A stretch of DNA of 64,000 nucleotides. Source: Patescibacteria group bacterium (GTDB lineage Bacteria > Patescibacteriota > Minisyncoccia > GCA-002772825). The stretch lies in the NCBI GenBank assembly GCA_024654625.1, contig JANLHB010000016.1:64137-128136 (forward strand), written 5' to 3'. Positions 1 through 64,000 of the stretch are shown one piece after another. The translations under genes were made by a program, and so were the position numbers. Within the stretch, counting starts at the first letter, position 1, and each line of letters opens with the position of its first letter. The notes below the pieces were generated by a model. It saw only the letters and a list, made by a program, of their open reading frames with translations, was not told the DNA's origin and searched no databases.

Positions 1-242
1 CTTCCGGTCTTGTGGTTTTAGTTTCAAATAGCGCTTTTGATAATATATTTAGCGCAGATTTGAGGGAGAAGCTGATGTTTAAAGAGCGAGATACTATTGA
101 CCTTGTGTCTAAAATTGAAAATCTGATAAATATCCCTAAAGAAGATATATCGATTATAAAGAAAAATATGAGGGATATTATCGTGAAAAAACATAGTTTA
201 GAAAGTCTAATGGAAAAATTATCTTATGTTCTTAAAGAATAA
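1..242 (+). CDS. 3'-terminal fragment of a gene that starts upstream of the window; function unknown, possibly the end of a glycosyltransferase given the context
   Basis: The open frame runs from the window edge to a stop at 240-242. The next gene overlaps it, in the operon-like arrangement seen throughout the island. Confidence 0.3.
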   Translation, partial: SGLVVLVSNSAFDNIFSADLREKLMFKERDTIDLVSKIENLINIPKEDISIIKKNMRDIIVKKHSLESLMEKLSYVLKE

Positions 243-1002
243 AGTCAGAAAATTAATTTATTCTTTACTGAATATTTTATTACATTTAAGAAGACCGGAG
301 AGAGTAGCTATCTTGATGTATCACTCAGTGGGAGATAGCGACCTTCTTTTTAATGTTTCGCCGGAAAATTTCTTAAGGCAGATTAATTATTTGAAAAATA
401 GGAATTATCAAGTATTGAAGCTTACGGAGGTTATAGATAAAATAAATAGCAAAGAAAGGATTGAGCCGAAAACTGTTGTCATAACTTTTGATGACGGTTA
501 TAAAGATAATTATCAAAATGTTTTTCCTGTATTGAGTGAAAATAATTTTCCAGCCACTATTTTTATCCCGACTTCTTATATAGGAAGTAAGTTTAACGGT
601 TTGGATGTTTTAGACTGGAAAGAGATTAAAGAGATGGCGAGTTCCGGCCTTATTGATTTTGGGTTTCATTCACATACTCACCCTCATAAGATGTCTGATA
701 TAAGTATTGATAATTTTTCTTTAGAGATTAGTGAGGCAAAAAAGATTCTTGAAAAAAATCTTTTTAGATTTGTTTCTGTTTTTGCGTATCCTAGAGGAAG
801 CTACAATGATAGACAGGTTGAATTGTTAAAAAGAGAAGGTTTCGCCGGCGCTGTAACGGTAGAGGAGGGACTAGTAGGAAAAAATGATGACTCAATGAGA
901 CTTAAGAGGAATTTTATCCATAATAAATGCAGTTTTGCCGAGTTTAAGGGCAAATTAGGCTTAAGCGTTGTATGGTTTAATTTTATTAAACATCTTATAT
1001 GA
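226..1002 (+). CDS. polysaccharide deacetylase (CE4/NodB-homology domain)
   Basis: Has the ITFDDGYKDNY motif (TFDDG) and an HSHTHPH histidine motif, in the order and spacing typical of NodB-type deacetylases. Confidence 0.7.
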   Translation: MFLKNKVRKLIYSLLNILLHLRRPERVAILMYHSVGDSDLLFNVSPENFLRQINYLKNRNYQVLKLTEVIDKINSKERIEPKTVVITFDDGYKDNYQNVFPVLSENNFPATIFIPTSYIGSKFNGLDVLDWKEIKEMASSGLIDFGFHSHTHPHKMSDISIDNFSLEISEAKKILEKNLFRFVSVFAYPRGSYNDRQVELLKREGFAGAVTVEEGLVGKNDDSMRLKRNFIHNKCSFAEFKGKLGLSVVWFNFIKHLI

Positions 1003-2387
1003 AGAAAAATACAAAGATAAAAATAATACTATTTTCTATCGCGGTTATTGCTAATTTATTGATGTTTTTTTATCTTTATTCTTCACGTGGTCAAGATTTC
1101 TTTAATCCGTTAACACAGGGAACCGACCAGGCTGAATACGGGCGGATTGCTATTAACTTAGTAGAGCGCCGTTCTTTTTCTGTAGCTGAATTAGATCCAT
1201 ATATTCCTAACCCGGCGCGGACGCCTATTTTTCCATTATTTTTAAGTCTTAGTTATCTTCTCACTGGCGGCTTTATATTGGCAATATTGCTTAACATTCT
1301 TATAAGCGCCATTACAGCTATTATCGTCTTTGATATAGCTTTCTTGGCAGCCAAACGTCCTAATATCGCTTTTTTGTCAGGACTCATTTTTGCCTTGCTT
1401 CCATATAAAATTTATCTTTCAAATTTGATAATGGCTGATATTTTCTTTATGTTTTTTTTCAGTCTTTTTGCATTATCCTTTCTTAAGATTATTGAAGATG
1501 AAGAGGGTTTTAATTTTAAAAATGCTACTTTGGCCGGTAGCTTACTTGGCCTTTCTGTACTCGTACGCCCGATAACTCAATTTTTTATAGTGATACCTGT
1601 CTTTATTACACTATTATTTTTTAAAAAAGATTTTAAGAAAAGAATCGCAGTTTCCGTTTTATTGGTTGTATCGTTTGTTCTTGTTTTAACCCCTTGGCTT
1701 TTAAGAAATGAAATTCATTTTGGAGAACCATTTTTATCATCAGTCGGCAGGTATCATATGTATGTGAGCTATCTGGCGCCTTGGCAAGCGTATAAAGAAA
1801 AGGTATCAAGAGACGAGAAGCATAGAGAGGTTTTAGAATATATTGAGGGTCAATATGGCAATGACGCGATGTATAATATAGAGGCCTCAACAGAGCTCTC
1901 AAAGATAGCCAAGAAAGAGATATTGAGAAATCCTTTGAGCTATCTTTTTTTTCACCTTTCATCAGTACCTATTTATTTTCTGAATAATGATTTTATGCTT
2001 ACAGCCAGAGAAGCATTTAACGCAAAGCTCCCAGACGTATATATAGCACAAAAGATTTTCTCTCTTGATTTTAAGGGGTTACGGCAGGCTATCTTTAGTT
2101 CGGGGATATTTTTTACCGCATTTTTTCTTATCAGTTATCTTGTTGTCGCCATTAAGTCCGGGCTTGGAGTTCTTTGGGTATTTTATTATTTAAAACGCAG
2201 TCTTTATATAAACACTTTTGTTATATTATCCATCTTGTATTTCCCTTTGCTCATCGGCTTTGAGGGGCATGCTAGATTTAGGATACCTATTGAACCCTTC
2301 CTTATAATTTTTTCCGTACTGGCTATTTTTGACATATGGAAGTTTATGAAAGAAAAATTTTTTAAACCGCAAAATGAAAATTTCTAA
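999..2387 (+). CDS. GT-C fold membrane glycosyltransferase, PMT_2/ArnT-like (polyprenyl-phosphate-sugar dependent)
   Basis: Multi-pass hydrophobic protein of 462 aa. An early loop motif NPARTPIFPLFLSL resembles the R-x-P-G-Y-P-x-F-L motif of ArnT/PMT family enzymes. The stop/start ATGA overlaps the neighbouring genes. Confidence 0.55.
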   Translation: MKKNTKIKIILFSIAVIANLLMFFYLYSSRGQDFFNPLTQGTDQAEYGRIAINLVERRSFSVAELDPYIPNPARTPIFPLFLSLSYLLTGGFILAILLNILISAITAIIVFDIAFLAAKRPNIAFLSGLIFALLPYKIYLSNLIMADIFFMFFFSLFALSFLKIIEDEEGFNFKNATLAGSLLGLSVLVRPITQFFIVIPVFITLLFFKKDFKKRIAVSVLLVVSFVLVLTPWLLRNEIHFGEPFLSSVGRYHMYVSYLAPWQAYKEKVSRDEKHREVLEYIEGQYGNDAMYNIEASTELSKIAKKEILRNPLSYLFFHLSSVPIYFLNNDFMLTAREAFNAKLPDVYIAQKIFSLDFKGLRQAIFSSGIFFTAFFLISYLVVAIKSGLGVLWVFYYLKRSLYINTFVILSILYFPLLIGFEGHARFRIPIEPFLIIFSVLAIFDIWKFMKEKFFKPQNENF

Positions 2388-3531
2388 CGGAAAACTTAAA
2401 ATTTTCTATATTGCTAATGCGCGTATCCCCACGGAAAAGGCGCATGGTATACAGATAATGAAGATGTGTGAAGCGTTTGCCACCAAGGGGGCAGACGTTA
2501 CTCTAGTATTGCCTAAGAGGCGTAACCCGATCAAGCAAGACCCTTTCTCTTATTATGAGGTTAAGCCGATTTTTAAGATTAAGAAACTACCTTCTTTGGA
2601 TTTGCTTTTTATTGATAGTCCGGTCACTTTTATATTGAGTGCATTGGTCTTCTCAATATCTGTTTTTGGTTTTCTTTTTTTTAGAAAAAAAGATTATGTT
2701 GTCTATACGCGAGGAGAGATTATTTTATTTTTAAGCAAGTTTTTATCTAGGCGTTTGTTTTGGGAGACACACATTAAACCCTCAAATATAGATAGATACA
2801 AGAAAGCTGTTAGAAAGATTGGTGGTGTTATTGTAGTCACGAAGTATTATAGAGATATATTGATAAAGGAATTTAATGTATTGCCTGAAAAGTTATTATA
2901 TTTTCCCGATAGTGTTGACTTAGATATTTTTGATATAGATATAGACAAAGGAGAAGCGCGGAGGAGATTAAATTTACCGATAGATAAGAAAATAATCGTC
3001 TATACGGGGAGCCTTCTTAAGTGGAAAGGAATTGAAACTTTAATAGAGTCTGCTAATTTTTTAGATGATGATAATTTGCTATATATAGTCGGAGATCTAA
3101 AAAAAGATGATAGTTATTATTTGCCTCTCGTTAAATCTTCTCCTAATATCAAGTTTGTCGGCTTAAAGCCTTATGGTAAAATTCCTTTATGGCTTAAGGC
3201 GTCTGATGTTCTAGTCCTCACGGGCACAGAAAAGAACGAGATTTCAAAATATTATACGTCGCCTTTAAAACTTTTTGAATATATGGCATCAGGTAAGCCT
3301 ATTATCGCTCCGAGATTGCCTTCTTTCTTGGATATTCTTAACGAGAACAATTCCTTCCTAGTCGATTCGGATGATCCAAGGAAGTTGGCGGATCGTATAA
3401 AATTTGTTTTAGCAAACGAAGCTCAGGTTCAAGGTATCACAGAAAAAGCGTATAATGATTCAAAAAATTATTCTTGGAATAAAAGAAGCGAATCAATTAA
3501 GAATTTTATTGAAAATAGATTAATGCTATGA
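2374..3531 (+). CDS. glycosyltransferase family 4 (GT-B, retaining)
   Basis: The C-terminal half carries E-x7-E-like signatures (KLFEYMASGKPIIAP), typical of GT4. Confidence 0.75.
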   Translation: MKISNGKLKIFYIANARIPTEKAHGIQIMKMCEAFATKGADVTLVLPKRRNPIKQDPFSYYEVKPIFKIKKLPSLDLLFIDSPVTFILSALVFSISVFGFLFFRKKDYVVYTRGEIILFLSKFLSRRLFWETHIKPSNIDRYKKAVRKIGGVIVVTKYYRDILIKEFNVLPEKLLYFPDSVDLDIFDIDIDKGEARRRLNLPIDKKIIVYTGSLLKWKGIETLIESANFLDDDNLLYIVGDLKKDDSYYLPLVKSSPNIKFVGLKPYGKIPLWLKASDVLVLTGTEKNEISKYYTSPLKLFEYMASGKPIIAPRLPSFLDILNENNSFLVDSDDPRKLADRIKFVLANEAQVQGITEKAYNDSKNYSWNKRSESIKNFIENRLML

Positions 3532-4607
3532 AAATAGGGATAATTTTACATCCGTATGGAGAAGGGAAGCCGGCCGGCTTAGGTCGTTATATCTTAGAAC
3601 TGACAAAATCTCTTATTGAAAATGATAAAGATAACGAGTATATAGTTTATCTTAAGGAGAAGCCTAAGATAATGCCGGAATTTATTACTTCAAATTGGAG
3701 GGTTGAAGTTTTAGGCTTGGGCAGATTTTGGAGAGAGATAGGGTTTTTCTTTGCGCCAAAGGCGGATATTTATATATTTAACACTCCGGTAATGCCGATC
3801 TTTTTTCGGTCTAAGAAATCTATTGTAATCGCTCTTGATTTTGCTTATCTTTATTTTAAGCCGGATGGAATCAAAGAAAGAATTAATAATTTCTTATTAT
3901 ATAAGATGAATAGTTTTGCTTTGAAGCGAGCGGATAAAATAGTTTCTATATCAGAAGCGACAAAAAAAGATATTATCAAATTGTTTAATATTCTTGATAA
4001 AAAAATAGAAGTGATATATCCCGGCTTTAGTAAAATATGCGCTTTTCCGTCAGAGGAGATTGCTGTTCCTTTAAATTTCTTTCTTTATGTTGGAGTGATC
4101 AAAGAAAGGAAAAATCTTCTAAATATCATAAAAGGTTTTTATGAATTTAAGAAAGAGAATAAGTCTGATATTAAGCTTGTTGTAGCCGGCAAAGGGAGTG
4201 GCGCTTATTATGAAGAAGCATTGTCTTTTGTTGAGGAGGATGATTTAAAAGAAGAAGTGGTCTTCTTGGGATTTGTTAATGACAATCAGTTGTCTTTCCT
4301 ATACAAGAACGCCAGAGCCTTTATCTTTCCTAGTTTGATTGAAGGTTTCGGTATGCCCGTACTTGAGGCGATGGACTGTGGCCTGCCGGTTGTCACTTCA
4401 AGGGAGAGCTCTCTTTCTGAAGTGGCTGGCGGCGCGGCGCTCTTAGTTGACCCGAAAGACCCAAAAGAGATATCAAGAGTTATGGAGAGGGTAGCTTTTG
4501 ATGATAAGCTAAGAGATGATTTGATAGAGATGGGAGATAGAAGGGTGATTGATTTCTCATGGAAGAAATGCGCTAGCCAGTTTATAGTATTACTTAATAA
4601 AATATGA
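3528..4607 (+). CDS. glycosyltransferase family 4
   Basis: Contains the motif EGFGMPVLEAMDCGLPVVTS, canonical for GT1/GT4 nucleotide-sugar binding domains. Confidence 0.8.
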   Translation: MKIGIILHPYGEGKPAGLGRYILELTKSLIENDKDNEYIVYLKEKPKIMPEFITSNWRVEVLGLGRFWREIGFFFAPKADIYIFNTPVMPIFFRSKKSIVIALDFAYLYFKPDGIKERINNFLLYKMNSFALKRADKIVSISEATKKDIIKLFNILDKKIEVIYPGFSKICAFPSEEIAVPLNFFLYVGVIKERKNLLNIIKGFYEFKKENKSDIKLVVAGKGSGAYYEEALSFVEEDDLKEEVVFLGFVNDNQLSFLYKNARAFIFPSLIEGFGMPVLEAMDCGLPVVTSRESSLSEVAGGAALLVDPKDPKEISRVMERVAFDDKLRDDLIEMGDRRVIDFSWKKCASQFIVLLNKI

Positions 4608-6316
4608 ATTCCATAATAAGAAAACATTTTTTGTTTATAATTCTTATTGCTGTTCTTGCTATCTATCTTGGATATATGGCGACTCTTGAGAATACTTGGG
4701 ACGGCTGGGCTTTTGGTTCGGCTCAAACGCTTTTAAGTTCAGAACATTGGTTAAAAGATGGATTTATTTTTAATAAATTCCTTTTTTTGCCTATGGGTTA
4801 TTCAAAAGTAGTTAAGTATCTTGACGAACCGGAATTGAGGCATCTTGCAAGAGGACTCCACGAGGGTCAGGCTATATTGATAGATCAAAGATCTCATTAT
4901 ACTCATTACCCGCCTGGTTATCTTTTGCCATATGCGACTTTGATGAAAATAGGATTTTCCGAGAGATATTGGTTTAGATTTTTGTCGTTATTTTTTTCAT
5001 TTACAGCGCTTGTTTTTATGTACTGGTTTTTTAATTTAATTTCAAATCGTATCGTGGCATTTTTTGCTGTTTCTTATTATGCGGTATCCACAATGTTTCT
5101 TGGATTTGCTGATTCTTTGGCTAATCAGCCGATTGATGATTTTCTGCGATTTAGCATTATGCTTTTGAGCCTTTTTGCCGTAAAGGCGCGTGATAATACT
5201 GAGAAATATAGATTGTATAACATTTTTATCTGGATAATTTATTTTATCTTGGCGATTTCTTCTTATGATTCCACTTTTTTTATTTTCATCTGGCTTGTGG
5301 GACTTGATCTCGTAATGACTAAGAAAATTTTATGGAAGAGATGGCTAATCTTTGTCTTAGCGCCTATTGCGGCATTTACTCTTCAGTTTTTGCAAAACTG
5401 GTGGTATCTTGGATATCCCGATGTCTGGCTTGATGCAAAAGGTATTTTTTTTAAAAGATCTTTAGTTGGTCCAGGAAATAATTTTTTTGAAAAGCATATA
5501 AGGTCCATGTTATCGCCTTTGGCTTATATTACGGGTCTTAGGGTAAGAGTGATTTTGCCAATTATAGCGATAGTGATAGTTATAATTTCAATCTTTATTA
5601 AGAAAATTGTTGATAATAGACAAAATCTATTTAATTTAAAGCTACTTGCAGTTTTGGCTTTAGCCGGCGCTTCTTATCCTTTTATTTTTACCACTCCGGG
5701 GTATTTCGATTACAGCGGCAGACAATTTGCGCCATTTATAGGATTGATGATTGGATTATCAATTTTTCTATTGATTAAAACATTATCTAAAGAAAATAGC
5801 GGAAAGTCCTTCAGTTTTAATAAGTGGAATATAAAATTTATAATCACATTTTTTCTTCTGTCTATATTTGTTGGATTTATATTTTTTATTCAATTACGCA
5901 GGACATACGGATATGTTTTTAATCGGAATATAGATTCCAGTTATAAGCAATTTATCTATAGGGTAGATTATGATATAATTGATTTTTATAGAATCCTAAG
6001 GTCTTTATCTTCGAATGACAGTATAATATTTTACATTACACATAAGGAGGGAGAATATTTTACAAGTAATCCTATTTCTATTAGAGAATATTATGCTGAA
6101 GGGCTTATTCTAGATTCTTTGAAGTATGAAGATGTAATTAATAATTATTTACTTTTGAAGCAATACTCAGAAGAGTTTTTTGATTCTATTATTGTATCGA
6201 CAGAAAGAGAGCCACTGGAAAAAATTTTAAAAGCCTTATCCATGGATGTGGATGGCATTTCTGAAATAAAATTGATTAAGAGCAGGTATGTTATGGTGAT
6301 TAAAGAAAAATTATGA
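4604..6316 (+). CDS. paralogue A of a four-member family of large polytopic membrane proteins (putative GT-C-like glycosyltransferase; variable C-terminal domain)
   Basis: A ~330-aa conserved N-terminal block is shared with 6313-7947, 8697-10352 and 11922-13595(-). Shared motifs are WDGW.FGSAQT..SS.HW..DGF, FLFLPMGYSK, YYTHYP.GYL.PYA.LMK.GF.ER.WFR, ADSLANQP.DD, SSYDSTFF.F.WLVGLDL and LQN.WYL. The protein has many TM segments. Confidence 0.6.
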   Translation: MNSIIRKHFLFIILIAVLAIYLGYMATLENTWDGWAFGSAQTLLSSEHWLKDGFIFNKFLFLPMGYSKVVKYLDEPELRHLARGLHEGQAILIDQRSHYTHYPPGYLLPYATLMKIGFSERYWFRFLSLFFSFTALVFMYWFFNLISNRIVAFFAVSYYAVSTMFLGFADSLANQPIDDFLRFSIMLLSLFAVKARDNTEKYRLYNIFIWIIYFILAISSYDSTFFIFIWLVGLDLVMTKKILWKRWLIFVLAPIAAFTLQFLQNWWYLGYPDVWLDAKGIFFKRSLVGPGNNFFEKHIRSMLSPLAYITGLRVRVILPIIAIVIVIISIFIKKIVDNRQNLFNLKLLAVLALAGASYPFIFTTPGYFDYSGRQFAPFIGLMIGLSIFLLIKTLSKENSGKSFSFNKWNIKFIITFFLLSIFVGFIFFIQLRRTYGYVFNRNIDSSYKQFIYRVDYDIIDFYRILRSLSSNDSIIFYITHKEGEYFTSNPISIREYYAEGLILDSLKYEDVINNYLLLKQYSEEFFDSIIVSTEREPLEKILKALSMDVDGISEIKLIKSRYVMVIKEKL

Positions 6317-7947
6317 AAAGACATTCATTTTTTGTTATATTATGTTTGATTTTAGTCATTTATCTTGGAATCAAGACATTGTCTGATGATGGTTGGGGCG
6401 GGTGGCTTGAGGGGATAGGTGACGCAGCAACTCTTCTTTCTTCCAAACATTGGTCGGAAGACGGTTTTATCTATAGTAAGTTTCTTTTTCTGCCGATGGG
6501 TTACTCAAAGACTGTGAAATATTTTGATGAGCCAGAAATGAGGCAGCATGCTCGCGGCACGGTGACTGGCGGAATGATAGGGAGGCGCCTTTATTATACT
6601 CATTATCCGAGTGGCTATCTTATTCCATATGCATTATTGATGAAAGCTGGATTTGTAGAACGGCATTGGTTTAGATTATTAGCTTTGTTTTTTTCTTTTG
6701 GCTCGCTAATTCTAATGTATTGGTTTTTTAATTTAATTGCCACAAGATCCGTCGCTTTTTTTGCCGCTTTTTATTATGGTATTTCAACTATGTTTCTGGA
6801 TTTTGCTGATTCTTTGGCTAATCAGCCTGTCGATGATTTATTTAGGTTTAGCATTTTAGTTTTAAGTGTTTTAGCTGTTAAATCGATTGATAATTTAAAA
6901 AAGTATGAGATATATAATGTATTTATATGGTTTTTATATTTTGCTCTTGCCAGCTCTTCGTATGATTCCACATTTTTTATTTTTGTCTGGCTGGTTGGGT
7001 TGGATCTTATAACTGTAAGAAAGTTTTTATGGAAAAAATGGCTTATCTTTACATTAGCACCGGTTGCCGCTTTTGGTTTGCAGATAATCCAGAATTGGTG
7101 GTATCTAAGGAGTTGGAAAGATGTTTTCCTTGACATATCTGGCACTTCGTCTGCAAGGGTGCAGACTAGTAATATTTTAAGCCATATAAAACAAGTTTTT
7201 TTTACTTTTAATTTGGCATCAGGCTTAAAAACAGTGACCATCACTTTAATGGTTATAATTCTTTTGACCCTTCTTTATATATTTAGAGGAAAAATTAGTC
7301 AGCTCTACAAAAATTATATCAATGATAGCTTTAAATTATCCCTATTCCAAATTATGATAATACTTTTTTTGGCTGGGGCTTTATATCCTTTTGTGCTAGC
7401 TGGAACGGGGGGTTTTTCTTATCAAGGTCGTCAAGTCATGCCTTTTCTGGCTTTATTGATAGGAGTTAGTACTGTTCTGGCTATTAGATTGTTTAAAATT
7501 AAGGAAAAAACAAGGATTTTTCCTCAAATTATTTTGATTTTTACTTTGATATTTCTATGGGGATGGCAGATATACAGAACAACTCAATATATATATGCCT
7601 GGCCTAATAATAAACCAGATGCTCGTATTATTGAAATTGGCGACTATTTAGAATCATCAAGAACAGGGGATTCGGTAGTTTTTTATTTAGGAGACAGATT
7701 GCCTTTGACTTTATTAACAGAATATTATTTAAATATGCCATTTTTGTTTTTTAAGGATGAATCTAGCTTGGTCAGGGATTTTCTTTGGCTTAAAGAGCAT
7801 TCTGAATATTCTTTTGACACATTTATTATTTCAGATAGAAAAGGAATCAGCGATAATCTGCATAAATTATTATTGAAAGAGAGCGTTAATGAGACAGTAA
7901 GGATAAAATTTATCGCAGGGGAATATCTTTTTAAATTATCATTTTAA
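6313..7947 (+). CDS. paralogue B of the same membrane-protein family
   Basis: Same conserved N-terminal motifs as 4604-6316. The C-terminal ~200 aa are divergent. Confidence 0.6.
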   Translation: MKRHSFFVILCLILVIYLGIKTLSDDGWGGWLEGIGDAATLLSSKHWSEDGFIYSKFLFLPMGYSKTVKYFDEPEMRQHARGTVTGGMIGRRLYYTHYPSGYLIPYALLMKAGFVERHWFRLLALFFSFGSLILMYWFFNLIATRSVAFFAAFYYGISTMFLDFADSLANQPVDDLFRFSILVLSVLAVKSIDNLKKYEIYNVFIWFLYFALASSSYDSTFFIFVWLVGLDLITVRKFLWKKWLIFTLAPVAAFGLQIIQNWWYLRSWKDVFLDISGTSSARVQTSNILSHIKQVFFTFNLASGLKTVTITLMVIILLTLLYIFRGKISQLYKNYINDSFKLSLFQIMIILFLAGALYPFVLAGTGGFSYQGRQVMPFLALLIGVSTVLAIRLFKIKEKTRIFPQIILIFTLIFLWGWQIYRTTQYIYAWPNNKPDARIIEIGDYLESSRTGDSVVFYLGDRLPLTLLTEYYLNMPFLFFKDESSLVRDFLWLKEHSEYSFDTFIISDRKGISDNLHKLLLKESVNETVRIKFIAGEYLFKLSF

Positions 7948-7963
7948 TGTTATTATATGATTT

Positions 7964-8716
7964 ATGTCTTACTATAAAAGCAACGACAGCCAGAAGGAAT
8001 TTTTTAATCAGATTATAGATACATACAGAATAGGAAATGAGGCAAACATAGACCTCTTGCTTAATTTAAGGAATGCAGTATCTGAGTTCATTGAGGGTGA
8101 TATTTTGGATATTGGTAATGGAGGATTAATAAATTTTGATATTGATAAAGCTAAATCAGTGATTTTAGCTGATATTGTTTTGGACCCAATAAAGAATCCA
8201 AAAATAATTAAAGGTAGATCCATTGTAGAGCTGGACGAAGACCATAAGAAACTTTTTAATTTCGTAGAAGCGGATGTTTTAAAAATGCCTTTTGCCGATA
8301 AAAGTTTTGATAGAGTTCTGATGTTTAATGTAGCTCATCATCTTTCGGTGGAATCTTCTAAGGATTCTGTTTTAAATATTAACTATGCCATAGATGGCAT
8401 TAAGAGGATTTTGCGCGATGATGGTATTTTTTTGATATGGGAGACTTGCCCATCTTTTCCGATTAAATTGGCTCAAGATGCGGGCTATAATTTATTATTT
8501 TGGATATTAAAAAAATTTAACAGGCCCTTGCCTTATTTTTTGGCCAGAAAAAATATAAAAAAATTACTGGAGAAAAAGGGATTTAATTTGATTTTAGTTA
8601 AAGAGATAGAATGGGGAGACAAAGTTTATTCACCTATATTTCCAAAGATCCTTGCTCCTAGATGGCTGTGGAATAAAATTTTGAGGACTTATTTATTTGT
8701 GGCTAAGAAAAATTAG
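7964..8716 (+). CDS. class I SAM-dependent methyltransferase
   Basis: Glycine-rich motif I (ILDIGNGGL), an acidic loop, and VLMFNVAHHL (post-II/III region), typical of Methyltransf_11/12. Confidence 0.6.
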   Translation: MSYYKSNDSQKEFFNQIIDTYRIGNEANIDLLLNLRNAVSEFIEGDILDIGNGGLINFDIDKAKSVILADIVLDPIKNPKIIKGRSIVELDEDHKKLFNFVEADVLKMPFADKSFDRVLMFNVAHHLSVESSKDSVLNINYAIDGIKRILRDDGIFLIWETCPSFPIKLAQDAGYNLLFWILKKFNRPLPYFLARKNIKKLLEKKGFNLILVKEIEWGDKVYSPIFPKILAPRWLWNKILRTYLFVAKKN

Positions 8717-10352
8717 ATTTTTCATGAAGTTTTTTTATTCTCATAAATGGTTTATTTTTTTATTCATATTTTTGGTAATATTTTTAAGTTTGAAAGCTAT
8801 ACCGAAAGATTCCTGGGACGATTGGGGTTTTGGTTCGGCGCAGACGATGATGAGTTCTCGTCACTGGGTTAAAGATGGTTTTATCCACAGTAAATTCCTT
8901 TTTTTGCCTATGGGTTATTCAAAGTCGGTGCGTTATTTAGATGGAACGGATATGAGGCATCTTACTCGCGGTACCATGACAGGCAAACTTATAGGCAGTA
9001 GACTTTATTATACTCATTATCCTGCCGGTTATCTTTTGCCATATGCGACTTTGATGAAGATTGGATTCTCTGAAAGGTTTTGGTTTAGATTTTTGGCAAT
9101 ACTCATTTCGCTTGCAGGGATTTCTTTAATGTATGCAGGTTTCTCTCTCATCTCCACGCGGATGATAGCCTTTCTGGCAACTCTGTATTATGCCGGCTCA
9201 ACGATGTTTCTAGGAATAGCGGATTCGCTGGCTAATCAGCCAATAGACGATTTATTTAGATTTTCAATCCTATTTTTAAGCGTGTGGATATATAAAATTT
9301 CTGACGACAAGAAGAAGAGACTTTATAATATATTCATCTGGTTTTTATATTTTGCTCTTGCCGGTTCATCTTACGATTCCACTTTTTTCGTGTTCGTTTG
9401 GCTTGTGGGGCTTGATCTCGTAATGACTAAGAAAATTTTGTGGAAGAAATGGCTTATTTTTGCCACAGCTCCGGTTATGGCATTTTTAGTTCAGCTTTTG
9501 CAAAATCTCTGGTATCTGGGTGTTCATGACGCTTTGCTTGATATCTATGGATCGTTTAGAGCTCGCGCGAATACCGGCCCAGGGACAAATGTATTTGAAA
9601 AACATATTCGCGCTATATTTTCACCTTGGGTTTATATGACTGACTTACGCGCGCGATTTATCATTCCGATTATTGTTGTTTTGTTTTCTATATTCGTGTT
9701 TCTCAAAAGACATGCCCTTAAAAATCTATATAATTTTCCAAAGAATGAAATTCTAGTTCTTTTGGCGATTTCCGGCTTCGCTTATCCTTTTATTCTTGTT
9801 TCTTCGGGTTATTTCCCGTATCAAGCAAGGCAGGCGGCGCTTTTTATATCATTACTACTTGCATCCGCAACAGTTCTTATCTTCCTCATAGCTAAAGATA
9901 TTAAAACTTTTCGCGCTTTTAAATCTGATTTTCAAATTAAAAGAGCCATGGCTCTTTTAATTTTAGTAATTTTAGTCAGTTTGTTATGGTTTAAGCAGGC
10001 AGACAGGACATACGCGTATATCAAACAATGGCCGAATAATGTTGTTGATGAGAAGATTATAAAATTCGGGCAAGATATGAGGGATGTGACTCACGGTCGT
10101 GATAGTGTGATTTTTAGAATGGAGAAGACGAGTTCATATCGTTATCCTCAAGCAGATCCGTTTTTGGAATATTATGCCGGCATGCCGATATTATCTTTTA
10201 AAGATACTAAAGATTTGGCGGATGATTTAATAAAATTAAAGAATCGTTCAGTTTATTCTTTTTTACCGATTATTATTGCTGATGATAAAGAAATAAGAAG
10301 TATAAAAGAATTTATATCCGGTAATAATTATGGCGAGGTTTATATTAAATAA
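8697..10352 (+). CDS. paralogue C of the membrane-protein family
   Basis: Conserved N-terminal block. Two ~60-nt stretches are nearly identical at the nucleotide level to 4604-6316 (compare ~4915-4985 with ~9025-9095, and ~5290-5350 with ~9400-9460). Confidence 0.6.
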   Translation: MWLRKIRFFMKFFYSHKWFIFLFIFLVIFLSLKAIPKDSWDDWGFGSAQTMMSSRHWVKDGFIHSKFLFLPMGYSKSVRYLDGTDMRHLTRGTMTGKLIGSRLYYTHYPAGYLLPYATLMKIGFSERFWFRFLAILISLAGISLMYAGFSLISTRMIAFLATLYYAGSTMFLGIADSLANQPIDDLFRFSILFLSVWIYKISDDKKKRLYNIFIWFLYFALAGSSYDSTFFVFVWLVGLDLVMTKKILWKKWLIFATAPVMAFLVQLLQNLWYLGVHDALLDIYGSFRARANTGPGTNVFEKHIRAIFSPWVYMTDLRARFIIPIIVVLFSIFVFLKRHALKNLYNFPKNEILVLLAISGFAYPFILVSSGYFPYQARQAALFISLLLASATVLIFLIAKDIKTFRAFKSDFQIKRAMALLILVILVSLLWFKQADRTYAYIKQWPNNVVDEKIIKFGQDMRDVTHGRDSVIFRMEKTSSYRYPQADPFLEYYAGMPILSFKDTKDLADDLIKLKNRSVYSFLPIIIADDKEIRSIKEFISGNNYGEVYIK

Positions 10353-11919
10353 GAGGTATTTATTTCTTATTATTGTTCTGCTTTTCGGAGCTTTTTATAT
10401 TTTTAATTTCGTATTTTCTTATAAAGATATTTCTTTTGCTTCAGGTGGCACTCAGGAAGATTTTATACTTGAATATAATGCGGGAAAGAATTTTTCAATA
10501 AAAGGTTTTGGAAAATTGTTTTTTCTTCCTGATTATTCTACTGATTTTAAAACGGACAGCCAACCTGTATTTTATACTCACAATCCGTCTTTACCGTCAG
10601 TTCTTCAGGGTTTTTTGATAGAATTAAGTTTTGATGTTTTTCAGTCAAGAGTATTCTACGCGATAATTTCCTTGGTCGGGATTGCTTTTTTATATCTGTT
10701 TATCAGCGCAATAGCATCAGTGCCTGCTGCTGTTTTTACTTCTTTGTTTTTGGTTCTAAATTTCAGCGGATTTTTAAGTTTAGCGGATCATAGTCAGTAC
10801 TCTTTAAGCTTTCCTATTTTGTTCGGCTATTTGTGGTTAAGATACACTGATATACCAAAAAAATATTTGATTATATCGTCTTTATTCTTTGTTGCTGTTT
10901 TTGCTAATTTTATGCTTGCGGCATTTATGCTTATTTTGGAAGTTTTGCTCGGAATTTTTGAGAAGAACATGAAGTTATCTTTTCTAGCTTTTTTGGCTGT
11001 TATTGGGGGAAGCGTTATTCATATTATTCAGAATATGATAGCCCTCACGCCTTTTGTAGCTTTTCAGGATATATGGCTTACTATACAAAATAGGTTTTTT
11101 AGCATTCCTTCCAGAATGGAGCTTCTGGGTTTTTATCAGGCTAATGACATTGTTCTTTGGGGGTCTAATGCATCTCCACCTTTGAGTAATTATTTATCTG
11201 GCACTATACCTTTTTATTTGTTCAAAATACCATTAACAATAGGAATAATTTTTACTTCTCTTTTTTATATTTTTAGACAAGGTATTATCTATAAAAATAT
11301 AAAATTTATAACCCCTTTATTTTTTTCTGTTTTTATATGGCAGACTATATTTCTTCCAACAATAGGAAATCATCCCTTGTTTTTTCACGCCTTTATGGTT
11401 ATTTTTCTAGGTTTGGTTCTTGGTGATTTGTTTCGCGTCCTTATTGAAAATATAGACACTAATAATGATTTTATAATATTGATTAAGGAAATCTTATTTA
11501 AAATTATAATTTTTGTCGCTATGATTCTTATTGTTTTGGAATACTTTACATGGGCAGCCGGCATAAGCCAAGATGAAAGGCTTCCTGTCATATTGGCGAC
11601 TCTGGAGAATTATCAAGATAAGACTTTTTTTACTAATATTACGCCAAATACCGTATCATTTAAAACAGGCGCTTGGTCCGTGGGTTTTTGTCTTCCAGAT
11701 GGTCTTATAGATATAGATGCTTCAAATTGTTATTCTAAGTTTTCAGGACTTAGTAATGAAAAATTGATACCGGATTATATACTTTTATCATCTTATGCTT
11801 ATGCTTTTGAATGTTCGCGCGAATGTTTCTTTAGCTTGAAGAATAAGCTGATTGCTAAATATGAATTAGTTGAAGAAATAAATAATGGGGAAGATGTAAT
11901 ATATAAAGTTAAAAAATAA
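10330..11919 (+). CDS. polytopic membrane protein, distant member of the same GT-C-like family
   Basis: Many TM helices. It retains an FYTHNPSLPS..GFL loop motif reminiscent of the YYTHYP.GYL motif of the four paralogues. Confidence 0.5.
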   Translation: MARFILNKRYLFLIIVLLFGAFYIFNFVFSYKDISFASGGTQEDFILEYNAGKNFSIKGFGKLFFLPDYSTDFKTDSQPVFYTHNPSLPSVLQGFLIELSFDVFQSRVFYAIISLVGIAFLYLFISAIASVPAAVFTSLFLVLNFSGFLSLADHSQYSLSFPILFGYLWLRYTDIPKKYLIISSLFFVAVFANFMLAAFMLILEVLLGIFEKNMKLSFLAFLAVIGGSVIHIIQNMIALTPFVAFQDIWLTIQNRFFSIPSRMELLGFYQANDIVLWGSNASPPLSNYLSGTIPFYLFKIPLTIGIIFTSLFYIFRQGIIYKNIKFITPLFFSVFIWQTIFLPTIGNHPLFFHAFMVIFLGLVLGDLFRVLIENIDTNNDFIILIKEILFKIIIFVAMILIVLEYFTWAAGISQDERLPVILATLENYQDKTFFTNITPNTVSFKTGAWSVGFCLPDGLIDIDASNCYSKFSGLSNEKLIPDYILLSSYAYAFECSRECFFSLKNKLIAKYELVEEINNGEDVIYKVKK

Positions 11920-11921
11920 TT

Positions 11922-13595
11922 TTAAGGAACAATCAATATCTTTTTATCTTTAATAATTATGGACTGGACCCGGCCATTATCATCTTTTGGAGATTTTGTA
12001 TATATTAGGTCAATTAAGGTTTTTGTTTTTGCTTCAGTCGGCAATATTATTAGAGCTGAAAAAGGATATTCAGATATTTGTTTCAGGTAAGTGAAGTCGC
12101 GAACCAAATCCTCTTTGTCATCAAAGTATAAAATAGGCATATCGTGGTAATACATATCATAATAACGCGTCATTGTCGGTGTGATTGAGTCGCCGTAATA
12201 CTCCGGAGGAAACATGGTGAATATTACAGTATCTTCTAAAGCAAACGGCTTAAGAGAATTTTTTAGTTCATACGCAAAATCTATCTTCTCTTGTTCGTAT
12301 GTGTTATTAGGCCACTGTTTTATATAAGCGAACGTCCTGCTCGTCTGCAGTGACCACATAAAAATACTTAAAGAAATTAAAACAAGAACAAAGATTTTTT
12401 GCGAGAGTTGTTTTTTTATAATCCAATAAATCATAAATATAAATATACCTGCTATAAAAGCCGCAAATACTCCCAATATCCGTCCTTTATAAGGATGATT
12501 ATCTGTCAGTATAAGAGATTGGAAAAAAGCACTTCCTCCTAAGAGTATCGCATACTTGTATATATCGGGTATTGTGCTATTTATATATTTTATTTTTCTT
12601 AACTTGAAAAATGCGACTACAATGGTGGCGATAAAGATCAAAGCATAACGCAATCGGAAAGAGAAAGCAAAAGCCTCAGTTATGGGAAATAGTATTCCTT
12701 GCAGAAAACGCTGTTTTATAAAATTTTGCCCTGAATTTGAAGCAAGTGGAATAGCATTGAAAGCGCCAAAAAAGTCTGAAAGCATATTGTAGAAGCCTAA
12801 ATACCATGAGTTTTGGATTACCTGGACACCAAATGCTAAAACAGGCGCGCAGGAGAAGAGAAGCCATTTTTTCCATGGAAAATTCTTGACGATCAGGATA
12901 TCAAGACCTATGAGCCAGAAAAAGACAAAAAAAGTTGAATCGTAAGAAGATACGGAGAGGACGAAATAAGAGAGCCATGCCCACATGCTATAAGTAAAAT
13001 ATTTTTTGCTATTACTTATGTTTTTGATGGCCAGCACACTAAGAAATAGGATAATAAAACGAAAAAAGTCGTCTATCGGCATATTGGCCAGCGAATCGGC
13101 AAAGTCTAAAAAGGGAACGGATATCATGTAAAACAACACAGCGAAAAACGCGATTGCTTTATTGCTGATCAAAATAAAAAATTTATACAGCAAAAACAAG
13201 CTTCCCATGGAAATGAGTATCTGAAATAACCTAAACCAAAATCGGTTTTCAAAACCAAGCTCCATTAAAAAGGCGAGAGGAAATAAATAACCTGACGGAT
13301 AATGCGTATAATATGTTTGTTTTGTGCCTTTGCCCCCGGTAACATCAACCCAGGCATGTTGTTTTAAATTTGGATCATCAAAATAATGCGTTGTTTTTGA
13401 ATATCCTGCAGGAATAAACAAGAAATAATGATTTGTCCATCCATCATTTACCCAATGTTTGATGCTCATCATCGTCTGGGCTGAGCCAAAACCCCAACCG
13501 TCCCAACTATTTTCATGAGTAGCTTTTACGGTTAGGTATATACCAATAATACTGATAAATGTTATTAATAGGTATGTTAAGAAATGTTTTTTCAT
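11922..13595 (-). CDS. paralogue D of the membrane-protein family (minus strand)
   Basis: Carries WDGWGFGSAQTMMS..HW..DGW, YYTHYPSGYLFPLAFLMELGFENRFWFR, ADSLANMPIDD and SSYDSTFFVFFWLIGLDI. The C-terminus is divergent. Confidence 0.6.
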   Translation of the reverse strand: MKKHFLTYLLITFISIIGIYLTVKATHENSWDGWGFGSAQTMMSIKHWVNDGWTNHYFLFIPAGYSKTTHYFDDPNLKQHAWVDVTGGKGTKQTYYTHYPSGYLFPLAFLMELGFENRFWFRLFQILISMGSLFLLYKFFILISNKAIAFFAVLFYMISVPFLDFADSLANMPIDDFFRFIILFLSVLAIKNISNSKKYFTYSMWAWLSYFVLSVSSYDSTFFVFFWLIGLDILIVKNFPWKKWLLFSCAPVLAFGVQVIQNSWYLGFYNMLSDFFGAFNAIPLASNSGQNFIKQRFLQGILFPITEAFAFSFRLRYALIFIATIVVAFFKLRKIKYINSTIPDIYKYAILLGGSAFFQSLILTDNHPYKGRILGVFAAFIAGIFIFMIYWIIKKQLSQKIFVLVLISLSIFMWSLQTSRTFAYIKQWPNNTYEQEKIDFAYELKNSLKPFALEDTVIFTMFPPEYYGDSITPTMTRYYDMYYHDMPILYFDDKEDLVRDFTYLKQISEYPFSALIILPTEAKTKTLIDLIYTKSPKDDNGRVQSIIIKDKKILIVP

Positions 13596-14965
13596 ATTTT
13601 GGTTTTTTTTGTTAAGTCGAGCAGGCCTGATATTGCAAACATAATAATAAATGGCGAAGCGGAAAAGCGATAGCGTATCATATCTCCTGCCGCCATATTC
13701 CCTATGAGAAGCAGATAAAGTATTATAGACGCAATTAGTATTATATAGGATCTGGTGTTTGTATCTGATTTTTTAAATAAAATAATAGCGCCTAAAACGG
13801 ACAATAATAAAGTTACTATCCAAAAAATTGTTCCAAATATCATTATTAATGCAGCGATTATTTCTTTTGAATGGAAGTTTGAAATCTTTTTTATATTGAG
13901 TTCTAAAATGGCATTTTTTACTTCTTTATGGTAATTGACTTGTCCGCTTGTCCCTTTGATTAGATTTCTTATGGATCCCCACCATGATGAACCAACAGTA
14001 TCTGTCAGAAGATGCTTGAAGTAAAAAGCGGTGAAGCCTAATGGTTTTGATAAAATTATTTTTGTTGATTTTTTTATGGCCGCGGAGGTCTTGTCTAAGT
14101 GGCCTGATTCTTTAAATTTTGGCAAGCCGCTTTCTTTCGGTATTTCTGTCGGTGTATTTTTGAATCCTTTTTGTTCTGCTTTAAATTGCGAGGCGGTTAT
14201 ATAGATACTTGAAGCGTTATCTGAAGAGATTTGCCAAGAATTGAAAGTAATATAATTTCTAAAGGACCACGGTAATAAAAGAATAACATATATAGAGAAT
14301 ATCATACTGAGTTGAATTAATGTTTTCTTTGAAAACATACTGTTTAAGAAATTTAAATTTTCTGTCTTACTGTTAGCGTATATTATAGTGGGCGCAAATA
14401 TCATCGGCAGTAATAAAGAGGTTGGTCTTATGTATGTTAAAGTTGCAAGTAATAATGCGGCGATAAGTATAAAATATTTTGTATTTTTTATTTCACCTGT
14501 GTATTTTATAAAAATACAAACGATTATAAGGAGGAAAAGAATATAAATAGGCTCTGTAAAAAATTGAGATGATATGTCTATAGCGTATAATTCAAAAGCC
14601 CATATTAATGATACGGCTATTGACCAAGATTGATTTAGCCATTTTCTTGAAATTAAATACAAAAGAACAGCGCTTATGCCGGCTATAGCGTGCTGGATAA
14701 ATAAAACGGCCCACCAGTTTTTGAATATACTAAAAATTACAGCTAGAAAAAGAGGATACCCGGGCATTCTTAGGGCCGTAGGGTTAATGCCGTCAAGTGA
14801 GAAGGAGAATGATTTGGATAAATTTTCGGCTATCTGAAAGTAATAATCAGTAGTTAATCCTTCGAGCGGAAGATTGTTGGCTATTTTTAAAAGTGTGAAA
14901 AAGCTATATACTATAAATACTGAGAGAAATATCAAAAGTTCAGTCTTTCTTGTTTTAAGCGTCAT
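13592..14965 (-). CDS. GT-C fold membrane glycosyltransferase, PMT_2/ArnT-like
   Basis: Has the LRMPGYPLFLAVIF loop motif and many TM helices. Its start overlaps the upstream gene. Confidence 0.6.
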   Translation of the reverse strand: MTLKTRKTELLIFLSVFIVYSFFTLLKIANNLPLEGLTTDYYFQIAENLSKSFSFSLDGINPTALRMPGYPLFLAVIFSIFKNWWAVLFIQHAIAGISAVLLYLISRKWLNQSWSIAVSLIWAFELYAIDISSQFFTEPIYILFLLIIVCIFIKYTGEIKNTKYFILIAALLLATLTYIRPTSLLLPMIFAPTIIYANSKTENLNFLNSMFSKKTLIQLSMIFSIYVILLLPWSFRNYITFNSWQISSDNASSIYITASQFKAEQKGFKNTPTEIPKESGLPKFKESGHLDKTSAAIKKSTKIILSKPLGFTAFYFKHLLTDTVGSSWWGSIRNLIKGTSGQVNYHKEVKNAILELNIKKISNFHSKEIIAALIMIFGTIFWIVTLLLSVLGAIILFKKSDTNTRSYIILIASIILYLLLIGNMAAGDMIRYRFSASPFIIMFAISGLLDLTKKTKI

Positions 14966-14988
14966 AAATTTTAATAAATAAATTATAA

Positions 14989-16356
14989 ATGAATTATCTA
15001 TATTTTACAAAGAAATATTGGTTTCCGATTCTAGTGCTTCTCATTATCATCGTCAATGCTTTAATCTTCCTGCCCAAGTATGGCGCGTGGGGTGGACCCA
15101 CTGATGTGGAATATAACGAGACTGCTATTAACATGGCAAATGGCGACGGCTTTTCTTTGGGTGGAGAGAGAACGATGTTTCGTGAGCCGGCTTATCCTTT
15201 CTTTTTGGCTTTGAACTATAGGTTATTTGGGGTTAATTGGACAATAATTAGGATAGAGCAATTTTTATTGCTGTTTCTAATAATTTATCTTACCTATATA
15301 ATTTCTTATGAGATTTTTGGTGTTTTAACGGCGAGAATCGCCTCCTTGGCAATAGTTGTGTTGCCGATATTTCCTATATATGCCACAGATATTATTTCCG
15401 AAATTTTTGCCGCTTTTTTGGTAGTTTTATTTATTTATTTATTTTTAAAAAGTCTAAGCTTCAAAAAGGTGAGACCTTTTTATGTGGAAAAAGGTCTCAC
15501 CTTTTTGTTATTAAGCGGGTTGGTCTTTGGAATACTGGCTCTTACAAAAAGTATTTTTATTTTTTTACCTGTTTTGATTTTGCCGATCTATTTATTAAAG
15601 GACAGAAAATATGGTTTAAAAAATATAGTATTATTCTTTTTTGCTTTTTTAGTTATTGTATCCCCATGGGTTTATAGAAATTATATAAATTTTGGAAATA
15701 TGGCTATTGCCGATAGAGGGGGGATGCTTATGTATCTTCACTCTATAAAAAGCGAATTTAGCGTCAATAAATTGAAAGATTATGCTGTCGCCTCTTTAAC
15801 CGGAGAATATATCGTCCGTCTTTATAATCCGGATTTTAATATTGTTGAGGGAGAGGGGATATACCTGATGAATCAGCATAGGGCAGAACTTTTAAATAAT
15901 GGATTGAATTTCTCCCAAGCTGATGAAGTGATGTCAAAAGAGGCTGAAGTATTATATCTGAAGCATCCTGTTAAAAATTTGTTAATAGGCTTCTTGGAGG
16001 TAGCGAAAGTTAATGCGCCTATGGCGCCAAAGTACTCTATAATGTTCGCTTTCCCTGAAGATATCGGCAGTTCACTTTTTGAAAAGGTTATGAAAACGGG
16101 AATTGTCTTAATTATAAGGCTATTATGGGCTATTATCTTGCTTATGGCTTTTTGGGGCGCTTATAAGGCTTTAAGAGAAAAAAATATAAAAGCTATAGTG
16201 ATGTTATTTTTTATAATTTATCTAAATGGTGTAATTTTTTTTCTGCAAGGCGTGCCAAGATTTATTTTTGTAATTTATCCTTTTTATTTTATTTTTTTTG
16301 CTTTCAGTATTTCTATTATTTTAAATAAATTTTTTTATGGAAATAAAGAATTATAA
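14989..16356 (+). CDS. GT-C fold membrane glycosyltransferase, PMT_2/ArnT-like
   Basis: Has the FREPAYPFFLALNYRLFG motif. It is transcribed divergently from 13592-14965 with only 23 bp between the two start codons. Confidence 0.6.
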   Translation: MNYLYFTKKYWFPILVLLIIIVNALIFLPKYGAWGGPTDVEYNETAINMANGDGFSLGGERTMFREPAYPFFLALNYRLFGVNWTIIRIEQFLLLFLIIYLTYIISYEIFGVLTARIASLAIVVLPIFPIYATDIISEIFAAFLVVLFIYLFLKSLSFKKVRPFYVEKGLTFLLLSGLVFGILALTKSIFIFLPVLILPIYLLKDRKYGLKNIVLFFFAFLVIVSPWVYRNYINFGNMAIADRGGMLMYLHSIKSEFSVNKLKDYAVASLTGEYIVRLYNPDFNIVEGEGIYLMNQHRAELLNNGLNFSQADEVMSKEAEVLYLKHPVKNLLIGFLEVAKVNAPMAPKYSIMFAFPEDIGSSLFEKVMKTGIVLIIRLLWAIILLMAFWGAYKALREKNIKAIVMLFFIIYLNGVIFFLQGVPRFIFVIYPFYFIFFAFSISIILNKFFYGNKEL

Positions 16357-17062
16357 ATTAAAACTTACAATAGTAGTACCGGCTTTTAACGAAGAAAAGA
16401 ATCTTGAGTTTACCATAAGAGGACTCATGTACGTTCTAAATGAAAAACGCTTAGAAAATTATGAAATCATTATTTTTGATGACTCTTCATCTGATAGAAC
16501 AGGAATTATTGCTGATCGGCTTGCCTTAGAAAATAAGGGAATAAAGGTGATTCATAATAAGATAAATATGGGCTTTGGCTACAATTATAAGAAGGGTGTA
16601 GAAATGTCAGCCGGAGAGTATGTGATGATTATCCCAGGGGATAATGAAGTAATATCTTCTTCTTTTGGATACTTGATTGATTCAATAGGCAAGGCAGATA
16701 TAGTCTTAAGCTATATTGATAACGTAAAAGAACGATCTTGGATTCGCAGGATAATTTCATTTTTTTATGTTAAGTTTTTGAATTTTCTTTTTAGTTTGAA
16801 TATGAAATATTATAACGGGATAAGCATATATCCTGTTTCATTGGTTAAAAAAACTATGCCGACAACTTTTGGTTTTGCCTTTGCGGCGGAGATTGCAATA
16901 AGACTTTTAAAGTCAGGGGCGACTTATATTGAGGTTCCAATGTTTATAAGGCCAACTAATAAGACTTCGGCTTTTAGATTGAAAAATATTATAAGTGTTA
17001 TGAAAACTATAATTATTCTTTTCTGGAGTATTAATATAAAAAAAGAGAGAGCGGAAATTTGA
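16337..17062 (+). CDS. GT2 glycosyltransferase, DPM1/GtrB-like polyprenyl-phosphate glycosyltransferase
   Basis: IVVPAFNEEKNL, an IIFDDSSSD DxD-type motif, and a C-terminal membrane anchor. It is a paralogue of 21897-22619. Confidence 0.75.
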   Translation: MEIKNYKLKLTIVVPAFNEEKNLEFTIRGLMYVLNEKRLENYEIIIFDDSSSDRTGIIADRLALENKGIKVIHNKINMGFGYNYKKGVEMSAGEYVMIIPGDNEVISSSFGYLIDSIGKADIVLSYIDNVKERSWIRRIISFFYVKFLNFLFSLNMKYYNGISIYPVSLVKKTMPTTFGFAFAAEIAIRLLKSGATYIEVPMFIRPTNKTSAFRLKNIISVMKTIIILFWSINIKKERAEI

Positions 17063-17086
17063 CACCCTTTACTTTTCTCATATAAA
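17059..17086 (+). promoter_or_regulatory. sigma70-like promoter TTGACA-N16-TATAAA upstream of the GT9 gene
   Basis: TTGACA at 17059-17064 and TATAAA at 17081-17086. The downstream leader is shared with the three radical-SAM leaders. Confidence 0.5.
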
Positions 17087-17158
17087 AGTTAGTATATTTT
17101 TGGAAGATAAAATAAAATATTCGGTTCTTTAATTTAAACATAAATAAGGGGGTGTAAA

Positions 17159-18172
17159 GTGAAGAAAGAAAAAGTCCTTATAATAAAGCCCGGGTATTCC
17201 GAGACGCTTGTAAATGACATCGGAACAAAAACAAGCCTTGGTGATGTGCTAAGAAGCACTGTCATATTGCCTTTGTATAAAGATGCTCATGTCACATGGC
17301 TAGTAGATGAGAAGGCAGTATCTTTGCTCAAGGGGAATATCTACATCGACAGGATAATGACTTACGATCTCACGAGTATCTTACAGCTTCAGAAGGAGAG
17401 GTTTGATACTGTCATAAACCTTGAGAAGGTTGGCGGACTTTGCGCCCTCGCCGATAGTATAAATGGCTGGAGGCGATACGGTTTCAGGTTTGACCCTGAG
17501 ATCGGAGAAATCAAGGCTTATGACGGTTCTCAGCATGTCGTGGAGCTGTGTTCAAATCTTGACGGGAAACGCTCTAACCAGAAGCTATGGGAAGAGTTTC
17601 TCTTTGAGATGGTGGGCGCCAAGTGGGATGGCGAGATGCCTATTCTTGGTTACAAACCGAAATCAAAAGAGATTTTTGACATCGGCTTTAACCACAATGT
17701 CGGCGATAAATGGCCAATAAAGGCGTGGCCTAAAGATTACTGGGAAAAATTACAGCAATTTATCGGCGGAAGATTTTCTGTTTCATGGCAACAGGGACTC
17801 GGCTCTATAGAAGAGTATATAGAGTGGATAAGTTCTTGCCGTTTTATTATCACTAACGACAGTCTTGGTCTGCACATCGCTCACGCCCTTGATAAAAAGA
17901 TCATCGCCCTTTTTGGCCCAACTGTTTCAGGTGAAGTGTATGTTAGGAAAGGGATAAAGCTTTTACCTGATCCTAGGCCGGATTGCCTCCCGTGTATGAG
18001 CAATATATGCAAGCAAGGAGTGTCTTGCATGTATGACATAAGACCGGAGAGGGTGCTCGCTGAAGTCAACAATCTAATGTCGGGTGGCGAGACTTCTTCG
18101 GGCGAAAGTGATATTCAAGAGAAGCGCGGTCTTATCCCTTCTAAGCCGGATTTCAAAGGTATCGGCTATTGA
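17159..18172 (+). CDS. GT9 family glycosyltransferase (ADP-heptose:LPS heptosyltransferase-like)
   Basis: GTG start. An N-terminal KVLIIKPGYS..GD block and a C-terminal FIITNDSLGLHIAHALDKKIIALFGPT block match the GT9 signature. GC is higher than the surrounding genes. Confidence 0.6.
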   Translation: MKKEKVLIIKPGYSETLVNDIGTKTSLGDVLRSTVILPLYKDAHVTWLVDEKAVSLLKGNIYIDRIMTYDLTSILQLQKERFDTVINLEKVGGLCALADSINGWRRYGFRFDPEIGEIKAYDGSQHVVELCSNLDGKRSNQKLWEEFLFEMVGAKWDGEMPILGYKPKSKEIFDIGFNHNVGDKWPIKAWPKDYWEKLQQFIGGRFSVSWQQGLGSIEEYIEWISSCRFIITNDSLGLHIAHALDKKIIALFGPTVSGEVYVRKGIKLLPDPRPDCLPCMSNICKQGVSCMYDIRPERVLAEVNNLMSGGETSSGESDIQEKRGLIPSKPDFKGIGY

Positions 18173-18200
18173 TTTATGTCCGATCTTGATGTTCTATCGC

Positions 18201-18243
18201 CCCTCATCTTTTCTTATAAAAGAAAAGATGAGGGGTTTTTTTC
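18201..18243 (+). terminator. rho-independent terminator
   Basis: Stem CCCCTCATCTTTTC / GAAAAGATGAGGGG followed by T7. Confidence 0.75.
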
Positions 18244-18327
18244 TTGCAAAAATGCGAAATAATGATATCGTTTAAGTGGAAAAAAGAAGGTCTTTAACTT
18301 TTAAATATAAATAACAGGAGGGTTAAA
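18244..18327 (+). promoter_or_regulatory. promoter TTGCAA-N16-TATCGT plus conserved 5' leader (copy 1 of 3 near-identical units)
   Basis: TTGCAA at 18244-18249 and TATCGT at 18266-18271. The leader ...GTTTAAGTGGAAAA...GGTCTTTAACTTTTAAATATAAATAACAGGAGG precedes the ATG at 18328. Confidence 0.6.
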
Positions 18328-19203
18328 ATGGAGAAGAAAGTTATGTTGCCGTCAGTAAAGATTCCCGAGCCTTATAATTACATAGCGGTGTTTTTAACAC
18401 TTGCTTGTAACTTAAAGTGCAGTTACTGCATCAATGACTTTGAGTCAGGATCCAAAAAGAAAGGCGGGGAGCTTTTATCCGGAGATGAGTGGATAACCGG
18501 TCTAAAGAGGATTATCTCAAGATCAGACCTGCCTGTAACTCTTCAAGGCGGAGAGCCAAGCTTGCATAAGGATTTTATATACATACTTAATAATATAAAA
18601 TCCGAATTGCATGTAGATGTTCTTACGAATCTTCAGTTTAACGTTGATGAGTTTATCAAGAAGGTTGACCCGAATCGCGTGAAGAGAGAATCACCTTACG
18701 CATCTATACGAGTGAGTTATCACCCTGAGCAGGTGAACCTCGGCTCCTTGGTAAATAAAGTTTTGAAGATGCAGTATGTAGGGTTTCATATAGGTATCTG
18801 GGGCGTGATGCATCCTGCTCAGAAGGGGTATATCCTTGACGCCCAGAGACATTGCCTTTATCAGGGAATAGATTTTCGCCTTAAAGAATTTCTCGGTGAG
18901 CATAAAGGAAAGATGTACGGGGAATATAAGTATCCTGAAGCTTGCAATAGAGAATCAAAAAAAACGGTTCTTTGTAAGACGACTGAGCTTATCATCGGTC
19001 CTGACGGATCGGTATACCGCTGTACAGCTGACCTCTATGAAGGCAGAGAACCGGTAGGGCATATCCTTGATCCGGATTTCAGGATAGAGGATAAATACAG
19101 GCCATGTAACTGGTATGGCCATTGCAACCCGTGTGACATAAAAGTGAAGACCAATCGTCATCAAAAGTTTGGTCACACTTCTGTTGATATAATCGGAGCT
19201 TAG
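18328..19203 (+). CDS. radical SAM protein with C-terminal Cys-rich (SPASM/twitch-like) domain
   Basis: CNLKCSYC (CxxxCxxC) near the N-terminus and a TLQGGEP SAM motif. C-terminal cysteine clusters are CKTTELIIGPDGSVYRC and CNWYGHCNPC. It resembles BtrN/anSME-type dehydrogenases in size and layout. Confidence 0.7.
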   Translation: MEKKVMLPSVKIPEPYNYIAVFLTLACNLKCSYCINDFESGSKKKGGELLSGDEWITGLKRIISRSDLPVTLQGGEPSLHKDFIYILNNIKSELHVDVLTNLQFNVDEFIKKVDPNRVKRESPYASIRVSYHPEQVNLGSLVNKVLKMQYVGFHIGIWGVMHPAQKGYILDAQRHCLYQGIDFRLKEFLGEHKGKMYGEYKYPEACNRESKKTVLCKTTELIIGPDGSVYRCTADLYEGREPVGHILDPDFRIEDKYRPCNWYGHCNPCDIKVKTNRHQKFGHTSVDIIGA

Positions 19204-19220
19204 AGTAACTATTTAACACC

Positions 19221-19254
19221 AACCCCGCCAGTTTTAAATGGCGGGGTTTTTTTA
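19221..19254 (+). terminator. rho-independent terminator
   Basis: Stem AACCCCGCC / GGCGGGGTT followed by a T-run. Confidence 0.75.
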
Positions 19255-19334
19255 TTGCAAAAACATAGAATAATGGTATGGTTTAAATGGAAAAGGATAT
19301 ATAAACTTGAACTTTAAAATAAAAGGAGGCGTTA
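19255..19334 (+). promoter_or_regulatory. promoter TTGCAA-N16-TATGGT plus conserved leader (copy 2)
   Basis: Near-identical to 18244-18327 and 20541-20632. Confidence 0.6.
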
Positions 19335-20486
19335 ATGAAAAGCAATACGGATCTGGACAGCAACCTTATATTAGATGGCCATAAGCTCTGGCTTCCTGAA
19401 CACAGGGATCGTTTGGAAGCATGGCAGATGGGTGAAAGAATAGTGCCTATCACTATCGATATGGCGCTGACAAGAAGTTGCAACTATAGGTGCGAGTATT
19501 GTTACGCCACGCTTCAGGATAATGATATAAAGAAGATGACGCTTGATGTCATCTATCGTTTCCTTGATGATGCATCAGAGATGGGCGTTAAAGCGATAAG
19601 CTTTGTCTCAGACGGAGAGAGTACTTGTTCACCTCATCTTTATGATGCCATCTTGCGTGGGCATAACAACGGACTTAGTATGGCTCTTGGCACCGCTGGC
19701 TATCTTCTTAAAGACGAGCGGTTGGAAGAGATACTTCCGGCTTTGACATATTTGAGATTCAATATGTCGGCGGGTGTGCCTAGCCGGTATTCCGAGATCC
19801 ACGGTGTGCCGAAAGACTACTTCAATAAAGTGGTAAACACTGTTATAAAAGCGGTGGATATAAAGAGAAAGAAAAGTCTTGGTGTCACAATCGGACTTCA
19901 GATGGTCCTCCTCTCTAAGTATAAGGATCAGATCATACCTTTATCTCACTTGGGAAAAGTGCTCGGTGTAGACTATCTTGTACTGAAGCACTGCTCGGAT
20001 GACCAGAAGGGTTCACTAGGCGTAGATTTCTCGTCATATCATGAGCCTGATATTATGGCTCTACTTGATTCGGCAGAAGCGCTCTCTAGTGATTCCTATA
20101 CCGTTAAAGCGAAAAGGTCAAAGATCTTTAGTGACGGTAAAAGATGTTACTCTCGTTGCTATGGTCCGCCGTTTTTCTTACAGTTCTCTGGGAGTGGACT
20201 GGTTGCGCCGTGCGGGATGCTTTTCGGCAAAGAGTATAAGAAGTATCACATCGGCAATATCGCCGAGAAGTCGTTTAAGGAGATCTGGCAGAGCGATAGA
20301 TACTGGGAAGTGCTGAATATTCTCTCTTCAGGCAGGTTTGATGCACAGACTATGTGCGGGTGCCTGTGTATCCAGCATAAGATAAACGAGTTTCTTTGGT
20401 CTTTGAAAGAGGGAAATTCGGGTAGGATCATTGAGGAGTGTGACAAAATAGATAGTTTCGGGCTTATCCACCGTAACTTTCTTTAG
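19335..20486 (+). CDS. radical SAM/SPASM-domain protein
   Basis: CNYRCEYCY radical-SAM motif and C-terminal clusters CYSRCYGPPF...APCG...CGCLCIQH. It is a paralogue of 20573-21754. Confidence 0.7.
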   Translation: MKSNTDLDSNLILDGHKLWLPEHRDRLEAWQMGERIVPITIDMALTRSCNYRCEYCYATLQDNDIKKMTLDVIYRFLDDASEMGVKAISFVSDGESTCSPHLYDAILRGHNNGLSMALGTAGYLLKDERLEEILPALTYLRFNMSAGVPSRYSEIHGVPKDYFNKVVNTVIKAVDIKRKKSLGVTIGLQMVLLSKYKDQIIPLSHLGKVLGVDYLVLKHCSDDQKGSLGVDFSSYHEPDIMALLDSAEALSSDSYTVKAKRSKIFSDGKRCYSRCYGPPFFLQFSGSGLVAPCGMLFGKEYKKYHIGNIAEKSFKEIWQSDRYWEVLNILSSGRFDAQTMCGCLCIQHKINEFLWSLKEGNSGRIIEECDKIDSFGLIHRNFL

Positions 20487-20501
20487 TTCTTTCGGGTTTA
20501 T

Positions 20502-20540
20502 GACCCACGTTTCGCGTTAAGCGGAGCGTGGGTCTTTTTA
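20502..20540 (+). terminator. rho-independent terminator
   Basis: Stem GACCCACG / CGTGGGTC followed by T5. Confidence 0.7.
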
Positions 20541-20632
20541 TTGCAAAAATGTGAAATAATGATATGGTTTAAATGGAAAATATAAGATCTTTAACTTTAA
20601 ACTTTCTAAAATATAAGGGGGTTGCGATGAGT
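20541..20632 (+). promoter_or_regulatory. promoter TTGCAA-N16-TATGGT plus conserved leader (copy 3)
   Basis: TTGCAA at 20541-20546 and TATGGT at 20563-20568. It contains the same GTTTAAATGGAAAA and TCTTTAACTTTAAAC blocks as the other two copies. Confidence 0.6.
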
Positions 20633-21754
20633 GATAAATATCTTATAGACGGACAGAAGCTTAAGTATCACGAAGAGAGGGTAAAAAGATGGCTTAGTGC
20701 GACGACGTGGAAAAATGCGAAAAAGATTTATCCTATCTATCTTGAGATCTCGCCTTTTGGCGCTTGTAATCACCGTTGCGTTTTTTGCGGGGTTAAGACT
20801 TTAGGGTATAAGAATAATTTTATCAGGCGAGAAGTGCTTCTTGAGAGAATCAAGGAGATGGGGCGCCTGGGGATAAGAAGCATAATGTATGCTGGAGAAG
20901 GCGAGCCTCTTCTTCACTCTAATATCGCAGAGATTGTATCTGCGACTAAAGAGGCGGGGATTGATGCGGCTTTCACCACGAATGGCGTTTTTTTGGAGAA
21001 GATATTTCCTATCCTTGGCGACATCTCTTGGGTCAAAGTCAGTATAAATGCCGGCACCGCAGGCACTTATAAAGAGATCCATAAAGCCAAAGAAGGTAAT
21101 TTTGAGAAAGTCTTAGGAAATATCAGAAAAGCGTTTTGGCTTAAAAAGAATAAGAACTACTCCTGTGTTATCGGCGCGCAAATAGTTGTCCTTCCGGAGA
21201 ATGAGAACGAGATACTCATTCTCGCGGGCGAGTTGTCAAAAAAGGGTGCCGATTATCTTGTAGTCAAACCGTACTCTTCTCACCCACTTGATAACAATGA
21301 CGCTATTGATATCAAGAATCTCGGTTATTATGATCCTGGGTTTCTTGTGTCTTTAGAGTGGGTAGAACACCGCGCTTCCTCAAAAAATTTTAAGGTTATC
21401 GTCCGTTATAATGCCTTTAGAAGTGTTGCGGATAAAGAAAAATCTTATGATAGGTGTCTTTCAGTTCCTTTTTTCTGGGGATACATTACCGCAAAGGGCG
21501 ACGTGTATTCTTGCTCTGTCTTCTTTGGAGATGAAAGATTTAAGCTCGGTAATATAAACGAGCAGACTTTTCAGGAGATATGGGAAGGGGAAAAGAGACG
21601 ACAAAACTGGGAGATGATGAAAGATTTTGATGCCTCAGTGTGCCGTAAGGGGTGCCGAATGGATGCCTGCAATAGATTTCTGTCTTCAGTGAAAGAGCAA
21701 GGATTTCCTGTTCTTGTTGACAGAAAGGATATCAAACACATCAACTTTATATAA
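20573..21754 (+). CDS. radical SAM/SPASM-domain protein
   Basis: CNHRCVFCG motif and a glycine-rich AGEGEPLL motif. C-terminal clusters are CSVFF...CRKGCRMDAC. The start could instead be the ATG at ~20633 (MSDKY...) given the leader alignment. Confidence 0.65.
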   Translation: MENIRSLTLNFLKYKGVAMSDKYLIDGQKLKYHEERVKRWLSATTWKNAKKIYPIYLEISPFGACNHRCVFCGVKTLGYKNNFIRREVLLERIKEMGRLGIRSIMYAGEGEPLLHSNIAEIVSATKEAGIDAAFTTNGVFLEKIFPILGDISWVKVSINAGTAGTYKEIHKAKEGNFEKVLGNIRKAFWLKKNKNYSCVIGAQIVVLPENENEILILAGELSKKGADYLVVKPYSSHPLDNNDAIDIKNLGYYDPGFLVSLEWVEHRASSKNFKVIVRYNAFRSVADKEKSYDRCLSVPFFWGYITAKGDVYSCSVFFGDERFKLGNINEQTFQEIWEGEKRRQNWEMMKDFDASVCRKGCRMDACNRFLSSVKEQGFPVLVDRKDIKHINFI

Positions 21755-21772
21755 AGAAAGAGAGACTTCAAC

Positions 21773-21805
21773 CAAACCCGTCTTGCGTCAGGCGGGTTTT
21801 TCTTT
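21773..21805 (+). terminator. rho-independent terminator
   Basis: Stem ACCCGTC / GGCGGGT (one G-U pair) followed by T5. Confidence 0.6.
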
Positions 21806-21817
21806 TGTCTATAATCT

Positions 21818-21843
21818 GTTCAATCCGCCATGGCGGATTGAAC
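21818..21843. repeat. 26-bp perfect palindrome GTTCAATCCGCCATGGCGGATTGAAC
   Basis: Read directly from the sequence. It lies just after the cassette terminator and before the downstream GT2 paralogue. Confidence 0.8.
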
Positions 21844-21896
21844 ATGGATTTAAGATATAGTTACTGGAAAAAAAGCGAGAAATCAGCTATATTTTA

Positions 21897-22619
21897 ATGA
21901 TGACAAAGCTTTCTATAATTGTTCCCGCCTATAATGAGGAGAGGGGATTAGCCTTGGCTGTGAACAGCCTTTTTTCTCTATTGTCGGAGAATAATATGGC
22001 AAGCGATGCCGAGATTTTAATATTCAATGATTGTTCTTTAGATAAGACCGGAGAGATTGCTAATGATCTTGCTAAGAATATAAATATAGTAAAGGTCTTT
22101 CATAATAAAAAAAATATGGGTCTTGGCTTCAACTTCAGAGAAGGGGCAAGACAATCCAAGGGAGAATATGTAACATGGTTTCCGGGCGATAACGAGAACT
22201 TACCGCAGTCTTTCGTAGACACTGTTAGTCGAATAGGCGAGGCGGATATCATCATTCCCTATACTGACAATATGGAAGTGAGGCCATTTTTACGCCGTCT
22301 TGTCTCCAGACTCTATACGGATTTAAATAATTTTCTCTTTAGACTGCATTTAAAATACTACAATGGTCTTTCTGTATATCGTCGCGATCTCCTGTTGTCT
22401 GTCTTGCCGAAGATTGGTGATAGTTTCGCTTTCTCCGCTCAGATACTCATTATGCTCTTGAAATCGGGCGCCAGTTTCGTAGAGGTGCCTATTAAAATAC
22501 AATCAAAGCCGGGCGGTAAGAGTTCTGCCTTTAGAATGAAAAATATAATAGGAGTTATAAAAGCCATTCTTTCTCTGTTCTGGAGAATTAATATAAAGAG
22601 AGAAAGAGTAAAAATATAA
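21897..22619 (+). CDS. GT2 glycosyltransferase, DPM1/GtrB-like (paralogue of 16337-17062)
   Basis: LSIIVPAYNEE, an FNDCSLD motif, and a C-terminal tail SAFRMKNIIGVIKAILSLFWRINIKRERVKI nearly identical to the tail of 16337-17062. Confidence 0.75.
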   Translation: MMTKLSIIVPAYNEERGLALAVNSLFSLLSENNMASDAEILIFNDCSLDKTGEIANDLAKNINIVKVFHNKKNMGLGFNFREGARQSKGEYVTWFPGDNENLPQSFVDTVSRIGEADIIIPYTDNMEVRPFLRRLVSRLYTDLNNFLFRLHLKYYNGLSVYRRDLLLSVLPKIGDSFAFSAQILIMLLKSGASFVEVPIKIQSKPGGKSSAFRMKNIIGVIKAILSLFWRINIKRERVKI

Positions 22620-22628
22620 TATAAAAAA

Positions 22629-23699
22629 ATGAAAGTTTGTTTTATAGGACAAGATTTGAATATTAAATCAGGATGGGGGAGGCTCACTGGTGAAATAACA
22701 GAAGGGATAAAAAAAAGAGGAATTCAAATTGATAGCATCAATACCGGAAAGGCATTGAGGAGCTGGAGATTTTTTTCTATTTTTCTAGATGCTTTTTATG
22801 TTAGAAATAAAATAAAAGATTGCGACATTATACACTGCTTTGATGGGTATCCTTATGGTATTATCGGCGCTTTGGCAAATATCGGTTTGAAGAAAAAATT
22901 GATTATAAATGGCGTAGGGACATATTCTGTGCTACCTCTCTATCAGCGTAAATACAAAAAACTCTTAATTTGGGCTTATAAAAAAGCGAGCAAAATATTG
23001 TGTATTAGTCATTTTACCGCGAGTGAGATTAAAAAAGCAGTTGAACTTGATAATATAGAGGTCGTAACTTTGGGAGTTGATTTGAAAAAGTTCGGCAATT
23101 GTCCTAGTAAGGGTAAAAAAACAGATGATCAAAAAGTCATTTTGAGCGTAGGAGGTTTAATGTTTAGGAAAGGTTATCATGTTTCTATACCAGCTGTGGC
23201 TAAGGTTAAAGAGTCTTATCCTGATATTCTCTATTACATAATAGGCGATCAGTCTAATGAAGAATATTTTAATAGATTGAAAAAGATGGTGAGAGATTAT
23301 GGACTGAACGGTAATGTAAAATTTTTCAGTAATATTTCTGACGAGGAATTATCCAGGATGTATTGTGGTGCTGACCTTTTTCTTTTGACATCAGTCAATG
23401 ATGGGCACAAGTTTGAGGGTTTTGGTTTGGTATATTTGGAAGCAAATGCGGAAGGATTGCCTGTTATAGGCACTTTAGGTTGCGGAGCGGAAGATGCGAT
23501 AAAGGACGGATACAGCGGTTTTCTTGTGCCGCAAAATAATGCGGAAGAAACGGCTAAAGCGATATTGAAAATTCTTGATGATGAAAGTATGACAGAAGAG
23601 ATGAAAAGCAACGCACTGCTCTGGGCAAAAGCGAATTCTTGGGATACTGTTATAGATAAATATATAAGCATTTATGAAAAAGTTATCGGAAAGAATTAA
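22629..23699 (+). CDS. glycosyltransferase family 4
   Basis: EGFGLVYLEANAEGLPVIGT motif. Confidence 0.75.
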   Translation: MKVCFIGQDLNIKSGWGRLTGEITEGIKKRGIQIDSINTGKALRSWRFFSIFLDAFYVRNKIKDCDIIHCFDGYPYGIIGALANIGLKKKLIINGVGTYSVLPLYQRKYKKLLIWAYKKASKILCISHFTASEIKKAVELDNIEVVTLGVDLKKFGNCPSKGKKTDDQKVILSVGGLMFRKGYHVSIPAVAKVKESYPDILYYIIGDQSNEEYFNRLKKMVRDYGLNGNVKFFSNISDEELSRMYCGADLFLLTSVNDGHKFEGFGLVYLEANAEGLPVIGTLGCGAEDAIKDGYSGFLVPQNNAEETAKAILKILDDESMTEEMKSNALLWAKANSWDTVIDKYISIYEKVIGKN

Positions 23700-24981
23700 A
23701 ATATTACCGAAAGTTTCTTTCGTAAGAGATACGGCGGTGATGCAGATTGGGAACGGTTTTTCTACGTTTATCAACGTATTAGCCTCGGTCGCCTTTGCCA
23801 GAATCCTCCTTCCCGAGAAATACGGCATCTACAGTTTGGTGTTTGCTCTTGCTGGTTTGTTTGCCTTATTCATGAATCTTGGGGCTGACAGAGCGACACT
23901 TATCCTTTTTGCCGAGGCTTATCAAAAGAAGGATAAGAAAGAAGTATTAAATATCTTTGTTTACTTCTTGAAAATTTCTCTCATTGTATCGTTGGGTGTA
24001 TGGGGTCTGGCTATAATAATAGCTCCTATCGTTTCTATATATATGTATGGCGCGCCTTATGTAGGGGAATTGGTAAGGATAATAATACTTGCAAATATTC
24101 TTGGAATTTTTTATGAAATGGTATCAATCATCCTTCAGGTGATGAGGAAGATTAAAGGATATGTGTTTTTTGATAATGTAAAAAATCTTTTAAGGATTTT
24201 GTTTGGTTTCGCTTTTATATTTAGCCTGGGGGTCTTTGGCTTGATGGTCGGCTATCTGTTGGCTTCCGCTATCGCCATGGTATTGGCTATTTTTATTTAC
24301 TCGCATCTTCGGAAGAAATATGACCTATTGCCTTCTTTTAGAGAAATAGCGGCTAATTGGAAAAAAGTTTATATCAAAAATTATTTCAGGTTCGGTTTTT
24401 TGATCGCCATAAACCAAAACGTAAGCAGGTTGTATGGTATCTTGCCGGTTCTTTTGTTGAGTCTTTTCTATCCGACTGAGACGGTAGGATATTTCAATAT
24501 CGCTATGAAATATGTTTCTCTCCCGCTAGTGTTTCTTTCTCCCGTATCTCAGCTTCTGGCGGTGCGATTGCCTCAACTTAAAGCTGAAAAAAACCCGCTT
24601 TTTGCCAGAAACTTTTTTAAGGCTTCAATAATGTCAGGGGCGATAGCCCTCTTATTGATTATCCCCGCCATAATACTCGCGCCTTTTCTAGTCGAGCTGT
24701 TCTACGGTAAAGAATATATTGAATCTATAAAAGTGATATATTGGCTTTCTCCATTCACTATTCTTTCGGGGCTTGCCGTGGGGATAGGCCCGCTCTTTAG
24801 AACGCTGAACAAAATGAAAGAGGTTATAATGATCAATTCTCTGGTGATTATCTTAGGGTTATTGCCTGGATTTTATCTTATAAAAAATTACGGACTTTTT
24901 GGCATGGCGGCTATTACTGTGGTTTGGTTTGCCGCTTCTGATTTATTGGCTTTTATCTATATTAGGAAATTTATAAAATAA
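23674..24981 (+). CDS. Wzx-like polysaccharide flippase (MOP/MATE-like superfamily)
   Basis: About 12 predicted TM helices, a size typical of O-unit flippases, and a position inside a glycan cluster. Confidence 0.5.
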   Translation: MKKLSERIKILPKVSFVRDTAVMQIGNGFSTFINVLASVAFARILLPEKYGIYSLVFALAGLFALFMNLGADRATLILFAEAYQKKDKKEVLNIFVYFLKISLIVSLGVWGLAIIIAPIVSIYMYGAPYVGELVRIIILANILGIFYEMVSIILQVMRKIKGYVFFDNVKNLLRILFGFAFIFSLGVFGLMVGYLLASAIAMVLAIFIYSHLRKKYDLLPSFREIAANWKKVYIKNYFRFGFLIAINQNVSRLYGILPVLLLSLFYPTETVGYFNIAMKYVSLPLVFLSPVSQLLAVRLPQLKAEKNPLFARNFFKASIMSGAIALLLIIPAIILAPFLVELFYGKEYIESIKVIYWLSPFTILSGLAVGIGPLFRTLNKMKEVIMINSLVIILGLLPGFYLIKNYGLFGMAAITVVWFAASDLLAFIYIRKFIK

Positions 24982-24986
24982 TTAGT

Positions 24987-25634
24987 ATGGCAGTCATTTT
25001 TCAACCGGATCGCATCTTGTTAAAGGAACAGATAAAAAAATATAGAGATCATATAAAAGGAATAGTCCTTGATGCCGGAGCAGGCGGTTTTGATAGATAT
25101 TCGGAGCTTTTTTCATTTGAAAAATATCTTAAATTAGATATTGATGAGGCTAATAATCCGGATGTTATCGGTTCAGTCGAGGACATCCCGCTTCCAGATA
25201 ATTCGGTTGATTCAATTGTTTCGATGCAGGTCTTAGGCGATGTAGAAAATTTAGATAAAGCAATATTAGAATTTCACAGAGTACTAAAGCCTAGAGGCGC
25301 GATACTTGTTACTGAATCTTTAATATCTGCGATTCATGATGAGCCGGTAGATTTCTGGCGTTTTACTGATTTTTTGCTTAAAAATCTTTTTGAAAAGAAT
25401 GGCTTTGAGATTGTTTTGATTGAGGCAAGGGGAGGATTTTTCGCAAGTGTTACTCAGAGTATCATTCGTTACTTAATAGACAGATTGGATTTGTATAATA
25501 ATTTTCTAGGCAAGATATTAAGGTTCCCCATAAGTATCTTTGGAAGGATAATGCTTTGGATAGACAGGAGAGATAGGAGCAAGGCTTCTTTGCGTCAGAC
25601 AATGGGCTGGTGCTTGGTAGCTGTTAAAAAATAA
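24987..25634 (+). CDS. class I SAM-dependent methyltransferase
   Basis: VLDAGAGG motif I and a later VLKPRGAILV block. Confidence 0.55.
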   Translation: MAVIFQPDRILLKEQIKKYRDHIKGIVLDAGAGGFDRYSELFSFEKYLKLDIDEANNPDVIGSVEDIPLPDNSVDSIVSMQVLGDVENLDKAILEFHRVLKPRGAILVTESLISAIHDEPVDFWRFTDFLLKNLFEKNGFEIVLIEARGGFFASVTQSIIRYLIDRLDLYNNFLGKILRFPISIFGRIMLWIDRRDRSKASLRQTMGWCLVAVKK

Positions 25635-25635
25635 T

Positions 25636-26397
25636 ATGAAAGAAGTTATTGTAACAACCAGCTGGGATGACGGGGCGGTGGAAGATATTAAACTTCTTAA
25701 TCTCTTAAATGAATACGGACTAAAGGGAACTTTTTACATACCGGAGAGCATTGATTATGAGATAGAGGATGGGAAGAAAGTAGTTAGAATGCCTGATGAT
25801 GATGTGAAGCGCATTGCGGAGAGCCAGGAAGTAGGCGCTCATTCATTGAGTCATATATATTTTGATAAATTAAACAGGGAAGATGTAAAGGCGGAAATCA
25901 GCGGTTCAAAAGGGTATCTTGAGGATTTGCTTGGTAAAGAAGTAAAGATGTTTTGTTATCCCGGAGGAGTATTTACGGAGAATGATGCTTATGAAGTTAA
26001 GAGTGCCGGTTTTTTGGGGGCAAGGACAGTGGATCTTTTTAAGTTTGAGGTGAATGATTTTTTCCAGATGCCGACTTCTATAAATTGCTATCCTTTTCCT
26101 TTCAGATATGACAGTTTGCGCGCATTTTTCCAGCCAGTCTTAAAATATAAAGAGGAGATATTCAAATTAAAACTCTCTATAAAATCTTTCTTAAGTTGGC
26201 AGAACCTTGCCATGGCGATGTTTGACCACGCTGTTTCAAATGGAGGAATGTTTCACTTATGGGGCCACTCCTGGGAGATAGAGAAAAATAATATGTGGCA
26301 AGACTTGGAAGAAGTGTTTAAATACATTTCAAATAAAGAAGGCGTAAAATATATGACTAATTCTGAAACCCTTGAGTTTTTAAAGCAGGGAAAATAA
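25636..26397 (+). CDS. polysaccharide deacetylase-like (CE4)
   Basis: TTSWDDG (a variant of the TFDDG motif), an HSLSHIYF histidine motif, and a later HLWGH motif. Confidence 0.55.
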   Translation: MKEVIVTTSWDDGAVEDIKLLNLLNEYGLKGTFYIPESIDYEIEDGKKVVRMPDDDVKRIAESQEVGAHSLSHIYFDKLNREDVKAEISGSKGYLEDLLGKEVKMFCYPGGVFTENDAYEVKSAGFLGARTVDLFKFEVNDFFQMPTSINCYPFPFRYDSLRAFFQPVLKYKEEIFKLKLSIKSFLSWQNLAMAMFDHAVSNGGMFHLWGHSWEIEKNNMWQDLEEVFKYISNKEGVKYMTNSETLEFLKQGK

Positions 26398-26491
26398 TTT
26401 TAATGAAAAACATATTTGAAATAATGAAGCTGGTCGATGTAATTAATTTAAAAAATAAATTTACGGCTTTTAAAAAATTATAAATATTATT

Positions 26492-26507
26492 AATCTAATT
26501 AGATTAG
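26492..26507. promoter_or_regulatory. 16-bp perfect palindrome TAATCTAATTAGATTA immediately upstream of 26517-28070 (candidate operator)
   Basis: Read directly from the sequence. It sits in an AT-rich 119-bp intergenic gap. Confidence 0.45.
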
Positions 26508-26516
26508 AATTATATT

Positions 26517-28070
26517 ATGAAAAAAATATTAAGTATTTTAGGTAAAAAGACGGTTTATCTGCTGGTATTAATAGCGGTAACTATTTTTGGTTTTGGTATG
26601 TTTAATTTTGTCACTATGGCAATAATAGATCCAATTCCAGAAAGTTTACACTTAAAAGTTCTACCATCTGATGTTATTGGTTATAGAGTAGGAAAAGACC
26701 TAAGAAGAGAAGGTGATGTTATGACCGATTATGGTGATATTATTTCGTATGCCTATAGAGGAGAAATACAACCTATGTTAGATGGCGAAATGTTTAGAAC
26801 AAATTTTGGTGAATTTTATAAAAAGGGAGTAAATAATAACGGGGAAGAATGGCAAGCTAAAATTTACACAGGATATACTTATGACAAAAAAGGGAATAAT
26901 TGGTATATAGTCGAGCATGCTACGACTACTGTCGGTGCGTTTAATCAGCAGATAGGTCAAAGAGAAAGAAAATCTATTCTTGCTTATCAGTTTACTAATA
27001 TGGTTTATGCTGATAGTTTGAATAATGAATTTTCTGGTGCAGGCGACGGTACTGTTCGCGTTAATGATACATCTTGGATCAATGCTCATGATGCCACATC
27101 AGGAGATTCTGCAGACTCTACTGCTTCTCAGCATTACATTGTTTCTCAATGGACTGGAAGTGCTGCAAATATTTACAGGGGGTTTTTCCCAATACCCGGT
27201 ACAGATCAATTACCTGATACTGCAGTTGTAACTGCTGCTGACTTTAATCTTTATGTAGATTCTAAATCTGACCCCGATGACGATGCCTATGATTATATTA
27301 GTATTGTAGGACCAACTTCTCAGAATGCAACAACAACCTTAGTAGTTGATGATTATGATAATTGTGGTTCTACACATAGCCCTACAGAATGGACAACGGA
27401 TATTGCTTTAAATAATATTTCCACGGGAGCTTATAATTCTTGGAATTTTAATGCTTCAGGTATAAGCAATATTTCAGTTGCTACAACAACAAAACTAGGA
27501 ATGCGTGAAGGACATGATATAAATGATAGTTCGCCAGATGCTGGGGAGGAATTCAATATTTATTTTAGATTATTAGAATATGCTGGCACATCTTATGATC
27601 CATATCTTGATGTAACTTATACAGTGTCTCCTGCTACTGGAATGAAAGCTAGAAAGGATTCTGACCAAAGCGTTATAAATACAGTAAATCTTCAAAATGA
27701 TAATGAGCTTAAAGTTGGTTTGATTAGTGCTAACACTTCATACATAATAGATGGAGTTATCTTTGCCAGTGCGGACAGCGTGGCTCCTGATATTAAAATT
27801 GGTTTTGCGCTCAGTTCGCCTTTGGGGACAATTATAGATTTGGCTTATGTTGCTGATGATTCTGGGGATGCAGGAGTATTCGAAAGTTCTGGTGGAGAAA
27901 GTCCGGAGATCACTTTAAAAGCGGGCGGTAAAGAAATAATACAAATAATTGGTACAGTAAAAACAGGTAGTTCTGGCTCAACTTTACAATTGCAGTGGGC
28001 GCAAAATAATTCAAGTTCGGCCTCTACAACTGTGCAGGCCGGTAGTTATCTTAGGGCAGAAGCAATATAA
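26517..28070 (+). CDS. secreted or membrane-anchored Ser/Thr/Asp/Gly-rich protein of unknown function
   Basis: An N-terminal hydrophobic anchor (LLVLIAVTIFGFGMF) is followed by a long low-complexity S/T/D-rich polypeptide with no enzymatic motifs. Confidence 0.5.
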   Translation: MKKILSILGKKTVYLLVLIAVTIFGFGMFNFVTMAIIDPIPESLHLKVLPSDVIGYRVGKDLRREGDVMTDYGDIISYAYRGEIQPMLDGEMFRTNFGEFYKKGVNNNGEEWQAKIYTGYTYDKKGNNWYIVEHATTTVGAFNQQIGQRERKSILAYQFTNMVYADSLNNEFSGAGDGTVRVNDTSWINAHDATSGDSADSTASQHYIVSQWTGSAANIYRGFFPIPGTDQLPDTAVVTAADFNLYVDSKSDPDDDAYDYISIVGPTSQNATTTLVVDDYDNCGSTHSPTEWTTDIALNNISTGAYNSWNFNASGISNISVATTTKLGMREGHDINDSSPDAGEEFNIYFRLLEYAGTSYDPYLDVTYTVSPATGMKARKDSDQSVINTVNLQNDNELKVGLISANTSYIIDGVIFASADSVAPDIKIGFALSSPLGTIIDLAYVADDSGDAGVFESSGGESPEITLKAGGKEIIQIIGTVKTGSSGSTLQLQWAQNNSSSASTTVQAGSYLRAEAI

Positions 28071-28086
28071 TGAAATAAAGTAAATT

Positions 28087-28119
28087 TCACTCCCATTTTT
28101 TAGATAAAAGTGGGAGTGA
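28087..28119 (+). terminator. putative terminator hairpin
   Basis: Stem TCACTCCCA / TGGGAGTGA with a U-rich loop and flank. Confidence 0.4.
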
Positions 28120-28149
28120 GGTCTAGTTAATTTTAAGGTAATTAAAAAT

Positions 28150-28776
28150 ATGAATAATCTAATACAAACAAAAGATGTAGTAAATAAATTTGTTCCATTG
28201 TATGCAAAAGGGGAGTCTTTGGATATTGGTGCCGGGACTGCTAAATATAAAGAGATTATAGAGAGAAATGTGACTTCATATAAAACTAGTGATGTTAACG
28301 ATGTCCCAGGCATTGATTATATTGAAGACATTAAAAATTTAAGCTTTAAAGATGGAAGTTTTGATACTATTTTTTGTTTTCAGGTTCTTGAACATGTTGA
28401 TGATTCAAAAAAGGCGGTTTCTGAAATATATCGATCTTTGAAGGGTGGTGGAGTGTGTATAGCTACTGCTCCTTTTCTTGTTCCTGTTCATAGCGACCCT
28501 GGTGATTTCGGACGTTTTACTGTCGAGGGGTTTAGATCTTTGTTTGAGAAGGAGAATTTCAAAGTATTAGAGTGCGGTCCTTATGGTGGTTTGTTTACTG
28601 TGCTGGGTGAGTTTATAAAGTTTTTGTTTCTAAATCCATATAAAGATAAAAAATATAGCAGACTAAGAAGAGCTATCTTTGGACGACTTATAAGATTACT
28701 CTATTTTTTTGATAGGATAAGGTTTTTAAAAACCCCTGATTTTTATGCTAATGTTTATATGGTTGCCCAAAAGTAA
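28150..28776 (+). CDS. class I SAM-dependent methyltransferase
   Basis: LDIGAGTAKY motif I and a later FQVLEHVDD block. Confidence 0.6.
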   Translation: MNNLIQTKDVVNKFVPLYAKGESLDIGAGTAKYKEIIERNVTSYKTSDVNDVPGIDYIEDIKNLSFKDGSFDTIFCFQVLEHVDDSKKAVSEIYRSLKGGGVCIATAPFLVPVHSDPGDFGRFTVEGFRSLFEKENFKVLECGPYGGLFTVLGEFIKFLFLNPYKDKKYSRLRRAIFGRLIRLLYFFDRIRFLKTPDFYANVYMVAQK

Positions 28777-28786
28777 ATTATAAAAT

Positions 28787-30022
28787 ATGAAGATTTTAAT
28801 TTTACAAGACGATTTTCCTCCAAAAAGCTACGGCGGAGCCGGGGTGGTGGCTTTTAATCTAGCGAAAGGTTTTAAAGATAAAGGAAATGATGTTTATGTA
28901 ATTTCTACTGTGAAAGACAAAGCAGAAGAAGGAAAGGATAAGTATGGAGGGTTTGAAGTCTATAACATATATTCTAATTACCATGAGAGATGGCGTGCTT
29001 ATTTGAGCTTATATAATCCGATGACGGTAATAAAAGTAAAGAATCTTATCAATGAGATAAAGCCAGATGTTGTCTTTGCAAGTAATATACATTTTCATAT
29101 TTCTTATTATTCTTTGAAATTAGCTAAGAAAGGCGAAGCAAAAGTCTTTCTTATTGCGCATGATGTAATGCTCTTTCATTATGGAAAGTTAACGGAGTTT
29201 ATAAATCCATGCGATTTATCTATACCTGATAAATTTAAATATAAAATAAATTTCTTGGAGCAAGTTAAAAAATTCAAGAAAAGATATAATCCTTTACGAA
29301 ATCTTTTTATCAATCACTATCTTAAATATGTTGATAAGATTTTTGCTGTTAGTTTTGCTCTTCAGGAAGCTCTTGAGGGAAACGGGATAAAAAATATCAA
29401 GACTGTTCATGCAGGTATCAATTTTTCTTTGTGGGAGATAGATGAGGGTAAAATAAATGACTTTAAAAAAGAATATGGAGTCCTAGATAAAAAAATTGTT
29501 TTATTTGGAGGTAGATTAAGCGGAGCAAAAGGAGGTAGGGAGATATTAAAAGCGATGATTAAAATTATAGAAAAGGTTCCCAGCGCGGTGCTTTTAGTTG
29601 TCGGAGAAGGAAAAGGGTATGAGAAAGATATGGTTAATACAGCCGAAAAATTTGGACTTAAAGATAGAATCATTTTTACGGGATGGATATTAGGAGACAA
29701 ACTTAAGGCAGCTTATCATTCAAGTGATGTTGTTGTGGTATCTTCTGTCTGTTTTGACTCTTTCCCAGTTATCAATCTTGAGGCTATGGCGTGTGCTAAG
29801 CCGGTGGTGGGGACCTGTTTTGGAGGGACGCCGGAGATAGTGGAAGATAATGTTACCGGATTTATCGTTAATCCTTTCAATACCGAGGTTATGGCGGAGA
29901 AAATCTCTTATCTTCTTTTAAATCCGGAAAAAGCTCGAGAGTTTGGAAAAAGAGGATATAATAAAATAAAGGAGAAATTTAGTATTGATAAATGGATAGA
30001 TAAGTATCTAAAGAATATATAA
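28787..30022 (+). CDS. glycosyltransferase family 4
   Basis: GT-B architecture with a LEAMACAKPVVGT..GG.PE motif. Confidence 0.75.
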   Translation: MKILILQDDFPPKSYGGAGVVAFNLAKGFKDKGNDVYVISTVKDKAEEGKDKYGGFEVYNIYSNYHERWRAYLSLYNPMTVIKVKNLINEIKPDVVFASNIHFHISYYSLKLAKKGEAKVFLIAHDVMLFHYGKLTEFINPCDLSIPDKFKYKINFLEQVKKFKKRYNPLRNLFINHYLKYVDKIFAVSFALQEALEGNGIKNIKTVHAGINFSLWEIDEGKINDFKKEYGVLDKKIVLFGGRLSGAKGGREILKAMIKIIEKVPSAVLLVVGEGKGYEKDMVNTAEKFGLKDRIIFTGWILGDKLKAAYHSSDVVVVSSVCFDSFPVINLEAMACAKPVVGTCFGGTPEIVEDNVTGFIVNPFNTEVMAEKISYLLLNPEKAREFGKRGYNKIKEKFSIDKWIDKYLKNI

Positions 30023-30024
30023 AT

Positions 30025-31578
30025 ATGAATAAAAAAATAATATTTTCAATAATCGCTTTATTTATTTTATCGTTTGGTTTGCGGATAGCGCCAGTCTTGT
30101 ATAAAGGCTACGCGCCGACTGGCTTGCATGATAATTTAATTCTCTCTAGGAATTTGGCAAAAACAGGGGAGTATAAATTAGAAAATGAAAAGAATGTCAT
30201 CCTCGCTTCTTCTAAAGTAAAAGATGAAGGGGTTACTTCATCTTTTGGAAATAAATTAAGTATATTTTTAGAGGCAGAGATTTTTAAATTTTTTGATTTT
30301 AGTCCAAATCTCCCTTTTTATTCTTCTATTTTTCTTTTTGCTTTATCTACAGTTTTAATTTTTCTTTTAGTCTTTAGGATTTTTGGTAATCTTTACTTGG
30401 CATTTTCTGCGGCGCTTTTTGATACATTTATGCCGTTTGTCTGGAAGGGGGCGCTCTTTGCCGGTTCTTATGAATTTGCCAGTGTGTTTTTTCTTTTTGG
30501 TCTTCTGGTCTATTTTTGGAATGGCTTTAAAGAATTATCTTTTTCTTTTAATGATTATGGAGGTGGATTCACCAGAAAAATAACTTTATTTTTGCATAAT
30601 TATACGCAGTTGTTTATTACCGGTATTTTTCTTGGTTTGGCCATCGTTTCTCGCAACGCTTTTATCTTTTCTGTTGCGCCTGTCATTATTTATGAATTAT
30701 ATATAAGCCGTTCTTGGAGAAGGGTGATTATTTTTGCTTTGCCGGTAATTTTAATTTTCGGTTTTTTCGGAGTTTTTAATAATTCTTATATAACAGGTAC
30801 TGACGAATCATTTAGTCGTTTCGGCCACCTTTTCCCGGATCCATATACTTACCACTTTGAGAAAGACGCTTATATAGAAAGTATTGCCGGTTTAAGCGAC
30901 CCGGATCTCTTGGAATTTCAAATTAAATATGGATATGATGTTCCTATCTTAAATCAGGTTAAGGTGTATATTAATTCTGCCGTTTTTTATCCTAAGCAGG
31001 CTTTCTCTATTATAAATTTCGGCGGGCCGTTCTTTCTCTTTTTAATTTTCTTAGGCGGAGCGTATCTTTATAAAGAAAGAAAAGAGTTATTTAAATTTTT
31101 CTTAACCTGGGTATTTTTGTGGTATATTGGGTTGGTTGCCCTAAAGACAAATAATTGGGACCATTTCCTTGAAATACGTTTTGCTATAGTTTTGTTGATC
31201 TCTTTAGGTGTATTGGTATTGATCAAAATGTTTAGCCGGTCTATTGAAAGCAGGCGAAAATATATATTATTTGGAGTTAGTTTGGTGGTTCTTTTGTCTC
31301 TTCAGCTTTTTGTCTCAAACAAATGGATGTTCCACGAGTCCTATGAGACGAGCTTCTTACCGGAGGCGATACCTATTATAGAAGAATTAGCGAAAGAGGA
31401 TATTAGTGACAACGAAGTGATAGGGGTAAGTTTCAATCAAAACGCGCCTCTTCTTTTCAATTATTATCTTGATAAAAATTTTATCTATTTTGCTCCGGAG
31501 ACGATAGATAAATTAAGGGCGGAAGGTAGACTAGAAGAAGTTTTTAGTCAGTTTGGTGTTACAAGACTTATAGAATAA
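30025..31578 (+). CDS. polytopic membrane protein (possible GT-C-type glycosyltransferase or polymerase)
   Basis: More than 10 predicted TM helices and a large C-terminal soluble domain. No diagnostic motif was recognised. Confidence 0.45.
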   Translation: MNKKIIFSIIALFILSFGLRIAPVLYKGYAPTGLHDNLILSRNLAKTGEYKLENEKNVILASSKVKDEGVTSSFGNKLSIFLEAEIFKFFDFSPNLPFYSSIFLFALSTVLIFLLVFRIFGNLYLAFSAALFDTFMPFVWKGALFAGSYEFASVFFLFGLLVYFWNGFKELSFSFNDYGGGFTRKITLFLHNYTQLFITGIFLGLAIVSRNAFIFSVAPVIIYELYISRSWRRVIIFALPVILIFGFFGVFNNSYITGTDESFSRFGHLFPDPYTYHFEKDAYIESIAGLSDPDLLEFQIKYGYDVPILNQVKVYINSAVFYPKQAFSIINFGGPFFLFLIFLGGAYLYKERKELFKFFLTWVFLWYIGLVALKTNNWDHFLEIRFAIVLLISLGVLVLIKMFSRSIESRRKYILFGVSLVVLLSLQLFVSNKWMFHESYETSFLPEAIPIIEELAKEDISDNEVIGVSFNQNAPLLFNYYLDKNFIYFAPETIDKLRAEGRLEEVFSQFGVTRLIE

Positions 31579-31611
31579 TTTTGCTGGTAAGTAATGTTTA
31601 AAATATAATTT

Positions 31612-32352
31612 ATGAATAAAGAAAAAGAAGTGAAAACTCAGGATTTTGTAGCAGACTTTTATGAAAAGGTTCGATATGAGAAAGAATATTCCAGAAAATA
31701 TCATAATTTTTGGTTTGGGAAGATGATGAAAATGGCTCCGCCGAGGGGCTTGGTGCTTGATGCCGGCTGTGGGACAGGAGAAATGATGGAATTCTTGAAA
31801 GAAAATAATTTTGATAATTTTATCGGCTATGACATCTCTTTCAATATGCTTGTTCATGCTAAAAATAGAGCCGAGAGGTTGGTTTGTGCTGATGCGGAGA
31901 ATCTTCCTTTTGCCGATGGCTCTTTTGACGTTATCTATGCTCGCGCGCTCCTGCACCACCTCTTTGATGTGTCAAAGGCCCTGTGTGAGATAAAGAGGGT
32001 TTTAAAGTCGGGTGGAGAAGTTGTGTTTGCTGATACTAATAAATCTTTTGTTAATGATTTGCCGAGGAAGATTATGAACAAGGGTGAGCATTTTGCCGAG
32101 AGCCATAAGAATTTTAAAAGTAGCGAGATAATAGAACTTATCAAAAAAGAATTCAACATCAAGGAGGTTTATTATTTTGGTTATATCGCTTATCCTCTGT
32201 TAGGTTTCCCTGATATGGTCAATATTTACAGATTCTTTCCGGGTAAATTCATCTTGACACCTACCCTCATATTTATTGATAAAATCATCAGTCAAATCCC
32301 GATTGTAAAAAAGCTCGCTTTCGGTATAATGATAAGTGCTAAGAAAAGATAA
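31612..32352 (+). CDS. class I SAM-dependent methyltransferase
   Basis: LDAGCGTGE motif I and a later ALLHHL block. Confidence 0.65.
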   Translation: MNKEKEVKTQDFVADFYEKVRYEKEYSRKYHNFWFGKMMKMAPPRGLVLDAGCGTGEMMEFLKENNFDNFIGYDISFNMLVHAKNRAERLVCADAENLPFADGSFDVIYARALLHHLFDVSKALCEIKRVLKSGGEVVFADTNKSFVNDLPRKIMNKGEHFAESHKNFKSSEIIELIKKEFNIKEVYYFGYIAYPLLGFPDMVNIYRFFPGKFILTPTLIFIDKIISQIPIVKKLAFGIMISAKKR

Positions 32353-32354
32353 AT

Positions 32355-33080
32355 ATGCCTGAAAATTTTGAAAAGATACAAGAATCAAATGAAAACATAG
32401 AGAAAGAACCAAAACCTTTTTCTACTTTGGTGTTACTCGGAGGTCCGCTTAAGGAAAATGAAAAAAGAGGTTTTCAGTATGATCAAGAGGGCGGCCTGGA
32501 ATATGAGTATAAAGATGGAGGTTGGCAACTTGGAAGATGGGCGAAGATGAGAGCTATTGCCGCTTCGGATCTCATTGAAAGGGATTTGGTTGATAAGCTT
32601 ATCATTACAGGTGGCAAGAATTGGGGAGAAGAGAATCCTTCGGCAGCAGAGGTGATGGCCGAATTTATAAAAAGGAAGATTGAGAAAGACACTAAAGAAG
32701 AAGTAATTTTCCCTAATGATAAGATAATATTGGCAGATAAGTATCATGATACAGCAAGTAGTTTAAAACAAGTTTTGGATGATTTGCCCAAGGAAGATAT
32801 CGAGAAGATTACTTTTCTGACCAATGAGTTTCATTTAAAAAGGAGTAAGCAGTCTTTAGAAAACCTAGGATTTAAAGAAAAGGATATTGAGGGGATAGAT
32901 GCGGAAAAGATTTTAACTGAAAGATCAGATCATTATAAATCTTTTGTTAAGAAATTTAATAGAACACCTGATACTATTAAACAAGAAATTTTAGAAGTGA
33001 TCGGTCGTGGCATTATGTCCGTCCGTGGAGAGAAACTTATAAAAGCTTTGGCTGATTTAATAAGAAAAGATAAAAAATAA
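32355..33080 (+). CDS. DUF218/YdcF-ElyC-like protein (tentative)
   Basis: LVLLGGP and a later IITGG block resemble DUF218 signatures. This is weak, motif-level evidence. Confidence 0.35.
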   Translation: MPENFEKIQESNENIEKEPKPFSTLVLLGGPLKENEKRGFQYDQEGGLEYEYKDGGWQLGRWAKMRAIAASDLIERDLVDKLIITGGKNWGEENPSAAEVMAEFIKRKIEKDTKEEVIFPNDKIILADKYHDTASSLKQVLDDLPKEDIEKITFLTNEFHLKRSKQSLENLGFKEKDIEGIDAEKILTERSDHYKSFVKKFNRTPDTIKQEILEVIGRGIMSVRGEKLIKALADLIRKDKK

Positions 33081-33084
33081 TAAT

Positions 33085-34548
33085 ATGAAAAAAATAATTT
33101 TTATAAACCCGCCCACGCCCGAACTTGGGGTAATGGTTATAAGAGATTTGGACCGCTCTGGCCGAAAGACGCGCGAGAAGACAATCTGGCCACAGACAAA
33201 CCTGGCTTATTTGGCAGCGGTTATGAAGGATAAAGGTTTCAGCGTAGACCTGATGGATTGTATTGCTGACGAGATTCATTGGAGTGAGCTAGGAGGGAAT
33301 TTTGAGGAAATTATAGATAAGAAAAAACCGGATTATATCCTTTTTAATGCTATAAGCTCCACTATCTCAAATGATATGAGAGTAGCGAGTATTGCTAAGA
33401 AGGTTGGCGCCAAGAGCATCGCTGTCGGTTCTCATGTCACTGCTTTGCCGAAAGAGAGTATAGAGAAATTCAAAGACCTTGATTTTGTAATTGAAGGCGA
33501 AGCTGAGGAGACTCTGTCAGAGCTTGTGGATGTTGTTGAGAAAGGAGGAGATTTATCTCTCGTGAAAGGTATTGCTTACAGAAAAGAAAGCGGGGAAGCT
33601 ATTGCTAATGAAAAGAGGCCTTTGATAAAAGATCTTGATTCTCTCCCTATCCCTCTTCATGAGCTTATGCCTATAGAGAAGTATAATCTTCCTTTTATCG
33701 GCTCTAAATTTACTTTCGTTACAGCTTCGAGGGGGTGCCCTTTCCGTTGTATGTTTTGCCGTTCGCCGATTGCTTGGAATAGAATTTTTAGGCAACGTTC
33801 AAATGACAGTATTCTTGCGGAGTTAAGATACCTAAAGAAGCTTGGCATTAAAAATATTTTATTTCACTCAGATACTTTTACTGTAAATAAGAAAGAGATT
33901 ATTGAGTTATGCAAAAGAATGGTTAATGAAAATTTAGGTATAAGATGGATGTGTAACTCCAGAGTAGATACTGTGGACTTTGAAACGCTTGAGTGGATGA
34001 AAAGAGCCGGATGCGAGATGGTAATGTTTGGCCTAGAGTCAGGTTCTCAGAAAGTTTTAGATAATGCCAGGAAAGATATTACCATAGAGAAGATACGAGA
34101 GAGTGTTAATAATGCCGCCCGTGCCGGTATCAAGGTGTGGGGTTACTTTATAATAGGTCTACCCGGAGAAAATAAGGGAACTGTAGATGAGACAATCAAG
34201 TTAGCTAAAGAATTACCCTTAACTCTGGCTAATTTTGCAGTTGCTTCTCCTTACCCTGGTACGGATTTCTTTAAGCTTGTCACTGAAGAAGGCTGGCTTA
34301 CAAGCAGTAACTGGGAAGATTTTGATCAGAATTATTCAGCTATCGTAGATTATCCTGATTTCTCAAGTGAAGAGATTGTAAATAGCATGAAAAGGGCTTA
34401 CAAAGAGTTTTATTTAAGACCAAAAGCTGTCTGGAATATGCTAAAAGGAATAAGAAGTTTCCACGATGTTAAGGTCTTAACTGACGTTGCTTGGACGCAC
34501 CTTAAGTGGATTCTTTTCTATAAAAAATCCGCAAAGCCAGCCAAATAA
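33085..34548 (+). CDS. B12-binding-domain radical SAM enzyme (class B-like)
   Basis: An N-terminal Rossmann-like cobalamin-binding region is followed by ASRGCPFRCMFC (CxxxCxxC) and the radical-SAM core. Confidence 0.7.
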   Translation: MKKIIFINPPTPELGVMVIRDLDRSGRKTREKTIWPQTNLAYLAAVMKDKGFSVDLMDCIADEIHWSELGGNFEEIIDKKKPDYILFNAISSTISNDMRVASIAKKVGAKSIAVGSHVTALPKESIEKFKDLDFVIEGEAEETLSELVDVVEKGGDLSLVKGIAYRKESGEAIANEKRPLIKDLDSLPIPLHELMPIEKYNLPFIGSKFTFVTASRGCPFRCMFCRSPIAWNRIFRQRSNDSILAELRYLKKLGIKNILFHSDTFTVNKKEIIELCKRMVNENLGIRWMCNSRVDTVDFETLEWMKRAGCEMVMFGLESGSQKVLDNARKDITIEKIRESVNNAARAGIKVWGYFIIGLPGENKGTVDETIKLAKELPLTLANFAVASPYPGTDFFKLVTEEGWLTSSNWEDFDQNYSAIVDYPDFSSEEIVNSMKRAYKEFYLRPKAVWNMLKGIRSFHDVKVLTDVAWTHLKWILFYKKSAKPAK

Positions 34549-35457
34549 ACTATTTACAAAAAAAGTAAAAAGAATTAAGACGGAGAATGATATTGCCTCA
34601 GGGCTAGACAGTCCTATTTGAGAAAATAAAAATATCAATGATATGTCTCTTGTACCTATCCCCGATATGGAGATCGGTATTAAGTTAAGTGATGTAATTA
34701 TGGCAGCTATCAAGAAGGCGGTCAGTAAATCGATCTTTAGGTTGAGTGCTACGGTCAATAAATATAATTGGAAGAAATAAAAACCCCAAGCGACGAGAGT
34801 TATCAGTAAATTTTGGATGATGAGGATCGTCGGTTTTTTAAATGAAGCAAACAGATCGTCAATCTCTTTTTCAGCTATATCTTGGATTTTAGAATGAGTG
34901 ATACTCTCTTGGCGTTTAGCAAGCTTCTTTAGTATCTTGAATAAAACTTTCTTTAATATATTTTTATTTAGAACAAAGATCAAGATAATGATTATTATTA
35001 TTCCCAGCATCGCTGTCAGAACATAAGTGATCCCATTGATATCTTTGAAAAATAGCAGTACGCCTGTAATCCCGAGCAGTAGAATCGTCACCATATCAAA
35101 TAATCTGTCAAAGATGACGCTGGCCGCCGATTTGCCCCAGGAGATATGCTTCTTATTGAGAAAGAGTATTTTTACAAGTTCGCCTAGTTTGGCCGGTGTG
35201 ATTGCTCCCCAGAAGACTGCGTAGAAATATATAAAAAGAGACTCCATGAAAGGTATATTCACCCCTTCGTTTTTTAGTAATTTTTGCCATCTTATATTCC
35301 TCAAAATTATGGCTGGTATGCCCAAGAGTAGAGATAAGAAGATGATAAAGACATTGGCGCTTAGCGCTATCTCGAGACTCTTGTTTATATCTATTCTGTA
35401 TAAGACGATGGCGAAAATGACGAGGCCGATAAATTGAAAATAGTGCTTGAAGGTCAT
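34477..35457 (-). CDS. UPF0104/lysyl-PG-synthase-TM-domain-like membrane protein (flippase-like)
   Basis: About 8 TM helices. It is directly coupled (ATG/stop overlap) to the GT2 gene 35457-36320, an arrangement common for this family. Confidence 0.4.
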   Translation of the reverse strand: MTFKHYFQFIGLVIFAIVLYRIDINKSLEIALSANVFIIFLSLLLGIPAIILRNIRWQKLLKNEGVNIPFMESLFIYFYAVFWGAITPAKLGELVKILFLNKKHISWGKSAASVIFDRLFDMVTILLLGITGVLLFFKDINGITYVLTAMLGIIIIIILIFVLNKNILKKVLFKILKKLAKRQESITHSKIQDIAEKEIDDLFASFKKPTILIIQNLLITLVAWGFYFFQLYLLTVALNLKIDLLTAFLIAAIITSLNLIPISISGIGTRDISLIFLFSQIGLSSPEAISFSVLILFTFFVNSLFGWLCGFFIEKNPLKVRPSNVS

Positions 35458-36320
35458 TATTTTTCATTTCTCATTATTGTGGATGTCTGGTCGGCCAAGA
35501 GTCCGTTAAAGAAGATTAAGAAACTGGTCAGAAGGATGAGAAGTCCGGATATCGGGAATTTCCCAAAGGATACTATCCCATATAGAGAGAATGACACCCC
35601 CAGCAGAAATAGAACAAAACTGGCCGGTAAAAATATTTTGAGGGGATTGAAAAGCATTATCATCCTTAATATCAGGAGAATTGTTTGGAGTCCGTGTTTT
35701 GTCTTAACAGTACTCTTTGATTCTTCATTCCTTTTGTTTATGGTTATTGGAATATATTTTACATTCAGCCCTTCTCTGAAGAAAGCCAATGTTATGGTTG
35801 TTGTGAGGGAAAATGAGTTAGGAAAGAGATGCATGAATCTAAAGAAGCCGCTCTTTTTTACCAATCTAAAACCTGAGTTTAGGTCTGGTATTTCTGCGTT
35901 GACTAAATATTCGGCTAGCGCTTTTAAAAATCTTTTACCTGGCTGTCTAAAGGTAGGGCCTTTGTAAGCCGTTCTTTCTCCTACAATCATGTCGTAATTG
36001 TCAGTGTGCTCTAAAAGCTCAAGTATATAATCTGTTTTGTGCTGTCCGTCTGAGTCAAAAAACATCACCCAATCATAAGATGAATTTTTAACGCCGGTTT
36101 TTAGCGTCGCTCCGTATCCGCGGTTTTTGTCATGAGTTATGAGTTTGATACCTTCTATTTGTTTTAATACATTTTTAGTTTTTTGGTTTGACCCGTCATC
36201 AACTGCTATTATCTCATGCTCTCCTGTGTTTTTATTTAAAAAAGTTTTTAAGTCTTCAAGAGTGCGTCTTGCGCTTTCGCCCTCATTATAGACAGGTATT
36301 ATGATTGAAAATTTTACCAT
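35457..36320 (-). CDS. GT2 glycosyltransferase, DPM1-like with C-terminal membrane anchor
   Basis: FSIIIPVYNE and IIAVDDGSNQKT (DxD) motifs. Confidence 0.75.
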   Translation of the reverse strand: MVKFSIIIPVYNEGESARRTLEDLKTFLNKNTGEHEIIAVDDGSNQKTKNVLKQIEGIKLITHDKNRGYGATLKTGVKNSSYDWVMFFDSDGQHKTDYILELLEHTDNYDMIVGERTAYKGPTFRQPGKRFLKALAEYLVNAEIPDLNSGFRLVKKSGFFRFMHLFPNSFSLTTTITLAFFREGLNVKYIPITINKRNEESKSTVKTKHGLQTILLILRMIMLFNPLKIFLPASFVLFLLGVSFSLYGIVSFGKFPISGLLILLTSFLIFFNGLLADQTSTIMRNEK

Positions 36321-36547
36321 ATTAGTTATTTTTTATATTTTTAATTTAAAAGTATTGGGATTTCGTCCTTTATTTCATATTTTTTCCCGCATTTTAGACA
36401 GAGGAGACTATTCTCTTTATCGTTGTATTCCAGCTTTCCTTTATCTGTTGGACAGACTAATATTTGGAGGAGATTCGGATTAATTTCTTTTTTATTTTGA
36501 TTGTCTTTCATAAACAATTAAATTCTATACTTATTTTGGCGTTTTGA

Positions 36548-36578
36548 CAATTGGTTCTGATTGTTATATTTTATAGAG
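36548..36578 (+). promoter_or_regulatory. sigma70-like promoter (TTGACA ... TATATT) for the ferredoxin gene
   Basis: TTGACAattggttctgattgttaTATTTT upstream of the ATG at 36583. It lies in a 260-bp divergent intergenic region. Confidence 0.4.
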
Positions 36579-36582
36579 ATAT

Positions 36583-36819
36583 ATGTCTAAAAAAAAGACA
36601 AAAATATATCAGGACCATGAGGGGTGCATAGGCTGTGGGAGCTGTGTGGCTGTTTGCCCTAAATTCTGGAAGATGGGCGATGACGATAAGGCGGAGATAA
36701 TAGGCGGAAAGAAGAATGAGAAAGGGGATTATGAGCTTGATATTGACGAAGTCGGTTGCAATAAAGACGCTGAAGAAGCTTGTCCGGTGCAAGTTATTAA
36801 AGTTATGGAAAATAAATGA
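36583..36819 (+). CDS. small [4Fe-4S]/[3Fe-4S] ferredoxin
   Basis: CIGCGSCVAVCP cluster motif plus a distal C...CP. Confidence 0.6.
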   Translation: MSKKKTKIYQDHEGCIGCGSCVAVCPKFWKMGDDDKAEIIGGKKNEKGDYELDIDEVGCNKDAEEACPVQVIKVMENK

Positions 36820-39014
36820 AGCAAAAAGAATTAAAAATTTTATCTTATGTTGTTAGGGGCGGTATTTTCATCCTCCCCGTCATTTTCCTGATTGTTTCTA
36901 GTATGTTCTTTTTTCCTTTTATAACAGGGAAAAATTTTTTCTTTAGAACAGTTGTTGAAATTATATTTTTATTATGGGTTGTCTTGGCTGTATTTGATAA
37001 GAGTTATAGACCGAGAAAGACTCCCGTTCTTCTCGCTTTAGGAGCGACTCTTTTTGTATTATCTTTAGCAACTATTTTTGGGGAGAATCCTTATCGCAGT
37101 TTTTGGTCTAATTTTGAGAGAATGGAAGGGTTAGTGGGGCATATACATTTATTTTTGTATTTTATAATAGCAATAAGTTCGTTAAGACTGAAAGAAGATT
37201 GGCTATGGCTTTTTAGAAGTATTGTTGCCTTCGGCACATTAGCTATTCTTTATGCTTATTTTCAGCTTTTTGGAGCGTTTAAGATACATCAAGGTTCAAC
37301 TAGGCTTGATTCCACTTTTGGCAATGCTTCTTATTTGGCTATCTTTGTTATATTTCAGCTTTTTATACTAACTATTCTTTATCTTAGGTCTTCGGACACT
37401 AAGATAAAATATTTATATGCCGGTCTAGCGGTAATCAGTTTGCCGATACTTTATTATACTGCCACGAGAGGCGCTATTTTAGGATTCCTTGTCGGGCTTG
37501 TTACTTTTGGTATTGTTGCCGGTCTTTTGACTAAAAATAAAAATGTCCGCAGGTTCTCGCTAGGCGCAATTATCGTTGTGGTTCTGGCAACGGGTCTTTT
37601 TATAGCCGTTAAAGATTCTTCGTTTGTTGCCAAGAGTCCAGTTCTAAATAGACTTTCTTCCATATCTTTGACAGAGAAAACGGTTGAGTCCAGGTTCCTG
37701 ATATGGAACATGTCTATAAAAGGATTTAAAGAGCATCCGATCTTAGGTTGGGGTCCAGAGAATTATAATCTTTTGTTCAATAAATATTATGATCCGCGAC
37801 TTTGGGGGCAAGAGCAATGGTTTGACAGAGCGCATAATGTCTTCTTTGATTGGCTTACAACTGCCGGAATACTCGGGCTTCTAGCTTATCTTTCAATATT
37901 TGTCACTTCTCTATTTATGGCATGGAAGCTTTACAAGAAAGGAAGAATGAGTATTTTTGAAATCGCGGCGATTTTTGCCGTTTTTGCCGCTTATGGTTTT
38001 CATAATCTTTTCGTGTTTGATAATTTAATTTCATATTTTTTATTCTTCAGCATACTAGGATATATAAGTTATCAATATAGTGAAGAGGGCGCTATTTCTC
38101 AAAAAATTGATCTAAGTAAAAATGAACCTAGTCTTTTGGGATATTCTGTTGTCATTTTGGCTTTTATGTTTGTTTTGACTTCTCTTTATTTTGTAAATCT
38201 AAAGCCCGCGCTAGCTGCTAAAAATCTTATTGATACATTAAGATATTCCGGGACAGGTCAAAGTTCAAGTGTTGTGCTGGATAATTTTAAACGCGTGATT
38301 TCTTTGAATACTTTCGGTACTGCTGAGGCGGTGGATCAACTCTCTGATTATGCCAATAAAGCAAGATCTTCAGATAATTTCTCAGATGAAGAAAAAATAA
38401 AAATTCTTAATATGGCAACATCTGAAATTGACAAGCAGATAGAGAGGAGTCCTAAAGATTTAAGATATTATCTCTTTGCCGGATCGCTTTATAATAAGTC
38501 CGGTCAAGTTGAAAAATCGCTTGAAAGACTGACTAAGGCGCAAGCTCTTGCGCCGACAAAACAAGCTGTTTATTTTGCTTTGGCTGACACTTATGTAAAA
38601 GCCAATAAGCCGGAAGATGCGTTTGAGGCGGCAGAAATTGCCTATAACCTTGATAGGGACTATGGAGAGGCAGTAAAAAATTTTGCGATAATGGCTGCTA
38701 TTGCGAAAAAACAAGAATATGTCAATGAAATTATAGAGAAGTATTATTACGGTAAGGATATCCCAAGCACTAATCTTGCAACAGCTTATTTTATGGTGGG
38801 TAATTTTGAAAAAGTTAAAGATACTTGGATCGCGCTTGTAAATTCAGACCCTATGAATGCTCAATATCATGTAAGCTTAGCGGCCGCTTATTCAGAGCTT
38901 GGCATGAAGGGTGAGGCGATAAGGGAAATTGAAGAGGCAATCAAATTGATGCCTGAATTTAAAGCGCAAGGAGAGTATTATATAAATGAAATTAAAGCCG
39001 GGAGAAAACCTTAA
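36816..39014 (+). CDS. O-antigen ligase/polymerase-family (Wzy_C) membrane protein with C-terminal TPR repeats
   Basis: More than 10 TM helices. TATRGAILGF and RAHNVFFDWLTTAGILG resemble conserved WaaL/Wzy_C motifs. The C-terminal 250 aa have TPR-like periodicity. Confidence 0.5.
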   Translation: MKQKELKILSYVVRGGIFILPVIFLIVSSMFFFPFITGKNFFFRTVVEIIFLLWVVLAVFDKSYRPRKTPVLLALGATLFVLSLATIFGENPYRSFWSNFERMEGLVGHIHLFLYFIIAISSLRLKEDWLWLFRSIVAFGTLAILYAYFQLFGAFKIHQGSTRLDSTFGNASYLAIFVIFQLFILTILYLRSSDTKIKYLYAGLAVISLPILYYTATRGAILGFLVGLVTFGIVAGLLTKNKNVRRFSLGAIIVVVLATGLFIAVKDSSFVAKSPVLNRLSSISLTEKTVESRFLIWNMSIKGFKEHPILGWGPENYNLLFNKYYDPRLWGQEQWFDRAHNVFFDWLTTAGILGLLAYLSIFVTSLFMAWKLYKKGRMSIFEIAAIFAVFAAYGFHNLFVFDNLISYFLFFSILGYISYQYSEEGAISQKIDLSKNEPSLLGYSVVILAFMFVLTSLYFVNLKPALAAKNLIDTLRYSGTGQSSSVVLDNFKRVISLNTFGTAEAVDQLSDYANKARSSDNFSDEEKIKILNMATSEIDKQIERSPKDLRYYLFAGSLYNKSGQVEKSLERLTKAQALAPTKQAVYFALADTYVKANKPEDAFEAAEIAYNLDRDYGEAVKNFAIMAAIAKKQEYVNEIIEKYYYGKDIPSTNLATAYFMVGNFEKVKDTWIALVNSDPMNAQYHVSLAAAYSELGMKGEAIREIEEAIKLMPEFKAQGEYYINEIKAGRKP

Positions 39015-39031
39015 TCTGTAAAATATAAAAT

Positions 39032-39943
39032 ATGGAAAATAAAAAGATAAAAGTAGTGGTAACTGGAGGAGCCGGCTTTATAGGCTCTCATTTAGTAGAT
39101 GAACTTATCGAAAGGGAATTTGATGTTCACATAATAGATAATCTTTCAAACGGCAAGGTAGAGAATGTAAATCCTAAAGCGGTTTTGCATAAGGAGGATA
39201 TAAGAAACTTTGAAGCTGTTAAAAAAATTGTTGATGGAACTCGATACGTATTTCATTTGGCGGCGCTTCCTCGGGTGCAGTATTCAATAGAAAATCCGAT
39301 TGAGACACATGATGTTAATGTCAATGGAACATTAAATCTATTGGTTGCAGCAAAGGATGCTGGCGTGAAGAAGTTTATCTATTCTGCTTCAAGTTCTGCT
39401 TACGGAGATCAGAATATGATGCCTCTTCATGAAGAAATGCCTGCAAATCCAATTAGTCCTTATGGCCTGCAAAAGTATATAGGCGAATTAAAATGCCGGG
39501 TTTTCAGTAGGGTTTATGGTTTGCCGACAGTTTCTCTTCGTTATTTCAATGTCTACGGTCCTCGTTTTAACGCGGACGGCGCTTATGCTCTTGTGATAGG
39601 GAAATTCTTAAAGCAGAAAAAAGAAGGAAAGCCTATGACTGTTGTTCCGGATGGAGAGCAGACTAGAGACTTTACCAATGTTAGAGATGTTGTAATGGCT
39701 AATATTTTGGCTATGGAAAGTGACAAAGTTGGAAAAGGAGAGGTATTTAACATCGGTGCTGGCAGGAATTTTAGCGTCAATCAAGTCGCTTCTTTAATAG
39801 GCGGACCGACTGAATTTTGCGAGCCTCGGCTTGAGCCAAAGCATACACTTGCCGATAATTCTAAAGCAAAAAATATTCTAGGTTGGGAGCCGAAAGTCTC
39901 TTTAGAAGAGGGAATTGAAGAGTTAAAAAGATTATATCTTTAA
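39032..39943 (+). CDS. NAD-dependent NDP-sugar epimerase/dehydratase (SDR extended family, GalE-like)
   Basis: VTGGAGFIGSHL Rossmann motif, an SSSAYG serine, and a YGLQKYIGE YxxxK catalytic motif. Confidence 0.85.
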   Translation: MENKKIKVVVTGGAGFIGSHLVDELIEREFDVHIIDNLSNGKVENVNPKAVLHKEDIRNFEAVKKIVDGTRYVFHLAALPRVQYSIENPIETHDVNVNGTLNLLVAAKDAGVKKFIYSASSSAYGDQNMMPLHEEMPANPISPYGLQKYIGELKCRVFSRVYGLPTVSLRYFNVYGPRFNADGAYALVIGKFLKQKKEGKPMTVVPDGEQTRDFTNVRDVVMANILAMESDKVGKGEVFNIGAGRNFSVNQVASLIGGPTEFCEPRLEPKHTLADNSKAKNILGWEPKVSLEEGIEELKRLYL

Positions 39944-40021
39944 AATCGCTTGACTTATTTATTTATTTATGATACATATTAAATATATGAGTGTTCCTTT
40001 TTATCAATAATTAGGAATCCA

Positions 40022-40058
40022 AAAATGTTTGCACTTGGCCCGCCTCACGGCGGGCTTT
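40022..40058 (+). terminator. putative terminator after the epimerase gene
   Basis: GCCCGCC tcac GGCGGGC followed by TTTGTGTTT. Confidence 0.45.
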
Positions 40059-40222
40059 GTGTTTCTATATACATATTGTGTTTCAGACGTGTTTCTTGTA
40101 GTATTATAGCTAGGTAAGATAGATAAGATTTTCCAACCTGATAAAGGAGCGATGATAAGCGCTCATATAATTAAACATTTTTGGAGTTAGCCTCATCGCT
40201 CCTTTAGTGGGTTGGAATTAAT

Positions 40223-41170
40223 ATGATAATGAAGATTGAAGAAAATATCTCCTTAGCGCCCTTCACTACTTTTAAAGTGGGCGGTATCGCGCGTTATTTT
40301 GTCTCTGTTTCCGATAAACAGGAACTTTTTGACGCGCTTCTATGGGCAAAAGATAAGGGGTTGCTAATTTTTATTTTAGGCGGAGGTTCTAATGTTTTAA
40401 TTTCCGATTCCGGTTTTGCGGGACTTGTTATAAGGATTCAAATTAAAGGATTATCAATTGATGGTCTGAGAATTGTTGCATCTTCCGGTGAAAGTTTGGC
40501 GAAGCTTGTACAGTCTTCGGCAGAGCATTCACTCTCCGGACTTGAGTGGGCGGTCGGTATACCAGGAACTGTCGGTGGAGCCGTCCGTGGCAATGCCGGA
40601 GCGTTTGGAAAGAGCATCTCTCTTAATATTGAAGAAGTGGAAACCATTAACCTTGATACTTTGGCTGTTAAAAAATTTAATAGGGAAGAATGTCTTTTTG
40701 ATTATAGGGAATCTCTGTTTAAAAAAGATCCCAGATTTATTATTTTGTCTGTCGTATTGAAGATGAAACAAGGCAAAGAAGATGAGATAAGAAATATTAT
40801 GATTGAGAATACAAAGTCGCGCGCCTCGTCTTGTGATTACTGCGGCAAGTCAGCCGGGTGCTTCTTTAAAAATATTTCCTGGGATAATATTGGTATAGAT
40901 AAAGAGAAATTGATCTCAACTTTTCCTCTGTTTAAAAAAGTGGAAAATAAATATAAATTGCCAGCCGGCTTTTTAATACAAGAGGCTGGATTGTCCGGAG
41001 TGAATATAGGAGAAGCTTTTGTGTCAGAAAAGCACTGCAATTATATTTTGAATAAAGGGAACGCGACAGCGAAAGATGTAAGATCACTAGCTGAGCTTTG
41101 CAAGAAAAAAGTTTATGAAAAATTTAAAATTAAAATTGAAGAAGAAGTTCAGCTGGTTGGGAATTTTTAA
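40223..41170 (+). CDS. murB: UDP-N-acetylenolpyruvoylglucosamine reductase
   Basis: FAD-binding FTTFKVGG.ARYF, a later ILGGGSNVL block and AGAFG, and a MurB C-terminal domain. Confidence 0.85.
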   Translation: MIMKIEENISLAPFTTFKVGGIARYFVSVSDKQELFDALLWAKDKGLLIFILGGGSNVLISDSGFAGLVIRIQIKGLSIDGLRIVASSGESLAKLVQSSAEHSLSGLEWAVGIPGTVGGAVRGNAGAFGKSISLNIEEVETINLDTLAVKKFNREECLFDYRESLFKKDPRFIILSVVLKMKQGKEDEIRNIMIENTKSRASSCDYCGKSAGCFFKNISWDNIGIDKEKLISTFPLFKKVENKYKLPAGFLIQEAGLSGVNIGEAFVSEKHCNYILNKGNATAKDVRSLAELCKKKVYEKFKIKIEEEVQLVGNF

Positions 41171-41339
41171 ATTTAAAAAAAATAATTTATTTTAATAATT
41201 TATTTTTTGAAAAGTTATCCACAGTTTTGATTTTTTTTTGTTGTTTTTATTCTCTTAAAGAAAGATAATTATATTAAAGAACTTGAAATAACATTTCAAA
41301 AGGTCGATGTTATTATAAATTTTTAAGTTTTAAAATAAA

Positions 41340-41435
41340 ATGGCTACAAAAAGAAAAGCTGCGAAGAAAAAGACTGTAAAGAAAGCTGCAAAGAAAAAGA
41401 CTGCAAAAAGAAAACCAGCAAAGAGAAAAAAATAA
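41340..41435 (+). CDS. 31-aa Lys/Ala-rich basic peptide (MATKRKAAKKKTVKKAAKKKTAKRKPAKRKK), histone-H1/Hc1-like tail composition
   Basis: The ORF is below the 60-aa track cutoff. It has an internal nucleotide tandem repeat, a strong terminator immediately downstream (41456-41483), and an AAGGTCGA motif 31 nt upstream. Confidence 0.4.
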   Translation: MATKRKAAKKKTVKKAAKKKTAKRKPAKRKK

Positions 41436-41455
41436 GATAAAGCGCAAAGCTTTAA

Positions 41456-41483
41456 CCCCCGCCAAGGCGGGGGTTTTAGTTTG
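41456..41483 (+). terminator. rho-independent terminator
   Basis: CCCCCGCC aag GGCGGGGG followed by TTTTAGTTT. Confidence 0.7.
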
Positions 41484-41513
41484 CTTAAATACATGCTAAT
41501 ATATAGGACTAAT

Positions 41514-44018
41514 ATGTCATTTTTATCTAAAATAAATAATAGCATTTTTAATAAGGAAAGCCCTTTACTCAAAGAAGGCCGAAATCTTGTGCTTAAAATC
41601 AACGATATAGAAATTGATATCAGTACTCTGAAAGATGAAGATCTCCCTTTAAAAACAATTGAATTAAAAGACAGAATATCAAAAGGAGAAACGCTGGATG
41701 ATATTTTACCTGATGCTTTTGCCCTAGTAAGAGAAGCGGCAAAAAGGACTCTTGGACAGAGGCATTATGATGTTCAGTTATTAGGCGGTATAGTGCTCCA
41801 TAAAGGAGGAATTGCTGAGATGAAAACAGGAGAAGGTAAAACTCTTGTTGCCACTCTTCCTGCATATCTTAACGCACTCTCTGGAAAAGGAGTTCATGTT
41901 GTTACTGTTAATGATTATCTTTCAAGAAGAGATGCTGTATGGATGGGACAAGTTTATCATTATCTTGGTCTTTCTGTAGGATGCATAAATCACGAATCTT
42001 CTTTCTTATATGATCCAACTCATGAAAAAAATGACTTGGATAAAGAAAGAGACGAGAAAGGAAGTTACCAAGTTGTTCATGAGTTTTTGAAACCGTGTTC
42101 CAGGAGGAAGGCTTATTCAGCTGATATAACTTATGGCACTAATAATGAGTTTGGTTTTGATTATTTGAGAGACAACATTGTCTATAATGAAAGCGAGTTG
42201 TCTCAGAGAGATTTTCATTATGCGATTGTTGATGAGATTGACTCTATATTGATAGACGAAGCAAGGACGCCTCTCATCATCTCCGCCCCGTCGGCTGAGT
42301 CAGAGGATCTTTATAAGACATTTGCTAAGATTGCCGAGAAGATGAATAGAGAGGAAGATTATGAAGTTGATGAAAAGCTTCGCGCTATATCTTTGACAGA
42401 GGAGGGGATAGATAAAGCGGAAAAAATTCTTGGTATAGGAAATATCTATACCGAGAAAGGAATTAAATATGTGCACCACCTGGAGACCGCCGTTCGCGCC
42501 AAGGCGCTCTTTGAAAGGGATAAAGATTATGTGGTTAAAAATGACGAAGTGATAATAGTAGATGAATTTACGGGGAGGCTTCAGCCGGGCAGACGCTGGT
42601 CGGAGGGTCTTCATCAGGCTGTTGAAGCAAAAGAAGGAGTTTCTGTGCAAAGAGAAAGCCGGACTTTTGCAAGCGTTACTTTCCAAAATTATTTTAGGAT
42701 GTATGAGAAGCTTTCCGGCATGACGGGAACCGCCATGACTTCAGCCGAAGAATTTCACAAAGTCTACAATTTGGATGTTGCTTCTATCCCTACGAACAAG
42801 CCTTTATTGAGAAAAGACAATGAGGATTTTATTTTTCAGACATCAGGGGGAAGGTTTAAGGCAGTGGCGGAGAAAGTGAAAGAGCTCCACGGCAAAGACC
42901 AGCCTGTGCTTGTGGGAACAGTCTCCATAGAGAGAAATGAATATCTTTCATTGCTGTTAAAGAAAGAGGGCGTGCCACACGAAGTTTTAAATGCAAAGAA
43001 TCATGAAAAAGAAGGAGAGATCATAGCCCAAGCAGGAAAGCTTGGCAGAGTGACTATTGCCACCAATATGGCCGGCCGAGGAGTGGACGTTGTCTTAGGC
43101 GGCAATCCTCCTGATAAAGAGGAACAAGAAAAAGTGAAAGAACTTGGCGGTCTTTATGTGATAGGTACAGGGCGACATGAAGCAAGACGCATAGATAACC
43201 AGTTAAGAGGACGTTCCGGCAGGCAAGGCGACCCAGGAGAGACACGATTTTATGTGTCTCTTGAGGATGACTTAATGAGGGTCTTTGGTTCGGACCGTAT
43301 TAAGTCTATGATGGGCAGGTTTGGCATCCCAGAAGACCAGCCTATTGAAAATAGATTAGTCACAAAATCTCTTGAAGCGGCTCAGACTAAAATAGAGGGA
43401 ATGAATTTTGACTCTAGGAAACATATTTTAGAGTATGACGATGTTTTAAATAAACAGAGGAAAGCTATATATTCCAGGAGGAGGAATGCGCTCTTAGGAG
43501 ATAGAGATTCTTTACTTGCTAATATAGAGGATGTTTATAAAAATTATGAGGAGTTATTTGATGTTGTTATTAAAAAAAGAGAAGAGATGGGCGACGAGTT
43601 ATTTTTTAAAAACTTAAGAATGACTATGTTACAGAATATTGATATGCTTTGGCTTGAGCATTTGGAAGCGATGGATTATGTGCGTTCTTCTGTGAGACTT
43701 CGGGCTTTCGGTCAGAGAGATCCTTTGATTGAATACAAGAATGAAGGTTTACGACTTTTCCATGAGCTTGAAGAGACAATAGATTCTAATCTGATAAAAC
43801 TTGTTCCTCATATGGGTGGGGGTGTCTTTATGGAAGAGAAGAAAAAACTTGAAGAAGTGCACAAAAGCGGCGCACTGATAGGTGGTAGCAATCCTCCCAA
43901 GGCGGATGCTCAAACTGGCAATTCCGCAAGAAGCGGAAGCCAGTTTGGCAAAGTCGGACGCAATGATCCCTGTCCGTGTGGTAGTGGAAAAAAATATAAA
44001 AAGTGTCATGGGTCATGA
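41514..44018 (+). CDS. secA: preprotein translocase ATPase SecA
   Basis: DEAD-like motor motifs (MKTGEGKT Walker A, DEIDSILIDEA), preprotein cross-linking and helical scaffold regions, and a C-terminal zinc-binding CPCGSGKKYKKCHG. The start was chosen at MSFLSKI; the track ORF begins 33 nt earlier. Confidence 0.95.
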   Translation: MSFLSKINNSIFNKESPLLKEGRNLVLKINDIEIDISTLKDEDLPLKTIELKDRISKGETLDDILPDAFALVREAAKRTLGQRHYDVQLLGGIVLHKGGIAEMKTGEGKTLVATLPAYLNALSGKGVHVVTVNDYLSRRDAVWMGQVYHYLGLSVGCINHESSFLYDPTHEKNDLDKERDEKGSYQVVHEFLKPCSRRKAYSADITYGTNNEFGFDYLRDNIVYNESELSQRDFHYAIVDEIDSILIDEARTPLIISAPSAESEDLYKTFAKIAEKMNREEDYEVDEKLRAISLTEEGIDKAEKILGIGNIYTEKGIKYVHHLETAVRAKALFERDKDYVVKNDEVIIVDEFTGRLQPGRRWSEGLHQAVEAKEGVSVQRESRTFASVTFQNYFRMYEKLSGMTGTAMTSAEEFHKVYNLDVASIPTNKPLLRKDNEDFIFQTSGGRFKAVAEKVKELHGKDQPVLVGTVSIERNEYLSLLLKKEGVPHEVLNAKNHEKEGEIIAQAGKLGRVTIATNMAGRGVDVVLGGNPPDKEEQEKVKELGGLYVIGTGRHEARRIDNQLRGRSGRQGDPGETRFYVSLEDDLMRVFGSDRIKSMMGRFGIPEDQPIENRLVTKSLEAAQTKIEGMNFDSRKHILEYDDVLNKQRKAIYSRRRNALLGDRDSLLANIEDVYKNYEELFDVVIKKREEMGDELFFKNLRMTMLQNIDMLWLEHLEAMDYVRSSVRLRAFGQRDPLIEYKNEGLRLFHELEETIDSNLIKLVPHMGGGVFMEEKKKLEEVHKSGALIGGSNPPKADAQTGNSARSGSQFGKVGRNDPCPCGSGKKYKKCHGS

Positions 44019-44068
44019 GGGAAGCCTAAAAAACCTTTAAAACCGGGAATTTAAGCCAAAAGCTCAAA

Positions 44069-44098
44069 CCCGATGTCTTACGAGACATCGGGTTTTTG
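44069..44098 (+). terminator. rho-independent terminator after secA
   Basis: CCCGATGTCT tacg AGACATCGGG followed by TTTTTG. Confidence 0.75.
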
Positions 44099-44140
44099 TA
44101 TTACCAACAGAAAGTGTCACGGGAATTAACCAATAAAAAT

Positions 44141-44389
44141 ATGAGCACAAACATGAGAAATTCACACTTAGAAAAATCGAAGCGAAACCAGCAGATCAAG
44201 AAGTTGCTGGCCAGCGGAAGGACTCAGGCGGAAGTCGCCAGAGAGTTCAACATCACTGTCCAGCGACTCAACCAACTGGTGCAGAAGTGGGTCTGGCAAG
44301 GACTCCTCGAAAGGAATGAGGAAGGGTTTGCCATGCCCTCAAAGGTCGAACACCAGCAAAAGTTATCCACAACCAATAAAAAAATATGA
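44141..44389 (+). CDS. small HTH DNA-binding protein (first gene of the phage-like region)
   Basis: The GRTQAEVAREFNITVQRLNQLVQKW helix-turn-helix resembles sigma-region-4 or resolvase HTH domains. Codon usage switches to GC-rich here. Confidence 0.45.
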   Translation: MSTNMRNSHLEKSKRNQQIKKLLASGRTQAEVAREFNITVQRLNQLVQKWVWQGLLERNEEGFAMPSKVEHQQKLSTTNKKI

Positions 44390-44682
44390 ACTACGACAAA
44401 TACCAATTTGTCCTCGACTGGGATGATCTCCCCGAGGACTTCAAAGAAGAAAAGATAACCGAGTACATCGAAAAAGGCGGGAAGCGAGCATGCGAGGAAT
44501 GTGACGGGACCGGCTCAACCTCGATACCGGCAAGCCAAGAGGCCGGCGAGATCAAGGACGAAGAAACCCAAACATGCAGTCACTGCGGCGGATCAGGCGA
44601 GGTCGATCCCGATCCAGAGGATCTTCACCAACGAGAAGAAGCCGAAGATTACATCAAAGCGCACTTCCCGATTTATTTCTAA
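44386..44682 (+). CDS. small zinc-finger protein with DnaJ-like CxxCxGxG repeats
   Basis: CEECDGTGS and a later CSHCGGSGE repeat. Confidence 0.45.
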   Translation: MNYDKYQFVLDWDDLPEDFKEEKITEYIEKGGKRACEECDGTGSTSIPASQEAGEIKDEETQTCSHCGGSGEVDPDPEDLHQREEAEDYIKAHFPIYF

Positions 44683-44717
44683 AGGTCGAATTAATAAACC
44701 AATTAAAAATTACAACC

Positions 44718-44966
44718 ATGACAAAAGCACAATTGAAAAAATCCATCGATAAGGAGATTCGAGCGATGAGAAGCAGAATCACCGACATCGTAAAAAACCG
44801 AATCGCCGATCAGATCATCGATGACCTCGGAGACGAAACCGGCGAACTGATGGGAAAGCTGACAGTGGATTTCGTAGACGATCCCAAACTTACCGATTAC
44901 GCCTACGGAAAGATATACGATGCCCTGCTCGAGGAACTCATTAAGTACCTCAAGGGATCGAAATAA
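44718..44966 (+). CDS. hypothetical phage protein
   Basis: An ORF consistent in strand and spacing with its neighbours. It is preceded by the TAAAGGTCGAA motif. Confidence 0.4.
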   Translation: MTKAQLKKSIDKEIRAMRSRITDIVKNRIADQIIDDLGDETGELMGKLTVDFVDDPKLTDYAYGKIYDALLEELIKYLKGSK

Positions 44967-45001
44967 AGGTCGAACATTGAAAATCTAAAACCAACATCAC
45001 T

Positions 45002-45481
45002 ATGACAAACGAATGGCAAGAAAAACTCAAGAAGTTTCAAGAGGCCAGAAAAGCGAAATCCGAATGGTACGAAAAGACCGGCCGGGAAATCCTCGAAGAG
45101 CACCAGATAACGGCCTGCTACAAGTGCGACTGCCGAGGATGGGGACGGGAGACGAAACACAGCCGAGCCCACGCTCATACCAAGAAGCGAATCGTCTGCC
45201 TCGATGCTGTGCCAAAAGGATACAAGTCATTCTTCACCCTCCTGCACGAAATAGGACACATCGTAGCGGAGAAAGCGGACTACTCGAGCGGAGTGCCGAG
45301 ATCGCTGGCCGAACACAACGCTACCGAGTGGGCATATAAGACGCTGAAAGAACATGGCCTGCCGATCAAACGGAAAGTCAAAGGAGAATACGACAGCTAC
45401 ATCAAAGAAAAAGTCGCGCGAGGTCTGAGGCGAGGATTAAAAGAAATCCCAAAAGAACTTCGAAAGCATTTCAAAAGTTAG
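45002..45481 (+). CDS. putative HExxH zinc-metallopeptidase-like protein
   Basis: FFTLLHEIGHIV contains HExxH. The protein is small, consistent with ImmA/IrrE- or SprT-like regulators. Confidence 0.45.
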   Translation: MTNEWQEKLKKFQEARKAKSEWYEKTGREILEEHQITACYKCDCRGWGRETKHSRAHAHTKKRIVCLDAVPKGYKSFFTLLHEIGHIVAEKADYSSGVPRSLAEHNATEWAYKTLKEHGLPIKRKVKGEYDSYIKEKVARGLRRGLKEIPKELRKHFKS

Positions 45482-45540
45482 CAACTGACTCTGCTCTCGA
45501 TGAATCGAGATCAGAGATGAGGGGCTAAAAATAAAAGCAA

Positions 45541-45737
45541 AAGGTCGACCCTCAAGAATCAAGCACATTAATAACCTTATAACTGTTCCCGACCCGCTTC
45601 TGCCGAAGCGAGAAGGGATCTCCCGCCAAGCGGGACGAGTTGGAGCACAGCTATAAGAACTAACCCAGAACCTCTTCCCGAAAGGGAGCTCGGCGAAAGC
45701 CGAAGTTGGAGCAGAGGGAAAGGAACAAAACACAATC
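45541..45737 (+). ncRNA. candidate structured ncRNA (multiple short hairpins with GAAA/GNRA-type loops, internal repeat GTTGGAGCA)
   Basis: The hairpins are GCTTCtgccGAAGC, CCCGCcaaGCGGG, CTCCC-GAAA-GGGAG and TCGGC-GAAA-GCCGA. No convincing ORF lies on the gene strand. Confidence 0.3.
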
Positions 45738-46001
45738 ATGGAAATAACACTCAAGTCCCACCGGGACTACATGAGTCGGATGCTTGGAAGCATGAGCGTC
45801 CGAGATGCCGAAAGACATTCAGGGTTTATTACAGCCCTATATGCTACCGAGGCCTTCTTAGTCGAAAGGACTCGAAAGGAATTAATTAAAAACAAGACCG
45901 ATCAGGCCCTGCTTAAAAAAGGCAAAAGCCCTGCTTTCGCAGAGCTCTCACCTATCTATGTCTTTAGCATAGCAAACCAGCCTGAAGCGGTCAATGCCTA
46001 A
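45738..46001 (+). CDS. hypothetical phage protein
   Basis: ORF with consistent strand and GC. Confidence 0.4.
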   Translation: MEITLKSHRDYMSRMLGSMSVRDAERHSGFITALYATEAFLVERTRKELIKNKTDQALLKKGKSPAFAELSPIYVFSIANQPEAVNA

Positions 46002-46806
46002 CAACATGACGGAAAAAACAACAACCAGAAAAGAGATCGTCGTGCCGCAAGTCGCCCTTCCCCAAAAGCGGGGAAGGCGACCGGCACCGCGAACCGAAGC
46101 GGTGATGCCGGCCGTGTCGGAAGCTCAAGAAAATGTCTATGAGCTTATGGATCGCAAAGACGATCAGCAGATTCTTGCCGAACTGCAAGGGAGATTCTTG
46201 GACGAGTATGTCTACGAATTCCCGCAGGACGGAAAAACGGTCACCGGCCTCTCATGGATCGGGACCAAGGAAGCGAGCCGGGAATATGGAGGCATCCAGG
46301 TCCCGCTCGAAAAATTAAAGATCATTGCCGAGGACGACAAGAGCGTCACGGTGGCGGTCGAGTCGTTTGATGTCTACACCGGCACCTCGCGGATAGGCCT
46401 CAAGCGACAGCAAAAGCACCTCCGCCTCCGAGACGGAAGGGTGCTGGAGAACCCCTTCTACTTCGAGCAAGCGGTATCCAAGGCCCAGCGAAACGCCATC
46501 AACGCGGTGATCCCATACACCTTCGTCAAAGCGTGGATTCAGCTCAAGAGAAAAGGCGCGACGCCAAAACAGATGCAGGAAGCCGAACAGCAAATCCAGG
46601 AGATCAAAGAGCAATCCGTAGATCAGAAAAAGATTCAGATTGCCGCCCTGCTCAAAAAACTCGGACACTCTCCTCAGGGTCCGGCCGAGTATCAAAAGGT
46701 CGTAAAAGACATTACTAACATAAAACTTGAGCCCCAAAACTACGATGAGGTCATCTCGCGATTGCAGATCAGCGTAGCCGAGGCCAATGGAAACGGAAAA
46801 CTATGA
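45994..46806 (+). CDS. hypothetical protein, possible single-strand annealing/recombination partner of the downstream exonuclease
   Basis: It sits immediately upstream of the Cas4-like nuclease, overlapping it, which is a typical SSAP-exonuclease pairing. No family motif was recognised. Confidence 0.4.
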   Translation: MPNNMTEKTTTRKEIVVPQVALPQKRGRRPAPRTEAVMPAVSEAQENVYELMDRKDDQQILAELQGRFLDEYVYEFPQDGKTVTGLSWIGTKEASREYGGIQVPLEKLKIIAEDDKSVTVAVESFDVYTGTSRIGLKRQQKHLRLRDGRVLENPFYFEQAVSKAQRNAINAVIPYTFVKAWIQLKRKGATPKQMQEAEQQIQEIKEQSVDQKKIQIAALLKKLGHSPQGPAEYQKVVKDITNIKLEPQNYDEVISRLQISVAEANGNGKL

Positions 46807-47711
46807 ACGGACAAACACTAACCCACGAAGCCGCCTATCCGGCGGCAGTAAAGGAAAAAGAGAAGCGGCACTTCTCGGTCTCGCAACTGCTCACTTACCA
46901 GAAGTGTCCGCTCCACTACAAATTCCGCTACATCGACGGACTCAAGATTCCGCCAAGATCGGTAATGACGCTGGGAAGCTCGGTCCATGCCGCCCTCGAG
47001 CACAATTTTCGGCAGAAGATCGAAAGCCACAAGGATCTGAAAGTAAACGATGTGCTGGATGCTTTCTCCGACAGCTTTGACTTGGCAAAACAAGAGACGC
47101 TCTGGAATAAGGATGAGAACCCATCAATGGTCAAAGACGAGGGCGTGAATCTGGTGTGCGCCTACCACACCGGCAAAGACCGCCAAGGCGAACCATTCAT
47201 CTACCGAGAGCTCAATCCCAAGACGAGGAAGTACGAAAAGAAACCCGTCAAAGCGCTGTCGCCGACCATTCAACCGCTCATGGTCGAAGAACCCTTCGAG
47301 GTGAACTTCGACAATGTGGACTACAAATTTATCGGCCGAATGGACTTGGTGGATGACAAGATGAGAATCCGAGACACCAAGACGAGCGCGAGAACTCCGA
47401 CTCAAGATCAGGTGGACACTGACCTTCAGATGACCGCCTACAGCATGGGATTCCGGGTAAAGACCGGGAAGATCGAGAAGGGACTCGTGATGGATTACAT
47501 CGTCAAAAACGGCGTGCCGAAAGTGGTCAGCGTCGCCACCAAGAGAACCGAAGAGGATATTCAGCGACTCTTGAATCTTATGGCGAGAATTGCCCATGCC
47601 ATAGATTGCGGAGTGTTCTACTGCAGTTGCAACCCGATATTCTGCAACCCGAATAATTGCGGATATTGGGATTTAGGGAACGGCAGAGGTTGCAGATACG
47701 GAATCGGGTAA
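46803..47711 (+). CDS. PD-(D/E)xK exonuclease, Cas4/RecB-like with C-terminal Cys cluster
   Basis: N-terminal FSVSQLLTYQKCP, catalytic GRMDLV.D...IRDTKTS, QMTAYSMGF (QxxxY), and four C-terminal cysteines (CGVFYCSCNPIFCNPNNC). Confidence 0.7.
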   Translation: MNGQTLTHEAAYPAAVKEKEKRHFSVSQLLTYQKCPLHYKFRYIDGLKIPPRSVMTLGSSVHAALEHNFRQKIESHKDLKVNDVLDAFSDSFDLAKQETLWNKDENPSMVKDEGVNLVCAYHTGKDRQGEPFIYRELNPKTRKYEKKPVKALSPTIQPLMVEEPFEVNFDNVDYKFIGRMDLVDDKMRIRDTKTSARTPTQDQVDTDLQMTAYSMGFRVKTGKIEKGLVMDYIVKNGVPKVVSVATKRTEEDIQRLLNLMARIAHAIDCGVFYCSCNPIFCNPNNCGYWDLGNGRGCRYGIG

Positions 47712-47787
47712 TCGGCAACTGACAGCCGGCCCTACGGATCATCGTAGTTGCGTGATCCAGAAGTAGGACCGGCTGATGAGAGGCCGG

Positions 47788-47816
47788 GAAGAAGTCCGAG
47801 TGCGGACTTCTTCTTC
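47788..47816 (+). terminator. putative terminator hairpin (11-bp perfect stem)
   Basis: GAAGAAGTCCG agtg CGGACTTCTTC followed by a weak U-tract. Confidence 0.35.
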
Positions 47817-47832
47817 GGGGGGAAGAAACTAT

Positions 47833-48084
47833 ATGACATATACAAAAACAACAACTGAATACAGACAACCGACCAGCGCCGAGCAGTACCGCTTTTTGTG
47901 CGGCATTTTGCTTCCGCAAATTCAAGCCGTTTTTGGTTGTGATCGAAAAACCGCGCATAAACGCATGAGAGACAGGCTCATCGAGTGGGGCTACATCAAA
48001 CGATCCCGATCCGAGCTCGCCTATCATCAGACCATAGAGATCACGCAAAGGTTCAAAAATTATTTAGCAAAACAAAAAACATGA
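47833..48084 (+). CDS. hypothetical phage protein
   Basis: ORF; start chosen after the hairpin. Confidence 0.35.
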   Translation: MTYTKTTTEYRQPTSAEQYRFLCGILLPQIQAVFGCDRKTAHKRMRDRLIEWGYIKRSRSELAYHQTIEITQRFKNYLAKQKT

Positions 48085-48305
48085 CTGATTTAGAAAAAGC
48101 AAAAATTTTATATGAGTGCCAATTTTGGATGGGTGGTAACGGTCACTTTTATTTGAGCCCCGAAGATGTGGCTGAAGTTTTGCGACTTATGCGAACAAAG
48201 AAAAACCCCGAAGCCCTAAAGGTCGCATTGCGGGATTTTTACGATAACCACCCGAAAGCAAAAGCGGTCGATCGGGGGTTAGAAGAAAATTATTTGGAAT
48301 ACTAA
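48081..48305 (+). CDS. hypothetical phage protein
   Basis: ATGA-coupled to the upstream ORF. Confidence 0.4.
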   Translation: MTDLEKAKILYECQFWMGGNGHFYLSPEDVAEVLRLMRTKKNPEALKVALRDFYDNHPKAKAVDRGLEENYLEY

Positions 48306-48310
48306 CTTTT

Positions 48311-49060
48311 ATGAAAAACGGATGGGTATCAATTTGGCGTAAACTGCAACATCACTGGATATGGGATGACAGGCCCTTCAGCCGGGCCCAGGCGTGGATT
48401 GACTTGATCATGCGAGCTACGCACAAGAGCGATAAAACAGTGCTGTTTTTGAATAGGAACTTCACTCTTACCCGAGGAGAGCTCGTCACCTCGTTGCGCT
48501 TTTTAGCCAAAGAATGGGGATGGTCAAAAAACAAAGTGAGCAAGTTTTTGGATGCGCTTGCGGCCGACAAAATGATTGAAAAAAGGGACACCGCGCGGGA
48601 CAGCCAATTCACTCGGATTTTGATAGCGAATTACGGGAGATTTCAACCGCAGAAAAACGAGGAGAGGGACAGCAAAAGGGACACGCGAGGGACACGAAAG
48701 GGACAGCAAAAGGACAGGAACAATAATGATAACAATGTTGACAATGGTAACAAAAAAGATAAGCGCACGAAGGAAGCGGAATACGATACTCTTTTTGAGA
48801 TTTTCTGGAAAGAGTATCCAAACCATAAATCCAGAAAAAGAGCCCTGCAATCTTGGCATAAGTTGAAGCCAACTCCTGAACTGACGCAAGTCGTTGTCAA
48901 TGCGGTGCGGAAAGCGAGAGAAAGCCCGCAGTGGAAAAAAGATAACGGTCAGTTTATACCCCATCCCTCAACCTACTTGAACCAAGAGCGATGGAACGAT
49001 GAGTTGGAATCACCAAAAACAAAGGTCGGAAAATACGATCACTTAATAACCAAAGATTAA
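48311..49060 (+). CDS. phage replication initiation/replisome-organizer-like protein (N-terminal winged-helix)
   Basis: N-terminal W.SIWRKL..HWIW...FS..QAWIDLIM.A is typical of phage replication-initiator N-domains. It lies upstream of the DnaC-like loader. Confidence 0.45.
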   Translation: MKNGWVSIWRKLQHHWIWDDRPFSRAQAWIDLIMRATHKSDKTVLFLNRNFTLTRGELVTSLRFLAKEWGWSKNKVSKFLDALAADKMIEKRDTARDSQFTRILIANYGRFQPQKNEERDSKRDTRGTRKGQQKDRNNNDNNVDNGNKKDKRTKEAEYDTLFEIFWKEYPNHKSRKRALQSWHKLKPTPELTQVVVNAVRKARESPQWKKDNGQFIPHPSTYLNQERWNDELESPKTKVGKYDHLITKD

Positions 49061-49062
49061 AC

Positions 49063-49848
49063 ATGGAAAAAATTGAAACAACCATAAAAGAAAATCAGCC
49101 GGCCCCGCCGCCGACTGCCTGCAGGCGATGCGGGAGTTTGACTGCGCCGAAGTTTATCACGCTTCTCGGCTGGCGCCAGCAGGATCATTGCGATTCTTGC
49201 AGTGTGATTATTGCCGAAGAAAGAGAGAGGCGGGAAACGGAAACCCATAAAAAGATGACCATAGAAACCTATCTTGAACGATCCGGCATCGTTCGTGGAA
49301 TTTTGGCGCGAATGACCTTTGAAACATTCGATAACTCACATAAGGGCAAAGCGTATGAAATCGTCAAAGAATACGCCGAAGGATTCGGCCGGGAGACGAC
49401 AAGCGGCCTCATGCTTTATGGAAAAGCTGGCTCGGGCAAAACACATCTCGCGGTTGCAATAACCCGGCACATCATCGAGCAAAAACAGATTCAAGTCAGG
49501 TTTGCCCGCGTTGTCGATTTGCTGGCAGAGATCAGAAAAACCTTTAACGAGAACGAGCAGTATCGCACTGAAAACGAATCGGACTTGATAAGCCGATACA
49601 CCTCCGCGCCTCTGCTTGTCATTGACGATTTGGGCGCGGAAAAGACCACTGACTGGGTCCGCCAGATTCTGTATCAAATCATTGACGAGCGATGGATAGA
49701 GCAGAAGCCGATCATTGTTACCTCGAACCTCAACCTTGAAGAACTGGAAGCGAGGTTTGAGGAAAGGATAGCTTCCCGAGTCGCCGGCATGTGCCGGCTG
49801 GTCGAGTCCCGGGATTACGATTACCGAATCAAGAAATCAACACCATGA
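49063..49848 (+). CDS. DnaC/IstB-like AAA+ helicase loader
   Basis: Walker A YGKAGSGKTHLAVAI and Walker B LLVIDDLGAEKTTDW. There is an N-terminal CxxC...CxxC zinc ribbon. Confidence 0.8.
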   Translation: MEKIETTIKENQPAPPPTACRRCGSLTAPKFITLLGWRQQDHCDSCSVIIAEERERRETETHKKMTIETYLERSGIVRGILARMTFETFDNSHKGKAYEIVKEYAEGFGRETTSGLMLYGKAGSGKTHLAVAITRHIIEQKQIQVRFARVVDLLAEIRKTFNENEQYRTENESDLISRYTSAPLLVIDDLGAEKTTDWVRQILYQIIDERWIEQKPIIVTSNLNLEELEARFEERIASRVAGMCRLVESRDYDYRIKKSTP

Positions 49849-50078
49849 CTTTAATCACAGGAACGGAAAAACAAATCGAAGAAGGCGCGCGCGATTACTG
49901 GACGATAGAAGCGATGACGAAATACGGCGGATCGTTTGTGAAAGCTCTTGCCGAAGCGGCAAGACACGCTGACAGGCAAAACCTTGTGAAGATAAAAGCG
50001 ACATGGATCGAATACTGGACGGAGTACGAAAAGACGGGACGCGAGATGGAAGAAAAACACGAGCAAGGAAAAATATAA
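49845..50078 (+). CDS. hypothetical phage protein
   Basis: ATGA overlap with the upstream gene. Confidence 0.4.
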   Translation: MTLITGTEKQIEEGARDYWTIEAMTKYGGSFVKALAEAARHADRQNLVKIKATWIEYWTEYEKTGREMEEKHEQGKI

Positions 50079-50112
50079 AAGGTCGAAGTAAAAAATTAAT
50101 TTCAACAAAATT

Positions 50113-50337
50113 ATGTCAAGAAAAATAGGAGCGTTATGGATCAAGAAATCGCAGGACGGGAGAAATTACTTGTCCGGCGTGATCCAGGACTTAAGCGGAG
50201 ACATCAACATTGCTGTCTTCAAGAACGATAAAAAAGAAGCGGACAAACAGCCCGATTATAATATCGTGTTGTCGGAAAGATCGAAGCCGGCCCCTCAGGT
50301 CGAAGGAGCCCCGGGTCCAGACGATATCCCGTTCTAA
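50113..50337 (+). CDS. 74-aa protein ending in an SSB-type C-terminal tail (…PGPDDIPF)
   Basis: The C-terminal DDIPF matches the conserved SSB-Ct protein-interaction motif. The gene lies in the replication module and is preceded by the TAAAAGGTCGAAG motif. Confidence 0.5.
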   Translation: MSRKIGALWIKKSQDGRNYLSGVIQDLSGDINIAVFKNDKKEADKQPDYNIVLSERSKPAPQVEGAPGPDDIPF

Positions 50338-50354
50338 TGCCAGAATTGAGCGGA

Positions 50355-50408
50355 TTTGCCAAAAACCTTGCCACTTGTTTGCCCCTGTGTGCGATTCTTT
50401 GGCAAAAG
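50355..50408. repeat. three direct TTGCC(A/C) repeats at 11-12 bp phasing, nested in an inverted repeat (ATTTGCCAAAA / TTTGGCAAA)
   Basis: Read directly from the sequence between the SSB-tail gene and the KH-domain gene. Confidence 0.5.
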
Positions 50409-50480
50409 CCGACCCGTACCACCTGATAAAGAAAAAGGCGAAAGGGGCGAAAAATTAATCAACTAATTACAAAACGAATT

Positions 50481-50765
50481 ATGGAATCACAAGACAAAGC
50501 AGTATTGGAGACAATACTCAAAGCAATAGTAAGTCAGCCCGAAAAAGTATTGGTGAATCGCACGACGGATGAGATGGGCGTGTTGCTCACAGTTAAGCTC
50601 GGTGAGGGCGATGCCGGCGTTGTTATCGGTAAGCAAGGCCAGAGCATCAACGCGATCCGAAGCGTCATCAACATCGTAGGTCGAAAAAACCAAGCGAAAG
50701 TAAATGTGAAGCTCGATGTGCCAGAGGTGCGCCGAGGGACAGCGAGACCAGAATCCCATCTATGA
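50481..50765 (+). CDS. KH-domain RNA-binding protein (KhpA/UPF0109-like)
   Basis: VIGKQGQSINAIRSV is a GxxG KH motif. The size is ~90 aa. Confidence 0.6.
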   Translation: MESQDKAVLETILKAIVSQPEKVLVNRTTDEMGVLLTVKLGEGDAGVVIGKQGQSINAIRSVINIVGRKNQAKVNVKLDVPEVRRGTARPESHL

Positions 50766-51532
50766 AAAATAAAAAAGTCGAAAAACGAATATCGCAATTT
50801 GTGTCTGTTGAGAAATGCCGGCCGAATGCTTGGAATCCAAGAGGCATGAACAAAAAAGAGTTTGAGGCACTGAAGCTCTCAATCAGTGAGCACGGGCAGA
50901 CCCAGCCGATTCAAGTCCGGCCGATTAAAGACGGATACGAAATCATTGGCGGTTACCACCGCTGGCTGGCCATGAAAGAACTGAAACTTTTGGAAGTGGA
51001 AGTAAACATCACGCCGATGAATGATGATGAATCAAAAATCTTCAGCTTGCAGGATAACATTCACGGTAATGATGACTTGCTTCGTCTTGGAAAACTTGTC
51101 TACGAACTGACCGAGAAAGGATTCTCGATTAAAAAGATTGCTCAAGTGTATGGCACGGAAGAAGATGCCTTGAAAGACGCGCTCAAGGTCGCCCAAGAAG
51201 ATATTTCAAAGAAGTTGCAGAAGCTCAAAGAGGAAATGACCAAAGAAAACTTTGTCGAGCTGTCTTTTATCGTTGACGAGAAACCAAAAGATCAACTCAA
51301 AACATTCGTGAAAGAGGTCACAAAGTTCGCCGAAACCAAGGGTGCGGAAGTTGAGTCGGTGAAAGAAAAAATCAATCCGAAAAAGGTCACGATTGCGCTG
51401 ATTACCTTTAGCGTCACCGGCCCGCAGGCCAAAGTAATAAACCGAGCCATAGAAAAGCTGATAAAGGCCGAAAAGGTGTCGAAATCAAGGGCACTGGAAT
51501 TGATATGCGCGGACTTTATGGCCGGCAACTAA
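50762..51532 (+). CDS. ParB-like N-terminal nuclease-domain protein
   Basis: NPRGMNK and later SISEHGQTQPIQVR and GGYHRWLA blocks match ParB/Srx signatures. Confidence 0.7.
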   Translation: MKNKKVEKRISQFVSVEKCRPNAWNPRGMNKKEFEALKLSISEHGQTQPIQVRPIKDGYEIIGGYHRWLAMKELKLLEVEVNITPMNDDESKIFSLQDNIHGNDDLLRLGKLVYELTEKGFSIKKIAQVYGTEEDALKDALKVAQEDISKKLQKLKEEMTKENFVELSFIVDEKPKDQLKTFVKEVTKFAETKGAEVESVKEKINPKKVTIALITFSVTGPQAKVINRAIEKLIKAEKVSKSRALELICADFMAGN

Positions 51533-51560
51533 GGACACTTAAGGACACTTAAGGACACTT
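51527..51560. repeat. tandem repeat, 3.4 × AAGGACACTT (10-mer)
   Basis: Perfect copies between the ParB-like stop and the small-terminase start. Confidence 0.85.
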
Positions 51561-51562
51561 TT

Positions 51563-52024
51563 ATGCCTATCCCATTAAAACTCGAAAAGTATCACAAAAG
51601 AGCTATGGAACTCCGCTACAGTGGCCGATATTCTTATGTCGAGATAGCTGAAAAACTCCAGGATGAATTCGGCAAAAAACCGAAAAAAGTGTCCTTCAAT
51701 GAAGATACGCTAAAAAATTGGTTCAGAACCGAAGGAGAATTATACGAGGTGTATCGGGAATATGAAAAAGAGCAGGACGAATTGAACAAAGAAGCATTCG
51801 ACATTATCAAGAAAGCCGGCCTAAGAGTTCGAGCCGAAAACTTTCGAATAGCCAATGAAATGCTCGTTGCCCTTTTAGGAAGCGACAATGATGCAGTGAA
51901 GCTCGGCGCCATTAAAGAATTATTTGACCGCACCGAGGGCAAGCCAACGCAGAAAACCCAGCTGGAGATAGTAAAAACTCTTGAAGATTATGCCAAAGAA
52001 TACTACGAAAGAAAAAACAGGTAG
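51563..52024 (+). CDS. putative terminase small subunit (HTH)
   Basis: It is a small HTH protein immediately upstream of, and overlapping, the large terminase. Assignment is by position. Confidence 0.45.
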   Translation: MPIPLKLEKYHKRAMELRYSGRYSYVEIAEKLQDEFGKKPKKVSFNEDTLKNWFRTEGELYEVYREYEKEQDELNKEAFDIIKKAGLRVRAENFRIANEMLVALLGSDNDAVKLGAIKELFDRTEGKPTQKTQLEIVKTLEDYAKEYYERKNR

Positions 52025-53597
52025 TGATTTATATGCCGAATGGGTTGAGATTCCCCGAAGTTTTATCGAGAGCGCTCTTCAAATCAAAACGGAAGATCAA
52101 CGGCGAATTCTTTTCGAGTTCAATAATGTTCAAAACATGCTGTATCAGAAGATTGATGCGATCCGACAGCAGAAAAAACCAGTCCGCATTATTATCTTGA
52201 AGGCCCGGCAAGAAGGCGTGTCAACTTTTACGGAAGGAATGATTTTTCAAGACACCTCTCTGAAGCCGAATGTAAATTCGTTGATTGTCGCGCATGAACC
52301 AGAATCCACTGAAGCAATATTCGAAATGTCGAAACTCTTCTACGACATGATGCCTAAATTAATCCGGCCACTAAAGCGGTATGACAACAAAAAGCAATTG
52401 GTATTTGATAATCCAGATGAAAAAGCGCGAGTCGAGAAACCGGGTTTGCGATCCAGAATAGTTATTGCTACGGCCGGCAAGGTAAAAATTGGACGCGGCT
52501 TGACCATCCATAATTTCCACGGCTCCGAAGTCGCATTTTGGAAAGACGGAAAAGAACTGATGCTCTCAGTGATGCAGGCAATACCCGATCTCCCGAATAC
52601 AATGGTCATTCTCGAATCAACTGCAAATGGGTTCGGTGGCGACGGAGAATATTTCTACAACATGGTGCAGGATGCCCGATCCGGCAAGAATGATTTTGAG
52701 CTCATTTTCTTGCCGTGGCATTTGATGCCGAAGTATTCGATACCATTCTCCAGCGAAGAAGAAAAAACAAAGTTTACTGAGACACTGGATGTTTACGAAA
52801 AAGAAATCCAGAAAAGCTTCAATCTGAAGCTCAAACAATTAAACTGGCGGCGTTGGGCGATCAAAAACAAATGTGGTGGTGATACCGATAAGTTCAAACA
52901 AGAATACCCGATCACTATCGAGGAAGCGTTCGTCGCCTCGGCAAGCACGGTAATTCCCAAACAGCACATTGAGGCCCAGCGGAAATTTATCAGAGAACCG
53001 ATTGATAAGCTGGACGGCGATGTCTTGATTTACGGGCATGTGAAAAATAATCACTATTACAGCTTGGGTGGCGATCCGTCCGAGGGCGCGGGTCGGGACG
53101 ACTCCGCATTTACGGTAATAGACAAGATGACCGGCCGGGAAGTGGCGCACTACGCCAACAACCGAATACCGCCTGACTTATTTGCCAAAAAAATGGTGAA
53201 AACAGCCGAATATTTCCAGAACGCGATTATAGTGCCAGAAATAAACGGACACGGAATTGCGGTGCTGAATGAACTGCAAAAGCTGGAATATCCGAATATC
53301 TTCCGTCAAAGATACTATGACCATACCAGTAAGCAGTGGACTCGCAGGTTGGGCTGGAAAACTACGAAGATAACGAAACCGTTGATGGTGGACGAATTCA
53401 AAGAGGGTCTGCGAGAAGAGGAAATTGGGATGTCGTCTGCCGCGACTGTAGGTCAAATGCTTACTTTCGTTCACACCAACGAAGCCGGCCATCATGGCAT
53501 GGGAGCTGAAACCGGCCAGAAAGATGATCGCCTTATTTCGGCCATGCTCGCATGGCAAGGATTAAAAGACCTTCCATCGGAATTTATATATGACTAA
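51981..53597 (+). CDS. terminase large subunit
   Basis: The Walker-A variant ILKARQEGVST fits the KxRQxG(K/V)S terminase signature. The size and downstream structural genes are consistent. Confidence 0.65.
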   Translation: MKIMPKNTTKEKTGSDLYAEWVEIPRSFIESALQIKTEDQRRILFEFNNVQNMLYQKIDAIRQQKKPVRIIILKARQEGVSTFTEGMIFQDTSLKPNVNSLIVAHEPESTEAIFEMSKLFYDMMPKLIRPLKRYDNKKQLVFDNPDEKARVEKPGLRSRIVIATAGKVKIGRGLTIHNFHGSEVAFWKDGKELMLSVMQAIPDLPNTMVILESTANGFGGDGEYFYNMVQDARSGKNDFELIFLPWHLMPKYSIPFSSEEEKTKFTETLDVYEKEIQKSFNLKLKQLNWRRWAIKNKCGGDTDKFKQEYPITIEEAFVASASTVIPKQHIEAQRKFIREPIDKLDGDVLIYGHVKNNHYYSLGGDPSEGAGRDDSAFTVIDKMTGREVAHYANNRIPPDLFAKKMVKTAEYFQNAIIVPEINGHGIAVLNELQKLEYPNIFRQRYYDHTSKQWTRRLGWKTTKITKPLMVDEFKEGLREEEIGMSSAATVGQMLTFVHTNEAGHHGMGAETGQKDDRLISAMLAWQGLKDLPSEFIYD

Positions 53598-54072
53598 TAT
53601 GCAGTGTAAAAAATGCCAAGAAAAATATCCGAATAAACTCCATCAGGGAATTTGCAAGTTTTGCTGGTCAAAGATCGGCAAGAAATCAAAACGCAAAGGC
53701 GCGAGAAACGAGCGAGAGGGCGGCGCAAAGTTTTATGAAAAGGAGTTTGGGATTACGGTCCGAAGGACACCGCGATCCGGCGGGTTTGGATCGTTTATGC
53801 CCGGCGACATTATGGCCAGAGGAGAAACCATCCTCAATGATTTTTATATTGAAATGAAAAACTGTGAGCAGTGGAAACTTTTGGAGTGGTACAAGAAAGC
53901 GAGAGAAGAGTCCCTTGACTTGGGACTTTCAAAAATACCGATTATTGATGTGACGCGCAATTTGGAAGAACATTTTATATTCATACGCCGAGATCATTTT
54001 GTAAAAATAATGAGAGAACTGGAAGGATATAGAAAAAGCGATTCGCAGAGGTCGACGGATCGCCAAAATTAA
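53590..54072 (+). CDS. zinc-finger hypothetical protein
   Basis: N-terminal CKKCQ...CKFC. Confidence 0.4.
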   Translation: MTNMQCKKCQEKYPNKLHQGICKFCWSKIGKKSKRKGARNEREGGAKFYEKEFGITVRRTPRSGGFGSFMPGDIMARGETILNDFYIEMKNCEQWKLLEWYKKAREESLDLGLSKIPIIDVTRNLEEHFIFIRRDHFVKIMRELEGYRKSDSQRSTDRQN

Positions 54073-54090
54073 TAACTAAAGAATAATCAT

Positions 54091-54225
54091 ATGGACGAAG
54101 AAAAAAAATTGAACGAGGATCAAGCTTCTGGCGAGGAAGGACAGGCAGAGGACACAGGTGACAAGGCCAAAGAAGATGCCGACACCGATTCATCCGAGGC
54201 CAGCCAAGAAGGAAGCCGGGAGTAA
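54091..54225 (+). CDS. 44-aa highly acidic peptide (Asp/Glu-rich)
   Basis: MDEEKKLNEDQASGEEGQAEDTGDKAKEDADTDSSEASQEGSRE. It is below the track cutoff and has a weak RBS. Confidence 0.3.
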   Translation: MDEEKKLNEDQASGEEGQAEDTGDKAKEDADTDSSEASQEGSRE

Positions 54226-54282
54226 TTGATTTTTCACGAGGCGGAAAGCCTCGGCTATCCGTCTCAATGAGGAATTAAAATT

Positions 54283-54495
54283 ATGCGAGAAACTATCAGC
54301 CACTGCCCATATTGCACTAAGGTTTTATTCAAAGATGCATCGTTCAAAGGCGAGGCGGATTTTGAGACGAACTGCCATCACTGCGGCAAGCCAATTATGG
54401 TTGAGGTGAAAAGAGAAATCTCCATTATAGTCAAGCCGATCATTAAGGTGGCCATAAAAAGAGGCCCGAAAGACCCATGTGGAAAACCTTGTTGA
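54283..54495 (+). CDS. zinc-ribbon hypothetical protein
   Basis: CPYC...CHHC. Confidence 0.4.
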   Translation: MRETISHCPYCTKVLFKDASFKGEADFETNCHHCGKPIMVEVKREISIIVKPIIKVAIKRGPKDPCGKPC

Positions 54496-54578
54496 TGCAC
54501 AAAGATATGCTATAATAAAAATACAACTGAATAGTCCTTGCTCTGCGGGGCAAGCGTGAATCGTATATTCCGAGTCTG

Positions 54579-54641
54579 CGGGCTCGCAAATGTTGCCAAG
54601 CGAAAGCACAACTCTGGCACCATTTGCGGGCCCGTTTTTTA
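54579..54641 (+). terminator. long stem-loop terminator (about 18-bp stem) with T6 tail
   Basis: GGGCTCGCAAATGtTGCCA ... TGGCAcCATTTGCGGGCCC followed by GTTTTTT. Confidence 0.5.
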
Positions 54642-54764
54642 TTTGTAGGCCCTTATCTCTGGCTCTCTTAAAGGTCGAAGCGCATCCATCGACCTCCACC
54701 TGAAAGGGTGTAAAAAGGAGCGTTGAGAGGGCCAGAAATAAGGGCTTAACAACCCAAAACAATT

Positions 54765-55793
54765 ATGTCGTGGACAAAATTTGAATCATTGCCGAATTAC
54801 TTCGGCGGAAAAAGAAAACTGGTGCAGGACATCTTCAAGCACATTAAGAAAAAAGATGGCGTGTTTATAGATGCATTTCTCGGCGGCGGCTCGGTGAGTT
54901 TATGGGCGAAAGCCAAAGGATACAAAGTCGTTTGCAACGACATTGCCGAGCGATCCGTTATTGTCGGCAAAGCTCTTATTGAAAACTCGCGGCATCAAAT
55001 CACCGATGAGGACCTAGCCCGCCTTTTTATAGAAACCAAACACAAAAGTTTTATTGAGCAAAACTATGTCCCAAAAGTATTCGTCAAACAAATCGCCGAA
55101 TTTTTGGACAACGCCTTCGTGATGGTTCGGGACAACTTTATTCCAGGAAGCACCAAGCAATATCTGATGTACCATCTTCTCATTAAATTTATTGGAAGCA
55201 CCCGGCAGTTCGGAAAATTCACACATACGAGAGACACCATCGACCTCTCAAACGAAAGCTATGATTGGCCGCTTCGTTCGAAATCCCACGCGCCAAAAAA
55301 CATCCGCATGATCGAGCACCCGCTGATTGGACTCTTGCATCTCAAGAATGTAATCAATCGCGGCATTTTTGATAACCATCAAGAAAACGAAGTTCACAAA
55401 GGAGATGTGTTTGATTTTTTGAAAAGAGCAAGCGGCGATGTGGTCTATTTTGACCCGCCCTATCCAGAATCAAGCGCATACGAAAATGAATACTATGTCC
55501 TTGATTGCATCTTGGCCGAAAAGAAAATCACGAAAGAAGTGAGCGTGTTTTCAAAGGCCGATGCTAAAATATTTCTCGAAAAAATGTTTGAGTGTTCACG
55601 GCATATTCCACAATGGATCATTTCGCTTGGCCAAACCAATCCCGATACTGGCATAAAACCAGATGAGCTTTTGAAGGTGGTGCGAAAATTCAGAAAAGCA
55701 GAGGTCGAAATGCTTGATCACAAATGGAGTGTGTCCAATGCCGGCGGCCGACCCCAAAGCGACAACATAGAGTACATCGTCTACACCCTATGA
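54765..55793 (+). CDS. N6-adenine DNA methyltransferase (Dam/D12 class)
   Basis: Motif I FIDAFLGGGSV and motif IV VVYFDPPY. Confidence 0.7.
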   Translation: MSWTKFESLPNYFGGKRKLVQDIFKHIKKKDGVFIDAFLGGGSVSLWAKAKGYKVVCNDIAERSVIVGKALIENSRHQITDEDLARLFIETKHKSFIEQNYVPKVFVKQIAEFLDNAFVMVRDNFIPGSTKQYLMYHLLIKFIGSTRQFGKFTHTRDTIDLSNESYDWPLRSKSHAPKNIRMIEHPLIGLLHLKNVINRGIFDNHQENEVHKGDVFDFLKRASGDVVYFDPPYPESSAYENEYYVLDCILAEKKITKEVSVFSKADAKIFLEKMFECSRHIPQWIISLGQTNPDTGIKPDELLKVVRKFRKAEVEMLDHKWSVSNAGGRPQSDNIEYIVYTL

Positions 55794-56050
55794 AATTTTT
55801 ATTGAGAAAAGTTAAAGAATTTATCAATTGGATTCGCGGGCTCTTCAAAGAATCGTCCGGCATTGCCATTTACGAGGTGCTCGCAATAACCCCGGGCAGA
55901 AACCGAGTATGGGTCAACTCAAGCGTTGGCGTGATTAAAAAACCAAACGGCTCGATCCCGTCAAAACTCCTCGATGAGTTTGGCGGATACAACCGGGAAC
56001 GCTATATGCGATTTATTTCACAAAAATTATGGCCTCAATCGACCAACTAA
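55790..56050 (+). CDS. hypothetical phage protein
   Basis: ATGA-coupled to the methyltransferase gene. Confidence 0.35.
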   Translation: MKFLLRKVKEFINWIRGLFKESSGIAIYEVLAITPGRNRVWVNSSVGVIKKPNGSIPSKLLDEFGGYNRERYMRFISQKLWPQSTN

Positions 56051-57981
56051 AAAAATACTACGAGGAATACGATGACGCGAAAAAACACTTCTTGTATTAC
56101 TACAAGCCCGAATTTGATCGCGCCTACAAGCAATTTGCCCAGTACACCGGCGACAGAGCCAAAGAGCTTGAACGGACAACCGAGGGAGATGTTTGGCAAT
56201 CGAACGCCTACTGGGGCCAAGTATTCGCCTACATCAAAATCTTCCTGCAAAAGACCATCGGCATGGCTCCCGATTTCAAGCTCGAGGGCAAAAACTCCGA
56301 ACCCTTAAAACAAGTCATTGACTGGTTGTGGGAGGTCGGCATGTCAGATGACTTGATCGACCACTTCCTGCAGACATTTATCTGCGGCACGAGCTTAGGC
56401 AAAGACATTTTGAAAAAAGAGGTGAGAAAAAGACGCAAAAAAGAAGTCGTCATGATCGAAGAGGAACCGCCGACGGGGCTCTTTGGAGAAATGGTCGGCA
56501 AGCTCAAATCTTTCTACAAAAAACTCACCACGAAATCCGAGGTTGCCAGCATCACTTTCCGTCCCGATTTTGAACCAGTGGATATGTATAATTGCTATCC
56601 GCATCCGAGGATGAAGAAGCTCTCGGACAAACTTCCACTTTTTCAACGCTATGTGCTGACGCTCGATGAAATGAAAGAGCAATATCCAAATGTTCCAAAA
56701 ACTTTTTGGAATCAATTCAGTGACAAATCCGGCAATGTGGTTTTGCAGGGCGGAGACATTACCGACTACGCATGGGTGAGAAAAGAAGTGCTGACCGAAG
56801 CGCGGCAAAACATTAGAGACACTAAAGCGTCAACTCCGTTCGGAGGCGGCGACACCGGCATACCGTCCGATCAGCCGCAGATGAAAGAAAAGCTATTCGA
56901 GGTGGTTGAGCGATGGGTTGACGACCACTTGGTCGTGTTTCTGCCAATGTCAGGGGTGCCAAAAGAGATCAAGGACATCGACAATCCCTATGACCATAAC
57001 GAAAAACCATACAAGAGAATCGTCTTCTTCCCGAGGCCGTTCCAGTTTTACGGATTTGGCATTGTGAAGCTCGTGGAAAAACTTCAGGACTTACTGAACT
57101 CGGTCGTAAACCAGCGCGTGGATTCGGTCACTTTGAAAATGCACAGCATGATAGCCGCCGCGCCAGTGTCCCTAACAGGACGCAGAAAAGGCATAAATAT
57201 CCGGCCACTCGGTATTTTATGGACAAACGATCCGAACTCCATACGAGAGCTGAAATTTGGAGATGTGAATCCGTCCGCCTATCTTGAGCCAGACAAGATC
57301 AAGGAGATGATGCGGGTGATTATCGGCATAGATGACTACTCGACGCTCAAAGGAACTGACCGCAAAGAAACCGCCACCGTCGCATCGTTCATGCGCGAAG
57401 CAACTCTTGAAGGAGTGAAGCTATTTCTCATCATGATGCGAAATGCCTACACCGGCCACTTTGACCATTGGATTTCGATGATTAAGCAGTTCTGGACTAG
57501 GCGAAGCGTTGTGCCGAAAAAAGCCCTTGCCATTATCGATGACTTTGCCGACACGGACTTCACTCCGCTCGAGGAGAGCTGGATCGGAGAGAACGGAGAG
57601 CATCTGCTTTTCAATGATGAATACGAACTCTCCATCGAGGCCTCGTCTACGCTTGCCACTTCAACCGAACTCAAAAAAGCGAAGGATTTGGAACTTTGGG
57701 AATTAGTCAAAGATGCCGGCGACATGATTGACGAGGAGTCCGGCCAAATTTACAGCATCAAGAAATTCAAGATTTTAATGAAAGTCATTGATGACTACGG
57801 CTGGGAAGCGGAAAACTATGTCGTGCCAAGACAGATTCCGCAAGAGGTCGTTGATAACCAAGCAATACCGCCCGCGGCTCCGCCCGCAGGGTCACCGCCG
57901 GCAGAGGTCCCGGCGCCCCGAGCCCCGTCCTTAGCTGGACGGCGAGCAGGAGGAGAATTGGCGGCGGCATTAAGACAATAA
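56029..57981 (+). CDS. putative portal protein
   Basis: A 650-aa protein at the portal position, downstream of the terminase and upstream of scaffold and capsid. It has a Pro/Ala-rich C-terminal tail. No motif-level confirmation. Confidence 0.4.
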   Translation: MASIDQLKKYYEEYDDAKKHFLYYYKPEFDRAYKQFAQYTGDRAKELERTTEGDVWQSNAYWGQVFAYIKIFLQKTIGMAPDFKLEGKNSEPLKQVIDWLWEVGMSDDLIDHFLQTFICGTSLGKDILKKEVRKRRKKEVVMIEEEPPTGLFGEMVGKLKSFYKKLTTKSEVASITFRPDFEPVDMYNCYPHPRMKKLSDKLPLFQRYVLTLDEMKEQYPNVPKTFWNQFSDKSGNVVLQGGDITDYAWVRKEVLTEARQNIRDTKASTPFGGGDTGIPSDQPQMKEKLFEVVERWVDDHLVVFLPMSGVPKEIKDIDNPYDHNEKPYKRIVFFPRPFQFYGFGIVKLVEKLQDLLNSVVNQRVDSVTLKMHSMIAAAPVSLTGRRKGINIRPLGILWTNDPNSIRELKFGDVNPSAYLEPDKIKEMMRVIIGIDDYSTLKGTDRKETATVASFMREATLEGVKLFLIMMRNAYTGHFDHWISMIKQFWTRRSVVPKKALAIIDDFADTDFTPLEESWIGENGEHLLFNDEYELSIEASSTLATSTELKKAKDLELWELVKDAGDMIDEESGQIYSIKKFKILMKVIDDYGWEAENYVVPRQIPQEVVDNQAIPPAAPPAGSPPAEVPAPRAPSLAGRRAGGELAAALRQ

Positions 57982-57985
57982 ATTT

Positions 57986-58342
57986 ATGGCTCACACTGAC
58001 GAATTAAAAAAAGTAAAAGGAACGAAAATGCCGGCGGTTGAAAAACCGTCCGAGCCGAAGCGCGAATTGCCTCGCGTGACTTTTACCGCCGATGATGTTC
58101 CAGAAATCAAGGATTGGAAAATTGGTGGCAAATATTATCTCGAACTTGAAGTTGAGCAGGTTGCGGCGGAAAAAGACCGCTACGGATACGAGGGCGAAAA
58201 AGAAAGGCCGCTCACTGCGACATTTAAGGTAATGGCGGTGAAAGCTCTGAACCACGAGTCCAAAAAAGAAAACTCCGATGGTGAGAAGAAGAAAAAAGAG
58301 ATCGAGTTCGGCAATTACAAAAATCCGAATCGCATTGGCTAA
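57986..58342 (+). CDS. hypothetical phage protein
   Basis: ORF in the structural module. Confidence 0.4.
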   Translation: MAHTDELKKVKGTKMPAVEKPSEPKRELPRVTFTADDVPEIKDWKIGGKYYLELEVEQVAAEKDRYGYEGEKERPLTATFKVMAVKALNHESKKENSDGEKKKKEIEFGNYKNPNRIG

Positions 58343-58346
58343 ATCT

Positions 58347-58601
58347 ATGAACGAACACAATTACACACTCAATAAAGAAAGCGAGCAGGATTTGGTGAAT
58401 CTGTATGAGACGAAATATTTTCGCGCCTTGCAGGCATTGGTGGACGAGGAATTGGACGGCACTAAAACCTGCATGCTCAATAAGAATTTGAGCGCGGACG
58501 ATTTGCGATTTTATCAAGGCCGCGCCGAGGGACTAGCGGTCGTTCTTATAAGAATCAAGGCCTTATACGAAGAGGCAATGAGAGAACCTAAAAATCAATA
58601 A
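58347..58601 (+). CDS. hypothetical phage protein
   Basis: ORF. Confidence 0.35.
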   Translation: MNEHNYTLNKESEQDLVNLYETKYFRALQALVDEELDGTKTCMLNKNLSADDLRFYQGRAEGLAVVLIRIKALYEEAMREPKNQ

Positions 58602-58602
58602 T

Positions 58603-58764
58603 ATGCCATACGGACTTCCCAAAAAATTGAATACTTCCGCCAACGATGCCAAGGTCGAGCGTTGCGTTGAGGAGAATATGGCGAAAGGAATGGAAAAAGA
58701 ACTCGCCATCCGTATTTGCAAAGCATCAATCATGGGCACAACTAAAAGGTCGAAGAAAAAATAG
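58603..58764 (+). CDS. 53-aa hypothetical protein
   Basis: ATGA-coupled small ORF. Confidence 0.25.
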   Translation: MPYGLPKKLNTSANDAKVERCVEENMAKGMEKELAIRICKASIMGTTKRSKKK

Positions 58765-58894
58765 GTTTTCCGCGAGAGGTTCAACTCGGCGCTTTATGAG
58801 AATCGAGTTGAGCCTCTTAGCGAGGTTCTGCGGACGCCTCCCTTCTGAGGTCAAAAGGAAGGAAGAAGCAATCCGTGTAAATTAATCAAATCCT

Positions 58895-59794
58895 ATGACG
58901 AAAGAAACCAAAGCGGACGCCATCCCGAAAGACGACAAAGAAACCTTTGACGATCTTGTCGGGAAGGACCAATCCGCAAAAGAATCTTCGGACACTCCCA
59001 AAGAGGGAGAACAATCCGATAAAAAACCAGACGCCGCGGGTGAAAAACCCGAGGAGAAATCTGGCGAAACTCCCGGCGAAGAGGGAGAAAGTCCTGAAGG
59101 CGAAACGCCCAAAAAAGGCGGGGAACCCGAAGGCGAAAAACTCTTCTGGGACAAGTTTAAGAGTGAGTCCGACGCCAAGAAATCTTATGGCGAAGCCCAG
59201 GGAAAAATTATCGAGCAGGGCAAGGAGTTGAACGAACTCAAAACCCACGCCAAAGAAAATGAAGATTTTCTGGCGACGCTCGATAAAGCTCTGCTCAAAA
59301 ATCCCGAACTTGCCGAACAGCTGAAGTCGGTCATTGCCGGCGAAGCCAAAGGCGAGGAAGAGGACGAAGAGCCAGAAGAGGGCGCTCAAGATAAGGATCT
59401 CGACGCGAAAATCGAGCGAAAGCTCGAGGAGCGTGAGAACCGGGTCAAAATCAAGCGCGAGCGGGACGCATGGATCGAAAAGCATCCAGAATTTAAAAAG
59501 CCCGAAATCGGACATAAGGTTCTGGACTTGCTTGAAGAAGAGGGTTTGCCTTTCACCGCTAAAACTTTGGATATCGCATACAACTATGTGACCAAAGAAA
59601 GCCAAGTGAAAAAGGCAAAGGATGAGACAGCCAAAGAAACCGCGAAGCGCGAAGAGGCGGCCGCTCTCGAGCGAGAAGAGGCGTCAGCCGTTGGCGGCGG
59701 ATCACCGCAAGCCAAAGGCAAAGTCCCCCAAGATGCGAATCCATTCGATGATCTTGTGGGTGATTCAGTAAATCCAAACATAGTGCGGACATAA
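58895..59794 (+). CDS. putative scaffolding protein (highly charged Lys/Glu-rich, helical)
   Basis: The composition is charged and helical. It has an FDDLVG motif at both the N- and C-termini and lies immediately upstream of the capsid gene. Confidence 0.45.
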   Translation: MTKETKADAIPKDDKETFDDLVGKDQSAKESSDTPKEGEQSDKKPDAAGEKPEEKSGETPGEEGESPEGETPKKGGEPEGEKLFWDKFKSESDAKKSYGEAQGKIIEQGKELNELKTHAKENEDFLATLDKALLKNPELAEQLKSVIAGEAKGEEEDEEPEEGAQDKDLDAKIERKLEERENRVKIKRERDAWIEKHPEFKKPEIGHKVLDLLEEEGLPFTAKTLDIAYNYVTKESQVKKAKDETAKETAKREEAAALEREEASAVGGGSPQAKGKVPQDANPFDDLVGDSVNPNIVRT

Positions 59795-59849
59795 CTCGGC
59801 GGAGATTGAGGTCTTCTTACCGGGAGAATCCGCAAACAGCTAAACGCAT

Positions 59850-61070
59850 ATGGCAGAACCAACACACATACAGGGAACGAGAGACACTCTCATTATTGAG
59901 CAATCTCGGCGCATCCCCGATGTAGATGACAGAATCTACATTCTTGAACCGAACGAATCTCCATTGACCGCTTTTCTTACGCAAGTGGGAAAGATCGGCG
60001 ACGGAGGCGGGAAGTTCAGAGGAACCGCGCTTCAAAAGAGAGGCATTCATAATCCAGAGTTTACCGAATACGAAGATCAGTACTCCGGCGTCTGGGCGCA
60101 GATTAACAACGCCGCCGGCTATACTTCCGGCGCCACCGCTCTTGTTGTTGATAATCCGGGAGCCGCAATCTTCACCAAGTACGACCTCGTGAAAGTAGTC
60201 CGAACGGGCGAAATCATGCGAGTCACTTCGGTGAACTACTCCACGAACACCTTGACGGTAACTCGTGGGGCGGGCGCGACTGCGGCCGCGGCAATTCTCG
60301 ACAACGATTGGCTTCTCGTTATCGGTCCGGCGTTCGAAGAAGGTTCGAAGTCCGGCGATTCCAACACGACTAAGCTCGTGAAGGTCACGAACTATACCCA
60401 AATCTTCAAAACGAAATTTGGCGTGACTCTTACCGCCGACGCTTCGAAACTCTATCCGGCCGAAGTCGCCAAAGACCTTAAGTACTTGAGAGCCAAATAC
60501 GGAATTGAGCACGCCAAGAAAATTGAGCGGGCTTACTGGTTTGGCGAGAAGAAAGAGGTTGTCGGTCCAGACAACAAGCCGCTTCGCTTGACCGGCGGAA
60601 TCTTGGAAGCGATCAACTCCGCGGGCAATGTCCAGGACGAAGCGTCCTCGGGCTTGACCGAATCGGAGTTCCGAAACTTCCTGCGCGATTACGCCTTCAA
60701 GTTCGGCTCGTCCGAGAAGTACTTCTTCTGCGGCAACATTGTTCTGGGTTATTTGGAGAGTTTCTCTGCGAATAACTTGAGGACAGTTCCCGGCGAGAAA
60801 ACCTACGGCGTGGAAGTGCGCAAGTGGATCTCCTCGTTCGGCGCGTTGAATATCGTTCGGCATCCAATGTTTGATAATCAGTACTCCGGCATGGGCGTGG
60901 TGCTTGACCTCGGAACGGTTAAGCATTGCCCGCTTGCCAACCGCGACACGGCATTGGAAACGAGCATTCAGGAAAACGACGCTGACGAGCAGGTGGATCA
61001 GTACAAATCCGAAGTCGGTCTTCAGAGAACGAACTTCGAGAAAAACGCGCTTCTCAAAGGAGTCGTCTAA
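59850..61070 (+). CDS. putative major capsid protein
   Basis: A 406-aa protein directly after the scaffold gene. Assignment is by position and size only. Confidence 0.45.
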   Translation: MAEPTHIQGTRDTLIIEQSRRIPDVDDRIYILEPNESPLTAFLTQVGKIGDGGGKFRGTALQKRGIHNPEFTEYEDQYSGVWAQINNAAGYTSGATALVVDNPGAAIFTKYDLVKVVRTGEIMRVTSVNYSTNTLTVTRGAGATAAAAILDNDWLLVIGPAFEEGSKSGDSNTTKLVKVTNYTQIFKTKFGVTLTADASKLYPAEVAKDLKYLRAKYGIEHAKKIERAYWFGEKKEVVGPDNKPLRLTGGILEAINSAGNVQDEASSGLTESEFRNFLRDYAFKFGSSEKYFFCGNIVLGYLESFSANNLRTVPGEKTYGVEVRKWISSFGALNIVRHPMFDNQYSGMGVVLDLGTVKHCPLANRDTALETSIQENDADEQVDQYKSEVGLQRTNFEKNALLKGVV

Positions 61071-61210
61071 ACGGAAGCGTGATCCCGGCTTTCTTACTCA
61101 ACGGGATATCAGGCGTTGCCCTGACCATCTGATGCTGATTTGTTTCGGCGTCAGTGGTTAGGGTGACGCGTTGAGAGGTCGCAACGAACGATCACTTAAA
61201 AGTCAAAGCC

Positions 61211-61627
61211 ATGCCAACACCGAAATACAGCGAAAAAGAGCTTTTGAATCTCATCCTTGATGAGGTCAATCAAGCGATTAAACAGCGGAGAGTAAATCCG
61301 ATTCTTACTTCGGAATTGCTCGCATCGGGCGCGCGGACAGTGTCGGGCGAAGGATCTTCCATTGATCTCGGAAATACCAGAGAACTTATTGTGACTCTGG
61401 ATGTATCCGCGGCCAGCGGAACATCGCCGACGCTCGATGTAAAACTTCAGCATTCTCCCGACGGATCAATGTGGTCTGACTTGGGCACCGCGTTTGCCCA
61501 AAAAACAGGCGTAAGTCGAGAGGTCAAGGTGTTCACCCAATATCACCGCTATGTGAAAGCGGTTTACACCATCGCGGGCACATCGCCGAGCTTTACCTTT
61601 TCGGTCGAGGCGACGGCGAAAGAATAA
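61211..61627 (+). CDS. hypothetical structural protein
   Basis: ORF. Confidence 0.4.
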   Translation: MPTPKYSEKELLNLILDEVNQAIKQRRVNPILTSELLASGARTVSGEGSSIDLGNTRELIVTLDVSAASGTSPTLDVKLQHSPDGSMWSDLGTAFAQKTGVSREVKVFTQYHRYVKAVYTIAGTSPSFTFSVEATAKE

Positions 61628-61646
61628 ATTAACCACAAAAATTCCC

Positions 61647-62009
61647 ATGACATTATTTAATTCACGCATCAAAACTTTGCGAATCGTCTTGACGCCATCG
61701 CGGCCGATTTACGAGCAGGGCGTCCGGCTCGGCGATACGCAGGGAAAGTATGTCCAATTTGAGAACGGGCGTTTTCAAACGGACGACAATGAAACTATCG
61801 AGAAATTGCAAAAACTCCCCAACTTCGGAGTTGATTTCTGGAAAGTTTCCGATGAGCCGGCAAAGCCGCAAGAACCGCAGGCAAACCAAGAAAGCGATCT
61901 TGGATCGCTGACTAAGCAGGAGCTTATCGAGCTTGCGAAGTCAAAAAACATAGAGGTCGATGAAGGCCTAACCAAGGTAGAAATTATCGCGCGTCTCAAG
62001 ACGCAATAA
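61647..62009 (+). CDS. hypothetical protein with Rho-N/SAP-like C-terminal helix-hairpin (LTKQELIELAKSKNIEV)
   Basis: Motif-level evidence only. Confidence 0.35.
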   Translation: MTLFNSRIKTLRIVLTPSRPIYEQGVRLGDTQGKYVQFENGRFQTDDNETIEKLQKLPNFGVDFWKVSDEPAKPQEPQANQESDLGSLTKQELIELAKSKNIEVDEGLTKVEIIARLKTQ

Positions 62010-62014
62010 ATCCT

Positions 62015-62284
62015 ATGGATTACAAAATCGTAAAAATCGAAAAAACAAACGACGGCATTGAAGTAGAGGTGCAGTTCCTCGAGGACGAGGAAGTCGTTGA
62101 TTCCAGAAAATACCTCTACAACGCATCGCTCGAGCAGGATGAGTTGGAATCAGCAGTGAGAAAAGACGCGGAAGGAGTAATCGCCGATTATGAACTCCGC
62201 GCTGAAAATGCAGAAAGAGATCGGCGAGAAAAAGAGGTCGACACGAAAGTCGAGGGATTAAAAGAATCCTTTGACTTGGAATAG
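62015..62284 (+). CDS. hypothetical phage protein
   Basis: ORF. Confidence 0.35.
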   Translation: MDYKIVKIEKTNDGIEVEVQFLEDEEVVDSRKYLYNASLEQDELESAVRKDAEGVIADYELRAENAERDRREKEVDTKVEGLKESFDLE

Positions 62285-62313
62285 AGGTCAAATAAATTAA
62301 TTAAATCAATACC

Positions 62314-62886
62314 ATGACTAATCTTGAAAAAAAGGGAACATTCCGTCTCAAACAGAATATTGAATATGTTCTGCGGGACAAAAACGGCAAAGTAAAACAG
62401 CTTTGGAACGAGAACGCGCTTGCCCGATTCTTCAGAGAAGAACTCGGCATCAGTTTGCCTCGCATCCCGTTGCTCTTCGGTTTCTGGGGCCTGACTCTTA
62501 ACATTCACAACCTCGTTGTGAATGCAGGCATGGCCGGCGTTGCTTCCCGAATCAACGGAGCTGGCGGCGAAGCGGCATTCACCTTCATTGCTATCGGCAC
62601 TGGAGTTGTTGCACCGGCGGCTGGCGATACCACGCTTGGCACAGAAATCACCACCGGCGGCGGCGCTCGAGCGGCGGCAACTGCATCCCGAGTCACGACA
62701 GATGTGACGAACGATACGGCCCAGCTCGTGCTGACATTCAACTTCACCGCTTCTTTTGCGGTGACCGAATCCGGCGCGCTCAACGCGGCCGCGGCAGGCG
62801 TCCTGCTTGCTCGCCAGACCTTCAGCGCGATCAATGTCGCCAACGGCGACAGCTTGCAGGTCACTTGGAAGTTCGATGTCGATTAA
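62314..62886 (+). CDS. Gly/Ala/Thr-rich putative structural protein
   Basis: Composition. It is preceded by the AGAGGTCAAA variant of the intercistronic motif. Confidence 0.4.
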   Translation: MTNLEKKGTFRLKQNIEYVLRDKNGKVKQLWNENALARFFREELGISLPRIPLLFGFWGLTLNIHNLVVNAGMAGVASRINGAGGEAAFTFIAIGTGVVAPAAGDTTLGTEITTGGGARAAATASRVTTDVTNDTAQLVLTFNFTASFAVTESGALNAAAAGVLLARQTFSAINVANGDSLQVTWKFDVD

Positions 62887-62975
62887 TAGTGAAGTTTGAG
62901 GTCAACTTCAGAAATCAAAGCCCGATGAAAAAGTTTGAAAATTGGGCTTTCTCATCGTTGGTTTATTGTCCCTGA

Positions 62976-63362
62976 ATGCCGATAAAAGCGTTCAAAATTT
63001 GGTATAGCGACAAAACCTTTGATTCCGCGCAAGCAACGGCAAAGGATATTTTTGGCGCGTGGAAAGAAGCCCCAGACCAGGATATCCAAGTGGTCGTATT
63101 TTACTTTGACGAAAACGACGGACTGGGGCGTCCCGCAAGAAGATATATGCGCGGTCAGGATTTTTACGCAATGGATGGCGAGGAGAATCTTTCTGAGAGT
63201 TTTGACGATATTACGAAAATTAAGGGCGAAGTGAAATATGGGAAGTACACCACTGATGAAAACATTTCCAAAATTGAAGTTGAGTCTCTCGGCGATTATG
63301 GCGAGGGTTGGCTGTGGTCGAAGCCAGTGACACACATTCAAGGCATAAAAACCGACATTTGA
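62976..63362 (+). CDS. hypothetical phage protein
   Basis: ORF. Confidence 0.4.
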   Translation: MPIKAFKIWYSDKTFDSAQATAKDIFGAWKEAPDQDIQVVVFYFDENDGLGRPARRYMRGQDFYAMDGEENLSESFDDITKIKGEVKYGKYTTDENISKIEVESLGDYGEGWLWSKPVTHIQGIKTDI

Positions 63363-63363
63363 T

Positions 63364-64000
63364 ATGGCTACTTACATACTAAAAGCAAAAACTTCGGACT
63401 TGTCTGGCGGCGCTGATTTCAACCGAGAGATTTCTGCCGATGCTGAAACAGCAGGTTCGATTACCGTAACAGTTGCTAACGGCGCAACTGAAACGAGCTA
63501 CGGATTTACCAAGCCATATAAACCCAATAACGCTGACTGGGAAACCGCTACACTTGTTGCCGAGGTTCGCGTAACGACTGCAAACGCCAATATGTTTGTG
63601 AAAGCCAGCGCCTCGCGTCTTAATAGTGCTGGTGCAGTTCAAGAAACTTCGGGAGAAAGCGCCGAGGTGCAATTAGACCTTGTCGGCACATATGGATTGA
63701 CAATTCCAAGCATGAATTGGACGGCTGGCAATTGTACCGACCGCCTCCGCATCAATTATATTTTTAGAAGCGCCAATGCTCACGGAGGCGCAATTAATGT
63801 TGTGATTGAAACTGGCACAATCCAAGCTGAAGTCACAACTTCTATCACCGAGAACGCAGGAACTTGCCGAGCTACCTTCGTCAAGAATCTTCGTCAATAC
63901 AAGCCCGACCACAAAACCATTATCGCCGAGGGCGGCAGTACGGGCGGCGATGGCGTTTCAAATAATATTTATCTCGATTCGCTCATTGCTTCGCGCGACA
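63364..64000 (+). CDS. 5' part of a structural protein gene that runs off the window
   Basis: ATG at 63364 with no stop to the window edge in that frame. The strand is consistent and the composition is Ala/Thr/Gly-rich. The gene is not in the ORF track because it is open-ended. Confidence 0.45.
   Translation, partial: MATYILKAKTSDLSGGADFNREISADAETAGSITVTVANGATETSYGFTKPYKPNNADWETATLVAEVRVTTANANMFVKASASRLNSAGAVQETSGESAEVQLDLVGTYGLTIPSMNWTAGNCTDRLRINYIFRSANAHGGAINVVIETGTIQAEVTTSITENAGTCRATFVKNLRQYKPDHKTIIAEGGSTGGDGVSNNIYLDSLIASRD

Follow-up and report, generated by a model that had tools for sequence, protein, structure and literature searches.

Both the concept of the SSB and its tail are well known. 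Bacterial SSBs generally end in a conserved [DE][DE][IL]PF motif, and the classical binding mode of this C-terminal tip (SSB-Ct) uses the terminal carboxylate. The phage annealase gene sak4 usually adjoins ssb, and for that SSB to stimulate annealing by Sak4 it needs its six C-terminal residues, the hexapeptide NDYPPF in the HK620 protein (PMC5928155). Red-beta also binds the SSB-Ct peptide (PMC6393309), for which binding studies, including this one, have used the E. coli sequence MDFDDDIPF, and the choice and portability of RecT are predicted by SSB-tail matching (PMC13490951). The Pfam family DUF736 (PF05284) belongs to a separate literature, where it appears solely as a backbone gene (msi110) of Mesorhizobium ICEs (PMC8627217). 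Our literature search returned no paper testing the function of DUF736, or ssDNA binding by any member of the family described here.

Within a 64-kb stretch of Patescibacteria DNA (hereafter, the window), we identified a gene on the forward strand (50113..50337) for a 74-aa protein that combines a DUF736-type domain with an SSB-type tail. We place a probability of about 0.6 on this protein being a dimeric, miniature, non-canonical phage SSB that coats phage ssDNA and engages host or phage partners through a tip of the host type, a function that we infer from its architecture and genomic context. Circularly permuted relatives are already labelled as SSBs in PHROGs and GenBank and the non-permuted subfamily of our protein is not; in the literature that we searched we found no description of the minimal DUF736-type core, its permutations or its link to DUF736.

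Architecture of the 74-residue protein

The coding sequence (50113..50337, + strand) is complete, with an ATG start, a TAA stop at 50335-50337 and a 74-aa product (MSRKIGALWIKKSQDGRNYLSGVIQDLSGDINIAVFKNDKKEADKQPDYNIVLSERSKPAPQVEGAPGPDDIPF) that has the C-terminus PGPDDIPF. The stop-to-stop frame opens at 50092 and its earliest start codon is at 50113; the resulting N-terminus, MSRKIGALW, is kept among homologues, 78 of which are close. NCBI holds an identical protein (P0001) under the name 'MAG: DUF736 domain-containing protein [Patescibacteria group bacterium]'. The open reading frame is real and conserved. It is also the only one in the 64-kb window with a [DE][DE][IL]PF C-terminus, and the amino-acid composition of the window predicts 0.0016 such endings by chance among open reading frames of at least 60 codons, which bears out the initial annotation of a 74-aa protein with the SSB-type tail PGPDDIPF. 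The gene does not, as that annotation had it, come right after the helicase-loader gene, because a 77-codon open reading frame (49845-50078) intervenes. Nor was its estimate of an N-terminal part of ~65 aa quite right: this part is indeed too small for the PF00436 core, but the folded portion spans only ~55 aa.

The Pfam and AlphaFold results delimit a folded all-beta domain that corresponds to one DUF736 repeat (residues 1-55; 50113..50277, +). It is followed by a disordered linker of 14 aa rich in Pro, Gln and Gly (residues 56-69, RSKPAPQVEGAPGP; 50278..50319, +), defined by AlphaFold and the comparison of homologues, and by an acidic SSB-Ct-type tip of 5 aa, DDIPF (residues 70-74; 50320..50334, +), recognized from the homologues. 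The AlphaFold2 model, computed on a 28-sequence alignment, contains four beta-strands (residues 6-12, 18-26, 29-37 and 49-53) with pLDDT values of ~79-89 over residues 1-55. The tail has no secondary structure after about residue 55, and the block-mean pLDDT of the linker drops to 54-66. Residues G6, W9, G22, F36, N38, K41, P47, D48, I51, S54 and E55 are invariant in the 28 homologues; W9 is invariant among 122 representatives of the family as well, and the F, N, K and PD positions are nearly so. The charge of the domain is nearly neutral (9 K/R versus 8 D/E).

In homologues, anything from 13 to 103 residues separates the C-terminus from the last PDY-like motif, and the linker sequence is not conserved. 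Despite this variability, a [DE][DE]IPF tip is retained in essentially all close homologues, the wider pattern of the last residues being [DE][DENQ][IL]PF, and conservation of the tip extends down to ~50% identity. The tail is, as supposed at the outset, a genuine SSB-Ct-type tip under selection, and the motif is conserved in homologues. The architecture is therefore that of a domain, a variable linker and a conserved tip, the layout of a classical SSB (core, disordered linker, acidic tip) with a core of about half an OB domain.

The protein matched DUF736 (PF05284) with 30.2 bits (gathering cut-off 22.1; E=4.5e-7). The two-repeat model is 99 positions long, and the best stretch spanned 13-47 of these, one repeat only; relatives with tandem domains span positions 25-97, and 114 of the 122 family representatives matched the model at E<=0.01. 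Judged by these profile matches, ours is a half-size, single-repeat DUF736 protein. Pfam gave no match to the canonical SSB family PF00436, NCBIfam likewise returned nothing, and a sequence search of the PDB with the family profile was also negative. The structure prediction called for in the initial annotation delivered a four-strand beta domain, but a Foldseek search of the PDB with the models of the target and of a tandem relative found no match at E<0.001 (best E 0.6 and 0.2). With no significant solved relative, the fold is not demonstrably an OB-fold. In 10 of the 122 representatives, strands 1-3 matched PF01336, an OB-fold family, in every case below the Pfam cut-off (E=0.0033 for the target; 1.2e-5 and 25.6 bits, cut-off 27, for the relative P0079). 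PF01336 was the sole family besides DUF736 to be matched repeatedly, every other one being matched once among the 122 representatives. Two other types of fold were considered. There was no Pfam or PHROG match to the DUF2815/gp2.5-like type, and no Foldseek match to the structures of gp2.5 or Enc34 ORF6. The PC4/Whirly-like type, which is dimeric and has a four-strand sheet plus an alpha-helix, differs in that no helix is predicted in the models of the target or of the tandem relative P0117, and the Whirly-like entries in the Foldseek list (SsgA/B, MRP1/2) had TM scores of 0.22-0.24 and E>0.8.

Domain arrangements and tails across the family

A profile search covering 1.84 billion representatives (50% identity clusters) retrieved 3,129 family clusters at E<=1e-3, of which 435 reached E<=1e-10. 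The family is large and mostly unannotated, with almost all members labelled 'hypothetical' or 'DUF736'. Tandem duplications of the domain occur in 12 of the representatives listed, several of them with the tip. The model of one such protein (P0117) is a compact 8-strand unit (pLDDT 89-97, pTM 0.71) with a disordered tail that ends in DDDIPF; a tblastn search of plasmids with a tandem member gave no match. A second arrangement is a circular permutation in which strands 3-4 precede strands 1-2, with the pattern M..GALFKNDKKE..HPDY.G....W.SAW.K.SK.GK.FMS...DDDIPF. The family HMM (A1) detects these proteins at 6e-9 to 2e-6, and they align with a doubled copy of the target domain across the junction with a score of 95; a single copy scores 72-77 and shuffled sequences 23-25 +/- 5.

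The permuted relatives are found in 77 GenBank phage records and match, at 1e-15 to 1e-16, phrog_18154 and phrog_7364, both of which carry the annotation 'single strand DNA binding protein'. The target matched neither of these two families, and just 4 of the 122 non-permuted representatives did so, weakly; a non-permuted relative from locus L020 matched at 2.6e-6. The 'SSB' label of the permuted relatives in PHROGs and GenBank may rest on their tail alone; the note to the 'SSB' annotation of Vibrio phage VP2, for example, cites similarity to the SSB of V. cholerae. The tandem and permuted forms suggest a working unit made up of two half-domains, and the single-repeat target probably dimerises. 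A broader reading, which we put forward tentatively and as something short of probable, is that the DUF736 repeat could be a minimal ssDNA-binding module that has so far escaped recognition: an OB-like half-unit of four strands, working as a dimer, in tandem or in circularly permuted form.

We surveyed the tails of 149 representatives sharing at most about 50% pairwise identity. Nearly half (73/149) have an exact [ILVMA]P[FWY] C-terminus, where the six preceding positions include, on average, 2.9 acidic residues, and 14 others have near-motifs. In 6 of the 149 the motif is followed by 1-2 extra residues after the Phe, which should weaken classical SSB-Ct binding in these proteins. The motif is absent from the remaining 56 representatives, fragments among them.

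Relatives with SSB-Ct-type tails are also present in cultured phages, answering the initial annotation's call for a search in other phages, and some copy the tail of the host. The tails of Klebsiella phage VLCpiS6a (SEPPMDFDDDIPF), Erwinia phage Y2 (gp18; SEPAMDFDDDIPF) and Vibrio phage VP2 (NEPPMDFDDDIPF) share the pattern (S/N)EP(P/A)MDFDDDIPF, and between 10 and 12 of the last 12 residues of the enterobacterial and Vibrio phage relatives match the tail of E. coli SSB. In the Klebsiella phage protein all 12 are identical to it (EPPMDFDDDIPF). A PDB search with the latter protein returned SSB entries only, through the linker and tip only, the alignment with E. coli SSB (1eqq_A) covering residues 132-178. 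To judge from these alignments, the Klebsiella, Erwinia and Vibrio phages have fused the small domain to the SSB linker and tip of their own host. The tail of the Patescibacteria prophage protein would be expected to match its host too, given how generally [DE][DE][IL]PF is conserved among bacterial SSBs.

A tip that is the most recognisable functional element of a very small protein, and that copies the host tail exactly in the Klebsiella, Erwinia and Vibrio phages, could also belong to a decoy or adaptor that displays SSB tails. In that case, the beta domain would only oligomerise or bind a phage protein, rather than ssDNA, and the tips would titrate or redirect ExoI, RecJ, RecQ, PriA, Ung and chi, protecting the ends of the phage DNA or diverting host factors. 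The nearly neutral charge of the N-domain and the lack of a solved nucleic-acid-binding fold among the Foldseek results agree with such a role. We nevertheless consider it unlikely. The N-domain is itself strongly conserved over more than 3,000 clusters, with its invariant Trp, and the absence of a recognisable tip in 56 of 149 representatives suggests that the domain has a function of its own. Furthermore, four complete genomes that bear the family (OP947162, MW202697, ON602731 and OQ984151) have no other annotated SSB, and between them they encode helicases, primase, DNA polymerases, annealases and exonucleases. One would look for a decoy alongside an SSB, not as the sole SSB-like gene of phages with their own primase, helicase and polymerase. 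PADLOC also gave no match for the protein. A role in defence or anti-defence was considered separately and rejected, as PADLOC matched neither the target nor its neighbours or relatives.

Genomic setting in the prophage and in other phages

The G+C content of the window is 0.31-0.42 (mostly ~0.35) before base 44,000 and rises to ~0.45-0.52 just past secA (41481-44018). Scans with Pfam, PHROG and NCBIfam identified phage genes on the + strand beyond secA, including one for a metalloprotease-like protein. In other Patescibacteria assemblies (L001, L002 and L034), related prophages come immediately after secA, so the junction is a true integration site rather than an assembly chimera. The recombination module of the prophage includes a PD-(D/E)XK exonuclease of the Cas4/RecB-like type (46803..47711, +; PF12705 at 1.8e-23, phrog_69 at 4.3e-18). 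Its start is overlapped by the gene for a 270-aa protein (45994..46806, +; phrog_3657, unknown function, 1.2e-10), for which the position suggests an annealase; it has only 7 homologues and no Pfam domain or PDB relative. The replication genes that follow encode a DnaD-like initiator or loader (48311..49060, +; phrog_270 at 5.6e-31, phrog_2514 at 5.8e-27) and a DnaC/IstB-like helicase loader (49063..49848, +; PF01695 at 4.8e-19, phrog_50 at 2.8e-66). The intervening open reading frame (49845..50078, +; 77 aa), which overlaps the loader gene by an ATGA and matches no Pfam, PHROG or PADLOC family, separates the loader gene from the target. Downstream of the target are genes for a KH-domain protein, a ParB_N protein and a Dam-like methylase, as well as a large open reading frame (51981-53597) in the position of a terminase, relatives of which recur beside ParB in related prophages. 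The 143-nt intergenic region 3' of the target contains a 9-bp perfect inverted repeat (fold z-score -0.5); we found no promoter or terminator signal in it.

In loci drawn from IMG/VR, MAGs and GenBank, the setting is a replication or recombination module in every case with a nameable neighbour. The family gene follows a Sak4-like annealase gene and then an exonuclease gene in one group of loci (L004/L037, L012, L014, L036-L045), and an Erf-like annealase gene in another (L017, there after a Mu Gam-like gene, L021, L024, L025, L048-L050 and phage C75C1); in the Rhodobacteraceae phage OP947162 it lies two genes upstream of the Erf-like gene. A Sak-like annealase and a RecE-like exonuclease precede it in L022, and an exonuclease gene adjoins it in L010, L018 and L020. 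The order seen in the window, a DnaD-like gene, in some cases together with a DnaC-like one, ahead of the family gene, recurs in L001, L005 and L033-L035, the DnaD-like gene being immediately 5' of the homologue in L001, L005, L034 and L035. In phages VLCpiS6a and VP2, the neighbour is a DNA polymerase gene. One small partner gene common to three unrelated families of annealases is the known pattern of phage ssb genes.

Pfam, PHROG and NCBIfam detected no SSB family among the scanned prophage genes at 44-56 kb. Searches by tblastn and phmmer with the sequences of E. coli SSB and B. subtilis SsbA found no canonical SSB in the window or in 26 loci, a result that rules out close PF00436-type SSBs only, since the phmmer control missed the HK620 SSB. 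A large phage family that occupies the usual gene position of a phage SSB makes the miniature SSB the most likely reading. The minimal phage SSB proposed in the initial annotation is thus in keeping with the genomic context; on the structural side, Foldseek finds no solved relative of the N-domain, and we infer ssDNA binding, as we do dimerisation and the partners of the tip.

A mediator specific to annealases would also be encoded next to annealases and exonucleases, as the gene is in most loci. Its domain would bind the annealase or exonuclease and its tip would bridge to ssDNA coated with host SSB or to the host's SSB-interacting proteins, and contacts between SSB tails and annealases have precedents (PMC5928155, PMC6393309). 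The neighbouring annealases belong, however, to three unrelated families (Sak4, Erf and Sak/Rad52-like), and a DnaD-like gene or a DNA polymerase gene is the only such neighbour in some loci. It is improbable that one conserved 55-aa domain binds each of these specifically, and what they have in common is ssDNA; we therefore regard a mediator of this type as very unlikely.

The identity of 10-12 of the last 12 residues with the host SSB tail in several phages, the alignment of the Klebsiella protein's linker with that of SSB and the conserved position beside recombination genes across unrelated phages all argue against a tail that merely resembles an SSB-Ct. This would be the case if the protein had some other nucleic-acid-binding role, such as that of a regulator of an early/late switch that binds dsDNA or RNA, a highly improbable reading despite the lack of an assigned function for DUF736 and the location of the gene, where the replication genes give way to those for the KH-domain protein, ParB and the terminase. 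Only the small size of the protein would speak for a chance open reading frame or motif, which is refuted by the 78 close homologues, the 3,129 clusters, the conservation of the motif and the chance expectation of 0.0016.

A proposed miniature SSB and its place among known systems

In the model of a miniature phage SSB that we propose, the four-strand domain of ~55 aa, half of the two-repeat DUF736 fold, would have a homodimer, and possibly a higher oligomer, as its functional unit. The paired domains would bind the ssDNA produced by the phage exonuclease and the ssDNA at replication forks started by the DnaD- and DnaC-like proteins, and the candidate contacts are aromatic and basic positions that are invariant (W9, F36, Y49, K4 and K41). 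The short disordered linker would display an acidic tip of the host SSB type (...DDIPF), which may recruit readers of SSB tails, the candidates in the host being the chi subunit of Pol III, primase, PriA and RecO. The phage annealase, exonuclease or loader are further or alternative candidate partners of the tip, which would pass the ssDNA on to host factors or to the phage annealase.

If the DUF736 repeat does bind ssDNA, the 74-aa protein would rank with the very smallest SSBs; a 2010 paper gives 141-aa proteins of Thermotoga as the smallest known bacterial SSBs (PMC2964679). Its domain would be a new and very small SSB core, apart from the classical OB-fold SSBs and from the gp2.5 type, more than 3,000 sequence clusters would gain an annotation, and DUF736, a backbone gene of conjugative elements, would have a testable function. 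Should the reading of the repeat as an ssDNA-binding module hold as well, phages would have repeatedly grafted the linker and tip of host SSBs onto this module, and the conjugative transfer of ICEs and plasmids would be served by ssDNA-binding proteins that their DUF736 backbone genes specify. Tails identical to those of the host suggest that phages stay compatible with the host SSB interactome by exchanging the linker and tip only. This is relevant to the pairing of annealases and SSBs for recombineering in non-model hosts (PMC5928155, PMC13490951). For the phages of Patescibacteria, the protein is a likely replication or recombination component in poorly annotated genomes.

Among described systems, the T7 gp2.5 and Enc34 ORF6 SSBs (DUF2815; PMC5686142) resemble our protein in being phage-specific, outside PF00436 and equipped with an unstructured acidic C-terminal segment, but they are larger and have a variant of the OB-fold. 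The HK620 SSB (PMC5928155) shares the location beside sak4 with the family genes at L004, L012, L014 and L036-L045; at 195 aa it is unrelated in sequence, without a significant match to the family HMM. The msi110 product of the Mesorhizobium ICEs (PMC8627217) belongs to the same Pfam family as the target, and both are carried on mobile elements with single-stranded DNA stages; the DUF736 Pfam model has two repeats, whereas our protein has a single repeat plus an SSB-type linker and tip. Also related are the small phage 'ssDNA binding proteins' (phrog_18154, phrog_7364, Y2 gp18, VP2 SSB, VLCpiS6a UVX29626 and C75C1 WJE88149). These have in common with the target the motifs FKNDKK...PDY and (A/G)W.K..K.G..(Y/F).S, a variable linker, an acidic tip and neighbourhoods of annealase, exonuclease or polymerase genes, but they are circularly permuted and are SSBs by annotation label. 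With the canonical SSB (PF00436; E. coli SSB, 1eqq), finally, the protein shares a folded core, a disordered linker rich in Pro, Gln and Gly, an acidic tip ending in [IL]PF and the genomic niche beside phage annealases; the canonical core is a five-strand OB barrel of ~110 aa, and that of the prophage protein has four strands and ~55 aa.

Prophage junction and neighbouring genes

The prophage begins directly 3' of secA (41481-44018). At the junction (44019-44100), the G+C content of the window, about 0.35 on the secA side, jumps to about 0.47. Other metagenome-assembled genomes of Patescibacteria (loci L001, L002 and L034) have related but different prophages at this site, and an Azambacteria genome is among them. 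The post-secA site looks like a conserved hot spot for integration. Neither a tRNA nor an integrase was visible within the 64-kb window.

Upstream of the target, a forward-strand gene (45994-46806) for a 270-aa protein runs into the beginning of the PD-(D/E)XK exonuclease gene. A search among 5.8 billion proteins returned only 7 homologues of this protein; its sole match was phrog_3657 (unknown function), and neither a Pfam domain nor a PDB relative was found. In L034, a homologue occupies the same position. The position of the gene suggests that its product is a candidate single-strand annealing protein from a family not yet described.

The target gene (50113-50337, forward strand) is followed by a 143-nt intergenic gap (50338-50480) containing a perfect 9-bp inverted repeat (TTTGCCAAA / TTTGGCAAA), the arms of which lie 34 nt apart. 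The RNA of this gap folded no better than shuffled sequence (z = -0.5), and neither a promoter nor a terminator consensus was found in it. A forward-strand gene (50481-50765) separating the target from the ParB_N gene encodes an RNA-binding protein with a KhpA/KhpB-type KH domain (PF13083, 9.4e-18); the Harrisonbacteria copy (L033) has it too. Unusually for a phage product, the KH-domain protein had no PHROG match.

Rearranged, divergent and probably chimeric family members

The four-strand DUF736 repeat of the target also occurs as circular permutants, with strands 3-4 ahead of strands 1-2, both in GenBank phages and at several of the collected loci (L021, L022, L024, L025 and L048-L050). These permuted forms end in the same acidic tip as the unpermuted domain proteins. 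Tandem two-domain forms are represented by the database proteins P0079, P0084, P0117, P0120 and P0145 and by the SSB of Vibrio phage VP2, and L024 encodes two copies of the domain protein side by side, one of them without a tail. Within the longer linkers, 13 of the 224 proteins (P0058-P0060, P0062-P0064, P0067, P0080, P0094, P0104, P0113, P0167 and P0222) carry, as a second motif, a short (D/N)DFF(G)-like stretch that may be used for additional docking; the target protein lacks it.

A divergent member, P0077 (L006-L008), has a tail ending in EDLGEF, without the IPF tip, and follows a 613-aa protein of unknown family. It is part of a small element that encodes, in addition, two integrase-like proteins and a NikA-like one; the element may be integrative or mobilisable rather than a phage. 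In the database proteins P0065 (72 aa, from a 743-bp contig) and P0076 (77 aa, from a 418-bp contig), half of the target protein is fused to fragments of other proteins, which match Pfam SRP_SPB (PF02978) and ribosomal protein S20 (PF01649), respectively. The contigs are very short in both cases, and the fusions are probably assembly chimeras.

Host-type tails in cultured phages

The tips of the small proteins of Klebsiella phage VLCpiS6a (L028), Erwinia phage Y2 (L029) and Vibrio phage VP2 (L030) match or align with the host-type SSB C-terminus EPPMDFDDDIPF, as does the linker of the Klebsiella phage protein. This similarity suggests that the 3' end of host ssb was captured by recombination. 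Matches to the family among GenBank phages also include Vibrio phiVC8 and Acinetobacter SH-Ab 15497. In VLCpiS6a (L028/L031, ON602731), the family member is flanked by the genes for a DNA polymerase and an adenylosuccinate synthetase, an arrangement that resembles the PurZ/DpoZ cluster found in phages with 2-aminoadenine DNA (Z-genome phages).
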